A DNA stretch of 64,000 nucleotides, from the NCBI GenBank assembly GCA_040385465.1, contig JAZKHH010000009.1, positions 1,449 through 65,448 on the forward strand, in the 5' to 3' direction. Each line of letters starts with the position of its first letter. The first letter of the stretch is position 1. Source of the stretch: Pseudomonadota bacterium. GTDB taxonomy: Bacteria; Pseudomonadota; Gammaproteobacteria; Burkholderiales; Burkholderiaceae_C. The position numbers and the translations under genes were made by a program. Of this stretch, positions 1 through 64,000 are shown in pieces. The notes beneath the pieces are model-generated. The model was not told where the DNA came from. It saw nothing but the letters and a program-made list of their open reading frames with translations, and did not search any database.

Positions 1-666
1 GACTGCGTGGTGGTCGATGAATCCATGCACGACCTCGGCCCGGAAGACATTCTGGAAATTTTGGACCAGCGCCCGGGCAGTTGCACCAGCTTGCCCGTGG
101 TGTTGCACCTGGCCGACGGCGGCTTGAGCCGCAACGACTGGCAGCGCAAGCATGGCCGCTTCGCCTTGCGGCACGCCCATTCACTCGACAGCCTGCTGGC
201 TCAAACCGCCTTGCTGCTGCACCGCAGCCCGGCGGTGATGTCCGACCGTGAACAGGGTGCGGTCGAAGACTCATTGGGCGCCAAGAGCGTGTTGTCGGGC
301 AAGAAAGCGTTGATTGTGGACGACGACATGCGCAACATCTTCGCGCTGGCCACCGTGCTGGACAACGAGGGCATGGTGATCGTCTCCGCCGACAACGGAC
401 GTGAAGCAATTCGCCTGGTGGAAACCGACCCAGGCATCGACATCGTGCTGATGGACATCATGATGCCGGAGATGGACGGCATGACCACGATGCAGCAAAT
501 CCGCAAGCTGCCGCGGGGCCGCGATCTGCCCATGGTGGCGGTGACTGCCAAGGCCATGAAAGGCGACCGCCAGAAGTGCATTGAAGCGGGTGCGTGGGAC
601 TACCTGTCCAAACCGGTCGACCCGATGCACCTGTTGGCCGTGTTGAGAGGGTGGCTATGCAACTGA
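1..666 (+). CDS. CheY-like receiver domain protein, probably 5'-truncated by the window edge
   Basis: Frame 1 is open from base 1. The C-terminal ~120 aa read KKALIVDDDMRNIF...DIVLMDIMMPEMDG...AVTAKAM...YLSKPVD, a receiver-domain signature. The stop at 664-666 overlaps the next ORF. Confidence 0.75.
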   Translation, partial: DCVVVDESMHDLGPEDILEILDQRPGSCTSLPVVLHLADGGLSRNDWQRKHGRFALRHAHSLDSLLAQTALLLHRSPAVMSDREQGAVEDSLGAKSVLSGKKALIVDDDMRNIFALATVLDNEGMVIVSADNGREAIRLVETDPGIDIVLMDIMMPEMDGMTTMQQIRKLPRGRDLPMVAVTAKAMKGDRQKCIEAGAWDYLSKPVDPMHLLAVLRGWLCN

Positions 667-2807
667 ACTCAGGGCTGTTGGGCCTGGACGACGGCACACA
701 GGAGCAGTCCAGCATTCTCATCGTCGACGACCTCGCCGAGAAGTTGTTGGTGTTCGAGACGGTGCTGGAGTCGCTGGGGCAGAACCTGGTGGTGGTGCGC
801 TCGGGCAACGAGGCCTTGCGGGAGATCCTGAAGCAGGAGTTTGCGGTCATCTTGCTGGACGTCAACATGCCCGACATCGACGGTTTCGAGACCGCCGCGA
901 TGATCCGCAAGTACAAGCGTTCGGCCCACACGCCGATCATCTTCATCACTTCCTTCGCCGACGAGGTGCAGATGGCCAAGGGGTACGCCCTGGGCGCGGT
1001 CGACTACATGCTGTCGCCGGTGATGCCGGAGATGCTGCGCTCCAAGGTCAAGGTGTTCGTCGAGCTGCACGTCATGCAGCGCCGCATGCAGCGCCAGGCC
1101 TCGGAGCGCATTGCGCTGGCCGCGGCCGAAGCAGCCCGTCTGGCCGCCGAAGACAACACCCGCCGCTTCGCCTTCTTGTCGCAGGCCAGCCGCGTGTTGA
1201 GCGCGTCGCTCGACGTGGACGTCGGCATGCGCAACCTGCTGACGCTGGTGGTGCCAGAGTTGTCGCAAGGGGCCTCGCTGCTGTTGCTGGAGCGGGTTGA
1301 CCGGGTGATGGTGTGCGAGAAACGCAATGCGCAGGCCGCGCCGATGTTGCGCGAGTGCAGCTTGACCGAGCTCAGGGCACCGGAGCGCCAAGCCATGCAG
1401 GACGCCTTTGCCCGGCGCGAACACATCGCCTTGGCGCCGCGAGCCCTTGGCAGCGCCAGCCAGACGGTGGTGCCGCTGGTGATTGCGGACCGGTGCCTGG
1501 GTGCGTTGATGGTGCAAACCAGCGAGTCCGCCGAAGACTGGAGCCTGCTCGACGAGCTGGCCCACCGCGCGGCCATTGCCTTTGAGAACGCCCGGCTGTA
1601 CCGCAGCCTGCAAACTGAGATTGAGGAGCGCCGCCGCGCCGAAGTCCGCCTGCTCGATTCGAACCGGCGCAAGGACGAGTTCTTGGCCATGCTGTCGCAC
1701 GAGCTGCGCAACCCGCTGGCGCCGATCCGCAACGCCGTGCAGGTGGTGCGCCTGGTGGCCCCGCCGCACCCAAAGCTGCTGTGGGCGACGGAAGTCATGG
1801 AGCGCCAGGTCAATCACCTGACCCGGCTGGTGGAGGAGCTGCTCGACGTCTCGCGCATCAGCCAGGGCAAGATCGTTTTGAAAGTGGAGCCGATGGACCT
1901 GGCGGCCGCCATCGCCCACGGCGTGGAAACCGTGCGATTGTTCATCGATGCGCGGCACATCACCCTGACGCAGCACCTGCCAGCCCACCCGGTTTGGCTG
2001 CACGGCGACGCCGCGCGGCTGTCGCAGGTGGTGGCCAACCTGCTCAACAACGCCGCCAAGTACACCCAGGAGGGCGGCGCGATCCACCTTGCGCTGTCGG
2101 TGGAAGACGGGCGGGCGGTGGTGTGCGTGAAAGACAACGGCATGGGCATTGACGCCGAGCTGTTGCCGAACGTGTTCGAGTTGTTCGAGCAGGGCAAGCG
2201 CTCGCTCGACCGGTCTCAGGGCGGCCTTGGCGTGGGGTTGACCCTGGTGCAGCGCCTGGTGCAGCTGCACCATGGGCAGGTGCAGGTGAGCAGCGATGGG
2301 CCAGGGCAGGGCGCCGAGTTCAAAGTCACCTTGCCCTGCATCGAGTCGGCAGCGGGCGCGCCGCAAATGGAAATGCCCCTGACGGTGCAGACGGCATCCA
2401 TCGAAACCTGCCGGGTGCTGGTGGTGGACGACAACCGAGACGCAGCCGAGACCACTGCCTTGTTCCTGGAGCTGGCGGGGCACGAGGTCAAGACCGTGAA
2501 CGACGGCATGCAGGCCCTGGACTGTGCGGTGGATTTCGGGCCGGACGTGGTGGTCCTGGACATTGGGCTGCCCCTCATGGACGGCTATGAAGTGGCCCGC
2601 CGTTTGCGGGCGGCGCACCCGACCCGGGATGCCCTGCTGATTGCGCTCACCGGGTATGGCCAACAGACCGATCGCCAGCAAGCCAAGGAGGCGGGCTTCG
2701 ATGCGCACCTGGTCAAGCCTGCCGAACCCCACGTGCTGACCCGGTTGATCTCTGACTGGAGCACGGCGGCACCTGGCGAGCCCTTGTGCCTGTTCGGAGC
2801 GCTGTGA
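657..2807 (+). CDS. Hybrid sensor histidine kinase (REC-GAF-HisKA-HATPase-REC)
   Basis: The ATG at 657 overlaps the upstream stop. N-terminal receiver (ILIVDDLAEK...LLDVNMPDIDGFE), a GAF-like region, H-box DEFLAMLSHELRNPLAPI, an ATPase region (NLLNNAAKYT...DNGMGI...GGLGVGL) and a C-terminal receiver (VLVVDDNRDA...VLDIGLPLMDGYE...LVKP). Confidence 0.9.
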   Translation: MQLNSGLLGLDDGTQEQSSILIVDDLAEKLLVFETVLESLGQNLVVVRSGNEALREILKQEFAVILLDVNMPDIDGFETAAMIRKYKRSAHTPIIFITSFADEVQMAKGYALGAVDYMLSPVMPEMLRSKVKVFVELHVMQRRMQRQASERIALAAAEAARLAAEDNTRRFAFLSQASRVLSASLDVDVGMRNLLTLVVPELSQGASLLLLERVDRVMVCEKRNAQAAPMLRECSLTELRAPERQAMQDAFARREHIALAPRALGSASQTVVPLVIADRCLGALMVQTSESAEDWSLLDELAHRAAIAFENARLYRSLQTEIEERRRAEVRLLDSNRRKDEFLAMLSHELRNPLAPIRNAVQVVRLVAPPHPKLLWATEVMERQVNHLTRLVEELLDVSRISQGKIVLKVEPMDLAAAIAHGVETVRLFIDARHITLTQHLPAHPVWLHGDAARLSQVVANLLNNAAKYTQEGGAIHLALSVEDGRAVVCVKDNGMGIDAELLPNVFELFEQGKRSLDRSQGGLGVGLTLVQRLVQLHHGQVQVSSDGPGQGAEFKVTLPCIESAAGAPQMEMPLTVQTASIETCRVLVVDDNRDAAETTALFLELAGHEVKTVNDGMQALDCAVDFGPDVVVLDIGLPLMDGYEVARRLRAAHPTRDALLIALTGYGQQTDRQQAKEAGFDAHLVKPAEPHVLTRLISDWSTAAPGEPLCLFGAL

Positions 2808-3093
2808 GGCGTCGGTGCAGCTTGGTAGATGCGGCAGCGCCGTTGCCTTCAAGGTGGCCCCCGGGCCTTGTCCCTGGCGCCCGCTTTGGTGTGCCCTTGA
2901 AGGCCGAATGCGGTAAGGCGATTTCCAGGTCCAAGGCGTGATCTGCACGCGACAGTGACCTGTGCCCTGCACAAGATATTGTTTGACAAGGCACCAAGGT
3001 CGTTGCCAGTCGTCCTAGACTCACGGCAGTTGAACACGGGATGAATCGATCCGCTGTGTGAAGCCTCGGCGCGCGAGGGTCACCGCAGCGCAC

Positions 3094-3125
3094 TGATTGA
3101 TTGACTGACTGACAGACAGACAGAC
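3094..3125. repeat. Degenerate tetranucleotide array (TGAT)2(TGAC)3(AGAC)3
   Basis: Read directly: tgattgattgactgactgacagacagacagac. Five TGA triplets spaced 4 nt apart close all three plus-strand frames. Confidence 0.9.
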
Positions 3126-3301
3126 CAGCGCTCCCAGCTTCACAGCAGACCGCAGGCCACCGTCGTGGTGGATGTTGTACTTGAAGATGATGATGATGAC
3201 GTTGCGCAGGGCTTGCGATGGTGTCGCCCGTCGCCGGCGGGTCGTTGTTGGGCTGCCGGCCTGCGCATTGCACCGTGCTTGTTTCATTGAACTGGTTCGC
3301 C

Positions 3302-3781
3302 ATGATGCCCCCGAAAAAACCCATTGCCATCGCCGCCTCGCAGGCGCCGGCACGCGTCAAGCCCTCGATCTACCCGGAGCCTTATGCCTCGCAGATGTCG
3401 GGCCGCATCAAACGGCCCTTGGGCGAGTTGTTCGGCTTGTCGAACTTCGGCGTCAATTTGACGGTGTTGCCGGCGCGTTCGGTGTCGGCCCTGCGGCATG
3501 CCCACAGCCGGCAAGACGAGTTCATCTACATCGTCTCGGGCCACCCGACCCTGGTCACTGCCGAAGGGCAGACACCCATGCAGCCAGGCATGTGCGCAGG
3601 TTTCAAAGCCGGCACGGGTGACGCGCACCAGTTGGTCAACGAAACCGTGGCAGAGGTCGTCTACCTCGAGGTGGGCGACCGGACGGCGGGTGACACCGTC
3701 GTCTACCCCGATGACGACCTGGCCGCCCAGCTCACCGTGGAGGGGTGGCGTTTCTTTCATAAGGACGGCACCGCTTATTGA
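3302..3781 (+). CDS. Cupin domain protein
   Basis: ORF 3218-3781, with the internal ATG at 3302 (MMPPKK) the likely start. The stretch RHAHSRQDEFIYIVSGHPTLV...GMCAGFKAGTGDAHQLVNE resembles a cupin two-motif core. Confidence 0.65.
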   Translation: MMPPKKPIAIAASQAPARVKPSIYPEPYASQMSGRIKRPLGELFGLSNFGVNLTVLPARSVSALRHAHSRQDEFIYIVSGHPTLVTAEGQTPMQPGMCAGFKAGTGDAHQLVNETVAEVVYLEVGDRTAGDTVVYPDDDLAAQLTVEGWRFFHKDGTAY

Positions 3782-4127
3782 TTGACGGGCCCAGTTCACT
3801 GGGCGCGAGAACCCATGAGCTCGCGTGTGGGCGGTGGGCCAGTGCTTCAGGCATTTGAGGCGCAAAGCACTGAGCCCGGAAGCGGTGGACTGCGCGACCA
3901 GAAACTGCCGCCTGTCCACCGCGCTGAGCGACAGGGCATGGGGAGTGCCCGAGGTCAAGCCCCGAGCAGTTGGTGCGGAAGGGCCGCCACCGGCGACACC
4001 CTCAGTTCGCCAGCGCCCGTGCAGGTGCGCTCAACCCACGTGCATTTCGACACACTTCCCGCCGCCCGCTCCCCCTGTTGAGGGCTTGACGCCCGTGCGG
4101 CCCCCCGGGGAGACTGCGGGCTTCCTG

Positions 4128-5792
4128 ATGTCAGAGAAGAAGTTGATGAAGCACCCTGCGCGCGTGGCCCCGATGTTGTTCTCCCACGCGCTGTGCAGCG
4201 TTGTGGCCCTCAGTGCCTTGCTGGCTGGTTGCGGTGGCGGCGATGATGATGGCAACAGGGCCCCCACGCCGGCCAGCACCGTGATGTTTCCCGGCGACAA
4301 CACCCTGGCCAACAACTTGCTCGGCCAGTGCGCGGTGCCGCGCACCGGCATCAACCCGGCCACCAGCCGGCCTTACCCAGACCGCGCGGGCAGCCTCCTC
4401 ACCGAACAACGCTGGCTGGCCGCCTGGACGAACGACACCTACCTTTGGTATGACGAGGTGAATTACGGCAACCCGGGCGCCTTGCCGGCCACCACGCTGG
4501 CTTACTTCAACACCCTCAAGACGCCGCGCCTGACACCGGCCGGCAAGGCCAAGGACCGTTTCCACTTCACCTATCCCACCGCTTTGTGGGAGTCGGCCCT
4601 GGCCGGCGAAGACGTGGGCTATGGCGCCACCTGGCTGTTCCCCAGCTCCGCACCGCCGCGCAAGGTGGTCGTGGCTTACACCAACGCGAACACGCCGGCC
4701 ACCGCGCCCACAGCGGCCTTGTTGCGCGGCACGGAAATTCTGCGCATCGACAACATCGATCTCGTCAACGACGCCACGGCCGCGAGCGTGGCCATCCTCA
4801 ATGCCGCGCTGTTCCCCAGCAAAGCGGGTGAAACCCACCAGTTCGTGGTGCGCGACCCCGGCGCCACGGCCACCCGCACCGTCACCCTGACCGCCGCCGC
4901 ACTGCCGGCCGCGCCGGTGCAGTCGGTGCGCACGCTGGCCAGCGGCACCGTCGGGTACCTGCAATTCAATGAGCACATCGGCCCGGCCGAGCCGGCGCTG
5001 ATCAATGCCGTCAATCAGCTGCGGACCGCCCAGGTCAGCGACCTGGTGATCGACGTGCGCTACAACGGCGGTGGCCTGCTCAGCATCGCCAGCCAACTGG
5101 CCTACATGGTGGCCGGACCGACCCGCACCGCCGGCAAAACCTTCGAGCGCCTGACGTTCAACAACCAGTACCCCTCGATCAACCCGGTCACCCGCACCGC
5201 CAACCAGCCCACGCCGTTCTACACCACCACGCTGGGCGCCTCAAGCTTGCCCCCGGGCACCGCCTTGCCCACGCTGAACCTGGGCCGGGTGTTCGTGATC
5301 ACCGGCGCCGACACCTGTTCGGCGAGCGAAGCCATCATCAACGGCCTGCGCGGCGCGGGTGTGGAGGTGATCCAGATCGGCGAGGCCACCTGCGGCAAGC
5401 CTTACGGCTTCTATCCCACCGAGAATTGCGGCACCACGTATTTCTCGATCCAGTTCAAGGGCGACAACGCCTTGGGCTTCAGCGACTACACCGACGGCTT
5501 CGTGCCGCAAAACGGCAAGACCACCGGCATCGCTGCCGGGGCGGTGGTGCCAGGTTGCGCGGTGGCCGACGACCTGGCCCATGGGCTTGGCGACCCGGCA
5601 GAAGCGCGCCTGGCCGCGGCGCTGCAATACCGCAGCACCGGCACCTGCCCGGCGGTGGCGCTGGCCAGCGTGCGGGGCGAGCAGGTGCTGTCGGCCGATG
5701 GGCGTGAACGAGACCCGGCTCTGGCTCTGCAGGTCCCCGATGGCCATGTCTGGAAAAAGCCGTTCCTGATGAACCGCATCCAGGACCGCTGA
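4128..5792 (+). CDS. S41 family (C-terminal processing type) peptidase, lipoprotein
   Basis: Start chosen at MSEKKLMKH. Lipobox LSALLAGC|GGG. S41-like core VGYLQFNEH...DLVIDVRYNGGGLLSIASQLAYMV and ...VITGADTCSASEAIINGLRG. Confidence 0.8.
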   Translation: MSEKKLMKHPARVAPMLFSHALCSVVALSALLAGCGGGDDDGNRAPTPASTVMFPGDNTLANNLLGQCAVPRTGINPATSRPYPDRAGSLLTEQRWLAAWTNDTYLWYDEVNYGNPGALPATTLAYFNTLKTPRLTPAGKAKDRFHFTYPTALWESALAGEDVGYGATWLFPSSAPPRKVVVAYTNANTPATAPTAALLRGTEILRIDNIDLVNDATAASVAILNAALFPSKAGETHQFVVRDPGATATRTVTLTAAALPAAPVQSVRTLASGTVGYLQFNEHIGPAEPALINAVNQLRTAQVSDLVIDVRYNGGGLLSIASQLAYMVAGPTRTAGKTFERLTFNNQYPSINPVTRTANQPTPFYTTTLGASSLPPGTALPTLNLGRVFVITGADTCSASEAIINGLRGAGVEVIQIGEATCGKPYGFYPTENCGTTYFSIQFKGDNALGFSDYTDGFVPQNGKTTGIAAGAVVPGCAVADDLAHGLGDPAEARLAAALQYRSTGTCPAVALASVRGEQVLSADGRERDPALALQVPDGHVWKKPFLMNRIQDR

Positions 5793-5840
5793 GCGGGCAG
5801 GGACCGGCCATCGCTCGCCTTGCCTCTTCAAGGTTCAGCT

Positions 5841-5877
5841 GCGGGGCCCATGTCGTGAAGACGTCGGCAGGCCCCGC
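5841..5877. terminator. Hairpin between convergent ORFs (possible bidirectional terminator)
   Basis: GCGGGGCC (5841-5848) pairs with GGCCCCGC (5870-5877) across a 21-nt loop. There is no clear U-tract. Confidence 0.3.
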
Positions 5878-5923
5878 GTTCCACTTCAACGCAGGCGGTG
5901 CGGTTCTTGTCGCACTGGCCGAG

Positions 5924-6237
5924 TCATGAGAACTGGCTGAAGACAGCGAGTTGGCCGAAGCCGTGCTCACCGAGGGGCCCGCCCGGTTGCCTTGTGGCTC
6001 ACTGACCAGCAGGTCGAGGTCCACGTCGTCATGGTCCCAGGAAATGCGGTAGACGAAGGCACCTTGGACCGAAGGCTGCCAGAGGGTGCCGCCGCCGCCG
6101 GTGATCAGCGGGTTGACCAAATGGCGCCAGGGCCCACCGCCTCCGGTCACGGTGTTGCTGATCGGCACCGCCCTGTGGCTGGCCCGCCCATTGGCGCCGC
6201 CGCCGGTAGAGCCGGGGGCGACGAACATCCGGTTCAA
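5924..6237 (-). pseudogene. Small Gly-rich ORF, apparently frameshifted
   Basis: The minus ORF from ATG 6237 (MFVAPGSTGGG...AFVYRISWDHDDVDLDLLVSEPQG) has high GC3 until the G/C run at 5974-5984. The high-GC3 reading then continues in another frame (...PLGEHGFGQLAVFSQFS) to TGA at 5924-5926. Confidence 0.25.
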
Positions 6238-6388
6238 GTCGATCCGCCAAAACCGGCCTGGGTAAAAAATTGGTCACACCGTGGCAAAACAAGGCGTATT
6301 TCACGCCTCACATCCTGCTTTTGCCTCTGGAGGCCACGACCACACTCGGGAACATTCACAACGCGTGATTTTTTGCCGAGGAGTGACC

Positions 6389-7927
6389 ATGTTCAAACTG
6401 CCCTCCGTTCACCTTTGCATCATGCAACCGGGTGGCTATGTGCATTCCCTGGGCTTTTTGGACCCGGCGCAGTACTTCCGGCACCAGTTCCGCCGCATGG
6501 GTGCGCAGGTCACCATGAGCAAGAACCGGCTGCGGCACGACGCGGTGAACTTCGTCTTCGGGGCCCACCTCGGCTTCGACGCGGCGCTGCGCGAGCGTTA
6601 CGACTGCATCTTCGTGAACCTGGAGCAGTTGGGCGAGGGCGGTGCGCAGGTCTCCGAGAGCTACCTGCGCCTGCTGGCCGGCTCGGCGGTGGTCGATTAC
6701 GACGCCCGCAACGTGCCCAGCTACAGCACCCAGGCGGCCGACGTGCCGGTGGTGCCGTTTTGGTTCGCCCCTTACTTGCGCCCGGAGATGGCCCTGCCGC
6801 TGGCGGACCGGCCCATCGACCTGCTGTTCATCGGCAGCATGAACGAGCGCCGCAAGGCCATGCTGGACCGAGTTCAGGCCCAGGGCGTGACGGTCAGCCA
6901 GTTCGACAGCCCGCTGTACGGGCCGGAGCGGGACCACTTCATCCTGCAGTCCAAGGCGGTGTTCAACACCCACTTCTATGCCACCAGCCGCTTCGAGCAG
7001 GCCCGTGTGTCGCATTGCCTGTCGCTGGGCACGCCGGTGATCTCCGAGCGCAGCGCCTTGACCGGGCCGGACGCGGCGTTCGAGAACAGCGTGCTCTGGG
7101 TGGAGGAAGCGGAGCTGGACACCTACTTCGCCCAGCGCTTCGGTCAGCCGGCGTTTTATGAGCAGGCGGCGCGCTGCCTGGACAACTTCACCCAGCACGA
7201 CCCGGTCGAGCCTTATGCCGACCTGCTGGCGTTTGCCGCCGGCTACAGCAAGACCCGCCGCGAACAGCGGGGTGCCGCGGCCTGGCAGCCCACCCAGATC
7301 AACCTCGGCTCGGGCAAGGATTACAAGCTCGGCTGGCTGAACCTGGACATCCTGGACCGCTCGCAGCCCGACGTGGTGCTGGACCTAGGGCGACCGGTGA
7401 GCTTTCCCGTGCGTTTCGACAGCCCGCTGGTCGGCCCGGTAGAACTGGCGCCTGGCTCGGTCTCCCTGGTCTATGCCAACAACGTGCTGGAGCATGTGCC
7501 CGATCTGCCGCAGCTGATGACGAATTGCCTGCAGCTGCTCAAAACCGGTGGGATCATGCACCTGGAAGTGCCCTATGAGCACGCCACCACCGCTTGGCAA
7601 GACCCGACGCACGTGCGCGCTCTGAACGAAAACTCCTGGCTCTACTACACCGACTGGTTTTGGTACCTGGGCTGGTTCGAACACCGGTTTTCCGCCCAAA
7701 ACTCCACCTACCTCGACGCTGCTTTGCAGCCCTGCGAGAAAAACCAGGCCGCTTTCATGCGCGTGGTGCTGGTGAAGGTGCAAACCACGCCGCAAGAACG
7801 CATGACCGCGCGGGTGATGCGCCCCGATTTCGCCCTGCCGGATGACAGCGGTTTGGTGCAAAGCCTGCGCCCGCAGCGCACCACCATCGCCCGGCTGGCC
7901 AGCGTCACTGCGGTTTCCCCGCTATGA
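6389..7927 (+). CDS. Fusion protein: glycosyltransferase-like N-domain plus class I SAM-dependent methyltransferase C-domain
   Basis: ATG 6389 lies behind a GAGGAG SD. The N-half IDLLFIGSMNERRKAMLDRV...SKAVFNTHFYATSRFEQARVSHCLSLGTPVISE resembles the C-terminal half of GT-B/CgeB-like transferases. The C-half INLGSGKDYKLGWLNLDI...VYANNVLEHVPD...LLKTGGIMHLEVP resembles a methyltransferase type 11 fold. Confidence 0.7.
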   Translation: MFKLPSVHLCIMQPGGYVHSLGFLDPAQYFRHQFRRMGAQVTMSKNRLRHDAVNFVFGAHLGFDAALRERYDCIFVNLEQLGEGGAQVSESYLRLLAGSAVVDYDARNVPSYSTQAADVPVVPFWFAPYLRPEMALPLADRPIDLLFIGSMNERRKAMLDRVQAQGVTVSQFDSPLYGPERDHFILQSKAVFNTHFYATSRFEQARVSHCLSLGTPVISERSALTGPDAAFENSVLWVEEAELDTYFAQRFGQPAFYEQAARCLDNFTQHDPVEPYADLLAFAAGYSKTRREQRGAAAWQPTQINLGSGKDYKLGWLNLDILDRSQPDVVLDLGRPVSFPVRFDSPLVGPVELAPGSVSLVYANNVLEHVPDLPQLMTNCLQLLKTGGIMHLEVPYEHATTAWQDPTHVRALNENSWLYYTDWFWYLGWFEHRFSAQNSTYLDAALQPCEKNQAAFMRVVLVKVQTTPQERMTARVMRPDFALPDDSGLVQSLRPQRTTIARLASVTAVSPL

Positions 7928-8139
7928 GGCCGGGGCGCCACGGTGCCCCGAGAACCATGTCACGTTTTGATACATCCGTACAAACCCGGTCGGAAGTTCC
8001 CTGACAGGGGGTATGGAAGAAACTGGACTCAAGCCACAGAGATGGGCTGATGTTGGCCGCCAATTGATCTGTTCACAATTCGTTTCACGCTGAGACGTTT
8101 TCATCAGCCCGATCAACGAATACAGACAAGGTGGAAGCC

Positions 8140-8463
8140 ATGAATGCCGATCAAGTCCTGACCGAAATCCGCGAAGCCAATCTTTCTTACCTGATGCTGG
8201 CCCAGAGCCTGATTCGCTCTGACCGCGAACAAGCTTTGTACCGTTTGGGCATCACCGAGGAGAGCGCTGCGATGATCGCACTGCTGACCCCGGCCCAGAT
8301 GATGAAAATTGCCGCCGGCAACACCTTGCTGTGCCGCTTCCGCATGGACGACGACCTGGTGTGGGGTCTGCTGACCAACCACGGCAAGGGCTCGGCCAAC
8401 GACACCACCAACCGCCTGCACGCCAGCATCCTGCTCGCCGGTCGCCACCAAGAAGCTGCCTGA
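8140..8463 (+). CDS. flhD: Flagellar master regulator subunit FlhD
   Basis: MNADQVLTEIREANLSYLMLAQSLIRSDREQALYRLGITEE...LTPAQMMKIAAGNTLLCRFRMDD aligns by eye with enteric FlhD. AAGGTGGA SD precedes ATG 8140. Confidence 0.9.
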   Translation: MNADQVLTEIREANLSYLMLAQSLIRSDREQALYRLGITEESAAMIALLTPAQMMKIAAGNTLLCRFRMDDDLVWGLLTNHGKGSANDTTNRLHASILLAGRHQEAA

Positions 8464-8519
8464 GCTTCGGCTCATTCCGCCTCGGTGTCACCCGGTTCAA
8501 CCCTCCTAGGAGCAGCATC

Positions 8520-9056
8520 ATGCGCAGCAAAAGTATCCTCACTGAAGCCAAGCAAATCGAGCGCGCCGTCACGCTGATCAACCTCGGCGCTCGATTGCAA
8601 GTGCTGGAGTCGGAAACCGACCTGTCGTATGAGCGCCTGTTGCGCCTGTACAAGGAGGTCTCGGGCAAGTCGCCCAGCAAGGGGCAGTTGCCGTTCTCGA
8701 CCGATTGGTTCATGACCTGGCAGCCGAACATCCATGCCAGCCTGTTCCTGAACATCCACGAGTACCTGAACAAGGTGGCCGAACTGGATGAGATCGACAC
8801 GGTGATCAAGGCCTACCAGCTGTATCAGGAGCAGACCACGGCCCAGAGCCTGGAAGCCCTGCTGTCCATCACCCGCGCCTGGCGCCTGGTGAAGTTCGTC
8901 GACAACGGCATGCTGACCCTGACGCAGTGCTCCAAGTGCGGCGGCAAGTTCGTGACCCACCCCCACGAGATCGCCAAGCACTATGTGTGCGGTCTGTGCA
9001 GCCCCCCGGCGCGCGCCGGCAAGGGCAAGTCGGTGGGCGGAATCCAGATGCACTGA
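8520..9056 (+). CDS. flhC: Flagellar master regulator subunit FlhC
   Basis: MRSKSILTEAKQIERAVTLINLGARLQVLESET...SPSKGQLPFSTDWFMTWQPNIHASLF... and the zinc site CSKCGGKFV...YVCGLC, immediately downstream of flhD. Confidence 0.92.
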   Translation: MRSKSILTEAKQIERAVTLINLGARLQVLESETDLSYERLLRLYKEVSGKSPSKGQLPFSTDWFMTWQPNIHASLFLNIHEYLNKVAELDEIDTVIKAYQLYQEQTTAQSLEALLSITRAWRLVKFVDNGMLTLTQCSKCGGKFVTHPHEIAKHYVCGLCSPPARAGKGKSVGGIQMH

Positions 9057-9130
9057 GCCCTCGGCGGGCATCGAACCTCCGGTTCACCAGACGGGCAGGG
9101 CGCTTCAATCGAGCATTCCTGCACGTCTTG

Positions 9131-9152
9131 CCAGCGGATGTGAAGCCGCTGG
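9131..9152 (+). terminator. Hairpin 75 nt after the flhC stop
   Basis: CCAGCGG-atgtgaag-CCGCTGG. Only a weak T-rich tail (cttaagttt). Confidence 0.35.
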
Positions 9153-9153
9153 C

Positions 9154-9181
9154 TTAAGTTTCCAGGTTGCGTTGCCGATCA
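9154..9181 (+). promoter_or_regulatory. Sigma-28 (FliA)-type promoter candidate P1
   Basis: TTAAGTTT-N12-GCCGATCA versus the enteric consensus TAAAGTTT-N11-GCCGATAA (7/8 and 7/8 matches, spacer +1). Confidence 0.55.
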
Positions 9182-9188
9182 CCTCGGT

Positions 9189-9267
9189 GACGCGAAAGCG
9201 TCTTCTTGCTTGTCTCCTCCCGGCACTTCGTGTGCCTTCAAAACGGGCCTTGTGCCCGTTCTTTTTT
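9189..9267 (+). ncRNA. Candidate small RNA or attenuating leader (hairpin, CU-rich single strand, hairpin, intrinsic terminator)
   Basis: GACGC-GAAA-GCGTC (9189-9202), unpaired TTCTTGCTTGTCTCCTCCC (9203-9221), GGCAC-TTCGT-GTGCC (9222-9236), then the terminator at 9242-9267. It begins ~8 nt after the P1 -10 box. Confidence 0.35.
9242..9267 (+). terminator. Rho-independent terminator
   Basis: AACGGGC-cttgt-GCCCGTT followed by cTTTTTT. Confidence 0.7.
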
Positions 9268-9364
9268 GGGCGACTGTTTTTCCTCGCCCCGAACCCGCAT
9301 TCCTTGTGCGCCATAAGCCAGGTGTTCACCCGGCAGTTGCTGCGACCGCAGCGCACATCCCTCC

Positions 9365-9391
9365 TCAAGCAAGCCCAAACGGTACCGATAT
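9365..9391 (+). promoter_or_regulatory. Second, weaker sigma-28-like box proximal to motA (P2)
   Basis: TCAA-N15-ACCGATAT, ~52 nt upstream of the motA ATG. Confidence 0.3.
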
Positions 9392-9443
9392 TCCCACCAA
9401 GACCGGCGCAACGTCGGTTCCTTTTGGCTTGGGATCGGAAACC

Positions 9444-10304
9444 ATGTTTGTCATCATCGGGTGGGGCGTCGTCATGGTGTGCGTGTTCGGGGTGTACATC
9501 GCCCACGGCGGCAACATCGGCGTGGTCCTGACGGCCTTGCCCTTCGAGATGGTCTCCATCGGCGGCGCCGCGGGTGGCGCGTTCCTGGTCAACAACCAGC
9601 CCAAACTGCTCAAGGCCACGATGAAGGGCCTGAAACAGTGCTTCAAGTCGTCGCACCACAACAAGGCACGCTACATGGAGTTGATGGCGCTGTTGTATGA
9701 CCTGCTGCAAAAGGCGCGCAAGGAAGGCCTGATGTCCATCGAGAAGGACGTCGAAGACCCCCACAACTCCGCCATCTTCCAAAAATACGCCACCGTCGGC
9801 AACGACCACCATGTGGTCGAGTTCATCACCGACTACCTGCGCATGATGGTCTCCGGCAACCTCAACGCCCATGAGATCGAAAGCCTCATGGACAGCGAGA
9901 TCGAGACCCACCACAACGAAGCCCACGGCCCGGTGGCGGCGATCGCCCGCCTGGCCGGGGCGCTGCCGGCCTTCGGCATCGTGGCGGCCGTGCTGGGCGT
10001 GGTCAACACCATGGGCTCGGTGGGCCAGCCCCCGGCGGTGCTGGGCGGCATGATCGGCTCGGCCCTGGTGGGCACCTTCCTCGGCATCTTGCTGGCCTAC
10101 GCGTTCGTCGAGCCTTTGTCGGGCCTGCTGGAGCAAAAGGTCGACGAAGGCAGCAAAGAGCTGCAATGCATCAAGACCACCTTGCTGGCCAGCATGCAAG
10201 GTTACGCCCCGCAGGTGGCGGTGGAATTCGGCCGCAAGGTGCTGTACTCGGGCGACCGTCCGACCTTTGCCGAGCTGGAAGCCCACGTCAAAGGCCGGAA
10301 GTAA
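9444..10304 (+). CDS. motA: Flagellar stator protein MotA
   Basis: MFVIIGWGVVMVCVFGVYIAHGGN...ALPAFGIVAAVLGVVNTMG...ALVGTFLGILLAYAFVEP, typical MotA TM3/TM4 and plug regions. Confidence 0.93.
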   Translation: MFVIIGWGVVMVCVFGVYIAHGGNIGVVLTALPFEMVSIGGAAGGAFLVNNQPKLLKATMKGLKQCFKSSHHNKARYMELMALLYDLLQKARKEGLMSIEKDVEDPHNSAIFQKYATVGNDHHVVEFITDYLRMMVSGNLNAHEIESLMDSEIETHHNEAHGPVAAIARLAGALPAFGIVAAVLGVVNTMGSVGQPPAVLGGMIGSALVGTFLGILLAYAFVEPLSGLLEQKVDEGSKELQCIKTTLLASMQGYAPQVAVEFGRKVLYSGDRPTFAELEAHVKGRK

Positions 10305-10313
10305 GGTCGCGCC

Positions 10314-11252
10314 ATGGCAGGTGACGCCAAAAAACTGCAACCGATCATCGTCAAGAAGATCAAGAAGGGCGGCCACGCCGTGCACGGTGGCGCCTGGAAG
10401 ATCGCCTATGCCGACTTCGTGACCGCCATGATGGCGTTTTTCCTGCTGATGTGGCTGCTGGGGTCGACCACCGAAGGCGACAAGAAGGGCATTGCCGACT
10501 TCTTCAATGCGCCGTTGAAAGTGGCGTTGCTCAACAGCGGCAGCGGCTCGGGCGACGCGTCCCATGTGCTCAAAGGCGGCGGAACCGACCTCACCCGCAG
10601 TGCGGGCCAGGTCAAACGGGGTGACATCGAAGCGCCGCGCGCCACCATGAACCTGCTGGCCCTCAAGGCCGAGCAGCACCGGGCGGAGAAGGCCAAGCTC
10701 GAGGCCTTGAAGCAGAAGGTGAGCGAAAAGATCGCCACCAACCCGAAACTCGCCGCGGTGAGCGGGCAGATTCGCCTCGACATGACCCGCGACGGGCTGC
10801 GCATCCAAATCGTCGACGAGAACAACCGGCCGATGTTCGACAGCGGCAGCGCAGTCGTCAAACCTTACATGCGTGACTTGCTGCGCGACATCGGTGCGGT
10901 GCTGGCCGAAGTGCCGAACCACCTGACGCTGGAAGGGCACACCGACGCTCAGCCGTTCAGCTCGGGCGACCGCGGCTACAGCAACTGGGAGCTCTCCAGT
11001 GACCGCTCGAACGCCTCACGCCGCGAGTTGCTGGCGGGTGGGCTGCCGGAAGACCGGGTCTTGCGGGTGCAAGGGCTGGCCAACAGCCTGCCCCTGCTGC
11101 CCAAAGAGCCGCAAAACCCAGCCAACCGCCGCATCAGCATCATCGTGATGAACCGAGAAGCGGAAGACCGGATTTTTCGCACATCAGTCGAGGGGACAGA
11201 AGGGGCCGCCGAGCCCAATCCCCCCTCAATTTCTCCGGGCCCCGCCCGATAA
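10314..11252 (+). CDS. motB: Flagellar stator protein MotB
   Basis: [26 protein letters not shown] (the conserved Asp-containing TM helix) and a C-terminal OmpA-like domain ([10 protein letters not shown]...[18 protein letters not shown]). Confidence 0.92.
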
Positions 11253-11301
11253 CCCAGTTAGCGCCTCCGTCAGGCAAGCACACAGCAGCGAGGAATCTCC
11301 C

Positions 11302-11700
11302 ATGAGCACCCAAACCGACATGAAATTTTTGATCGTCGACGACTTTTCCACCATGCGTCGGATCGTCCGCGGCCTGCTCAAGGAGATTGGCTATAACAAC
11401 GCCGAAGAGGCCGAAGACGGCGCCGTCGCACTGACGATGCTCAAGGGCGCGAAGTTCGATTTCGTGGTCAGCGACATCAACATGCCCAACATGACCGGCT
11501 TTGACTTGCTGTCGGCGATCAAGAAAGACGAAACGCTCAAGCACCTGCCGGTGCTGATGGTGACCGCTGAAGCGCGCAAAGAAGACATTGTGCGCGCTGC
11601 CCAAGACGGGGCTGCCGGCTACATCGTGAAACCTTTCACCAAGGCCACCTTGGAAGAAAAGGTGATCAAGATCATGCAAAAGCTGGCAACGACCGCCTAA
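11302..11700 (+). CDS. cheY: Chemotaxis response regulator CheY
   Basis: [26 protein letters not shown]...[17 protein letters not shown]...PVLMVTAEA...[10 protein letters not shown], near-canonical CheY. Confidence 0.93.
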
Positions 11701-11713
11701 AGGAACATTAAAA

Positions 11714-12358
11714 ATGAAAATGGACAATGTTGCCTCCTGGGCGCCTCCCAGTGCGCCTTCGGCGCCCGCCGGTGCATCCCCCGAAGTGTTCCACCAGCTG
11801 GGTCTGATCACCCGGCAGCTGCACGACACCCTGATGCAACTGGGCGTGATGCCCAAGCTGCAAGCCGCTGCCCAGGGCTTGCCAGACGCACGCAGCCGCC
11901 TGAGCTACATCGCCAAGAAAACCGGCGAAGCGGCCGACAAGGTGTTGAACTCGGTGGACCAGGCCAAGCTGGAACACTCGAACATCGCCAGCGAGACCCG
12001 GCGAATGGCGCAGGCCATCGTGTCCGATCCGGTGAAGGCCGTGGCCTCGGGCGCGGTGATGAACTTCGTCAGCGACGTCGAGGCCGCCACGGCGCGCATC
12101 GACCAGCACCTGACCGACATCATGATGGCGCAGGACTTCCACGACCTCACCGGCCAGGTGGTGGCCAAGGTGGTCAGCCTGGCCACCGAGTTGGAAGACA
12201 GCCTGGTCAGCCTGTTGCTGCAGGCTGCCCCAGTGGAGCAGGCGCAAAAGCTGGAAGCGGCGATCCTGCAGGGTCCTGTGGTCAATCCGGAAGGACGCAC
12301 CGATGTGGTCGCGGATCAGGGCGAAGTCGACGATCTGCTGGCCAGCCTGGGTTTTTGA
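11714..12358 (+). CDS. cheZ: CheY-P phosphatase CheZ
   Basis: Catalytic region MMAQDFHDLTGQVVAKV and the C-terminal CheY-binding tail GEVDDLLASLGF. Confidence 0.9.
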   Translation: MKMDNVASWAPPSAPSAPAGASPEVFHQLGLITRQLHDTLMQLGVMPKLQAAAQGLPDARSRLSYIAKKTGEAADKVLNSVDQAKLEHSNIASETRRMAQAIVSDPVKAVASGAVMNFVSDVEAATARIDQHLTDIMMAQDFHDLTGQVVAKVVSLATELEDSLVSLLLQAAPVEQAQKLEAAILQGPVVNPEGRTDVVADQGEVDDLLASLGF

Positions 12359-12382
12359 CCCGGTCTGCACCGCGCCGTGCCA

Positions 12383-12402
12383 CAGCGACCTTCGGGTCGC
12401 TG
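12383..12402 (+). terminator. UUCG-capped hairpin after cheZ
   Basis: CAGCGACC-TTCG-GGTCGCTG, an 8-bp perfect stem. No U-tract, so it may be a 3' stabiliser or a weak terminator. Confidence 0.4.
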
Positions 12403-12559
12403 CTGGCGCTGGTGCCACCGCCAAGGCGTGCGGCTGCCCTGCAGGGGCGAGCCGGAGGGGGAACAGTCCAGCAAAGGCCCGGCTATTGGGTCGATCGCTG
12501 CGGGCCTCGGCTGGCGACAATCGGGCCAACCGTATCTCTCCTGGTGGCCGGCCTTGCCC

Positions 12560-14479
12560 ATGAACCAACCGATCGTCGCCCCTTCGCTGCCACCGGCCCC
12601 GGCGGCTGACGCCGCCAGCGCTGCCTTGGCCGACGGCTTGGCACGTGCGCGCTCCGGCGGCATGCCCCTGCCGGAGCTGCTGGACCGGGCCCACCGGCTG
12701 CATCAAGACGGCTTGGCCGAAGCCTCCGCCCAGCTTTACGAGGATTGGATCGCGCACACTCAGTCACCCTTGCGGCACGTGGCCTGCTTCAATTGGGGCA
12801 CCGTGCTGGGCGCCTTGCAGCGCCATCCGCAAGCCGAGCAGGCCTACCTGCAAGCCATTGCCTTCAAACCTGATTTTCTGCAGGCCCGGTTGAACCTGGG
12901 CCACCAGCTCGAGCACCTGGGCCGGCCCGAAGAGGCCTTGGCGCAGTGGCGCCTGGTGCTGGAGCACAGCCCGCCCGAGCGGGGCGGTGAGGCGCAGACG
13001 CTGTACCTGCATGCGGTCAACAACCTGGCCCGCCTGTGCGAGCAGCTGCGCCAGTACGACCAGGCCGAGCGCTACATGGTGCTCAGCCTGCAAACCCAGC
13101 ACGACCAGCTCGACGTCATCCAGCATTACGTGCACGTGCGGCAGAAGCAGTGCGCCTGGCCGGTCTACACCACGGTGGGGGAGGTCACCGAGCACTTGTT
13201 GACGATCGGCACCTCGCCCTTGGCGATGTTGAGCGCCAGCGACGACCCGGCGCTGCAGCTGTTGGCCGCCCAGCGTTTCGTGCACAGCAAGGTGCCCAAG
13301 CCGCCCGCGGGCCCGGCGTTGCACACCCAGTTCCCGGCCCGCCAGGGCAAGCTGAAGATCGGTTATTTGTCGGGCGACCTGTGCATGCACGCCGTCGGCC
13401 TGCTGACCGGTGAGCTCCTGGGCCTGCACGATCGCGAGCGCTTCGAAGTCCACGGTTTTTGCTGGAGCCGCGAAGACGGCAGCGAGCAGCGACGCCGCCT
13501 GCGCGCCGGCATGGACCACTTCGTGCCCCTGGCCGGCGTCGACGACATCACCGCAGCGCGCCACATTGCGGCCCGCGGCATCGACGTGCTGGTCGACCTG
13601 CAAGGCCTGACCAACGGCGCCCGGCCGGCCATCCTGGGCCAGCGGCCCGCGCCGATCCAAGTCAGCTACCTGGGTTTCCCGGGCACCTCGTGCATTCCGG
13701 GTGTCGACTGGATCATCGCCGACCGCTTCGTGATGCCCGAAGACCTGCGCCGCTACTGCAGCGAGAAGCCGATTTACCTGTCTGACTGCTATCAGGTCAG
13801 CGACCGCCAGCGCGAGGTGGCGCCCAAGCCCACACGGGCGGCCTGCGGCCTGCCAGAAGACGCCTTCGTGTTCTGCTCCTTCAACAACAACTTCAAATTC
13901 ACCGAGCCGGTGTTTCAAAGCTGGATGCGGATCCTGCACGCTGTGCCGGGCAGTGTGTTGTGGCTGCTGGCCGACAACCCGTGGTCGCAGGAGAACATGC
14001 TGAAAACCGCCGACACCCACGGCGTGGCCCGCGAGCGCTTGATTTTTGCCCCCCGCGCTGCCCCGCCCGAGTACCTGGCGCGGTTCCAGCAGGCCGACCT
14101 GCTGCTCGACACCTTCCCCTACAACGCCGGCACCACGGCCAGCGACGCCCTGTGGATGGGCGTGCCGATCCTGACGTGTTCGGGCCGCACCTATATCTCC
14201 CGCATGGCCGGCAGCCTGCTGACCGCGGTCGGCCTGCCCGAGCTGATCACCGAGTCGCTGGCAGATTACGAGCAGCGGGCCATCCAACTCGGGCGCGAGC
14301 CGCAGCGGGTCGCGTCGCACCGGCGCTACCTGGCGGAGCACGGACGGCAGTCGCGCCTGTTCAACATCCCCGCCCTGGTGGGCCAGATGGACAACGCGTT
14401 TGAAGCTTTGGCGCTGGCCGAGCGGGCGCGTGACGCCCAGCGCCGTCAGGCGTCGACCTCACCGAAAGACCTGCCGTGA
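12560..14479 (+). CDS. TPR-repeat O-GlcNAc-transferase-like glycosyltransferase (SPINDLY/OGT type, CAZy GT41)
   Basis: The first ATG in the ORF with sensible protein context is 12560 (MNQPIVAP). N-terminal TPR-like repeats (AEQAYLQAIAFKPDFLQARLNLGHQLEHLGRPEEA). C-half motifs IGYLSGDLCMHAVG, VSYLGFPGTS, FCSFNNNFKFTEPVFQSWMRILHAVPGSVLWLL and LDTFPYNAGTTASDALWMGVPILT. Confidence 0.85.
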   Translation: MNQPIVAPSLPPAPAADAASAALADGLARARSGGMPLPELLDRAHRLHQDGLAEASAQLYEDWIAHTQSPLRHVACFNWGTVLGALQRHPQAEQAYLQAIAFKPDFLQARLNLGHQLEHLGRPEEALAQWRLVLEHSPPERGGEAQTLYLHAVNNLARLCEQLRQYDQAERYMVLSLQTQHDQLDVIQHYVHVRQKQCAWPVYTTVGEVTEHLLTIGTSPLAMLSASDDPALQLLAAQRFVHSKVPKPPAGPALHTQFPARQGKLKIGYLSGDLCMHAVGLLTGELLGLHDRERFEVHGFCWSREDGSEQRRRLRAGMDHFVPLAGVDDITAARHIAARGIDVLVDLQGLTNGARPAILGQRPAPIQVSYLGFPGTSCIPGVDWIIADRFVMPEDLRRYCSEKPIYLSDCYQVSDRQREVAPKPTRAACGLPEDAFVFCSFNNNFKFTEPVFQSWMRILHAVPGSVLWLLADNPWSQENMLKTADTHGVARERLIFAPRAAPPEYLARFQQADLLLDTFPYNAGTTASDALWMGVPILTCSGRTYISRMAGSLLTAVGLPELITESLADYEQRAIQLGREPQRVASHRRYLAEHGRQSRLFNIPALVGQMDNAFEALALAERARDAQRRQASTSPKDLP

Positions 14480-16728
14480 GCGAGCTGCACCAGGCCTCCG
14501 TCTTGAACGAAGACAGCGTTTTGCCGCCTGTCAGCGAAGACGACGCCCTGCTGCACGCCATCGCCTGGCTGACCCGCCACCACGGGCGCGACCGCTCGCC
14601 GGCTTCGCTGATCGCCGGCATGCCGATCACCGGCGCCGTGGCCCCCGACCAGGCGGTGCGCATCCTGCGCGAAGCCGGCTTCAACGCCGGGCTCGTGCAG
14701 AGGCGCATTGCCGAGATCCACCCACTGTTGCTGCCCGCCGTCGTGCTGCTCAACCACCGCGACGCCTGCATCATCACCAAGCGCCTGGACGATGGCCAGC
14801 GCTATGAAGTCGTCATGCCCGGTGAGGACTGCCACACGGTGTTCGCCACCCAGGCCGAGCTCGAAGCCGAGCACACCGGCTTCCTGCTGGTGGCCTCACC
14901 CCAGGTGCAGGCGGCCCCCAACACCCACGGCCTGGGCGCCTTGCGCGACCCGAAGAGCCACTGGCTGTGGGGCACCATGCGCCGGTTCCTGCCTTACTAC
15001 CGCTCGGCCCTGCTGGCCGCCATGCTCAGCAACCTGCTGATGCTGGTCAGCGGCCTGGTGATGTCGGTGGTCTACGACAAGGTGATTCCGCACCAGGCTT
15101 TCACGACGCTGTGGGCCTTGGCCAGCGGCGCGATCATCGCCCTGGTGTTCGACATGATTGCGCGCCAACTGCGCAGCCACCTGATCGACCTGGCCGGGCG
15201 CAAGACCGACCTCATCATCGGCTCGCTGCTGTTCAGGCAAACGCTGGCGGTGCGCATGGAGCACCGGCCGGCGTCGGCGGGCTCATACGCGCATCACCTG
15301 TCGCAAATCGAAATGGTGCGCGACTTCTTCACCTCGGCCACCTTGTCGGCCTTGACCGATCTGCCGTTCATCGTCGTCTTCGTGGCCATGTGCTTCATCG
15401 TCGGCGGGCCGCTGGGCTGGGTGCTGGTGCTGGCCATTCCCGTGATCATCGGCTTGGCGGTGGTGATCCAAAGCTCTCTGCGCCGCTCGATGATGGCCAA
15501 CATGCACCAGATGGCCGACCTGCAAGGGGTGTTGGTCGAAGCGGTGGAAGGCCTGGAAGACTTGAAGTCCACCGGTGCGCAGGGCCGCTTCGTGCAGCGT
15601 TATGAAAACGCCACCGCGGCGGCGGCCGAATCGTCGCTGCGCGCGCGCACCATGTCGAGCTGGACCAACAACCTGTCGGCGGCCGCGCAGCAATTCGTCA
15701 CCTTGGCCATGATGGTCTGGGGCGTGTACCTGATTCACGATGGCCAGATCACCGGCGGGGCCCTGATCGGCTCGGTGATGTACGCCGGCCGGGCGGTGGC
15801 GCCACTGAGCAGCGTGGTCGGCCTGGCCACGCGCTACCAAGGGGCCCGCGCGGCCATGGCGGCGCTGGACCAGATGATGAACCTGCCAGTCGAGCGCGAG
15901 CACGGCAAGTCCTACGTGGCGCACCACCGCGTCACCGGCCGCATCGGTCTGCACGATCTGAGCTTTTCCTATCCGGCGCAAAACGACGACGTGGCGCCCA
16001 AGGTGCTCAAGAACATCAACCTGCAGTTCGCGCCCGGTGAGCGGGTGGCGATTTTGGGCCGCATCGGCAGCGGCAAGTCGACCATCCTGCGGTTGCTGGG
16101 TGCGCTGTACCAGCCCACCGAGGGACGTGTCGAGGTCGATGGCATTGACCTGCGCCAGCTGGACCCGGCCGACTTCCGCAACCGCTTGGGCTTCGTCTCC
16201 CAGGAGCCCCGGCTCTTCAACGGCACCCTGCGCGACAACGTGCTGATGGGCCGTCCGACCGTCGAAGCCAGTCAGCTCACCGGTGTGGCCAAGCTCACCG
16301 GGCTCGACCACGTGGTGGCTTCCCATCCCAAGGGGTGGGACCTGTCGGTGGGCGAGATGGGCGGCTTGCTCTCAGGCGGGCAGCGGCAACTGGTGGCCCT
16401 GGCACGTTGCCTGGTCACGCAGCCCCAAATCCTGCTGATGGACGAGCCCACCAGCTCGATGGACGCCCAGTCCGAAATCATGTTCCTGCGCCGGCTCAAG
16501 GAGTCGGTGGGGCAGTGCACCCTGGTGGTGGTGACCCACCGCCCGGCGGTGCTCGACCTGGTCGACCGCGTCGTTGTCATCGACGCCGGCAAGGTGGTGC
16601 TCGACGGACCGAAAGCTCAGGTGTTGGCCGCCTTGTCCGGCGCCAAGCCGGCCGCCGCACCCCAGACCCCGTCGAACGTGCACATGCACCCGTCGACCCA
16701 GCCGGTGCAACAGGCGGCGTCGTTGTGA
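14476..16728 (+). CDS. Type I secretion system ABC transporter (permease/ATPase) with a degenerate N-terminal C39-like domain
   Basis: The GTG start shares GTGA with the upstream stop. Six-TM core, Walker A GRIGSGKST, signature LSGGQRQ, Walker B ILLMDEPTS. The N-terminal ~140 aa are peptidase-C39-like but read DALLHAIAWLTRHHG where the catalytic Cys would sit. Confidence 0.9.
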   Translation: MSELHQASVLNEDSVLPPVSEDDALLHAIAWLTRHHGRDRSPASLIAGMPITGAVAPDQAVRILREAGFNAGLVQRRIAEIHPLLLPAVVLLNHRDACIITKRLDDGQRYEVVMPGEDCHTVFATQAELEAEHTGFLLVASPQVQAAPNTHGLGALRDPKSHWLWGTMRRFLPYYRSALLAAMLSNLLMLVSGLVMSVVYDKVIPHQAFTTLWALASGAIIALVFDMIARQLRSHLIDLAGRKTDLIIGSLLFRQTLAVRMEHRPASAGSYAHHLSQIEMVRDFFTSATLSALTDLPFIVVFVAMCFIVGGPLGWVLVLAIPVIIGLAVVIQSSLRRSMMANMHQMADLQGVLVEAVEGLEDLKSTGAQGRFVQRYENATAAAAESSLRARTMSSWTNNLSAAAQQFVTLAMMVWGVYLIHDGQITGGALIGSVMYAGRAVAPLSSVVGLATRYQGARAAMAALDQMMNLPVEREHGKSYVAHHRVTGRIGLHDLSFSYPAQNDDVAPKVLKNINLQFAPGERVAILGRIGSGKSTILRLLGALYQPTEGRVEVDGIDLRQLDPADFRNRLGFVSQEPRLFNGTLRDNVLMGRPTVEASQLTGVAKLTGLDHVVASHPKGWDLSVGEMGGLLSGGQRQLVALARCLVTQPQILLMDEPTSSMDAQSEIMFLRRLKESVGQCTLVVVTHRPAVLDLVDRVVVIDAGKVVLDGPKAQVLAALSGAKPAAAPQTPSNVHMHPSTQPVQQAASL

Positions 16729-16761
16729 GCCCCGCGTGGCCGAACGCAGTCGGTGGTCGCC

Positions 16762-17985
16762 ATGGCGCGCACTGAGCCGGTTCTGGAGCAGGGCGATGCG
16801 GCCTACATGGCCGACATGCGGGCGGCCCAGTTGGTGGAAGCCACACCCCGAACCGCCTGGGCGCTGTACCTGATCCTGGCCGTGATGGTGTCGGCCGTGG
16901 CCTGGGCCTCTCTGACCCGGGTTGACGAGGTCACCCGGGCCGACGCGCGCATCATTCCCGACGGCCGCGAGCAGGTCATTGCCAGCCTGGAGGGCGGCAT
17001 CCTGCGCGAGCTGAAAGTCACCGAGGGCATGCAGGTCGAGGCCGGCCAGGAGCTGGCGCTGCTCGACCCGACCCGCTTCGAATCCCAACAAAACGAAGGC
17101 CAGCTGCGCCGCCTGGCTTTGCGCGCCACCCAAGCCCGGCTGATTGCCGAGGCCAACGGCCGGGAGCTGCGGTTTCCGCCCGAGGTGCTGGCGTCCGCAG
17201 CCCATGTCGAGGGCGAAACCGAAGTGTTCAACGTGCGGCGCCGGTCGATGCAGGAAGCGGTGAGCGCCAATGGCCGCAGCATCGACCTGCTGTCGCGCGA
17301 GCTGAAGGTGGCCGACGCCATGTCGTCCAAGGGCTTGATGTCCGAGGTGGAAGTGATGCGCTTGCGCCGCCAGGTCAACGACCTGCAACTGGCCAACCAG
17401 GAACGCGTCAACCGTTTCCGCCAGGAGGCCAGCACCGAACTGGTGAAAGTGCAAAACGAGGTCAACCAGATCGACGAGCAGATCGCCGGGCGCGCCGACG
17501 TGCTGCGCCGCACCGTGCTCACCTCGCCGGTGCGTGGTCTGGTGAAGAACATCCGCGCCAACACCCTGGGCGGCGTGGTCTCACCGGGCGCGGCGGTGAT
17601 GGAGATCGTGCCGCTGGGCCCGAAGGTGTTGATCGAAGCGCGCATCAAGCCTTCGGAAATTGGCTTCCTGCAAGTGGGCCAGAAAGCCCAGGTCAAGCTC
17701 AAAGCTTACGACTACACCTTGTACGGCGGGCTGGAAGGCGTGGTCGAGTACATCAGCCCTGATGCCCTGGGCGATGCCGAGCGCCCCGGGTCTGCCGACG
17801 CCACCTACTACCGTGCGCTGGTGCGCGCCGACCGCTCCGACCTCAAGGCGCGCGGCGCCACCTTGTCGGTGATGCCCGGCATGACCGCCACCGTCGAGGT
17901 GCGCACCGGCGAGCGTTCGGTGTTGAGTTTTCTGTTGCGGCCGCTGCTCAAGAGCAGGGAAGCATTCCGCGAACGTTCGGGTTGA
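16762..17985 (+). CDS. HlyD-family type I secretion membrane fusion protein
   Basis: N-terminal TM (AWALYLILAVMVSAVAWA), then RADARIIPDGREQVIASLEGGILRELKVTEGMQVEAGQELALLD, a long coiled-coil, and the C-terminal MPGMTATVEVRTGERSVLSFLLRPL motif. Confidence 0.9.
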   Translation: MARTEPVLEQGDAAYMADMRAAQLVEATPRTAWALYLILAVMVSAVAWASLTRVDEVTRADARIIPDGREQVIASLEGGILRELKVTEGMQVEAGQELALLDPTRFESQQNEGQLRRLALRATQARLIAEANGRELRFPPEVLASAAHVEGETEVFNVRRRSMQEAVSANGRSIDLLSRELKVADAMSSKGLMSEVEVMRLRRQVNDLQLANQERVNRFRQEASTELVKVQNEVNQIDEQIAGRADVLRRTVLTSPVRGLVKNIRANTLGGVVSPGAAVMEIVPLGPKVLIEARIKPSEIGFLQVGQKAQVKLKAYDYTLYGGLEGVVEYISPDALGDAERPGSADATYYRALVRADRSDLKARGATLSVMPGMTATVEVRTGERSVLSFLLRPLLKSREAFRERSG

Positions 17986-18011
17986 CGACGACGGCCTGGC
18001 CGCACACCACA

Positions 18012-18578
18012 ATGGCACACCCCAAAAAATCCCGAAGCGCCGACAGGCTCGAGCATGACGCCCGCTTGGAGCTGATCGACCGCTTTTACACCGCTTTGGC
18101 CCAAGGCGATGCCGAGGCCATGGCGGCTTGCTATCACAAGCAAGTTCATTTCAGCGACCCGGTGTTCGACCTGCATGGGCGGGCCGCTGGCGAGATGTGG
18201 CGTTTGTTGTGCAGCCGTGGGCGCGACCTGCGCGTCAGCCACGACAAGCCGCGGGTCGAGGGCGGCGTCGTGCGCGTCCGCTGGCAGGCCCGTTACGCCT
18301 TCAGCGGCACGGGCCGCAAGGTCCACAACGTGATCGAGGCCCGTTTTCAGTTTGACAACGGCCTGATCGTGCGCCACGTCGACCGCTTCAACTTCTGGCG
18401 CTGGTCACGCCAGGCCTTGGGGCCCATCGGCTGGCTGCTCGGCTGGTCCGGCATGCTGCGCAACAAGGTCCGCCGCAAGGCCGCCAAAGGCTTGGCTGAA
18501 TTTTCTGCCGGCCCGGCCCGATCGGACCGGCACGGCGTGCGGGAGCGTGATGTGCAAGAGGGCTGGCGTCAGCAGTGA
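18012..18578 (+). CDS. NTF2/SnoaL-like domain protein
   Basis: LIDRFYTALAQGDAEAMAACYHKQVHFSDPVF...ARFQFDNGLIVRHVDRFNFW. The start is uncertain: TTG 17982 overlaps the MFP stop, and ATG 18012 has no SD. Confidence 0.6.
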   Translation: MAHPKKSRSADRLEHDARLELIDRFYTALAQGDAEAMAACYHKQVHFSDPVFDLHGRAAGEMWRLLCSRGRDLRVSHDKPRVEGGVVRVRWQARYAFSGTGRKVHNVIEARFQFDNGLIVRHVDRFNFWRWSRQALGPIGWLLGWSGMLRNKVRRKAAKGLAEFSAGPARSDRHGVRERDVQEGWRQQ

Positions 18579-18587
18579 GTTGCACGC

Positions 18588-18605
18588 CTGCCCTCGTCAG
18601 GGCAG
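18588..18605 (+). terminator. Hairpin after the NTF2-like gene
   Basis: CTGCCCT-cgtc-AGGGCAG, 10 nt after the stop. The tail is only mildly T-rich. Confidence 0.4.
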
Positions 18606-18824
18606 ATTCGCTTGTATTCAAGCAAAACGCAAATCACAGTCAAGGACTTGTTCTCCAGGATCGCAGGACGCTGATGACTTCCCCGGTCTTTGGGCAGCTT
18701 GAAGCTTTGCGCTATCGGGGCTGAGGCAGGGCATTCTTCTCTGTCTGTTCAAAGACAAGCCCCCAAAGCAATCGCTCAGCGCGAGGGTGTGCTTGACCAG
18801 CGGCACGACAAGCGTCACGCCGTG

Positions 18825-19508
18825 TCACTTCCGCGCTTCGCTCCTCGTCGACGCGAAGACGCTGCGCCCCAGCCAGCGCCAAAGCTGTTGCCCCTGTCGG
18901 CCCGCACCCTGGACCGTCAGCGCGCCTGTGCGAATCTCATCCTCAGGAGCGCTGTCGCCAGTCCATATCTCAGTGAGAGCGCGCACCGTCGATTCGACGA
19001 TCACTGTCACGTCGTGCCCGGGATCATCGCGGCACAAATCGGCGGTGTGGTCCTGCACGACCAGCCACCACAAGCGCTCTGTCGCCGGTGCATCGAGAAA
19101 CCGAAAGTGCACCACCGTTCGGGCCTCTGGAAAGTCATCGATGCGCGCAAACCGTCGGATGTCCCACATCAGAAAGCCGGCATCCAGCTGCTCTTTGCGC
19201 AGGCGGCTGCCGATCCAGCGCGCCCCCCAGTGGCCGATGCCCAGCACGATCGGGCGCAGCTCTTCACCCGCTTGCGTGAGGTGGTACTCCCATCCCTTGT
19301 CCACCTTGCGTCGCTCGACCACGCCGATCGCTTCTAGCTTGCGAAGTCGCTGCGTGAGCAACGTCGCCGACATGCGCGGCACGCCCCGGTGGACATCGTT
19401 GAAGCGATGGCTGCCGCAGAGCAGCTCACGCACGACGAGCGGCGTCCACAATTCGCCCAGCACCTCCGCGCCACGCGCCACCGTACAGAACTGCAAGTAG
19501 TCGGTCAT
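18825..19508 (-). CDS. HxlR-family winged-helix transcriptional regulator with a C-terminal extension
   Basis: CTVARGAEVLGELWTPLVVRELLCGSHRFNDVHRGVPRMSATLLTQRLRKLEAIGVVERR matches the HxlR HTH pattern. Divergent from a methyltransferase gene. Confidence 0.85.
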   Translation of the reverse strand: MTDYLQFCTVARGAEVLGELWTPLVVRELLCGSHRFNDVHRGVPRMSATLLTQRLRKLEAIGVVERRKVDKGWEYHLTQAGEELRPIVLGIGHWGARWIGSRLRKEQLDAGFLMWDIRRFARIDDFPEARTVVHFRFLDAPATERLWWLVVQDHTADLCRDDPGHDVTVIVESTVRALTEIWTGDSAPEDEIRTGALTVQGAGRQGQQLWRWLGRSVFASTRSEARK

Positions 19509-19634
19509 GCGTCAGTGTAGGCCGAAGGACCATCGGCGGCCACTCCAGAATCTGGACTTGAGCCTCCCTGCGACAACACCTACTGTGGCGCCTGCCGTGC
19601 ATTTCGCATGGTCTCGTGATCAAGGAGATTCACC

Positions 19635-20522
19635 ATGACCGCTGTCATCACTCGCCCAGGGTTGGCTTCTGCATTCGACCCCGAAAAATTCCGCACCACC
19701 ACCCGCGCGCAGTGGGAACACGCCGCCGAGGCATGGGACCGGTGGACACCGTTGCTCAACCGCTGGCTCGGTGCCGCCACAGAAGCGATGCTCGACGCCG
19801 CACGTGTCGGGCCAGGATCACGGGTGCTCGACATCGCCGCGGGCGCAGGCGATCAAACCATCGCTGCCGCGCGCCGCGCTGGATCGACCGGCCACGTGCT
19901 GGCGACCGACCTCTCGCCAACCATCCTCGGCTACGCGATGGCAGCTGCGCAGAAAGAAGGACTCTCGAATGTGGCGGTGCGCGAGCTCGATGGAGAGCGC
20001 CATGATGTCCTGCCCGCGGAATCCTTTGATGCGGCGATCTCTCGCGTTGGACTGATCTATTTTCCGGACCAGCAGCGCGCATTGGCCGGGATCCGCCACG
20101 CGTTGAAACAGGGTGGACGCTTCGCTGCCGTTGTGTACTCCACGCCCGAGAAAAATGCTTTTTTCGCGTTGCCCGTGGGCATCATCCGCCGCCGAGCGCA
20201 GCTGCCGTCGCCGCTGCCAGGGCAGCCGGGGCCTTTCTCCCTGGGCGGCGAAGGTGTTCTGGCAAAGACGCTCGAACAAGCCGGCTTTCGGGACGTGGAG
20301 GTCCGCCGGGTGGACTCCCCCGTGTGTCTGCCGACTGCGGCAGAGTGCGTCCGATTCGAACGCGAATCGTTTGGGGCGCTGCTGCAAATGATGAGCGGCA
20401 TGGATGACAGCGAGCGCGCTGCCACGTGGGTCGAGATCGAGCGGACGCTCACGCAGTTCGAAACCGCGGAAGGAGGGTTCACAGGTCCGTGCGAAATGCT
20501 CGTTGGAAGCGGAGCGCGTTAG
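19635..20522 (+). CDS. Class I SAM-dependent methyltransferase
   Basis: Motif I VLDIAAGAGDQT, post-I VLATDLSP, and FDAAISRVGLIYFPD. GGAG SD precedes the ATG. Confidence 0.85.
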   Translation: MTAVITRPGLASAFDPEKFRTTTRAQWEHAAEAWDRWTPLLNRWLGAATEAMLDAARVGPGSRVLDIAAGAGDQTIAAARRAGSTGHVLATDLSPTILGYAMAAAQKEGLSNVAVRELDGERHDVLPAESFDAAISRVGLIYFPDQQRALAGIRHALKQGGRFAAVVYSTPEKNAFFALPVGIIRRRAQLPSPLPGQPGPFSLGGEGVLAKTLEQAGFRDVEVRRVDSPVCLPTAAECVRFERESFGALLQMMSGMDDSERAATWVEIERTLTQFETAEGGFTGPCEMLVGSGAR

Positions 20523-20617
20523 ATCTGGGTGGCGTGCGTGCCAGCGAGTGGGCGTCCAAAACCGGTGTCAGCAAAATGGTCGTTTTCGCGCCATTGGCAG
20601 CGCCGGCACGTCGTGCT

Positions 20618-23578
<2,961 letters not shown>

Positions 23579-23623
23579 GGCGGTGTTCCTGCGACGGCGG
23601 GAAAGGAATCAGGCGGGCAAAGG

Positions 23624-23998
23624 TCAAGCAGTCTTGATCAACTGGTCGTAGTTCGTGGCATCGAGCAGGCCGTCCAGCTCCGACGGCTGCGCCACTTTGA
23701 CCTTGAAGAACCAGCCAGCGCCTTGCGGGTCGCTGTTGGCCAGCGACGGGTCGGCGCTCAAGGCGTCGTTGACGGCCACCACCTCGCCGGTGACGGGCAT
23801 GTAGATGTCGGCGGCGGCCTTCACCGATTCCACGACCCCGGCGACTTCGCCCATCTTGAACTGGCTGCCGACCTTGGGCAGGTCAACAAACACGACATCG
23901 CCCAAGGCGTCTTGCGCGTGGGGCGTGATGCCCACCACGGCGGCAGTGAGGTCCTGGATGTTGATCCATTCGTGGTCGGGGGTGAATTTCAGGCTCAT
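23624..23998 (-). CDS. gcvH: Glycine cleavage system H protein
   Basis: MSLKFTPDHEWI... and the lipoyl-lysine motif GVVESVKAAADIY. Confidence 0.95.
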   Translation of the reverse strand: MSLKFTPDHEWINIQDLTAAVVGITPHAQDALGDVVFVDLPKVGSQFKMGEVAGVVESVKAAADIYMPVTGEVVAVNDALSADPSLANSDPQGAGWFFKVKVAQPSELDGLLDATNYDQLIKTA

Positions 23999-24089
23999 GG
24001 CGGCTCCTGGGGTCAGAAATAAAAGAAGAGGAAAGAAAGGAAATCGAAAAGAGCGGGCAAGCCTCGTGCGTCGAGCAAGGCGCCAACGA

Positions 24090-25226
24090 TCAACCGCGGT
24101 GGTAGCGGTGCGGCACGAAGGGCAGGGGCGTCACCCGCATCGGGTAACGCTTGCCCCGCACCTCGGCGAACACCTCATGGGCCGCGATGGCATGGTTCAT
24201 GGGCAGGTAGGCCATGGCCACCGGTTTGTCGGCCGTCGGCGCCAACGTGCCGCTGGTCACCACGCCCAGTTGGTGGCCGTGCGCGTCGAAAAGTACGCTG
24301 CCTTCGCGCACCGGCACGCGCTCCAGCCCGACCAGGCCCACCCGTTTGTGGGTGGGGCCGCTGGCCAGTTGGATGCCGATCGCGTCGGCCCCTGGGTAGC
24401 CGCCAGCCCGCGCGCCCCCGGGGCGGCGCACCTTCTGGATGGCCCAGGTCAGGCCGGCTTCAATGGGGGTGGTGTGCGGGCCGATGTCGTGACCGTAAAG
24501 GCACAAACCGGCTTCCAGGCGCAGGGTGTCGCGGGCGCCCAGGCCGGCTGGGGCCACTTCGGCGTGCGCCAGCAGGGCGCGCGCCAGCGCTTCCGCCTGG
24601 CTGGCCAACACGGAAATCTCAAAACCATCTTCACCGGTGTAGCCGGAACGGGTGATGAAGCAGTCGATGCCGGCCAGGCTGGCATGGCAGCCGTTCATGA
24701 ACAGCATGGCCGCAGGGGCTGTGTTCAGGCGCGAGATCACGGTGGCCGCCTGCGGACCCTGCAAGGCCAGCAAAGCGCAATCCGGCAGGGCCTGGATCAA
24801 ACAACGGTGACCGATGTGGGTTTGCAGGTGCAGCAGATCCGCATCTTTGCAGGAGGCGTTGACGACCAGCAGGAAGTCGTCGGCGCGGCGTGTGAGCATC
24901 AGGTCGTCGAGCAGGCCACCATGGGCCGCGGTGAAAAAACCGTAGCGCTGCTGGCCCATGGCCATGCCTTGGATGTCGATCGGAATCAACGACTCCAGGG
25001 CCAGCGCTGCCTCGGAGCCGCTGACCCGCACCTGACCCATGTGGGACACGTCGAACAAGGCGGCGGCGCGGCGGCAGTGGGCATGCTCGGCCATGATGCC
25101 GGCGGGGTATTGCACTGGCATGGCGTAGCCCGCGAAGGGCACCAGGCGGGCGCCCAGTTCCTGGTGCAACGCGTGCAACGGCGTGTGCAACAGCGCGGCG
25201 GGTGTCGAGGAAGGGCTGGCGGACAT
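24090..25226 (-). CDS. gcvT: Aminomethyltransferase, glycine cleavage T protein
   Basis: TPLHALHQELGARLVPFAGYAMPVQY...ALFDVSHMGQV... Start chosen at ATG 25226 behind a GGAGAC SD. Confidence 0.93.
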   Translation of the reverse strand: MSASPSSTPAALLHTPLHALHQELGARLVPFAGYAMPVQYPAGIMAEHAHCRRAAALFDVSHMGQVRVSGSEAALALESLIPIDIQGMAMGQQRYGFFTAAHGGLLDDLMLTRRADDFLLVVNASCKDADLLHLQTHIGHRCLIQALPDCALLALQGPQAATVISRLNTAPAAMLFMNGCHASLAGIDCFITRSGYTGEDGFEISVLASQAEALARALLAHAEVAPAGLGARDTLRLEAGLCLYGHDIGPHTTPIEAGLTWAIQKVRRPGGARAGGYPGADAIGIQLASGPTHKRVGLVGLERVPVREGSVLFDAHGHQLGVVTSGTLAPTADKPVAMAYLPMNHAIAAHEVFAEVRGKRYPMRVTPLPFVPHRYHRG

Positions 25227-25302
25227 GGGAAGTCTCCGAGGGCATGGTGTGAACTGAACCAACAGTGCATGCCCTCGCTGTCCGCTTTACCTGAGAGATT
25301 CA

Positions 25303-25497
25303 CAAAACCGGCATCGCCGGCTTGCTTGCCCCTTCGGTGGACCCGCTCCAGGCGGGCCTCTCTCCAGTGAGGAATGCCCCGCTTGCGCGAGGCGTTGAGC
25401 CAGTCCTTTTGCCTGAGCGTTCGAAGTGTCGTGCCAACCACTCCTGCGCCTTCGGCGGTGGCGTCACCCCACAAGGGTGTCCCACGCTCTCCTGGCT
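25303..25497 (-). promoter_or_regulatory. Tandem glycine riboswitch with a short terminator-type expression platform
   Basis: The minus-strand RNA reads ...CAGGAGAGCGUGGG...CGCCGAAGGCGCAGG... (aptamer 1) and ...CUGGAGAGAGGCCCGCCUGGAGCGGGUCCACCGAAGGGGCAAGC (aptamer 2), followed by CCGGC-GAU-GCCGG-UUUU. It sits directly upstream of gcvT. Confidence 0.85.
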
Positions 25498-25625
25498 CGT
25501 GCCCCGCCGCCATCCAGCGACGAAGCGAGGGCAGTGTAGCAGCGCGCCGGGGCCCCTGGGTTGCGCTTGTCCACCTGTGTGGCAGGGGCGGCGTCGGCGC
25601 TGGGGCCACCCTGCGTCGACTCGGT

Positions 25626-27305
25626 TCACATGCTCCCGTAGTTCGGTCCGCCGCCGCCCTCCGGGGCGACCCAAACGATGTTTTGCGTCGGGTCTTTGAT
25701 ATCGCAGGTTTTGCAGTGCACGCAGTTTTGCGCATTGATCTGCAGGCGCTGGCCGCCGGTGGCCGCCGGCACGTATTCGTACACCGCGGCCGGGCAGTAA
25801 CGGCCCTCCGGGCCGGCGTAGGTGGCCAGGTTCACCTGCACCGGCACGCTGTCGTCCTTCAGGGCCAGGTGGGCCGGCTGGTTTTCTTCGTGGTTGGTGT
25901 TGCTGATGAAGACGCTGCTCAGCCGGTCGAAGGTCAGCCGCCCGTCGGGCTTGGGGTACACGATCGGCTGGCATTCGGCGGCCGGCTTCAGGCAGGCGTG
26001 GTCGGGCAGGCGGCGGTGCACCGTCCAGGGGATGCCCATGCCCAGCTTGGGCAGCAGCCACTGCTCGATGCCGGTCATCACGGTGGCGGTGTACAGGCCT
26101 TTCTTGAACCACTGCTTGAAGTTGCGCGACTGGTGCAGTTCCTTGCGCAGCCAGCTGGCCTCGAAAGCCGTCGGGTAGGCACTCAACTCGTCGTGCTGGC
26201 GGCCAGCCACGACCGCTTCGACGGCGGCTTCGGCCGCCAGCATGCCGGTTTTCAGCGCCGCATGGCTGCCTTTGATGCGGCTGACGTTCAGGGTGCCGGC
26301 CTCACAACCGATCAGGGCGCCGCCTGGAAACACGAGCTTGGGCAGGCTCAGCAAGCCGCCGGCCGTGATGGCACGCGCACCGTAACCAATGCGCTTGCCG
26401 CCCTCCAGCAGCGAGCGGATGGCCGGGTGGGTCTTCCAACGCTGCATCTCCTCAAACGGGCTGAGGTAAGGATTGCCGTAGTCCAGCCCGGTGATGAAGC
26501 CCAGGGTGACTTGGTTGTTGTCGAGGTAGTACAAAAAGCCACCGCCGTAGGTGTCGGTCTGCAGCGGCCAGCCGGCGGTGTGCAGCACGCGACCGGGCTG
26601 GTGCTTGGCCGGATCCACCTCCCACAGTTCCTTGATGCCCAGGCCATACGACTGCGGGTCCTTGCCGGCATCGAGTTGGTAACGGGCAATCAACTGCTTG
26701 CCCAGGTGGCCGCGTGAGCCTTCGGCGAACAGGGTGTATTTGGCCAACAAGGCCATGCCGAGCTGGAAGCCTTCATGCGGCTGGCCGTCCTTGCCCACAC
26801 CCAGATTGCCGGTGGCCACGCCAATCACCTTGCCTTGCTCATCGCTCAGGATCTCTGCGCCCGCGAAACCAGGGAAGATCTCGACGCCCAACGCCTCGGC
26901 TTGCTGCGCCAGCCAGCGGGTGAACTCGCCCAGGCTGATCACGTAGTTGCCATCGTTGTGGAAGCACGCGGGCAGCACGGGGCTTTTGTGGGCGCGGGTG
27001 GCGGTCAGGAACAGCATCTCGTCTTCGGTGACGGCCTGGCGCAAGGGCGCGCCGCGTTCCTTCCAATCGGGAAACAGCTCGGTCAGCGCGCGCGGGTCCA
27101 TCAGGGCACCGCTGAGGATGTGGGCGCCGGGCTCCGAGCCTTTTTCCAGCACCACCACCGACACCTCCTTGCCTTGCGCGGCCGACGCCTGCTTGACACG
27201 GATCGCCGCCGCCAGCCCGGCCGGGCCCCCACCGACGACCAGCACGTCGTAGTCCATCGATTCGCGCGGGCCGTGTTTGTCTAGCCAGGCTTGAGGAGTG
27301 GTCAT
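25626..27305 (-). CDS. Electron transfer flavoprotein-ubiquinone oxidoreductase
   Basis: FAD fingerprint YDVLVVGGGPAGLAAA, and a C-terminal 4Fe-4S region RYCPAAVYEY...INAQNCVHCKTCDIKDP. Confidence 0.93.
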   Translation of the reverse strand: MTTPQAWLDKHGPRESMDYDVLVVGGGPAGLAAAIRVKQASAAQGKEVSVVVLEKGSEPGAHILSGALMDPRALTELFPDWKERGAPLRQAVTEDEMLFLTATRAHKSPVLPACFHNDGNYVISLGEFTRWLAQQAEALGVEIFPGFAGAEILSDEQGKVIGVATGNLGVGKDGQPHEGFQLGMALLAKYTLFAEGSRGHLGKQLIARYQLDAGKDPQSYGLGIKELWEVDPAKHQPGRVLHTAGWPLQTDTYGGGFLYYLDNNQVTLGFITGLDYGNPYLSPFEEMQRWKTHPAIRSLLEGGKRIGYGARAITAGGLLSLPKLVFPGGALIGCEAGTLNVSRIKGSHAALKTGMLAAEAAVEAVVAGRQHDELSAYPTAFEASWLRKELHQSRNFKQWFKKGLYTATVMTGIEQWLLPKLGMGIPWTVHRRLPDHACLKPAAECQPIVYPKPDGRLTFDRLSSVFISNTNHEENQPAHLALKDDSVPVQVNLATYAGPEGRYCPAAVYEYVPAATGGQRLQINAQNCVHCKTCDIKDPTQNIVWVAPEGGGGPNYGSM

Positions 27306-27669
27306 GGTGTTCCTGAGGTCGGTGGGCAAGAAATGAGGGAGGAATCAAGGAAAGCAAGGGCAGGGCGGACATGAACGGCAGGCTGCCAGCCACGGCGGCA
27401 GTGACCGGCACCCCCTGATTTTGCCTACCTGAAATTTGGGGGGCCGCAAGCGGCTGTCAATCGGCGAAGTGACGCTATTTTGAAGACTGTTGGAAAACCA
27501 CTTCGTGATAGCCTGATCGCTGTGAAGGTGGCTGCCGCGGCGAGGCCGTGGTGAGACGCCTTTTGCACGTCGGCCCAGGGCCTCGCCGCAGGCGAATTGC
27601 GCCACCCGCAATGCCCGAGCGCGATGTGTGCCCATCACCGTATGGATTCCCACGCTGAAGAGGAAAAGC

Positions 27670-28452
27670 ATGAGCTACAACATTGATTTGTCAGGCCGCG
27701 TCGCCTTGGTGACCGGGGCCTCGAGCGGGCTGGGCGAGCAATTTGCGAAAACCCTGGCCAAGGCCGGTGCGGCGGTGGTCTTGTCGGGGCGGCGCGTCGA
27801 GCGCCTGAAGACCTTGCGGGCCGAGATCGAAGGCAACGGCGGCGATGCGCACGTGGTGATGATGGACGTCACCGACCCGCACAGCATCAAAGCCGGCGTG
27901 GCCCATGCCGAGACCGAAATGGGCTGCATCGACATCCTGGTCAACAACTCAGGCGTGAGCGCCAGCCAGAAGCTGACCGACGTCACCGAAGACGATTTCG
28001 ACTACATCTTCGACACCAACACCAAAGGGGCCTTCTTCGTCGCCCAAGAGGTGGGCAAGCGCATGCTGGCGCGGGCCCGGGGTGCGGCACCGGGCACCTT
28101 CACCGGTGGGCGCATCGTGAACATCGCTTCCATGGGCGGGCTCAAGCCGGTGGCCAAGGGCGGTGTCTATTGCATGAGCAAGGCGGCCGTCATCCACATG
28201 ACACGGGCCATGGCCCTCGAGTGGGGCAAATTCGGCATCAACGTGAATGCCATCTGCCCGGGCTACATCGACACCGAGATCAACCACCACCAGTGGAAGA
28301 CCGAAGCCGGCCAGCGCCTGATCGACAACCTGCCCCGAAAACGCATCGGGCAGCCGGCCGACCTGGACGCCTTGTTGATGCTGTTGTGCGCCAATGAAAG
28401 CCACTTCATCAACGGTGCGGTGGTGCAGGCCGACGACGGCGTGGGCCTGTGA
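27670..28452 (+). CDS. Short-chain dehydrogenase/reductase (SDR)
   Basis: VALVTGASSGLG cofactor motif, NNSG, and catalytic YCMSKAA. Confidence 0.9.
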   Translation: MSYNIDLSGRVALVTGASSGLGEQFAKTLAKAGAAVVLSGRRVERLKTLRAEIEGNGGDAHVVMMDVTDPHSIKAGVAHAETEMGCIDILVNNSGVSASQKLTDVTEDDFDYIFDTNTKGAFFVAQEVGKRMLARARGAAPGTFTGGRIVNIASMGGLKPVAKGGVYCMSKAAVIHMTRAMALEWGKFGINVNAICPGYIDTEINHHQWKTEAGQRLIDNLPRKRIGQPADLDALLMLLCANESHFINGAVVQADDGVGL

Positions 28453-28628
28453 GCCGGATCAAGGCCCGACGCCGGGTCATCAGGTCTGGGCAGGGGTGAA
28501 CCACGCCGCGTTGTATTGCGAAGCTGTGTCGGAACAGGAGCGCCCATGAGAAAAGGGCGCCACGCTGGAGCCCTTGATGAGAATGTGCCCCGCCGCCTCA
28601 ACGAGCAGGCCAGGGCATCCGACCGTGG

Positions 28629-29033
28629 TCAGGCTTGGATGAAGCTGTTGCGCATGCCGCGTTGGCCACTGCCGTAGGCCGAGTACACCGCCGGCACGTC
28701 GGCCGGGATCAGCACCTCGATCGCGCGGTCAAGGGCGGCGGTGGCGCGGGCCAGCGATTCCCGTTGGGCAGCGACTTGACCGCTGGCACGCACAAGGCGG
28801 TTGCGCAGGGCAGGTGACAGCGGGCCATTTTGGGCGGCGCGGGCGAAGTGGTCGATGGCCGAAGCCAATGCCTGGTGCAAGGCGGTGGCGTGCAGGTCGA
28901 TGGCGCTGGCGTCGCGCGCGTGCAAAGCCGCGCCCAAAGCCGCCAAGGTCTGCTCGACCTCATGCAAGGAAGCTTCCAGCGCCGCGTCAGTCACGGCGGG
29001 GAGGGACAAGGAGGGCGTTGACAACTTCATCAT
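28629..29033 (-). CDS. flgN: FlgN-like flagellar export chaperone (putative)
   Basis: ~135-aa helical, Ala/Leu-rich protein immediately downstream of flgM on the same strand (the flgA-flgM-flgN order known from enterics). Assigned mainly by position. Confidence 0.5.
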   Translation of the reverse strand: MMKLSTPSLSLPAVTDAALEASLHEVEQTLAALGAALHARDASAIDLHATALHQALASAIDHFARAAQNGPLSPALRNRLVRASGQVAAQRESLARATAALDRAIEVLIPADVPAVYSAYGSGQRGMRNSFIQA

Positions 29034-29180
29034 GGTGCACTCACTCACTGGAAACTACAGGGTCGAGCCACTGCTGGGCAGGCTTGGCGGCCTGCACCTT
29101 TGTGTGAACGCCCCGGCACCTGGCCGGTCACGTTCACACCACAAAGGCTGCTGCATTCGCTCATGTCGGCGTTTGCGGTG

Positions 29181-29528
29181 TCACTGCTGAGCGTTGGTCA
29201 GCAGTTCCCGGGCGTTGGCGATCAGCTTGTCGGCGATCACCTCAGCGTCGATTTTGTATGAGCCGTTGGCCAGGGAATTCGTCATCCGTGCCACTTTGTC
29301 GGCGTCGAAGTCGGCCGTGGCCTCGTTCAAGCCGCCCAGCATGGTGGACGCCGCGCTGGACAACGCCACCGTGGCACTGGCTTCGCCCGTGATCACTTGG
29401 GCAGCAGGACTGCCCTGGGCTTTGCCGGTTTCAGCCGGGGTAGGGCGTGCCGCAGCGCCGGCACCGGTGGTACCGGTCGTGCTGTTGGGGCTCGGGACGG
29501 AAGCGTCGCCATTGGGTCCGATTTTCAT
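29181..29528 (-). CDS. flgM: Anti-sigma-28 factor FlgM
   Basis: 115 aa with a disordered Gly/Thr/Ala-rich N-half and a C-terminal FDADKVARMTNSLANGSYKIDAEVIADKLI typical of FlgM. Confidence 0.85.
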   Translation of the reverse strand: MKIGPNGDASVPSPNSTTGTTGAGAAARPTPAETGKAQGSPAAQVITGEASATVALSSAASTMLGGLNEATADFDADKVARMTNSLANGSYKIDAEVIADKLIANARELLTNAQQ

Positions 29529-29575
29529 GGTGTTCTCCAGGGAAAGGATCGCCCTTTCCAGTCAACATGGTTGGG

Positions 29576-29602
29576 ATATCGACGGTCCAGGCGGGAACTT
29601 TA
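29576..29602 (-). promoter_or_regulatory. Sigma-28 (FliA)-type promoter candidate for flgM
   Basis: The minus strand reads TAAA-N15-GTCGATAT (consensus TAAA-N15-GCCGATAA, 4/4 and 6/8), ~48 nt upstream of the flgM ATG. Confidence 0.55.
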
Positions 29603-30188
29603 GGCTTTTTATGCCTCTGTTGTGTCGGCCTGAGTGTGCAGTGGCTCACAAGGACGGGCCCTGCAGGCCGGCGTGCGCACCACGGCAGCCTCCTGATTTT
29701 TGCGCTGGAAAGAACAATTTGTTGCCACTTTGCGCAGCCTTCTGACGCTGTTTTTCCTACACAGGGTTGACCTGGCTGCCGACGCCGGGCACCCCGCCCC
29801 TTCTTTACGCTACAGGCATGATGACCTTGACCCCTCCTTCGCGTCTTCACCGCTCCGCGTTTTTGGAAGTGGAACCTGGTCTCCGCATCGATGAGACGGG
29901 TTCCTCGGTTCTGATACGGAGCGCTTGTGCTGTGCACCGCCAAGTGGGCCTGTGGGCACGGCACATCGAGCAGCTTCTCTACCAGGCTTGGCGAGCCTGA
30001 GTCGGTTGTCGCATGCAGCCGGTCCAACGGCGGACCACAGCGCCAGGCTGTGGTCCTCTGTCGAGGCTGATTCACGAAACGGCTGGCGGATGCGTCCGCG
30101 GCCCCGTGCGCGCCGATGCAACCGCAGAGCGCATCGGCCAGCGCGCTTGAGCCTCAGGCACAGCATGCAAACCCCGGCGCTCAGGCGC

Positions 30189-31025
30189 TCAGGGGTCCAC
30201 CATCAACTGGCGGTCCGACACCGGCATGCCACTGACGATCCGGCCGGTCTCTGTGCGCACGCGCGCAGGCTGACCTTCGATGCCGGGGGTCAGCGCCTGA
30301 CCTTGGCTGACCACTGAGAAGCCGCTTCCCGACGCCACCACCTTGACCGTGTCGCCGACGGCAAACCACTGACGCGCTTTGACGTGCGACTGCCGCACGC
30401 TCTGCCCCAAGGCCAAGGCCCGGGCCAGGGTACGGCCTTCAAGCGCGTTCGGATCGAGCACGGCCGGCGAGGCATCGATCACCAGATCGACCTCGCCCAT
30501 GGCCACGTCCTGGGCCGACAGCACCGCGCCGGCGGCCACGTTGGACACCGCCACCAAGCCGCGCCCGAACACCTGGATGCGCACCGGCACCGACACGTTC
30601 CAGGCCGTAGGGCCTTCGGTGCAGCGCAGGCCGATGCGTGTGGCGCCGCTGAGCCGCGCGCCGGGAGGCAAGTAGGGCGCCACCTGAGTGCAAGGCGACA
30701 AGCGCAAGCGCGCGTCGAGCGCGCCGATCTCCACGTGCACACGGGGTGCGGGTGTGTTCTTCAAGGCGGTGGCGTTGCGCACCACCGGCTGCGACTGCAT
30801 GGCTTCAAGCGTGAACAAACGCACGCTTTCACGCCACGCCGGCGCCATGGCCTCGGGTGCCGTGGCGGGCGTCGCGGTTGCAGGTTGGGACTGCGCGGTG
30901 CCCGATGCGAACAACAGGGCCACCGCGAACGCGGCACACCACAACAGCACGACCTGGCCCACGACGCGCCACACGCGCTGCCATTGCGCGCGGCGGTCTG
31001 GCTTCGGGCCCATGGGCCTGTTCAT
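30189..31025 (-). CDS. flgA: Flagellar P-ring assembly chaperone FlgA
   Basis: Signal/TM segment (VVLLWCAAFAVALLFASGTAQS) and a C-terminal SAF-like domain (ALALGQSVRQSHVKARQWFAVGDTVKVVASGSGFSVVSQGQALTPGIEGQPARVR). Divergent from flgB. Confidence 0.85.
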   Translation of the reverse strand: MNRPMGPKPDRRAQWQRVWRVVGQVVLLWCAAFAVALLFASGTAQSQPATATPATAPEAMAPAWRESVRLFTLEAMQSQPVVRNATALKNTPAPRVHVEIGALDARLRLSPCTQVAPYLPPGARLSGATRIGLRCTEGPTAWNVSVPVRIQVFGRGLVAVSNVAAGAVLSAQDVAMGEVDLVIDASPAVLDPNALEGRTLARALALGQSVRQSHVKARQWFAVGDTVKVVASGSGFSVVSQGQALTPGIEGQPARVRTETGRIVSGMPVSDRQLMVDP

Positions 31026-31210
31026 GTGCAACCCCCCGCATTCATGTCGTTGTTCACACTGTAGAGGCCCAAGGGGTCGAAGGGGGGGTGAATTGAGCCG
31101 TCATTGTCTTGTTTATCCGGCTCATGTTTTCAGCCTGTCTCCACACAATGAGCCATGCCTTCCAAAAGGTTTTCCAAGGGGGTCTGGGACCAACGTCCCG
31201 GCTGATTCAG

Positions 31211-31618
31211 ATGTTGAACAAGTTGACGCAATCGGTGGATTTCCAAGGCCAGGCACTGGTGCTTCGCTCCGAGCGACAGCGCGTGTTGGCCAGCAACATT
31301 GCCAATGCCGACACGCCGGGCTACGCCGCCCGCGACATGAACTTCAACCAGGCGCTGCAGCAGGCCACCGGCAACTTGAAAGCCTCGGCGGCGGTGGCGG
31401 TCAGCGCGCCAGGCCACATCGGTGGGCGCTCCACGGCCAGCACCGTGTCGTCGAACCTGACGTATGCCGCGCCAAGCCAGAACAACCTCGACGGCAACAG
31501 CGTCGACATGGACCGCGAGCGCGCCAGCATCGCCGACAACTCGATCAAGTACGAAGCCACCCTGCGCTTCATCAACAGCAATGTGCGCACCATGCTCGAG
31601 GCCATCAAGGGCCAATGA
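31211..31618 (+). CDS. flgB: Flagellar proximal rod protein FlgB
   Basis: MLNKLTQSVDFQGQALVLRSERQRVLASNIANADTPGYAARD... Confidence 0.92.
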   Translation: MLNKLTQSVDFQGQALVLRSERQRVLASNIANADTPGYAARDMNFNQALQQATGNLKASAAVAVSAPGHIGGRSTASTVSSNLTYAAPSQNNLDGNSVDMDRERASIADNSIKYEATLRFINSNVRTMLEAIKGQ

Positions 31619-31661
31619 GCACGCATTTATCAGCACGCATCGCTGAAACGGAGCCTTCACC

Positions 31662-32102
31662 ATGTCCATGCTGAACATCTTCAACGTCTCGGGCAGCGCC
31701 ATCAGTGCGCAAAGCCAGCGGCTCAACGTGGTGGCTTCCAACCTGGCCAACGCCGACACCGTGGCCGGCCCCAACGGCAGCGCCTACAAGGCCCGCCAGG
31801 TCACTTTTCAAAGTCAACTGATGGGGCAGCTGGGCGGTGGTGCCAGCGCCTTGGGTGGGGAGGGCGCTGCGGCCGGCGTGACGGTGAGCAACATCAGCGA
31901 AGACCAGACGCCCGGCCGCCGCGTCTACGACCCCAAGCACCCGCAATCGGATGGCGAAGGGTACGTGACCTACAGCAACGTGAACGCGGTCGAAGAGATG
32001 GTCAACATGATCTCGGCCTCGCGCTCTTACCAGAACAACGTCGAAGTGATGAACACCGCCAAGACCTTGTTGCTCAAGACCTTGCAGATGGGCGGTTCGT
32101 GA
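31662..32102 (+). CDS. flgC: Flagellar proximal rod protein FlgC
   Basis: SGSAISAQSQRLNVVASNLANADT... and a C-terminal VNMISASRSYQNNVEVMNTAKTLLLKTLQMG. Confidence 0.93.
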   Translation: MSMLNIFNVSGSAISAQSQRLNVVASNLANADTVAGPNGSAYKARQVTFQSQLMGQLGGGASALGGEGAAAGVTVSNISEDQTPGRRVYDPKHPQSDGEGYVTYSNVNAVEEMVNMISASRSYQNNVEVMNTAKTLLLKTLQMGGS

Positions 32103-32163
32103 GCCTCGCCGCCACGCACCGACCTTGTGACAGCCCACTGAACGACAGCACACGGAGAACCCC

Positions 32164-32838
32164 ATGGCCACTTCATCGGTGACATCCCCCCTGGCAGGCT
32201 TGCCCGCCACCACCACCACCGGCACCCCGGCGTCTGCCGCACCCGTGGAAGACGCGAATGCGTCGGCCGACCGCTTCTTGAAGCTGCTGGTGGCGCAGAT
32301 GCAGAACCAGGACCCGCTCAACCCGATGGACAACGCGCAGGTCACCAGCCAAATGGCGCAGATCAACACCGTCAACGGCATTGAAAAGCTCAACTCGGGC
32401 TTGCAGGGTTTGTCCAGCCAGTTCATGCAGCTGCAGGTGATGCAGGGCACCGCCCTGGTCGGGCGTGACGTGGTGGTGCCAGGCAACCATGTGGCGGTGG
32501 CCGAAGGCGTGGGCCGCGGCGGCTTCGAGCTGGCGGGCTCGGCCAGCACCGTCAAGGTGGAGATCAAATCCACCACCGGCCAGGTCATCGACACGATCGA
32601 GTTGGGCGCGCATGGCGCCGGGGTGCACACCTTTGACTGGGACGCCAGCAAGGCGGCCGGCATCGACCCGGCCAACCTGCGTTTCAAGGTCACGGCGGCC
32701 ACCGGCGGGGTGAGCAAAGAAGCTTCGCCGCTGATGATGGACCGGGTGAACTCCATCAGCACCAGCGGCAAGGCGCTGAACCTGGAGCTGGCCATTTCCG
32801 GCTCGGTCGCCTACAGCGATGTGAAAGCGTTCAACTGA
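32164..32838 (+). CDS. flgD: Flagellar hook capping protein FlgD
   Basis: FLKLLVAQMQNQDPLNPMDNAQVTSQMAQINTVNG motif. Confidence 0.92.
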   Translation: MATSSVTSPLAGLPATTTTGTPASAAPVEDANASADRFLKLLVAQMQNQDPLNPMDNAQVTSQMAQINTVNGIEKLNSGLQGLSSQFMQLQVMQGTALVGRDVVVPGNHVAVAEGVGRGGFELAGSASTVKVEIKSTTGQVIDTIELGAHGAGVHTFDWDASKAAGIDPANLRFKVTAATGGVSKEASPLMMDRVNSISTSGKALNLELAISGSVAYSDVKAFN

Positions 32839-32935
32839 CGGTGTGCTGCCCGCGCCCGTCTTGCTCTTTACCGTCATCTTCTCCTTCTTCTGTTCGTCTG
32901 TCTCACCTGCTCGTTTGTCAAAGTAGAGGTCCCAC

Positions 32936-34213
32936 ATGAGTTTCCAACAAGGTCTTTCTGGTCTCAATGCCACCGCCAAAAACCTGGAGGTGATTGGCAA
33001 CAACGTCGCCAACTCCAACACCTTCGGTGCCAAGGCCTCACGTGCCGAGTTTGCCGACCTCTACGCCACGGCGCTGAACGGCTCCGGGGTGAACAACACC
33101 GGCATCGGCGTCATGCTGAGCGCGGTGTCGCAGCAATTCACCCAGGGCAACACGGTGACCACCGACAACCCGATGGACCTGGCGCTCAACGGCAACGGCT
33201 TTTTCGAAGTGTCCAACGGCAACGGGCCGGTGAGCTACACCCGCAACGGCCAGTTCAAGGTCGACCGCGACGGCTTCATCGTCAACAACAACCGTGAAAA
33301 GCTGATGGGCTACCTGGCCGATGGCGCCGGCACCATCCAGCCGGGCCAGGCCGTGCCCCTGCAGGTGCCCACGGTGGGCATCACGCCGGCGGCCACCGAC
33401 CGCATCAAGCTCGACGTCAACCTGGATGCGCGTGCCGCCGTGACCGCACCGGCCGACCCCAACACCGTGCCGCAGATCGACCTGCTCGACGCCACCACGT
33501 ACAACAACGCCACCTCGGTGTCGGTCTACGACGTCAAGGGCCAAGACGTGTCCCTGGTGTACTTCTTCCAGAAGGCCTCCACCGACACTTGGAACGTGTA
33601 CGTTACCGCCAACGGCACGCCGGTGGTGGACGATGGTGCCGGCAACCCCTTGCCCTCGACCACGATTACCTTTCCGGCCGACGGCAGTTCCCCGACCTCG
33701 CCGGCGAATGGCCTGACGACCATCGACCTGCCGAGCACCACCAACAGCGTTGGGGCCACGACCGAGCCGATCTTGGGCATCGCCCTGAACCTGGCCGGTG
33801 CCACCCAATACGGCGCCAACTTTTCGGTGACGGACTTGTCGCAGAACGGCTATGCGCCAGGTCAGCTGACCGGCATCCAGTTTGAGTCGAACGGAGTGAT
33901 CACGGCGCGCTACTCCAACGGCCAGTTCAAGGCCGCCGGCCAGGTCGAAATCGCCAACTTCCGCAACCCGCAGGGCCTGCAAGCCCAGGGTGGCAACACC
34001 TGGGCCCGCACCTTCGCATCGGGCGACCCCATCGTCGGCACCCCGGGCGACGGCAACCTGGGCGCGCTGTTGTCGGGCGCCTTGGAAGCTTCGAACGTCG
34101 ACCTGACGGCCGAGCTGGTGAACATGATCACCGCCCAGCGCACCTACCAGGCAAACGCTCAGACCATCAAGACCCAAGACCAGGTGCTGCAGACCCTGGT
34201 GAACCTGCGCTGA
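32936..34213 (+). CDS. flgE: Flagellar hook protein FlgE
   Basis: MSFQQGLSGLNATAKNLEVIGNNVANSNTFGAK... and a C-terminal LVNMITAQRTYQANAQTIKTQDQVLQTLVNLR. Confidence 0.93.
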   Translation: MSFQQGLSGLNATAKNLEVIGNNVANSNTFGAKASRAEFADLYATALNGSGVNNTGIGVMLSAVSQQFTQGNTVTTDNPMDLALNGNGFFEVSNGNGPVSYTRNGQFKVDRDGFIVNNNREKLMGYLADGAGTIQPGQAVPLQVPTVGITPAATDRIKLDVNLDARAAVTAPADPNTVPQIDLLDATTYNNATSVSVYDVKGQDVSLVYFFQKASTDTWNVYVTANGTPVVDDGAGNPLPSTTITFPADGSSPTSPANGLTTIDLPSTTNSVGATTEPILGIALNLAGATQYGANFSVTDLSQNGYAPGQLTGIQFESNGVITARYSNGQFKAAGQVEIANFRNPQGLQAQGGNTWARTFASGDPIVGTPGDGNLGALLSGALEASNVDLTAELVNMITAQRTYQANAQTIKTQDQVLQTLVNLR

Positions 34214-34265
34214 CCGCACAGGCGTTTGAAGCTGAACCGTTCTTTCGCACACAGGGAGCCGTCAC

Positions 34266-34988
34266 ATGGACCGCATGATCTACCTCTCGATGTCGGGCGC
34301 CAAGGCGACCATGCAACGTCAGGACAGCCTGGCCAACAACCTGGCCAATGCGTCCACGGTGGGCTTTCGGGCCGAGCTGCAGGCGTTCCGGTCGGTACCC
34401 GTCGAAGGCGGCGGTGCCAGCACCCGGGTGTTCGCCCTGGAATCGACCCCAGGCTACAACGGCGACGCCGGCCCCATCAGCAACACCAGCCGCCCGCTGG
34501 ACGTGGCCATGAAGGGCAACGCCTGGCTGACGGTCCAGGGGCTGGACGGCACCGAGGCCTACACCCGCGCCGGCTCGCTGATGCTGTCGGCCGACGGCAC
34601 CTTGAGCACCGCGGCCGGCCTGCCGGTGCTGGGCGACGGCGGCCCGATCCAGGTGCCTCCGAACAGCGACGTCAGCATCGGCCAGGACGGCACGGTCAGC
34701 GCCAGCACCAACGGCCGCTCGACGCAGGTGGGCCGGCTGAAGATGGTCACGCCCGAGGTCGCGCTGATCCGCGGCGAGGACGGCTTGTTCCGCAACCTCG
34801 GCGGCGACCTGCCGGCCGACGACACGGCGCAGCTGCAAAACGGCGCGCTGGAAGGCTCCAACGTCAGCCCGGTGGAAAGCATGGTGGCCATGATTTCCGC
34901 GGCGCGCCAGTTCGAGGCGCAGATGAAGATGCTGCAGACCGCTGAGAGCAACGAGAAAGCGGCCACCCAGCTGCTGGCCCTGAACTGA
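34266..34988 (+). CDS. flgF: Flagellar proximal rod protein FlgF
   Basis: MDRMIYLSMSGAKATMQRQDSLANNLANASTVGFR... and a C-terminal MVAMISAARQFEAQMKMLQTAE. Confidence 0.92.
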   Translation: MDRMIYLSMSGAKATMQRQDSLANNLANASTVGFRAELQAFRSVPVEGGGASTRVFALESTPGYNGDAGPISNTSRPLDVAMKGNAWLTVQGLDGTEAYTRAGSLMLSADGTLSTAAGLPVLGDGGPIQVPPNSDVSIGQDGTVSASTNGRSTQVGRLKMVTPEVALIRGEDGLFRNLGGDLPADDTAQLQNGALEGSNVSPVESMVAMISAARQFEAQMKMLQTAESNEKAATQLLALN

Positions 34989-35022
34989 ATTTCTTGATCG
35001 ACTTGTCGAAGGAGTCCACGCC

Positions 35023-35805
35023 ATGATGCGTTCACTGTGGGTCGCGAAAACCGGCATGGAAGCCCAGCAAAATCAGCTGGACGCCATCTCTCACAACCTC
35101 GCCAACGTCTCGACGAACGGCTACAAGCGTTCGCACGTGGTGTTCGAGGACCTGATGTACCAGAACATGCGCCAGCCGGGGTCGAACAGCACCGAGCAAA
35201 CGACGCTGCCCACCGGCCTGCAAGCCGGTCTGGGCACGCGCGCGGTGGCCTCGTCACGGGTGTTCACCCAAGGCGGCTTCTCGCAGACCAGCAACCCGCT
35301 GGACATGGCGGTGCGCGGCAACGGCTTCTTTGAAGTCCAGATGCCCGACGGCACCACCGGCTACACCCGCGACGGGGCTTTCCAGGTCAACGCGCAGGGC
35401 CAGATGGTCACCAACAACGGCTATTTGCTGACGGCCGGCATCACCGTGCCGGCCAATGCGCAGACCTTGACGGTCGGCAGCGACGGCACGGTGAGCGTGA
35501 CCTTGCCGGGCCAGCCGACGCCGCAGGCGGTGGGGCAAATTCAGCTGGCCAACTTCATCAACCCGGCCGGCTTGGAGCCGAAGGGGCAGAACCTGTTCAC
35601 CGAGACGGCCGCTTCGGGCGCGCCGGCCACGGGCGTGCCGGGCACCAACAGCTTGGGCACCGTGCAGCAGGGCTTCGTTGAGACCTCCAACGTCAACGTG
35701 GTGGAGGAGCTGGTGGCGATGATCCAGACCCAGCGCGCCTACGAGTTGAACTCCAAGGCCATCCAGACCTCCGACCAGATGCTGCAGCGCCTGAGCCAGC
35801 TGTGA
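35023..35805 (+). CDS. flgG: Flagellar distal rod protein FlgG
   Basis: MMRSLWVAKTGMEAQQNQLDAISHNLANVSTNGYKR... and a C-terminal LVAMIQTQRAYELNSKAIQTSDQMLQRL. Confidence 0.94.
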   Translation: MMRSLWVAKTGMEAQQNQLDAISHNLANVSTNGYKRSHVVFEDLMYQNMRQPGSNSTEQTTLPTGLQAGLGTRAVASSRVFTQGGFSQTSNPLDMAVRGNGFFEVQMPDGTTGYTRDGAFQVNAQGQMVTNNGYLLTAGITVPANAQTLTVGSDGTVSVTLPGQPTPQAVGQIQLANFINPAGLEPKGQNLFTETAASGAPATGVPGTNSLGTVQQGFVETSNVNVVEELVAMIQTQRAYELNSKAIQTSDQMLQRLSQL

Positions 35806-35898
35806 TCGACACAGCGCTCGAGTTGACTTGAGTTGAGTTGAACCGCCGCAGGCGACAGTTGTCAGTGATTTTCAGTTGAACACCCCGGGAGCAAGGCC

Positions 35899-36582
35899 AT
35901 GAAGTTCACCACCCTGATGGGACTGGCCGCCACGGCCGCGCTGCTGGGGGGCTGCCAGATGATGAACCCCGCTCCGAAAGTGGACGTGGCCGAGCCGATC
36001 TACGTGCGCCCCGTGCCCGTGGTGGTGCCGGTGGTCAACAACGGCGCGATCTTCCAGGCCACCCAATACCGTCCCTTGTTCGAGGACCACCGGGCCCGCC
36101 TGGTGGGCGACACGATCACCGTGCGCATTGCGGAAAAAGTCTCCGCCACCCAGACCAACTCGAGCAAGGTCGACAAGAGCGGCTCAGTTAACGCCGGCCT
36201 CACGGCCTTGCCAGGCATTGCCTCGAATTCCTTCACCAACGGCCGCCTGGCCGCCGCCGGCACCTCGGCCAATGCGTTCGAGGGCAAGGGCAGCACCGAA
36301 AGCTCGAACGACTTTGCCGGCACCATCACCGCGGTGGTCATCGACGTGTTGCCCAACGGGCACCTGCTGATCGCCGGCGAGAAGCAGATTGGGGTCAATC
36401 ACAACGTCGACGTGCTGCGGTTTTCGGGGCAAGTCGACCCGCGGGCCATCCAATCCGGTAATAGTGTGCAATCGGCGCAGATCGCGAATGTTCGCATCGA
36501 AAACCGCGGTCGCGGGGCCCAGGCGGAGGCCCAAGGAACTGGGTGGTTAGCGCGTTTCTTTTTGAACGTTCTGCCGATTTAA
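35899..36582 (+). CDS. flgH: Flagellar L-ring lipoprotein FlgH
   Basis: Lipobox ALLGGC, plus LFEDHRARLVGDTITVRIAEKVSA and ITAVVIDVLPNGHLLIAGEKQI. Confidence 0.93.
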   Translation: MKFTTLMGLAATAALLGGCQMMNPAPKVDVAEPIYVRPVPVVVPVVNNGAIFQATQYRPLFEDHRARLVGDTITVRIAEKVSATQTNSSKVDKSGSVNAGLTALPGIASNSFTNGRLAAAGTSANAFEGKGSTESSNDFAGTITAVVIDVLPNGHLLIAGEKQIGVNHNVDVLRFSGQVDPRAIQSGNSVQSAQIANVRIENRGRGAQAEAQGTGWLARFFLNVLPI

Positions 36583-36612
36583 GTTTCCCCACAATGGGTC
36601 ATCAGCGAATGG

Positions 36613-37752
36613 ATGGCCCACATGAACAAGACCGAGAAGTTTTTACGCGCCTTGATCGTCCTGGCCACCGTGCTGGCCAGTGCAGCGGTCTGGTGGCCCA
36701 CACAAGTCCAGGCAGCCCGCATCAAGGAAGTCGCCTCGGTGCAGGGTGTGCGGACCAACCAGCTGGTGGGCTACGGCCTGGTGGTCGGCCTCGACGGCAC
36801 GGGTGACCAGACCACCTCCGCCCCCTTCACCTCGCAAAGCATCAACGCCTTGCTGCAGCAAATGGGCGTCACGGTGCCGGCCGGCACCAACATGCAACTC
36901 AAGAACGTGGCGGCCGTGATGGTGACCGCGCAGTTGCCGCCCTTCGCCCAGCCGGGCCAAAACATCGACATCAACGTGTCGTCACTGGGCAATGCCAAAA
37001 GCTTGCGCGGCGGCACCCTCATCGCCACGCCGCTCAAAGGCGCGGACGGCCAGGTCTATGCCCTCGCCCAAGGCAACCTGATGGTCGGCGGGGCAGGGGC
37101 CTCGGCCGGCGGCTCGAAAGTGCAGATCAACCACCTGAGCGCGGGGCGCATCCCCGAAGGCGCCACGGTGGAGCGCGCGGTGCCCACGCCGCTGAACCAG
37201 GGCGACCACATGCAGCTGGACTTGAACGCCAGCGACTTCAGCACAGCGCGCGAAGTCGCCCGGGCCATCAACACCCGCATGGGCAGCGGCATTGCCCAGG
37301 CGGTCGACGGCCGGGTGGTGCGCGTGAAAATGCCGGCCGACAGCGATGCCCGCGTGGCCTTCATGGCCGACATCGAGAACCTGCCGATCACGCTGGCCTC
37401 GCCTTCGGCCAAGATCGTCATCAACGCGCGCACCGGCTCGGTGGTCATGAACCAGGCCGTCACCCTGGCGGCGTGCGCGGTGGCCCACGGCAGCCTGTCG
37501 GTCACGATCAACTCCACGCCCGTGATCAGCCAGCCGGCCCCGTTCTCGCAAGGCCAAACGGTGGTCAGCGAGCGGGCCGACATCACCATCCGCCAGGAAC
37601 CCGGCACCCTGATCCAGTTGCCGTCTGGCACCAAGCTGGCCGACGTCGTCAAAGCGCTCAACTCGCTGGGCGCCACCCCGCAGGACCTGCTGGCCATCTT
37701 GCAGGCCATGAAGTCCGCGGGCGCCTTGAACGCTGACATCGAGGTGATTTGA
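36613..37752 (+). CDS. flgI: Flagellar P-ring protein FlgI
   Basis: Signal peptide, then ARIKEVASVQGVRTNQLVGYGLVVGLDGTGDQT... The start could equally be the ATG at 36622. Confidence 0.93.
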   Translation: MAHMNKTEKFLRALIVLATVLASAAVWWPTQVQAARIKEVASVQGVRTNQLVGYGLVVGLDGTGDQTTSAPFTSQSINALLQQMGVTVPAGTNMQLKNVAAVMVTAQLPPFAQPGQNIDINVSSLGNAKSLRGGTLIATPLKGADGQVYALAQGNLMVGGAGASAGGSKVQINHLSAGRIPEGATVERAVPTPLNQGDHMQLDLNASDFSTAREVARAINTRMGSGIAQAVDGRVVRVKMPADSDARVAFMADIENLPITLASPSAKIVINARTGSVVMNQAVTLAACAVAHGSLSVTINSTPVISQPAPFSQGQTVVSERADITIRQEPGTLIQLPSGTKLADVVKALNSLGATPQDLLAILQAMKSAGALNADIEVI

Positions 37753-38879
37753 TGACCGCTTCCAACCTCCAGATGGGCAGCGGCCTGCGGCTGCTCAACA
37801 GCACGCCCACCCAGGGCCTGGCGTCCGACACCCGCAGCGTGGACGCCTTGCGCTCCACCGCGGCACGCGACCCCAAGGCCGCCATCAAAGACACCGCCAA
37901 GCAATTTGAAGCGCTTTTCATGCAGGAACTCATGAAAAGCATGCGCCAGGCCAATGTGTCGTCGGGCATGCTGGACAACGCCGGCAGCAAGATGGGCACC
38001 GACATGCTCGACACGCAGTACGCCAACCTGATGACCGGCATGCCCGGTGGGCTGAGCGAAGCCATCACCCGCCAGCTGGAGCGCCAGATGGGCGCCAAGG
38101 AGGCCGCCGCCACGTCGCTGAGCGATGCCGATCGGGAGCCGGGCATGGACACGGCGCCCCCGGAGGTCAACACCGTGCTGCCGGCATTCGGCCTGCTCAA
38201 GCCTGGCCAACTGGCACCCTTGCGCAGCCCACCGGCCATCGACCAAAACGCCTTGGCTTCGCGCATGGCCGCACCCAGCGCGACACCCGGTGCGACATCA
38301 CCCGCCATCTCCCCGCTGCCAGCGGCCCACGTGACACCGTTGAGCCGGCCGGCTGCGCCGGCCGCCGCAGTGGGCAAGGCCGCGCCGCCACTGACGGCCA
38401 GCCAAGTGAACCAGGCCCAGTTCGTGCAAAGGCACACGACGGCTGCCAACGCCGCCTCCCTTGAGACCGGCGTGCCGGCCAGCTTCATGGTGGCGCAAGC
38501 GGCCCATGAGTCGGGCTGGGGCCGGCGCGAGATCAAGATGCCGGACGGCAGCAATTCCTTCAATGTCTTCGGCATCAAGGCCGGGGGCCAGTGGACGGGC
38601 AAGGTGGCCGAGGTCACCACCACCGAGTACATCAATGGCCAGCCGCGCAAAGTGGTGGCCAAGTTCCGCGCCTACGACTCCTACGACGCTGCGTTCAAGG
38701 ATTACGCGCGCATGCTCAAGACCAGCCCGCGTTACAGCCAGGTGGTGGCCAACGCCAGCACCGCAGCGGGCTTTGCCCAAGGCTTGCAGCGCGCCGGCTA
38801 TGCCACCGACCCCGCCTATGCCGACAAGCTGACCCGGGTCATCAACACCACCATGCGCTTGCAGCGCATGGTGACGTGA
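37752..38879 (+). CDS. flgJ: Flagellar rod assembly protein / peptidoglycan hydrolase FlgJ
   Basis: ATG overlaps the flgI TGA (TGATG). N-terminal rod-binding motif AAKQFEALFMQELMKSMRQ, an Ala/Pro-rich linker, and a C-terminal glucosaminidase-like domain (MVAQAAHESGWGRRE...FNVFGIKAG...YATDPAYADKL). Confidence 0.9.
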   Translation: MTASNLQMGSGLRLLNSTPTQGLASDTRSVDALRSTAARDPKAAIKDTAKQFEALFMQELMKSMRQANVSSGMLDNAGSKMGTDMLDTQYANLMTGMPGGLSEAITRQLERQMGAKEAAATSLSDADREPGMDTAPPEVNTVLPAFGLLKPGQLAPLRSPPAIDQNALASRMAAPSATPGATSPAISPLPAAHVTPLSRPAAPAAAVGKAAPPLTASQVNQAQFVQRHTTAANAASLETGVPASFMVAQAAHESGWGRREIKMPDGSNSFNVFGIKAGGQWTGKVAEVTTTEYINGQPRKVVAKFRAYDSYDAAFKDYARMLKTSPRYSQVVANASTAAGFAQGLQRAGYATDPAYADKLTRVINTTMRLQRMVT

Positions 38880-38904
38880 ACGACACCGCACCAGGAGCCA
38901 TGCC

Positions 38905-40938
38905 ATGGGTTCATTGATGTCGATCGGCGTGACCGCCCTGAACGCCAACTACGCGGCGCTGCAGGCCACCGGCCACAACATCGCCAACGCCAACACGCAG
39001 GGCTACTCGCGGCAGTCGGTCGATTTGGAGACCGCCGGCGGGCAGTTCACCGGCGCCGGCTTCTTCGGCAACGGCGTCAACGTGTCTACCGTGGTGCGGG
39101 CGCACAACGACTTCCTCACCCGCGAAGCGTCGATCACCCGCTCGCTGGCCGCGGCAGACGCCACCCGCACCGCCCAACTCGAGCAGCTGGAGAAAGTCTT
39201 TGGCTTGGGCGAAGCCGGCATCGGCAATGCCGCCGGCCAGTTGTTCAATTCCTTCGTCGACGTGGTCAACAAGCCGCAGGACTCGTCCGCCCGCCAGGTG
39301 GTGCTGTCCCGTGCGGGCGAGCTGGCACAGCGCTTCCGGGCATCGTTTGACCGCATCGAGGCCTTGCAGACCGGCGTCACGCAGGACCTGAAGGTGTCGG
39401 TGTCGGGCATCAATGTGCTGACGGCGGAAATTGCGTCGCTGAACGACAAGATCTCCCGCGTGCATGGCTCCGGCCAGGAACCCAATGACCTGCTGGACCA
39501 GCGCGACCTGGCCTTGAGCAAGCTCAGCGAGCTGGTGCAGATCACCACCCTGGCCGCGGACGACGGCACCCTCAGCGTGTTCATGGGCGGCGGTCAGCAG
39601 TTGGTGCTGGGCAACAAGGCCGGCACCTTGGTGGCCTCCAGCAACGTCTACGACTCGACCAAGGTGCAGATCGGCCTGCGCGACGGCGCGGGCGAGCGCT
39701 TGCTGCCCGACGACCTGTTCACCGGCGGCTCGGTGGCCGGTTTGCTGCGCTTCCAGCAAACCGACATCACCGACGCCCGCAACTTCCTCGGCCAGATGGC
39801 CACTGCCATCAGCTACCGCTTGAACGAGCAGCAGTCGCTGGGCCTGGACCTGGGCTCTGCCAGCAGCGGTGCGGCGATCTTCTCGATCAACGAGAGCCGG
39901 GTGCTGGCCAACGCGCGCAATGCCACGGCGGGCGGGTTGCCGGTGGCCTCCTACATCAATGCCAACGGCAGCCTGGCCAGCAGCGTCAGCGTGAGCGTGA
40001 ACGACGCCTCGGAACTGCGGGCCAGCGACTACGAGCTGACGGTCCTGCCCGGCGCGCCGGGTGGCCCCTACCAGCTGACCCGCCTGAGCGACAACCTGCA
40101 GCGCAGTGTCAACGCCGGCGACGTGATCGACGGCTTCACGCTGAACATCGAGGCCTCGGCGTTGCCCGCGCCTGGCGACAAGTTCTTGCTGCAGCCTGTG
40201 GGCCAAGGGGCCCGCAGCATGCAGCTGGCGCTCAGCGACCCGCGCGGCATCGCCGCCGCCGCACCCGTCACCGCCACCAGCGGCGTCGACAACGTCGGCA
40301 CGGTGCAGGTCGGCCGCATCCAGGCCGTCACCGCCGACACCGCCAGCCCCGCCCTCACTGCCCGCATTGCGTTCACCGACGACAACGGCGGCTACAGCTG
40401 GGAGGTGGTCGACAGCAACAACGTCGTGCAGGGCAGCGGCACCGCCACCTGGCAGCCTGGCATGGCCATCCGCAGCCAGGACTGGGTGCCGGCCGTGCCC
40501 GCGCAACGCAACGATTGGGAGATGGTGCTCACCGGCGTGCCGCGCAGTGGCGACATGTTGACCGTGGAGCCCACCCGCTACCCGGCCGCCAACAACGGCA
40601 ATGCCGCCGCCATGCTGGCCATGCGCGACGAACAGATGGTGGGCCGCGAAACCCGCGCCGGCCCGCCGCTGGTCGTCATTCCCGGCAGCTCCATGACCGA
40701 CGCCTACGCCAACGCCTTGGCGGACATCGGCGTGCGCGTGCAGGGTGCCCGCTCCGCGGCCACCCAGTCCCAGGCCATTGCCGCTGACGTGCAGTCGCAG
40801 CTGTCCAGCGCCACCGGGGTGAACCTGGACGAAGAAGCGGCGCGGCTGATCCAGTACCAGCAGAGCTACCAAGCCTCGGCCAAGGTGCTGCAGATCGCCC
40901 AATCGCTGCTCGACACCTTGCTGCAAGTTGCCCGTTGA
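38905..40938 (+). CDS. flgK: Hook-filament junction protein 1 FlgK
   Basis: IGVTALNANYAALQATGHNIANANTQGYSRQ... and a C-terminal VNLDEEAARLIQYQQSYQASAKVLQIAQSLLDTLL. Confidence 0.92.
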   Translation: MGSLMSIGVTALNANYAALQATGHNIANANTQGYSRQSVDLETAGGQFTGAGFFGNGVNVSTVVRAHNDFLTREASITRSLAAADATRTAQLEQLEKVFGLGEAGIGNAAGQLFNSFVDVVNKPQDSSARQVVLSRAGELAQRFRASFDRIEALQTGVTQDLKVSVSGINVLTAEIASLNDKISRVHGSGQEPNDLLDQRDLALSKLSELVQITTLAADDGTLSVFMGGGQQLVLGNKAGTLVASSNVYDSTKVQIGLRDGAGERLLPDDLFTGGSVAGLLRFQQTDITDARNFLGQMATAISYRLNEQQSLGLDLGSASSGAAIFSINESRVLANARNATAGGLPVASYINANGSLASSVSVSVNDASELRASDYELTVLPGAPGGPYQLTRLSDNLQRSVNAGDVIDGFTLNIEASALPAPGDKFLLQPVGQGARSMQLALSDPRGIAAAAPVTATSGVDNVGTVQVGRIQAVTADTASPALTARIAFTDDNGGYSWEVVDSNNVVQGSGTATWQPGMAIRSQDWVPAVPAQRNDWEMVLTGVPRSGDMLTVEPTRYPAANNGNAAAMLAMRDEQMVGRETRAGPPLVVIPGSSMTDAYANALADIGVRVQGARSAATQSQAIAADVQSQLSSATGVNLDEEAARLIQYQQSYQASAKVLQIAQSLLDTLLQVAR

Positions 40939-40964
40939 GTTCGTTGACCTGAAGAGAGTCCACC

Positions 40965-42179
40965 ATGCGCGTCACCACATCCAATGCTTTTGAAGCCGGT
41001 CTGGACACCCTGACCCGGCGGCAGACCGAGCTGAGCGAAGCCCAAGAGCGGCTGATCACCGGCAAGCGCGTCAACAAAGCCAGCGACGACCCGGCCGCGG
41101 CCGCCCGTGCCGAGCGCGCCTTGGCCAACATCAACCGCAGCGACGCCAGCCTGCGCGCGGTGGACGCCAGCCGCAGCGTGATGGCGCAAACCGAAAGCTC
41201 CCTGGCCGATGCCGGTGACTTGATGCAAGAAGCCCGTGAGGTGATGGTCGCCGCCGGCAACGCCAGCTACAGCGACGCCGAGCGTGCCGGCCTGGCCAAC
41301 CGCCTCAAGGACATCCGCAGCCAGTTGTTCGCGGTGGCCAACCGCACCGACGGTGCCGGCAGCTACTTGTTCGGCGGGCAGGGCTCGACCCAGCCGCCGT
41401 TCGTCGAGACCACCACCGGCGTGCAGTTTTTCGGCACCCTGGGCGAAATTCAAGGCGAGCAGGACACCGCGCTGCCGCTGTCGACCGACGGCTCCGGTGC
41501 CTGGCTGAGCGCCCGCTCGGGCAACGGCATCTTCGTGACCAGTGCCAACCCGGCGGTGACCGGTTCCTGGATCAGCGGTGGCAGCGTGACCGACACCGCC
41601 ACCTACTTCGCCACCCCGCCGTCTGACTATTCCATCGACTTCACCGGCCCCACCACCTACGACATCACCCGCACTCAAGTAGATCCGCCCGGGGCGCCGG
41701 CCGTGGTCGTGGCGGGCGCCACCTTCACGCCCGGTTCCGCCATCCAGATCGACGGCCTGTCGGTCGTGGTGCAAGGCACCCCTGTGGCCGGGGACCAGTT
41801 CCAGGTGACCCCGTCAACGGCCAATCTCAGCATCTTCGACGTGCTGGATCAGGCGGTGGCCACCCTGACCACCCCCAACCGCACGGGCGCCCAGGTGGCC
41901 CAGGCCAATGGCGATAACCTGCGCAACATCGACGCCGCCATGGGCAACATGCTGCTGTCGCGTTCACGCGCCGGCGATGTGTTGAACCGGATCGACGTGG
42001 AAACCGGCCGCATCGGCGACCAAAAGCTGGCCAGCCAGGTCGAACGTTCGGCAGCCGAGGATTTGGACCTGGTTGCCGCGGTTTCTGACTTCAAGAACCA
42101 GCAAACCGGCTACGATGCAGCCCTGAAGTCTTACGCCATGGTGCAGCGCCTGTCGCTGTTCCAGTACCTCAACGGCTGA
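40965..42179 (+). CDS. flgL: Hook-filament junction protein 3 FlgL
   Basis: MRVTTSNAFEAGLDTLTRRQTELSEAQERLITGKRVNKASDDPAAAARA (flagellin-like N-domain) and a C-terminal FKNQQTGYDAALKSYAMVQRLSLFQYL. Confidence 0.9.
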   Translation: MRVTTSNAFEAGLDTLTRRQTELSEAQERLITGKRVNKASDDPAAAARAERALANINRSDASLRAVDASRSVMAQTESSLADAGDLMQEAREVMVAAGNASYSDAERAGLANRLKDIRSQLFAVANRTDGAGSYLFGGQGSTQPPFVETTTGVQFFGTLGEIQGEQDTALPLSTDGSGAWLSARSGNGIFVTSANPAVTGSWISGGSVTDTATYFATPPSDYSIDFTGPTTYDITRTQVDPPGAPAVVVAGATFTPGSAIQIDGLSVVVQGTPVAGDQFQVTPSTANLSIFDVLDQAVATLTTPNRTGAQVAQANGDNLRNIDAAMGNMLLSRSRAGDVLNRIDVETGRIGDQKLASQVERSAAEDLDLVAAVSDFKNQQTGYDAALKSYAMVQRLSLFQYLNG

Positions 42180-42251
42180 TCAACCACCGGCCAGACGTCG
42201 TCTCGCGGAGGCCGCAAGTTCCCGGGCCCTGCCTTTCATGGGAGAGTTTGC

Positions 42252-43457
42252 GTGCTGGACATCGCCATTCTGGGTCAAGTGGCCCTGGGTTATTCGCCGT
42301 ACATCGACGTCAAACGCGCCGTCACCGCCACTCGCCTGACAGTCTTTCCGATCAAGCCCGACGCGGTGCTCGACGTGTCCCAGCTGCTGCTGGCCGTGGG
42401 CGGTGTGTGGCCCGCAGATGGTGGGCGGGTCTCGCTCAACGTGGCCAGCGAAACCCTGTTGCACGACTTGCTCAATGCGCAACCTTCGGCCAACTTGATG
42501 GTGGAGGTGCCCGCCTTCATGGCCTGCGATCCGGACAACGTCGCCGCCATCCAGGCCCTCAGCGCCAATGGCAACGTGCTGTTGCTCAAAGGCCGCCCGC
42601 TGCAGGAGCTGCCACGCGAGCTGCTGCAATGTTTCAAATACTCGATCATCGATTTCTCCGACGACCGCCGTCTGGGCGAGGTGACCGCGCCGGTCGGTGC
42701 CCCCCGGGTGCTGCAACACGTGCAGGCTGGCGTGCGTTCCATCGCCGACATGGAACTCAGTTTCAGCCGCAACGCCGTGGCCGTGATCGGCTGGCCAATT
42801 GATGACGCCATCACCACGTCCAACGCTGGCGAGAGCACGGGGGGCTCGCAAACCGATTTGCAGGTGATCGTCGAGTTGATCCACCGGGTGGACCAGCAAG
42901 AACCGATCGACAAACTGGAGCAGACCCTCAAACGCGATCCGTCCCTGGCGTTCAAGCTGATGCGCTACATCAACTCGCCGGCCTTTGGCTTGCGGGTGGA
43001 GATCAGCTCCTTCCGCCACGCCATCATGATGCTTGGCTACCAGCGCCTCAAGCGATGGCTGGCCTTGCTGCTGGCCACGGCCAGCCGCGACCCGAACCTC
43101 AAGCCGGTGATGTTTGCGGCGGTGCGGCGTGGGTTGATGATGGAAGAGCTCGGGCGCGGCTCGGGCGACGAGGAAATGCGCGGTGAAATGTTCATCTGTG
43201 GCGTGTTCTCCCTGCTCGATCGCATGTTCAAGCAGCCCTTCGCCGAGCTGCTCAAGACCATTCCGGTGCCTGAGCGGGTGATGCAGGCCCTGGCCGATGA
43301 GTCCGGCCCGTTCCACCCTTACATGGAAGTGGTGCGGGCCATCGAAGCGGAGTCGCTCTACGATTTCCGCTTGGCGGCCGACCAACTGATGATGAGCGTG
43401 GACGAAATCAACCGCGCCCAGCTGCGGGCCCTGACCGCGGCCGCCCAGCTCGAATGA
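42252..43457 (+). CDS. HDOD domain protein with a degenerate EAL-like N-terminal domain (YuxH/COG3434-like architecture)
   Basis: GTG start behind a GGGAGAG SD. The C-half LEQTLKRDPSLAFKLMRYINSPAFGLRVEISSFRHAIMMLGYQRLKRWLALLLA... is HDOD-like. In the N-half (~200 aa) I could not find the EAL or DFG(T/A)GYSS motifs. Confidence 0.75.
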   Translation: MLDIAILGQVALGYSPYIDVKRAVTATRLTVFPIKPDAVLDVSQLLLAVGGVWPADGGRVSLNVASETLLHDLLNAQPSANLMVEVPAFMACDPDNVAAIQALSANGNVLLLKGRPLQELPRELLQCFKYSIIDFSDDRRLGEVTAPVGAPRVLQHVQAGVRSIADMELSFSRNAVAVIGWPIDDAITTSNAGESTGGSQTDLQVIVELIHRVDQQEPIDKLEQTLKRDPSLAFKLMRYINSPAFGLRVEISSFRHAIMMLGYQRLKRWLALLLATASRDPNLKPVMFAAVRRGLMMEELGRGSGDEEMRGEMFICGVFSLLDRMFKQPFAELLKTIPVPERVMQALADESGPFHPYMEVVRAIEAESLYDFRLAADQLMMSVDEINRAQLRALTAAAQLE

Positions 43458-43520
43458 CGGCGAAGGCGAACCGACGCCAAGCGCCACCCCGAGCTTCCAC
43501 CTGCCGCGCGACAGCCTGAC

Positions 43521-46500
43521 ATGAGCACCTTGCTGCGGCCTCAGAACACCTGGACCAACGCCCAGCCGCTGCGCCAGCTTTTCGATCACCTGTCCGACCC
43601 GGTGCTGGTGTTCGACCGCTATGGCGCCCTGAACTTTGCCAATTCGGCGGCGCTGCGCCTGCTCGGATGCGAGCCCGGCCAGTTCATTGGCGGCTTGGCC
43701 CCCTGTTTGGGCGAGCCGGCCACCACCTGGCTGCGCCGCGCTTTGCTGGGTCCGAAACCGGGCGGCCTGTTGCCGGCTGCGCGGCTGGCCGACGGGCGCA
43801 ACGCTTCATTGGTGTGGCAGGCGCTGGGCCCGAGCCACTGGGTGCTGCACCTGGGCGGCGTGCCCGCCGGGGTCGCCCCGGACCACGCCGACAAGCGCGC
43901 TGCCGGCTCACCGGCCCAGGCGCCGGTGGTGACCGGGGAGGTCGTCAACGACCTGTTGAAGGTGCTCTGGGATTCACCCTTTCCCGTCGCCTTGTTGGAC
44001 GCGGCTTTTCGGATTGTCGACGTCAACACGCCATGGGGCGAGTTCATCGGCCAAGGCCGTGAGGCCCTGATCGGCCAGGATCCGCTGCAATGGCGCTCAC
44101 CAGAAGACCAGGCGGCGCTGCGCCGGGTGCGCGACACCCTGCACCAAGACGACGGCGGCCGCCTGCCCAACGCCTGGCTGGCAGGCCGGCTGCTCGCAAC
44201 CGATGGCCGGGAGCGCTGGTACCGCGCCGCCTACCGCGTGCTGGAAGACGCCGCAGGCCAGCGGTTCTTCCTGGAAATCCTGCAGGACGAGACCGCCGAA
44301 CACGTGGCCCGCGAGCGGGCCGACCGGTCCGCCCGTGAGCTGGACGACTGGTTCGAGCTCAGTCCGGTCGGCATGGTGCTGTTCGATGAAACCGGGTTGC
44401 TGATTCGCACCAACCCCGCTTTTGAGGCTTCGGTGGGCACCTTGCCCGTGGCCTTGCCCCAGGCGCCGCTGGGCCTGCAAAAACTGCTGGCTTGGAACGA
44501 AGGTGCCTTGCAGGCCCTGCAGCCGGGCCAGGCGGCCCTGGTGCGCGAAGGCTGGATTCCCCACGCCGACGGCAGCATGCGCCGCTTGCGTGGCAGCGTG
44601 CGCTGCTACCGGGCTGCAGGGGGCCTGCGCCGCTTCATGGCCGTGGCCGAAGACCGCAGCCTGGAAGAAGAACGCGAGCTGGCCCAGGTGCAGATCGGGG
44701 CCTTGATGAACACCGCTGGCGTGGGCCTGGCCACCTTCCAGGACCACAGCGGCGCCTGGGGGCTGAAAGGCCAACGGCCCACCCTGGCCTCGCTGTCGTC
44801 CTCCATCCGGCCAGGCGCACCCTTGGGCGGCACCGCCAAACCAGCGTCTTCGGCCGGTGAGTTGCAAAGCATCCAGCGCGAGATGGTGCTGCCCGAGTCC
44901 CTGGCCGAGTTCGACAAGATGCAGCAGGCCCTGCGCGAGGCGCGGCGGGCCGAAGTGCGTTATGCCATCCAGCACCCCGAACTGGGCATGCGGTGGCTCT
45001 CGACGCGGGTCGAGCCCGCGGTGCTGGCCTCCGGCAAACGCACCACCTCCGTCGTCACCCTGGACATCACCGAGCAGCAGGAACTGCTCAACGAGCTGTC
45101 CACCATTCTCGAGAGCACCACCGCCGGCATTGCTTACATCCGAGGTGACAAGCTGGTGCGCTGCAACCTGCGCTTCCAGGTCATGCTTGGGCTCAACGGC
45201 AAGCCGGTGGCCGGGCGCACCGTCCAAGAGCTGTTCGGCCCCCATCCGCTGGCCGCCAAGATCGCGGCCGACACCCTCCAGGCGCTGGGTGAGGGCTCGA
45301 CCTACGAGACCGAGTTCCAGGTGCCGCGCGCCGCTTCCGCCGATCCGGTGGCCCCCCAGTGGTATGCGCTGTCGGTGCGCCGCACCGGCAGCAGCAAAAC
45401 CCATGTGGAGGCCATTGCGCTGCTGTCCGACATCACCCGGCTCAAACTGCAGCAGCGTGAGCTCGAAGTGCTGGTCCGCGACCGCGAGCTGATGTTCAAC
45501 CTGTCAGAAGTGGGCATTGCGTTCGTGCGCCATGACAGCATCGAGCGCGCCAACGACGCCTTGTCCAAGATGTCCGGTTATTCGGTGGACGAGCTCAAGC
45601 GGCTTCCCCTGCGGCAGCTCTTCATCGGCAACGCGCCGGACGCCGAAGCCACGTTGCGCAACCGCGGGCGCTGGATGGGCGAGCACCCGCTGCGCCGCCG
45701 CGATGGCCGCTTGATGTGGGTGCAGGTCAGCAACCGCCTGGTGTCGGCCAACGACCCCACGGCCGGCTTCATTGCCTCCTACGTCAACGTCGACGCCCGC
45801 CACCGCGCCGAGCAGGCGGTGGTGCTGCAGGCCGAGCGCACCCGCGCCATCCTCGACTCGGTGCTGGTGGGCATCGTCACCGTGGGCCCCGGCGGCATCG
45901 AGTGGATGAACCGGTCGGCCCGGCGCATGTTCGGCGGCGATTTGGTCGACTTCATGAACTTGCCCATCAGCACGGTGGCCACCCCCGAGTCCGACCACCC
46001 GTTCCGCCGCACCCAGTACCTCGACGAGCTGATCGAAGGCGAGGCTGAAACCTTCGAGTGCCGCGTCAAGGCGCGCGATGGGCGCGAGTTCTGGGTGGTG
46101 GGCAACGCTGTGGTCACCAGCAGCGAGACCTCTGGCCGCCAGCTCACCTACGCTTTGTTGGACATCGAGCGCCGCCGCCAGGCCGAGGCCCGCATCGCCG
46201 AAGCGCAGGCGTCCATGCAGTTGATCATCGAAGCCGCTCCACTGGCCATCATTTTGTGGGACGCGGCGACGCTGAGGATCCTGCAGATCAACACCGTGGC
46301 CGCCCGCTTGCTCAATCGCACCGTGGTCGACTGCATCGGGCTGTCATTGGAAGAGGCCTGCCCGCCCGGCATGGCCGCCATGCTGCGCCCCGACCTGCAC
46401 ACCGTGCTCCAAGGCGCAAGCCCGGCGCAACGGGAATACCAGATTCCGCTCGAAGGCGAGCCACGCACCTGGGACGCGCGCTACCTGCCGCTGGCCACGC

Positions 46501-47261
46501 TGGACCAGGCACCCGACAAGCTGCTGCTGGTGGCCTCGGACATCACCGAACAACAGGTCGCCCAACAGGCCAAGCTCGACGCCGCCATTCAGCAACGGGA
46601 GATGCTGGTGCGCGAAGTGCACCACCGCATCAAGAACAACCTGCAAGGCGTGGCCGGGTTGCTGCAGCAGATCGCACAGCGCAAGCCCGAGGTGGCCAGC
46701 GTCATTTTTGAGGTCGTCGGCCAGGTGCAGGCCATTGCCCAGGTGTACGGCCTGCAGGTGGGCGTGACCGGGCCGCTGCGCCTGGTCAGTGTGCTCGAGG
46801 CCATTGCCGGTTCGGTGCAGCGCACCTTCGGACGCACCATCCACTTCGAGGCGGTGGGCGAGGCGCCCGGCAGTTGGATCCTGCCAGAGGCCGAGGCCAT
46901 TCCGATCGCGCTCACGGTGAACGAGTTGCTCACCAATGCCATCAAGCACAGTGCCCATGCGCCGCACACGTCGGTGAGTTGCCGCTTCATGGCCGACCGC
47001 ACCGACGGTGTGTGCATCGTGATCGCCAACACGGCGCAGCTGCCCGAGGGCTTCCAATTGGCGCGGGTGCCGGGTGGGGTGTCGGGCTTGGGACTGGTGC
47101 GGGCGTTGATGCCGCGCCGCAGCGCCCAGCTGACGCTCGAGCAGGCGGGGGTTCAGGTGGTGGCCAGCGTGAGCCTGTCGCCCCCCTGCATCAGCCGGTG
47201 GCAAGAGCCGCCAGCGGCGGGGGTCAGTGCACAAGACACCAGCCAACGCGAAGGTGGCTGA
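43521..47261 (+). CDS. Multi-PAS sensor histidine kinase, HisKA_2 (PdtaS/HWE-like) type
   Basis: At least seven PAS-like repeats (e.g. FELSPVGMVLFDETGLLIRTNPAF, ILESTTAGIAYIRGDKLVRCNLRF, ILDSVLVGIVTVGPGGIEWMNRSA, IIEAAPLAIILWDAATLRILQINT). Then the H-box MLVREVHHRIKNNLQGVAGLL and an ATPase region (ALTVNELLTNAIKHS...GLGLVRAL). Confidence 0.88.
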   Translation: MSTLLRPQNTWTNAQPLRQLFDHLSDPVLVFDRYGALNFANSAALRLLGCEPGQFIGGLAPCLGEPATTWLRRALLGPKPGGLLPAARLADGRNASLVWQALGPSHWVLHLGGVPAGVAPDHADKRAAGSPAQAPVVTGEVVNDLLKVLWDSPFPVALLDAAFRIVDVNTPWGEFIGQGREALIGQDPLQWRSPEDQAALRRVRDTLHQDDGGRLPNAWLAGRLLATDGRERWYRAAYRVLEDAAGQRFFLEILQDETAEHVARERADRSARELDDWFELSPVGMVLFDETGLLIRTNPAFEASVGTLPVALPQAPLGLQKLLAWNEGALQALQPGQAALVREGWIPHADGSMRRLRGSVRCYRAAGGLRRFMAVAEDRSLEEERELAQVQIGALMNTAGVGLATFQDHSGAWGLKGQRPTLASLSSSIRPGAPLGGTAKPASSAGELQSIQREMVLPESLAEFDKMQQALREARRAEVRYAIQHPELGMRWLSTRVEPAVLASGKRTTSVVTLDITEQQELLNELSTILESTTAGIAYIRGDKLVRCNLRFQVMLGLNGKPVAGRTVQELFGPHPLAAKIAADTLQALGEGSTYETEFQVPRAASADPVAPQWYALSVRRTGSSKTHVEAIALLSDITRLKLQQRELEVLVRDRELMFNLSEVGIAFVRHDSIERANDALSKMSGYSVDELKRLPLRQLFIGNAPDAEATLRNRGRWMGEHPLRRRDGRLMWVQVSNRLVSANDPTAGFIASYVNVDARHRAEQAVVLQAERTRAILDSVLVGIVTVGPGGIEWMNRSARRMFGGDLVDFMNLPISTVATPESDHPFRRTQYLDELIEGEAETFECRVKARDGREFWVVGNAVVTSSETSGRQLTYALLDIERRRQAEARIAEAQASMQLIIEAAPLAIILWDAATLRILQINTVAARLLNRTVVDCIGLSLEEACPPGMAAMLRPDLHTVLQGASPAQREYQIPLEGEPRTWDARYLPLATLDQAPDKLLLVASDITEQQVAQQAKLDAAIQQREMLVREVHHRIKNNLQGVAGLLQQIAQRKPEVASVIFEVVGQVQAIAQVYGLQVGVTGPLRLVSVLEAIAGSVQRTFGRTIHFEAVGEAPGSWILPEAEAIPIALTVNELLTNAIKHSAHAPHTSVSCRFMADRTDGVCIVIANTAQLPEGFQLARVPGGVSGLGLVRALMPRRSAQLTLEQAGVQVVASVSLSPPCISRWQEPPAAGVSAQDTSQREGG

Positions 47262-47273
47262 CAGGGCACAGAC

Positions 47274-47298
47274 AGCGCTGCCTGGCTCAGCGCTTTTT
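47274..47298 (+). terminator. Rho-independent terminator after the PAS kinase gene
   Basis: AGCGCTG-cctggct-CAGCGCT followed by TTTTgg, 13 nt after the stop. Confidence 0.7.
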
Positions 47299-47549
47299 GG
47301 GTTCAAACGCATCGGTCTTTCGTCGTGTGACCAGGCCTGAACGCGCATGGCCGGGGCAGGGCGCTTGTGCACTGGGCAGCGCCTGCTGAGGCCCCGCAGC
47401 AAGGCACTGGGGCAGTGGCTCCCGCCTGTCCGAGCGATCGATCCTGGTCGGAGCCCAGCCGAATGGGTGTGGGTCGTGCCACCCCGCTGGGGCGCAATCA
47501 AGTACACAATAGGGCCATTCCACTTTGGAAATCTGACGCGCGCGGCATC

Positions 47550-48152
47550 ATGAAAAGCAAAGGCAAAATTCTGGTGGTGGATGACGATCGCCTGGTGCTG
47601 GTGACGCTCAGTCAAGGTTTGTCACAGGCGGGCTACGAGGTTCTGGACGCCGACAACGGCGACGACGCCATCCTGATGGCCCGCCAGCACAAACCCGCTT
47701 TGGCCCTGCTCGACATCCGCATGGAAGGCAAAAGCGGCTTCGAAGTCGCCGCCTACCTGCGCGACTACTGCCAGATTCCCTTCATGTTCCTGTCGGCGTT
47801 CTCCGACGAGGCCACGCTCAAGCAAGTGCAGGCCCTTGGGGCCGTGGCCTACCTGGTCAAGCCGCTCGACATTCGCCAGATCGTGCCGGCGGTCGACAAC
47901 GCCATGGGCCAGCTGCACAACCAACGCCAGGCCCGTGCCGCGGAAGACCTGGCCGTCCCCTCAGCGCCACAAGCCATGCCGCAGGTGGTGGCCATGGCCA
48001 TCGGCGTATTGATGCACCGCTACTCGCTCAGCCGGCTGGCGGCGCTTCAGCGCTTGCAGCGGCTGGCCGACGCCGAGCAACGCCTGCTGGTCGAACAGGC
48101 CGAGCAGGTGCTGCAGGCGGTCGAAGCGCTGGCCAAGCTCGGCGAAGGCTGA
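47550..48152 (+). CDS. Response regulator with ANTAR RNA-binding output domain (PdtaR/AmiR-like)
   Basis: Receiver KILVVDDDRLVLVTL...ALLDIRMEGKSGFEVA...AYLVKPLD, then the ANTAR-like VVAMAIGVLMHRYSLSRLAALQRLQRLADAEQRLLVEQAEQVLQAVE. Confidence 0.85.
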   Translation: MKSKGKILVVDDDRLVLVTLSQGLSQAGYEVLDADNGDDAILMARQHKPALALLDIRMEGKSGFEVAAYLRDYCQIPFMFLSAFSDEATLKQVQALGAVAYLVKPLDIRQIVPAVDNAMGQLHNQRQARAAEDLAVPSAPQAMPQVVAMAIGVLMHRYSLSRLAALQRLQRLADAEQRLLVEQAEQVLQAVEALAKLGEG

Positions 48153-48382
48153 CCACCCTTTCCAATTCGAGCCAACTCGGACAACGGTCGGCCCGGCGCT
48201 GTCACGCCGGGCCTGTCCCCCAACGTCCAGTCGTGATCCCCGAAGGCCGATGCGGCTTGTGCGGCTCCTGCGCTGCGCTGGCAACGACAGGACAACGCCA
48301 CGCCATTGACGCCGCCCGGTCAGCACGCACTCAACACCGTTCAGCGCGGCTGTGCGCTTTTCTGAGCGCCGCTCCACAGGCG

Positions 48383-48616
48383 CTAATTCAGGTAACTTTC
48401 GACCGTCTCGACGTCTCGAAGGTGGGCCTGGTCTGGGTCCTCGCCGATCGCCCGTTTGGCGCGACGCTGGCGCAACAAGTCCCAGCACTGGTCCAACGCT
48501 TCGGCCAGATGCTGGATGCGCTCACTGTGTTCGGCCGCACGTGCGGTGTTGGCGCGTAAACGCTGCTCTTCCTCGACCAACTCGTTGATGTGCTGGAGAA
48601 GGGTGGTGTCGTTCAT
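48383..48616 (-). CDS. Small conserved protein (DUF2630-like)
   Basis: 77 aa, MNDTTLLQHINELVEEEQRLR...LDQCWDLLRQRRAKRAIGEDPDQA. The QCWDLLRQRRA stretch matches my memory of DUF2630. Confidence 0.55.
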   Translation of the reverse strand: MNDTTLLQHINELVEEEQRLRANTARAAEHSERIQHLAEALDQCWDLLRQRRAKRAIGEDPDQAHLRDVETVESYLN

Positions 48617-48659
48617 GGCGGTGTGTCCTTGCGATCAGAGGCCACCACCGGGGCAAAGC

Positions 48660-52136
<3,477 letters not shown>

Positions 52137-52239
52137 GGGGGAGTGGGGGGAGGGCGAAGGAAAAACGGCCAGGCGCAACGACGCGACTCAGGCGGGATTA
52201 TAGAATTCGGCTCCACCACCTGCCTTTTGCGGTCACCCT

Positions 52240-52953
52240 TTGCCTCACAGCCCTTTGACCCCCGCATTTCACGCCCTGGTGCCCTGTGCCGGCACGGGCA
52301 CGCGGGCCGGCACACAAGGACCCAAACAGTACGCCCGGGTGGCCGGCCAGCCCATGGTTCAGCACACCTTGGCGGCGTTGGCCCAGGTGCAGCGGCTGCA
52401 AACCCTGTGGGTGGTGCTGCACCCCGATGACACCCAGTTCGAAACCCACCTGCCGCACTTCCGTGGCCGGGCGGCGCGGGTGGGGGGCAGCAGCCGCGCA
52501 CACACGGTGCTGAACGGGTTGAAGGCTTTGCAATCCACTGGCGCCCAGGCCACCGACTGGGTGCTGGTGCACGACGCCGCGCGCTGCCTGCTGCGCCCAG
52601 CCTGGGTTGACGCCTTGATCGACGCTTGCCAGCACGATGCCGTCGGAGGCCTGCTGGCCCTGCCGGTGGCCGACACCTTGAAGCACGCGGTCGGTGACCG
52701 GGTGCACGGCCGCATCGAGCGCTCCGACGCCTGGCAGGCCCAAACGCCCCAGATGTTCCGGCTGGGACCGCTGCAGGCTGCCCTGCAGCACGCCCTGGCC
52801 CAGGCCCCTAAGCAGGTGACGGACGAGGCCAGCGCGATGGAAGCGCTGGGCCACGCCCCCTTGCTGGTGCGCGGCACCCTGGAAAATTTCAAAGTCACTT
52901 ACCCCGCCGATTTTGAGCTCGCCGAACGCCTTTTGAGGACCCGTCCATCATGA
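52240..52953 (+). CDS. ispD: 2-C-methyl-D-erythritol 4-phosphate cytidylyltransferase IspD
   Basis: [33 protein letters not shown]...[10 protein letters not shown]...TPQMFR. Apparent TTG start, so the start is uncertain. Confidence 0.88.
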
Positions 52954-53486
52954 TGAACAGCAGCCGACCAAACGCTTTGCGCTTGCGGGTGGGGGAGGGC
53001 TGGGACACCCACGCCCTGGTGCTTGGCCGCCGCCTCATCCTCGGTGGGGTGGAAATTCCCCACACCCACGGCCTGTTGGGCCATTCCGACGCCGATGCCT
53101 TGTGCCATGCCATCACCGACGCCTTGTTTGGCGCCGCCGGCATGGGCGACATCGGCCACCATTTCCCCGACACCGACGAGCGGCTGCGGGGGGCCGACTC
53201 TCTGGCGCTGTTGGCCGAAGCGGCGCGCCGCCTGCGTGCGGCCAACTGGGAGATCAACAACATCGACAGCACCATCGTGGCCCAGGCGCCCAAATTGGCG
53301 CCTTACGTCAACACCATGCGGCAGCGGCTGTCGATGGCGTTGGGCATCGGCGCCGATCAGGTCAACGTGAAAGCGAAGACGGCTGAAAAGATGGGACCCG
53401 TGGGCCGCGGTGAAGCCATCGAGGCCAGGGCGGTGTGCCTCTTGTTGGGCAGCCGGCCCCCGGGGTTTGCGCAAACGGGTTTCTAA
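52950..53486 (+). CDS. ispF: 2-C-methyl-D-erythritol 2,4-cyclodiphosphate synthase IspF
   Basis: [11 protein letters not shown]...[40 protein letters not shown] overlap with ispD. Confidence 0.93.
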
Positions 53487-53602
53487 GGAGGGATTGACCA
53501 GTCAGGGTTGCCGAAACCGGACTTTGCTGTGCCAGCGCGAGCGCAGCACACGGGAACGCCCCTTGCCGCTTGAGGGTCCATTCCACTTTTTACGGAGTTC
53601 CC

Positions 53603-53806
53603 ATGAGCGATCCCCTTGCCAACCCCGCCGTGAAGAAGACCCGCCGAGCCGAGCCTCTCCAGCCTGACAATCCCGGTCGTGGCACCGACGTTGAATCCGC
53701 CGACGACGACGGTCAGGATCTCCAACAAGTCGATAAGACCGCAGTGAAGCGGCAAAAAGGGCAGCTGGACAATGCAATCCAGAACACGACCGAGGGTTAC
53801 GACTGA
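53603..53806 (+). CDS. Small hydrophilic hypothetical protein (67 aa)
   Basis: ATG 53603 lies behind an ACGGAG SD. Charged, Cys-free sequence MSDPLANPAVKKTRRAEPLQPDNPGRGTDVESADDDGQDLQQVDK... No family recognised. Confidence 0.4.
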   Translation: MSDPLANPAVKKTRRAEPLQPDNPGRGTDVESADDDGQDLQQVDKTAVKRQKGQLDNAIQNTTEGYD

Positions 53807-53846
53807 CCCTGCTGGCCTCCAGCGGCGTCACTCCAACTCAAACCCC

Positions 53847-53890
53847 AGCCATAAGTAAAAAAAGGTCGCTGACGACGGCAACACGCGCAC
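53847..53890 (-). terminator. Rho-independent terminator of the hemerythrin gene
   Basis: On the minus strand, GGTCGCTGACG-N15-CGTCAGCGACC (11-bp perfect stem) is followed by TTTTTTT. Confidence 0.7.
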
Positions 53891-53929
53891 GTCAGCGACC
53901 CGTACAGAAAACAGGGGAAGACTCGTGTT

Positions 53930-54487
53930 TCAGACCAGCGCTTCCTCGCCCACTTGGCCAGTCACGTAGCGCGTAAATTCTTCCTGGTATTTTTGCGTCA
54001 GACGGATCTCCAACTCGGCGTCGCACTTTCGTTGCAGCTTGGGAAACCAGGTGCCTTCCTCTTGGTACATGTGGTGGGCCACGGCCCCTTGGATATGTTC
54101 CAGCTTGTCCAGGTAGTCCTGGCTCATCGGGTCGAGGTCATCCAATGCCGCCAGCTGCACTTTGGTGGCACTCTGTTCGACATACGCCATCTCCGAAGCG
54201 GTTTTCTCGTCGTGCAGCGCCAGGGCGGGGTACAGCACCACTTCTTCGGCCAATGAATGGCCGGTGAGAATTTCGGCCAACTGCTTTTGGGCCAGGCGCC
54301 GGGCCCCGGGCAGGGTGGCTTCCCGCACCGCGGCAAACCCGGCTTCGATTTCCTGGTGCTGATTCAGGATCAGGTCAAACCAGCTGCCGGCGGGGGCGAT
54401 CGAGCGGGCCTCCGCGCGGGCTTGCACACGCGCCTTGTCGCTTTCGGGCGGCGTCACGGCAGCGATCACTTTGTCAATGAGGGTCAT
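53930..54487 (-). CDS. Hemerythrin (HHE cation-binding) domain protein
   Basis: Start MTLIDKV behind an AAAGGAAC SD. LILNQHQEIEAGF...HSLAEEVVLYPAL...AVAHHMYQEEGTWFPKL shows the His/Glu spacing typical of hemerythrin-like four-helix bundles. Confidence 0.8.
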   Translation of the reverse strand: MTLIDKVIAAVTPPESDKARVQARAEARSIAPAGSWFDLILNQHQEIEAGFAAVREATLPGARRLAQKQLAEILTGHSLAEEVVLYPALALHDEKTASEMAYVEQSATKVQLAALDDLDPMSQDYLDKLEHIQGAVAHHMYQEEGTWFPKLQRKCDAELEIRLTQKYQEEFTRYVTGQVGEEALV

Positions 54488-54642
54488 GGTGAGTTCCTTT
54501 CTTGAGCAGTCGCGCAAGGGTTGTTAAGAACCGGTTCTCAGGCAATCAGCGTGCCTTGACGCTCGAGGTGGAGGACACCGAGACAGGGGCCTTGAAACTG
54601 CCCTGTTTGAGGCCTGGGGAGGTCTTCGGCGGGGTCGGCCGC

Positions 54643-55974
54643 TCAGGGTGCGCGTTTGAGGCGAATGTGGGCGATCAAGCCGCCGTCGATGGCGTTGTCA
54701 AGTTCGAAATGCCCGCCCATGCGCTGAACGGCTTTCTCGACGATGGCCAGCCCCAACCCAGCGCCGGTGGCTGCGGTGCGTGCGGCGTCGCCACGGAAGA
54801 AGGGCGTCATCACTTGGCTGATCTTTTTCGGGTCAACCCCGAGGCCGTAGTCGCGCACGCTCACGATCACCCACGGGCCGGTGCGGGCGTAGCCCACCAC
54901 GACCTTGGCAATGCCCGTGTCGGTCGAGCGGCCGTACCGGCGGGCGTTTTCGAACAGGTTTTGCAGCACCCGCCCCAGCTCGATCTCGTCGGCCATGACC
55001 TTCGTGTCGATGGCCACCCGCGAGGTGATCTGGATTTGCCGGGTGTCGCGAAAGGCAGCCATTTCCCGGTCCACCACGCCCGACAGGTGCACGGGCTTGA
55101 GCTTGACCTCGCCAGGCCGAGCGTAGTCCATGAACTTGTCGATGATGGCGTCGAGCTGGTCGATGTCCTGCGCCATGTTGTTCTTGGCCTCTTCGTCCTG
55201 CACGCTCATCTCGGCTTCCAGCCGCAACCGGGCCAGGGGCGTGCGCAGGTCGTGCGAGATGCCGGCCAGCATCACGGCGCGGTCTTCTTCCACTTTGGCC
55301 AGCTCGCGGGCCATGCGGTTGAAGCCCATGTTGACCTGGCGGATCTCGCTGGTCATCGTGTTCTCGTCGAGCCGCGAGTCGAACTCGCCCTCGCGGATGC
55401 GGCTGGCGGCGAAGGACAGGTCACGCAGGGGCTGGTTGATGAGGCGCGCAATGCCAGCCGAACCCACCACGGTGGCCAGCAGGGCAATGCCCACCCACAC
55501 GAACCAGGTGTTGTTGGTCAGGGTGCCGCTGCGGGTGGCGTCTGCCAGCACCCAATAGGGGTCGTTCTCGATGGTGAAGCCCACCCACAAGCCCGGCACG
55601 CCGTTGACCTCGCTGGCCACCACGGTGCCTGGGCCCAGCCGGTTGACCAACTCTTCACTGATGGTGCGGGAGAGCCGGTTGAGGTTTTCAAACGGCAGCC
55701 ATTTGTCTTTGGGCTCGCGGGGCGCGATCTTGACCGCCTGCGGGGTCGAGATGCTTTTGATCAATGCCACCCGGTTGATGCCGTCGACGCTTTTGAGCGC
55801 GGTGCGTGTCAAATTGACAAGGCTGGCGATCTGCTGCGCCGATTGCACGGCACGCGGCTCGAACTCCAAGGCACGGAAGGTTTGGGTCCACGCGAAGATG
55901 CCGCCCACCAAGAGAATGGCGAGCAGAAAAAAGGTGCGCCAGAACAAGCTCAGTGCGACGTGCTTTGTGCCCAT
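54643..55974 (-). CDS. envZ: EnvZ-like osmosensor histidine kinase
   Basis: Two TM segments, a HAMP region, H-box MLAGISHDLRTPLARLRL, then NLFENARRYG and GAGLGLAIV. Downstream of ompR. Confidence 0.85.
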   Translation of the reverse strand: MGTKHVALSLFWRTFFLLAILLVGGIFAWTQTFRALEFEPRAVQSAQQIASLVNLTRTALKSVDGINRVALIKSISTPQAVKIAPREPKDKWLPFENLNRLSRTISEELVNRLGPGTVVASEVNGVPGLWVGFTIENDPYWVLADATRSGTLTNNTWFVWVGIALLATVVGSAGIARLINQPLRDLSFAASRIREGEFDSRLDENTMTSEIRQVNMGFNRMARELAKVEEDRAVMLAGISHDLRTPLARLRLEAEMSVQDEEAKNNMAQDIDQLDAIIDKFMDYARPGEVKLKPVHLSGVVDREMAAFRDTRQIQITSRVAIDTKVMADEIELGRVLQNLFENARRYGRSTDTGIAKVVVGYARTGPWVIVSVRDYGLGVDPKKISQVMTPFFRGDAARTAATGAGLGLAIVEKAVQRMGGHFELDNAIDGGLIAHIRLKRAP

Positions 55975-56170
55975 CAGGGGTGATCAACCGTGGTCATCGT
56001 CATCGTGCCGGCGCGGGCCGCCACGCTTGGGCTCCCACTGTAGCCGCGTTGTCAGGTCCGATCAGGCCGTCAGACGAAAAACGACCTTGGCCGGTGGCCC
56101 CGGCCTCTCAGAAAACAACGTTTTGGACGATGTGGCGTCTGGGCACACGAGCGGCTGCGACCCCGGGGGC

Positions 56171-56908
56171 TCAGGCGCCACCGTCCGGCACAAAGACGTA
56201 GCCCACACCCCACACCGTCTGGATGTAGCGTGGTTGGGCCGGGTCGGGCTCGATCATCTTGCGCAGGCGGGAGATCTGCACGTCGAGGCTGCGGTCGAAG
56301 GGCTCGAATTCGCGGCCCCGTGCCAGTTGTGCCAGCTTGTCGCGCGACAGGGGCTGGCGTGGGTGACGCACCAGCGCCTTGAGCATGGAGAACTCGCCCG
56401 TGGTCAGTGCAATGGCCTCGCCCTCCTTGGACAAGCGGCGCAGCGCCAGGTCGAATTCGAAGGGACCGAACACCACCGTCATGGCTTCCTTGGCCGGCGC
56501 ACCGGGCGCTTCCACCGAAGGTCGGCGGCGCAGCACCGCATGGATGCGGGCCAGCAGTTCGCGCGGGTTGAAGGGCTTGGGCATGTAGTCGTCTGCGCCC
56601 ACCTCCAGGCCAACGATGCGGTCCACGTCTTCGACCTTGGCCGTCAACATGATGATGGGGGTGAGGTCGTTGGCGCCGCGCAGGCGCCGGCAGATTGACA
56701 GGCCGTCTTCACCGGGCAGCATCAAATCCAGCACGATCAGGTCGACCGTTTCGCGGGTCAGCACCCGGTTCAGGGCCTTGCCATCTTCGGCCAACAACAC
56801 TTCGAAACCTTCCTGCGTCAGGTAGCGACGCAGCAGGTCACGGATGCGGGCGTCGTCGTCTACGATCAGGACGCGATCCGTGCGCGACGGGTTCAGGTTG
56901 GTCGACAT
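56171..56908 (-). CDS. ompR: OmpR response regulator
   Basis: RVLIVDDDARIRDLLRRYLTQEGFEV...LDLMLPGEDGLSICRRLR...VGLEVGADDYMPKPFNPRELLARIHAVLRR...IQTVWGVGYVF, very close to enteric OmpR. ATG 56908 has a GGAG SD. Confidence 0.92.
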   Translation of the reverse strand: MSTNLNPSRTDRVLIVDDDARIRDLLRRYLTQEGFEVLLAEDGKALNRVLTRETVDLIVLDLMLPGEDGLSICRRLRGANDLTPIIMLTAKVEDVDRIVGLEVGADDYMPKPFNPRELLARIHAVLRRRPSVEAPGAPAKEAMTVVFGPFEFDLALRRLSKEGEAIALTTGEFSMLKALVRHPRQPLSRDKLAQLARGREFEPFDRSLDVQISRLRKMIEPDPAQPRYIQTVWGVGYVFVPDGGA

Positions 56909-57253
56909 AGCAGACTCCATATTTGTAACAGCCAGGATTTTGGGGCGGTTGGGCCTGCAAAACCGGTGGGGAACACGTGCTGTTACAAGTTTTGCGCAGG
57001 AGGTCCGATATTCGCGAATATGACGCTTGTCTTAAGGGGAAACCCTGTGGGGGGCGTCAAAAAACAGGAGGGCCGACCCTGGAGTCGGCGGGAGGGCGGC
57101 GCAAGAGCGGTCCATGGGCAGCGACCCCCTTGCCAATGACAAGCCCGCGCCCTGACCTCGCCGGCAAGCGGCGGATCCACGGCGCGCCACCCAGCCGTGC
57201 AGGGCGCCAATGCCGGCGGCAGGTCACACCCGTGCCGGCTTTGCTTAATGGAC

Positions 57254-57958
57254 TCAGGCCAGCGCGTTGCCTTTTTCCATGGTGTGCAGCTTGGCCAACA
57301 AAGCCTGCGCAGCGGGCTCGGAGGAGGCCGGGTTTTGCCCGGTGATCAACAGGCCGTCGGCCACCACGTGGGGTTGCCAGTCAGCCGCCCGGGTGAATTC
57401 GCCACCTTGGTCTTTCAGCATGTCTTCCACCAGAAACGGCACCACCTCGGTCAGCCCCACAGCTTCTTCTTCGGTGTTGGTGAACCCGGTCACGATCTTG
57501 CCGCGGACCAGCGGGCGGCCATCGGGCGCCTTGGCGTGGCGCAGCACGCCCGGGGCGTGGCACACCGCGGCCACCGGCTTGCCAGCGGCAATCAGGGTGT
57601 TGATGAGGGCGATGGACGCGGCGTCTTCCGCCAAATCCCACAGGGGGCCGTGGCCGCCTGGGTAGAACACCGCGTCGAAGTCGGCAGCGTCGAGGTCCGA
57701 CAGCGGAACCGTTTGGGTCAATGCGGCCTTCGCCTCTTCGTCCGCCTTGAAGCGCTCGGTGGCTGGTGTTTGCGCATCGGGCTCGTCGCTTTTGGGATCC
57801 AGCGGTGGCCGCCCGCCCAGGGGCGAGGCCAGCGTGACCTGCGCGCCGGCGTCTTTCAACGCGTAATAAGGCGCGGCCAGCTCCTCAAGCCAGAAGCCCG
57901 TTTTTTTGCCGGTGCTGCCGAGCCGGTCGTGCGAAGTCAGAACCATCAGGACGTTCAT
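57254..57958 (-). CDS. DJ-1/PfpI (type 1 glutamine amidotransferase-like) family protein
   Basis: MNVLMVLTSHDRLGSTGKKTGFWLEELAAPYY...VFYPGGHGPLWDL...KPVAAVCHAPGVL (nucleophile-elbow Cys). Confidence 0.88.
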   Translation of the reverse strand: MNVLMVLTSHDRLGSTGKKTGFWLEELAAPYYALKDAGAQVTLASPLGGRPPLDPKSDEPDAQTPATERFKADEEAKAALTQTVPLSDLDAADFDAVFYPGGHGPLWDLAEDAASIALINTLIAAGKPVAAVCHAPGVLRHAKAPDGRPLVRGKIVTGFTNTEEEAVGLTEVVPFLVEDMLKDQGGEFTRAADWQPHVVADGLLITGQNPASSEPAAQALLAKLHTMEKGNALA

Positions 57959-58329
57959 GGGATCTCCAAAAGGTCGAGGTTGAAATAAGAGAAAACAAAA
58001 ACCAAGTGTGGGCCCTGGCTCGGTTGGGGCCGGGGCCAAAGTGTCAGGCGGAAAGACGGACGCCCACGGGCCGGTAGGTCTTCTCAGCGGCAAGCGGGGT
58101 CGGCAACGGAGGTGTCGGCAGGGTGGATGATCCTCGACCTCGCGGCTTGTCCACGTAGGAGCAGACGCAGTGAGCGGGAAAGGCAATAGTGATTTCCTGG
58201 GGGTTGGCAACCGTTTTGAGCGACCCTGTTCAGGGTGATTGCCAAGCGCACTCCGGCGCGCATGACATGAGGCCGCGGTAAGTGCCTGTCTTGGCGTCAC
58301 TGGTACGCTGAGGCTGTTAGCATCGGCCG

Positions 58330-58734
58330 GTGCGTCGCCTCCTTGCAATCTTCCTGTTGGCTTTTTTGCCGCTCCAGTTCAGCTGGGCGGCCGTGGCGCT
58401 GTACTGCGCGCACGAAGTACAAGCAGGCGCAGAGCACTTTGGACACCACACCCATCAGCACCATTTGCACGCCAGCAGCGAGGCCGGGGTAGATGCCCAG
58501 CTCGGCTCACCCTCGCAGACGCCCGTAGATGGCGGTGACACCAAGGAGTCTGGCGCCGTCGACGTGGACTGCGGTCATTGCCACTGCCATGGTCACTGTG
58601 GCGCAGCGCCCACTTCGCCGTCCAGTTTGCACAACGTGCTTTCGGCTGAAGCGCCCATTGCCACCCCCAACCGGACTGGTGATGAGCACGCACCTTCCCG
58701 ACCTGAACGCCCTCAATGGCGTCACCTTGCCTGA
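58330..58734 (+). CDS. His/Cys-rich small secreted protein, CzcI-like (putative)
   Basis: GTG start. N-terminus MRRLLAIFLLAFLPLQFSWAAVALYCAHE, His-rich HFGHHTHQHHLH and the cluster DCGHCHCHGHC. Sits first in a metal-efflux operon, as czcI does in czcICBA. Confidence 0.5.
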   Translation: MRRLLAIFLLAFLPLQFSWAAVALYCAHEVQAGAEHFGHHTHQHHLHASSEAGVDAQLGSPSQTPVDGGDTKESGAVDVDCGHCHCHGHCGAAPTSPSSLHNVLSAEAPIATPNRTGDEHAPSRPERPQWRHLA

Positions 58735-58877
58735 TCGGCGAGGCGGGTTCCCTCCTTTTCTGACACCCGTTCGCGCCTGAGTGCAAGCCGCAGCATGCGG
58801 CACCCTCGGGCACGACGCGACTGCTCGGTCGCTGCTTGCCGGTCTCCCGTGAGTTGTTTTCAACACTGGAGCATCGG

Positions 58878-60170
58878 ATGAACGCAAAAACACGAACAAT
58901 GAGCTGGCTGCTGCACGCCAGCGTGGCAGCCGCCGCGACTGTCTGTAGCACCGTCGTACAGGCTCAGACTGTCGCGATGGCTGTGCCCCAAGCCCCGGTC
59001 AGCGCTGCAAATCCCCTGAGCTTGCGCCATGTATTTGACTCAGCCTGGACCCGACAGCCTGAGGCCATGGCGCTGCAGGCGCGACGCGACGCTGTCATCG
59101 CGCAGCAAGAGGCTGCACAAGCCTGGACGCCGGAGCCAGCAGCCTTAGAGCTCACGAACAAAACAGACCGCCTGAACCACAACCGTGGCGTTCGCGAACT
59201 TGAGGTTGGTGTGGCGGTGCCGCTGTGGCTGCCTGGCGGACGCCGCCAGGGCAGGGCGCTGGCCGATGCCGAAGGCGCCGCCGTCGAGAGTCGCATTGCA
59301 GCAGCTCAACTGCGCGTTGCCGGCACGGTCCGTGAGGCCTGGTGGCAATGGCAGCGCGCCCGTATCGAAGTCGATGTGGCTCGCGATCACGCCAACAACA
59401 CCCGGCGCATTGCCGCCGACGTTGCCCGGCGAACGAAGGCCGGCGATCTCGCCCAGGCCGATCAGCATCAGGCTGGCGGCGCAGTGGCCAGCGCGGAAGC
59501 TGGCCTGGCTCAGGCAGAAGCCAGCTTTGCGGCAGCCCGACAACACCTGCTTGCCCTTGCCGGCTCCGCGCCTGACCCGGGTGAAACAGCTGGCGCCCTA
59601 GCGGAGCCGGACCCCGGCGCTGTCACGCCTGACGTCGAATCACATGCAACGCTGCAAGCGCTGAATGACCGTGCGGCGGTGGCTGAGCGAACCGCTGCGG
59701 TCATCGCCAACCAGTCGCGCGCCAATCCGGAGCTGATTTTGGCAACCACGCGGGACCGAGGTGCCTTCGACGAGCGCGCCGAGCAAACCATCACCCTAGG
59801 GCTGCGCATACCGTTTGGTGGCGGCCCGCGCCACACGGCTCGCACCGCCAGCGCTCGCGCTGAAGCGACCGAGGTTCAGGCGCAGCTGGCTCTAGAACGC
59901 GAACGTCTCACAGCGGACCGTGAAATCGCCCGCGTCAACGTGGAGTCCTCCCGAAATCAGCTGGCGGCCGTGGAGCGACGTGCTCAGTTGGCACGTGAGT
60001 CTCGTGGCTTCTTTGACAAGTCATTTCGGCTGGGGGAAACCGACTTGCCGACGCGCTTGCGAATAGAAGCCGAGGCTGCAGAGGCAGAGCGCCAGGCAGC
60101 GCGCACCCGCATCGAGCTTGCTGCGGCGATCTCCTCGTGGCGCCAGGCCCTCGGCCTGATGCCCCAGTGA
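58878..60170 (+). CDS. TolC-family outer membrane efflux protein (CzcC/CusC-like)
   Basis: Signal peptide (LLHASVAAAATVCSTVVQA), then the two-repeat helical pattern typical of OMFs (...DAVIAQQEAAQAW...ERERLTADREIARVNVESSRNQL...). Confidence 0.85.
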   Translation: MNAKTRTMSWLLHASVAAAATVCSTVVQAQTVAMAVPQAPVSAANPLSLRHVFDSAWTRQPEAMALQARRDAVIAQQEAAQAWTPEPAALELTNKTDRLNHNRGVRELEVGVAVPLWLPGGRRQGRALADAEGAAVESRIAAAQLRVAGTVREAWWQWQRARIEVDVARDHANNTRRIAADVARRTKAGDLAQADQHQAGGAVASAEAGLAQAEASFAAARQHLLALAGSAPDPGETAGALAEPDPGAVTPDVESHATLQALNDRAAVAERTAAVIANQSRANPELILATTRDRGAFDERAEQTITLGLRIPFGGGPRHTARTASARAEATEVQAQLALERERLTADREIARVNVESSRNQLAAVERRAQLARESRGFFDKSFRLGETDLPTRLRIEAEAAEAERQAARTRIELAAAISSWRQALGLMPQ

Positions 60171-60212
60171 AGCGTCTGTGAGGCCACACATCGAATCCCT
60201 AGGAAACCTTCC

Positions 60213-60767
60213 ATGAACATCTCAGAATTCCCGGCTGCACTGCTTGTGCTGCTCACGCTCATCACGTCGCCCGCTTGGGCAACTGAGGGCCACGATCATG
60301 GCGATGCTGCTCCCCATACCGCAGGGGAGGCGCTTCCGCGGTTCTCTGCGGTTTCTGAAACCTTTGAACTCGTAGGCGTGCTCAGCGGTAAGCAGATTAC
60401 CCTCTATCTCGACCGTTTTGCAGACAACAGCCCGGTGCGCGACGCACAAATCGAGCTCGAGATCGGTGGTGCCAAGTTCAAAGCGGACAAGCACGGCGAT
60501 GACGAATACGAAGTGATGCTGCTTGATGAGCCTCAGCCTGGCGTCCTGCCGGTCACTGCAACGGTCATGGCTGGCAATGAGACGGACCTGCTGGCTGGAG
60601 AGCTGGACGTTCACGAGGAAGCGCATGCAAAAGACGTCGCTGCAGCGCCAGTGTGGTTGAAATACGCAGGCTGGCTTGCCGGCGGCCTGGCCGTTTTGGC
60701 CTTGCTGCTCTGGAGCGGGCGTCGTGTGTTGACTGCGCGCAGCGTTCGCGCGGGAGGTGCCGCATGA
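60213..60767 (+). CDS. Hypothetical periplasm-facing, C-terminally membrane-anchored protein with an EGHDHGD metal-binding-like motif
   Basis: Signal peptide ...ITSPAWA|TEGHDHGDAAPH, a beta-rich middle, and a C-terminal TM WLAGGLAVLALLLWSG. The stop overlaps the MFP start (ATGA). Confidence 0.6.
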   Translation: MNISEFPAALLVLLTLITSPAWATEGHDHGDAAPHTAGEALPRFSAVSETFELVGVLSGKQITLYLDRFADNSPVRDAQIELEIGGAKFKADKHGDDEYEVMLLDEPQPGVLPVTATVMAGNETDLLAGELDVHEEAHAKDVAAAPVWLKYAGWLAGGLAVLALLLWSGRRVLTARSVRAGGAA

Positions 60768-61873
60768 AACGCACGTTGATGGCCACCAGCCTGGGGTTGC
60801 TGATGGCCTTGGCAGGCTCTCCCGCCCATGCGGGGGAAGGGCACGACCATGGGGACGCACCGGCCGTGCCCAGCGCGAACGGACCGCAGCGGCAGTCCGA
60901 CGGCAGCGTTTTCTTGCCCAAGCCCGCTCAGCGACAACTGGCTGTGCGCACCGTCGTCACTGAGGCTGCTGAACTCCCTCGCACGGTCGAACTGAGCGCC
61001 AAAGTGCTGATGGACCCCAATGCCGGCGGCAAGGTGCAGGCCCTGAACCCGGGTCGCATCGAGCCTGGGCCGCGTGGCCTGCCCAACTCCGGGCAGGCGG
61101 TGCGAAAGGGCGAAATCTTGGCCTACGTCGTGCCGTCGGCAGCGCCGATCGAGCGCTCCAATCAGGCCGCACAGCTGGCCGAGTTGCGTGCCTCCAAAGC
61201 CCTGGCAGACAAGCGCGTCGCGCGTTTGCAGGAGCTGGCCGACACCGTGCCCCGCAAGGAAATCGAGGCGCTCGAGAGCGAAGCCGCCAGTCTGGCAGCA
61301 CGCATTGCGGCCGTTGGTGCTGGCTTGTCCACACGGGAAGCGCTGCTAGCCCCTGTGTCGGGTGTGATCGCCTCGGCCCATGTGGTGGCTGGCCAAGTGG
61401 TCGACGCACGCGAACTCATCTTTGAAATCGTTGACCCGTCTCGCCTGCGCATTGAGGCGCTGGCCTTCGACGCGGCCCTTGCCTCGAACATCGGTGATGC
61501 GTCGATGGCCATCGGTGACCAGCGTGTGCCGCTCACCTTCATCGGCGCCTCGCGCAGTCTGCGTGAACAGGCGTTGCCTCTGGCCTTCCGTGCGCAGGAC
61601 GCTGCGCTCGACCAGTTGGCCGTCGGCCAGCCGGTGCGCGTGTTTGTGCAGACCAAAGACAAAATCAAGGGCATTTCGGTGCCCGTGGCCTCGCTCATGA
61701 AGAACCCCGCCAACCAGACCGTCGTCTGGGTCAAGACCGCCCCCGAGCGCTTTGAGCCCAGGACCGTGACCACCGAGCCACTGGACGGCGTCAATGCCGC
61801 GGTGACCTCGGGACTGGAACCGGGCGACCGGGTCGCCACGCAAGGTGCCACCTTGATTAACCAGGTGCGCTGA
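60764..61873 (+). CDS. RND efflux periplasmic adaptor (CzcB/CusB-like MFP)
   Basis: Signal peptide ...GSPAHA|GEGHDHGDAP, then FLPKPAQRQLAVRT...GRIEPGPRG...GEILAYVVPS...VSGVIASAHVVAGQVV...VWVKTAPERFEPRTV. Confidence 0.88.
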   Translation: MKRTLMATSLGLLMALAGSPAHAGEGHDHGDAPAVPSANGPQRQSDGSVFLPKPAQRQLAVRTVVTEAAELPRTVELSAKVLMDPNAGGKVQALNPGRIEPGPRGLPNSGQAVRKGEILAYVVPSAAPIERSNQAAQLAELRASKALADKRVARLQELADTVPRKEIEALESEAASLAARIAAVGAGLSTREALLAPVSGVIASAHVVAGQVVDARELIFEIVDPSRLRIEALAFDAALASNIGDASMAIGDQRVPLTFIGASRSLREQALPLAFRAQDAALDQLAVGQPVRVFVQTKDKIKGISVPVASLMKNPANQTVVWVKTAPERFEPRTVTTEPLDGVNAAVTSGLEPGDRVATQGATLINQVR

Positions 61874-61874
61874 C

Positions 61875-64000
61875 ATGTTCAAGTGGCTGCTCAATAACAG
61901 TTTGACGAACCGGCTGCTGGTGATGATGGCCAGCGTGGTGCTGATGGCCTATGGCGCGTTCACGCTGTCGCGCACGCCGGTGGATGTGTTCCCCGACCTC
62001 AACAAGCCCACCGTGACCCTCATGACCGAGGCGGGCGGAATGGCCGCCGAGGAGGTTGAGCAACTCATCACCTTCCCACTGGAGACGACCATGAACGGCC
62101 TGCCGGGGGTCGAGTCGGTGCGCTCGACTTCGTCGGCGGGTTTGTCTTTTCTGTATGTCACCTTCGACTGGAGCACCGACATCTATCGGGCTCGGCAACT
62201 GGTGTCTGAACGGCTGTCGTCGATGGAGGAGGGCGTTGCTGAAGGTGTGGTGCCTCGCATGGGGCCGATCAGCTCCATCATGGGCGAAATCATGCAGATC
62301 GCCATTCCGGTCGATCCGCGCAAAATCAGCCCAATGGCGGTGCGTGAATACGCTGACTGGGTGCTGAGACCTCGACTGCTTTCGGTACCGGGCGTGGCGC
62401 AAGTCATTCCCATTGGCGGTGAAGTTCGCCAATTTCAGGTGCAGCCTGACACCGTGCGCATGGCCGAACTGGGCATCACGCACGAACAACTCGAAGGCGC
62501 ATTGAAGGGCTACTCCTCGAATACGTCAGGGGGGTTTTTGGAATTGAACGGCCGCGAGTATCTGATTCGGAATCTCGGCCGCACATCCCGGCTTGATGAC
62601 CTGAATAATCTGGCTTTGACGGCCAAAAATGGTCAGCCCATCCTGATGCGCCAAATCGCCGAGGTGACGTTTGCAGCGGCACTCAAGCGCGGTGATGCGG
62701 GTTTTGAGGGCAGACCAGCCGTGATTCTGGGCATCCAAAAGCAGCCAACCGCCGACACGATTGCGCTCACCAAGTCCATCGAGAATGCCTTGATCGGACT
62801 CAAGGCATCGCTGCCGGCGGGCATGGAGACTCCCCGTGTAACCTTTCGCCAAGCCAGCTTCATCGAGGCGTCGATCACCACGCTGCAGGGCAAGCTGATC
62901 GGTGCTTCCATCTTTGTGGCTGTGATCCTGTTTTTCTTTTTGGGAAGCCTGCGTCCGACCATCATCGCGCTGACAGCCATCCCAGTGTCCATCTGTGTGA
63001 CGGCGCTGGTTTTCCAATACTTTGGTCTTTCAATCAATACCATGACGTTGGGTGGCCTGGCGATTGCCATCGGGGGTCTGGTCGATGACGCCGTGGTTGA
63101 CGTTGAGAACATCATTCGCCGCTTGAAGGCGGACCGGGCAAAACCACCGGCACAGCGCATGCACCCGCTCGAGCTCGTTGCAAAGGCCTCGATGGAAGTG
63201 CGGTCGGGCATCCTCTACGCTACCGCGATCATCGTGCTTGTTTTCGTTCCGTTGTTTGCGTTGCCCGGGCTGGAAGGCAAGCTCTTCGTGCCGCTGGGCA
63301 TCGCTTTCATCGTGTCGACGTTGGCTTCGCTGGTCGTATCGGTGACGGTGACGCCCGTGCTAAGTTTTTACCTGTTGCCTCGCATGAAGAACCTGGACCA
63401 TGGCGACACCAAGGTTCTGGCTTGGCTTAAAGCTCGCTACCGCGGCGGCTTGCAGGGTGCCCTGGACTGGCCGAAGGCCACCATGGTGGCCGCCGGTGCT
63501 GCGGCGCTGATGGCTGCAGTGGCTCTGCCATTTTTCCCCACAACCTTTTTACCGCCGTTCAACGAAGGGACGCTGCTGGTCGGTCTGCGCTTGAACCCGG
63601 GCGTGACGTTGACCGAGACTTCGGCGCTGGCGCGGCAGGCCGAAGTGCTGATCAAGCAGGTACCCGAAGTGACTCACGTCGGTCGGCGCAGCGGGCGTGC
63701 CGAACTGGATGAGCACGCAGAGGGCGTGCACGTCAGTGAGCTCGACGTTGGACTGATACCGACCGCCGAGCTCACGCGCAGCATGGATGAGATCAAAGCC
63801 GATCTCCGTGCGCGGCTGGTCAACCTGCCTGCCGCACTGGAAATTGGTCAGCCCATTTCGCACCGCATCGACCACATGCTCTCCGGCGTGCGCTCGCAGA
63901 TCGCGATCAAAATCTTCGGAGAGGATCTGGATGCCCTGCGGGGGCAGGCCGACGCTTTGCGCACAAAGCTGTCCACCATTGAGGGCATCGCCGATCTGCA
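61875..64000 (+). CDS. Heavy-metal-efflux RND transporter (CzcA/CusA family), 3'-truncated by the window edge
   Basis: Not in the ORF track because it has no stop in the window. My own translation from ATG 61875 reads MFKWLLNNSLTNRLLVMMASVVLMAYGAFTLSRTPVDVFPDLNKPTVTLMTEAGGMAAEEVEQLITFPLE...PRMGPISSIMGEIMQIA...MTLGGLAIAIGGLVDDAVVDVENI... and is still in frame at 63960-63998 (RTKLSTIEGIADL). Confidence 0.9.
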   Translation, partial: MFKWLLNNSLTNRLLVMMASVVLMAYGAFTLSRTPVDVFPDLNKPTVTLMTEAGGMAAEEVEQLITFPLETTMNGLPGVESVRSTSSAGLSFLYVTFDWSTDIYRARQLVSERLSSMEEGVAEGVVPRMGPISSIMGEIMQIAIPVDPRKISPMAVREYADWVLRPRLLSVPGVAQVIPIGGEVRQFQVQPDTVRMAELGITHEQLEGALKGYSSNTSGGFLELNGREYLIRNLGRTSRLDDLNNLALTAKNGQPILMRQIAEVTFAAALKRGDAGFEGRPAVILGIQKQPTADTIALTKSIENALIGLKASLPAGMETPRVTFRQASFIEASITTLQGKLIGASIFVAVILFFFLGSLRPTIIALTAIPVSICVTALVFQYFGLSINTMTLGGLAIAIGGLVDDAVVDVENIIRRLKADRAKPPAQRMHPLELVAKASMEVRSGILYATAIIVLVFVPLFALPGLEGKLFVPLGIAFIVSTLASLVVSVTVTPVLSFYLLPRMKNLDHGDTKVLAWLKARYRGGLQGALDWPKATMVAAGAAALMAAVALPFFPTTFLPPFNEGTLLVGLRLNPGVTLTETSALARQAEVLIKQVPEVTHVGRRSGRAELDEHAEGVHVSELDVGLIPTAELTRSMDEIKADLRARLVNLPAALEIGQPISHRIDHMLSGVRSQIAIKIFGEDLDALRGQADALRTKLSTIEGIADL

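Follow-up and report, generated by a model that had tools for sequence, protein, structure and literature searches.

A conserved RNA element between flhC and motA in Burkholderiales: a candidate sigma-28-dependent small RNA that shares its seed with the S17S family

Sigma-28-dependent small RNAs of the flagellar system have been shown experimentally in enterobacteria (PMC10578931) and in Campylobacter (PMC11187230). The enterobacterial example that concerns us here is MotR of Escherichia coli K-12 (motR, b4828; Melamed et al., 2023, eLife; PMC10578931), an Hfq-bound RNA that targets fliC and the rpsJ leader and whose annotated start lies 7 nt after GCCGATAT in the E. coli annotation. CJnc170 of Campylobacter jejuni is described as a late-flagellar FliA-dependent sRNA acting on flagellar gene expression (PMC11187230). 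A second group is the Rfam family RF02278, the Betaproteobacteria toxic small RNAs, which comprises bdhR1 of B. cenocepacia and its relatives together with S17S of B. pertussis (PMC11722255). That paper presents S17S as an Hfq-dependent repressor of a sigma-54 activator, acting through single-stranded sites and blocking ribosome-binding sites, with transporter and sigma-54-activator mRNAs as its targets and with its first 27 nt 100% conserved across Betaproteobacteria (PMC11722255).

Here we describe an RNA element located between flhC and motA in a 64-kb window (the whole stretch of DNA that was analysed, 64,000 nt) that is MotR-like in its place and control and S17S / toxic-sRNA-like in its seed and build. 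Read directly from the sequence, the spacer extends over 387 nt (9057-9443), from the end of flhC at 9056 to the ATG of motA at 9444. FlhD, FlhC, MotA and MotB were confirmed at the locus by Pfam, and flhD, flhC, motA, motB, cheY and cheZ all lie on the plus strand of the window. The genome also contains hfq and fliA, the latter split over two contig ends. A preliminary description of this spacer had proposed a sigma-28-type promoter (P1) followed by a hairpin (H1), a pyrimidine tract, a second hairpin (H2) and an intrinsic terminator, and a second, weaker promoter-like box (P2) ahead of motA. On direct reading every one of these elements was in its place (Table 1), and the terminator was called independently by a consensus scan. 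The fold also came out as described: the 83-nt unit has an MFE of -28.3 kcal/mol (z = -4.2, with no equal fold in 200 shuffles), and the tract that had been taken as apparently unpaired is left free in this fold and in the RNAalifold consensus. The GC-rich hairpin adjoining P1 is possibly a weak flhDC terminator in this genome alone, and it is not kept in the same-genus loci L002 and L003. A small ORF that would start at TTG 9210 was considered and rejected, since its frame enters motA, it lacks a Shine-Dalgarno sequence, and the relatives differ in the distance to motA.

Table 1. Positions of genes, predicted promoters and RNA parts around the flhC-motA spacer (coordinates of the window)
Feature	Position	Strand	Remarks
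flhD	8140-8463	+	gene list of the window
flhC	8520-9056	+	Pfam FlhC, 285 bits; gene 5' of the RNA
GC-rich hairpin GCCAGCGG-ATGTGAAG-CCGCTGGC	9130-9153	+	terminator-like match; adjoins the -35 box of P1
P1, TTAAGTTT (9154-9161)-N12-GCCGATCA (9174-9181)	9154-9181	+	putative promoter; 14/16 to the family consensus
Predicted transcription start	9188-9189	+	inferred, 7-8 nt past the -10 box, by analogy with E. coli motR
H1, 5' hairpin GACGC-GAAA-GCGTC	9189-9202	+	sequence and length variable in relatives
CU-rich pyrimidine tract TTCTTGCTTGTCTCCTCCC	9203-9221	+	single-stranded seed; unpaired in MFE fold and RNAalifold consensus
H2, hairpin GGCAC-TTCGT-GTGCC	9222-9236	+	stem sequence kept, loop free
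UUCAA linker	9237-9241	+	similar AUUCA linker in the RF02278 consensus
Intrinsic terminator AACGGGC-CTTGT-GCCCGTT (9242-9260) with tail CTTTTTT (9261-9267)	9242-9267	+	consensus scan; 7-bp stem, CTTGT loop
P2, TCAAGCAA-N11-ACCGATAT; TCAA (9365-9368)-N15-ACCGATAT (9384-9391)	9365-9391	+	putative promoter; 11/16; 52 nt before the motA ATG
Hairpin where the P2-motA leader is predicted to begin	9401-9419	+	terminator-like match, tail of just 4 T
motA	9444-10304	+	Pfam MotA_N and MotA_ExbB; gene 3' of the RNA

The preliminary description had suggested looking for conservation and covariation in related genomes, and there the unit turned out to be kept. When the whole 387-nt spacer was used as a DNA query against 40 relatives, matches appeared in two same-genus genomes alone and were confined to positions 128-214 of the query (9184-9270 of the window), with 91-92% identity. 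In the same-genus alignment the flanks have diverged and the unit is almost identical, with a compensatory change in the terminator. A covariance model (R1) built from these three sequences (the window and the two same-genus genomes) matched 97 of the 401 sampled genomes of the family, belonging to 66 of 201 genera; 277 of these 401 genomes have FlhC. In at least 60 genomes the RNA and the FlhC match share contig and strand and are 0.1-2 kb apart (compared by eye). In 27 of the 31 best loci the RNA is flanked, on its own strand, by flhC upstream and motA downstream. In addition, an exact scan for the core over 185,579 species genomes gave 92 stretches, and the named hosts found in this way were Aquabacterium, Piscinibacter, Rhizobacter, Rubrivivax, Aquincola, Ideonella, Pseudaquabacterium and Rhodoferax. 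The combined set contains 96 loci with 85 distinct RNAs (alignment A4). In 87 of these loci tblastn placed FlhC upstream of the RNA and on its strand, and 81 of the RNAs are placed between flhC and motA. As 65 of the 96 sequences were gathered by the exact core match, the conservation of the core is inflated in this set and the 31 sequences found by the model are a fairer gauge; among these 31 the 18-nt UUCUUGCUUGUCUCCUCC within the tract is nearly invariant. Run over the window with its filters off, R1 matched the unit alone, i.e., no paralogues were found there. Outside the family, an order-level search gave weak matches only (up to 42 bits), and none of the 11 best, which were inspected, was near flhC or motA. 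Several of these weak order-level matches resemble other CU-rich sRNAs.

All three helices covary. In the 96-sequence alignment 93.2% of the cells are paired, compared to 71.7% in shuffles, and 16 of the 19 pairs show changes on both sides; these pair counts come from an alignment fitted to the covariance model. The covariation score was 0.568, against 0.198 for the shuffled alignment and 0.03-0.12 when the partners were slid by 1-3 columns. H1 and the terminator vary in sequence and still keep their pairing, whereas H2 keeps the sequence of its stem. Five of five pairs of H1 change on both sides (83% of cells paired, 85 distinct sequences), as do all eight model pairs of the terminator (96.9% paired) and three of the six pairs of H2 (95.7% paired). 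The element at 9189-9267 is real, conserved as an RNA, and not a product of chance.

The sigma-28-type promoters were evaluated against the family consensus TCAAGTTT-N11/12-GCCGATAA, scanned with spacers of N10-12, with a threshold of at least 12 of 16 positions and the presence of CGA. P1 is the best match to this consensus on either strand of the 64-kb window. Over the whole genome there are 295 matches at this threshold in 8.74 Mb (both strands), i.e., about 0.003 expected per 85-nt interval. In the combined set, a P1 at threshold is located 15-100 nt upstream of the core, mostly at 26-36 nt, in 63 of the 96 loci, against an expectation of about 0.3, and about one third of the loci have none at the threshold used. 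The promoter first proposed from one sequence thus keeps its upstream position across genera. The weaker box before motA proved to be real as well: in 66 of 96 loci a P2 at threshold is found between the terminator and motA, 27-65 nt ahead of the ATG (about 0.3 expected), both promoters occur together in 47 loci, and the P2 of the window aligns with that of L003. Other sigma-28-like matches are rare around these loci, just 9 in 254 kb of flanks. Weaker sigma-28-like matches also precede cheY (11226-11252) and flgM (29602-29576, minus strand), which is consistent with a sigma-28 consensus for the class III genes of this organism. P1 is most likely a FliA-dependent promoter of the RNA, judging from its sequence and its conserved position.

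The comparison with MotR shows a marked likeness in arrangement. In both cases the site is between flhC and motA on their strand, a sigma-28-type promoter sits by the 3' end of flhC (TAAACTTT-N11-GCCGATAT in E. coli, TTAAGTTT-N12-GCCGATCA here), and the product is a short RNA with an intrinsic terminator, of 95 nt in E. coli and predicted to be about 79 nt here. However, there is no homology of sequence or structure between them; R2, a model built from the family of the flhC-motA RNA, scores the E. coli motR region with 13.2 bits, from the terminator only, and the MotR fold has neither an unpaired CU tract nor a CU-rich seed. The E. coli promoter is inside flhC and serves motA by read-through, whereas here P1 lies beyond the flhC stop codon and most genomes have a separate P2 for motA. 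As for CJnc170, the likeness is one of class, a late-flagellar FliA-dependent sRNA, in an unrelated lineage and at an unrelated locus, and the two RNAs were set against each other by description.

The seed and the build point in a different direction. In Rfam 15 no family reached its threshold in the window region or in eight relatives. The best score was that of SorX (19.5 bits against a threshold of 46.6 bits), obtained through a CCUCCC motif and the terminator. RF02278 itself was not matched at E values up to 10 in a cmscan of 7500-10500 (gathering threshold 50 bits), and the flhC-motA RNA is absent among the six whole-genome matches to that family. One true member of RF02278 is nevertheless present elsewhere in this genome (C241, 67.3 bits), and it surfaced as the best non-self site complementary to the RNA (13 nt), which is the antisense strand of this other sRNA gene. 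The C241 member reads ...CCGCUUGUCUCCUCC-ACCUCCUCAAAAGGUGG-AUUCA-terminator and has the 13 nt GCUUGUCUCCUCC in common with the flhC-motA RNA. R2 matches this RF02278 locus over its full length with 40 bits (E = 2e-10), much of this score being the shared seed and a generic terminator.

In RF02278 the unpaired seed UGUCUCCUCC opens the consensus, ahead of the first hairpin of the model; here it occupies 9212-9221 and is near-invariant in the flhC-motA family. We infer from this correspondence that the 10-nt UGUCUCCUCC would be the 'Site 1' of B. pertussis S17S. The parts also follow each other in the same order, from the 5' hairpin through the unpaired seed and a further hairpin to the UUCA linker and the U-tailed terminator. 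On the other hand, the flhC-motA RNA lacks a second CU-rich loop (Site 2), as its H2 is GGCAC-UUCGU-GUGCC with loops that vary and are not CU-rich; its middle hairpin is GGCACA...UGUGCY, and it has an extra conserved 5' extension, UUCUUGC. It is found, besides, at a fixed flagellar locus with a sigma-28-type promoter, whereas the sigma-A promoter of S17L is in the interval that separates a glycosyltransferase gene from coq7 (PMC11722255). From these likenesses of sequence the flhC-motA RNA is probably a diverged paralogue of the toxic sRNA / S17S family placed under flagellar control, with convergence as the alternative.

By analogy with S17S, the tract would mimic an anti-Shine-Dalgarno sequence and most likely block translation by pairing with GGAGACAA(G)-type ribosome-binding sites. 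That the tract could be an anti-Shine-Dalgarno seed had been proposed before, and the proposal gains weight from the probable identity of this seed with the functional 'Site 1' of the S17S / toxic sRNA family (PMC11722255). The complement of UUGUCUCC, GGAGACAA, is among the three commonest GGAG-containing 8-mers at candidate translation starts of the genome, and 19 of its 63 genomic copies are at such candidate starts, a 6.4-fold enrichment. Complements of 9-12 nt were located at the ribosome-binding sites of adjacent gene pairs (coxS/coxL-like, DUF1302/DUF1329, and an SDR with a dctP-type binding protein) and also at those of aceE, iorA, nirB and nuoK. As matches in a single genome, these candidate sites resemble the transport and metabolism bias of S17S. 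The gene nirB, whose start here carries an 11-nt complement, was followed through 27 relatives and rejected, as the complement is not kept in them. The sigma-54 activators, the target class of S17S, gave a modest match in one of 10 genes (-22.3 kcal/mol). No conserved pairing was found with the 5' region of flhD or with the start regions of flhC and motA, and no flagellar gene of the window ranks in the top 3% for the duplex energy of its start region. The genome-wide duplex scan had its output dominated by G-rich sites laden with G-U pairs. Some lineages carry AGGAGACA at flhC; the window does not.

The reading that we favor, with a fair degree of confidence that rests on comparative data, is that 9189-9267 would be an independent, sigma-28-driven and trans-acting anti-Shine-Dalgarno sRNA of about 79 nt, expressed with the late (class III) regulon. 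An sRNA had been the preferred interpretation of the preliminary description, and the conservation, the covariation, the position of P1 and the shared seed all back it. RNA polymerase with sigma-28 (FliA) would start 7-8 nt past the -10 box of P1 and stop at the terminator at 9242-9267, giving an RNA made of the variable 5' hairpin, the unpaired tract UUCUUGCUUGUCUCCUCC, the second hairpin, the UUCA linker and the terminator with its U tail. Such a build is usual for Hfq-dependent sRNAs. The motA gene would be transcribed from its own sigma-28 promoter, P2.

The arrangement also lends itself to a different interpretation, in which the unit is a leader attenuator of motA of the MotR type; P1 would then be the main promoter of motAB, and the terminator would set the flow of transcription into motA, with the short RNA as a by-product or secondary regulator. 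The unit is indeed on the strand of motA and directly upstream of it in most loci, the E. coli sigma-28 promoter inside flhC yields both MotR and a read-through motAB-cheAW transcript (PMC10578931), P1 of the window (14/16) is much stronger than P2 (11/16), and P2 falls below the threshold in 30 of the 96 loci. P2 is, however, kept in the other 66, and in the Aquabacterium-like group that lacks it, motA is still preceded by a GCCGAAGA -10-like box. Furthermore, in at least 13 loci an unrelated gene, usually a membrane-anchored SAM-methyltransferase and in L002 a pilin-like one, parts the RNA from motA, and there the RNA is still found by flhC and P2 by motA. L108 has two copies, one that abuts the flhC stop without a P1 and another with a good P1 before motA, which also speaks against a leader of motA. 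The terminator is strong (7-8 GC-rich pairs followed by 6-8 U) and no competing antiterminator pairing appears in the MFE or consensus folds. The tract is invariant while the arms of the terminator covary freely, and therefore they are not conserved antiterminator partners. A pure motA attenuator, which was one of the alternatives raised at the start, is argued against by the conserved P2, which speaks for two separate units, and we regard attenuation as distinctly unlikely.

A similar weighing applies to the relation of the RNA to flhDC. The flhDC mRNA probably ends at the terminator of the unit, because no conserved terminator was found between flhC and the RNA, so that the RNA would double as the 3' UTR of flhDC. 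The earlier suggestion that the terminator ends flhDC is in this sense probably also true; the version of it in which the RNA has no function is at odds with the invariant tract. That the unit is a plain flhDC terminator, its conservation reflecting only termination and promoter signals, is suggested by its location at the end of the flhDC unit and seems to us very improbable, since termination needs neither an invariant 18-nt unpaired tract nor a second conserved hairpin, the terminator stem varies freely when the tract does not, and the functional seed of an sRNA family that has been characterised is the same as this tract. Closer to our own interpretation is the possibility that the sRNA comes solely from the 3' UTR of flhDC, cut from the class I mRNA, with P1-like boxes that would be weak or non-functional. 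The missing terminator upstream fits this possibility, as do the L108 copy that abuts flhC and ten loci that yielded no P1 and whose flhC stop is 4-45 nt ahead of the seed (L015, L032, L035, L040, L047, L055, L078, L084, L087 and L088). The related S17S arises by RNase E processing from S17L (PMC11722255). Against it, P1 is more than 200-fold enriched at a fixed distance over many genera, the L007 copy, away from flhC, still has a P1-like box, and the second L108 copy has a good P1. We consider an exclusive origin from the 3' UTR unlikely. Together with the sigma-28-driven synthesis that we prefer, the RNA could be released from the flhDC mRNA by processing, chiefly where the flhC stop abuts the seed and P1 is not seen, and in this subgroup processing may be the main route.

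The flhC-motA RNA is a conserved, unannotated sRNA family, supported by covariance and absent from Rfam 15, and our literature search retrieved no paper describing it and none mapping RNAs in these genera. The main uncertainty is its biogenesis (P1, processing of the flhDC 3' UTR, or both) together with the identity of its targets. As a more tentative proposal, which we hold as no better than possible, a copy of the ancient S17S / toxic sRNA regulator of Betaproteobacteria might have been captured by the flagellar regulon and be made both from the 3' end of the class I flhDC mRNA and from a class III sigma-28 promoter; it would link the completion of the flagellum to the translational repression of GGAGACAA-type sites, mostly in transport and carbon-metabolism operons (such as coxSL, DUF1302/DUF1329 and SDR-dctP), as a functional counterpart of MotR of independent origin. 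If the proposed function holds, the principle of sigma-28-dependent flagellar sRNAs would extend to a large environmental group of Burkholderiales (Aquabacterium, Piscinibacter, Rhizobacter, Rubrivivax and Ideonella), and RNAs of this sort, unrelated in sequence, would have come to the flhC-motA junction on two occasions. The element would also tie the flagellar cascade to the S17S / toxic sRNA seed, the physiological role of which is still under study, and it leads to the testable idea that cells, when motile, may turn down a defined set of mRNAs for transport and metabolism.

The seed of the predicted sRNA between flhC and motA, GCUUGUCUCCUCC, is common to a second sRNA of the genome holding the window (G000), which is a true member of the Rfam family RF02278, Betaproteobacteria toxic sRNA (67.3 bits). 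This second sRNA is located on the minus strand of contig C241 at 19337-19397, i.e., at 1501-1561 of the locus cut around it (L137), with a 5' hairpin ahead of it. In the same genome, ribosome-binding sites complementary to the RNA seed were found before both members of three adjacent-gene pairs (see table). Since only 19 start sites of the AGGAGACAA(G) type exist in the whole genome, three adjacent pairs exceed what independent placement predicts.

Loci L133, L135 and L136, from other Burkholderiales families, contain at about 1490-1590 the sequence UCUCCUCC directly 3' of a stop codon, followed by a hairpin and a terminator. The protein encoded upstream terminates in ...AYHM or ...AYTM, and the units look like a different CU-rich sRNA family of the 3'-UTR type. 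More CU-rich sRNA-like units were seen at L126, L129 and L134.

One clade repeatedly shows an extra gene, coding for a SAM-methyltransferase of about 270-360 aa with the motifs VLDAGCGLGHGL and DLVYLFQRPESM, in the gap separating the RNA from motA. The product of the pilin-like gene found in two same-genus genomes has ...NALLYTLLALVLGGIGL... at its N-terminus; in one of them (L007) the RNA is close to neither flhC nor motA, and a box resembling P1, the sigma-28-type promoter before the RNA, is nevertheless kept. Some genomes have two copies of the RNA. At locus L108 the first adjoins the flhC stop and is devoid of P1, while the second, 2.4 kb downstream and before motA, has it. Another genome (G050) contains two flhC genes, on contigs C22 and C37, with an RNA copy after each.

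Features in the window, in G000 and in loci (L) cut from other genomes
Feature	Location	Details
Conserved blocks upstream of flhD	window 7988-8097	GTAGGAAGTTGCCTGACA; GGAAGAA..GGACTCAAGCCACAGA; CTGATGTT; TCTTCACAATTCGTTTCACGTTGAGAC
Hairpin, predicted 5' end of P2-motA leader	window 9401-9419	8 bp, 3-nt loop
Sigma-28-type box	window 11226-11252	TCAATTTC-N11-CCCGATAA, 13/16 match
coxS/coxL-like pair	G000 C191 (583, 1061)	AGGAGACAA(G) sites
DUF1302/DUF1329 pair	G000 C14 (1326, 3005)	AGGAGACAA(G) sites
SDR/dctP pair	G000 C77 (1529, 2320)	AGGAGACAA(G) sites
Membrane-anchored class I SAM-methyltransferase gene	L019, L037, L060, L061, L063, L065, L077, L082, L086, L093	between RNA and motA
Pilin-like gene	L002 1654-2256; L007 663-1196	adjoining RNA
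RNA copies	L108 136-157 and 2517-2538	

Upstream of flhD, blocks kept across many genera resemble parts of the master operon's promoter, operator or 5' UTR. Here TCAAG-N14-CTGATGTT is similar to a degenerate sigma-28 box. The leader expected from P2, the sigma-28-type promoter before motA, has CCUUUUGG after its hairpin, and L003 likewise has a hairpin at the equivalent position. The fliA gene of G000 is divided between two contig ends, C62:43638-44081 (model positions 75-223) and C126:6-272 (model positions 2-90), and therefore each piece alone falls below the curated cut-off. A further sigma-28-type box sits at the extreme end of motB, with the cheY ATG 50 nt on, suggesting that cheYZ has a class III promoter of its own.
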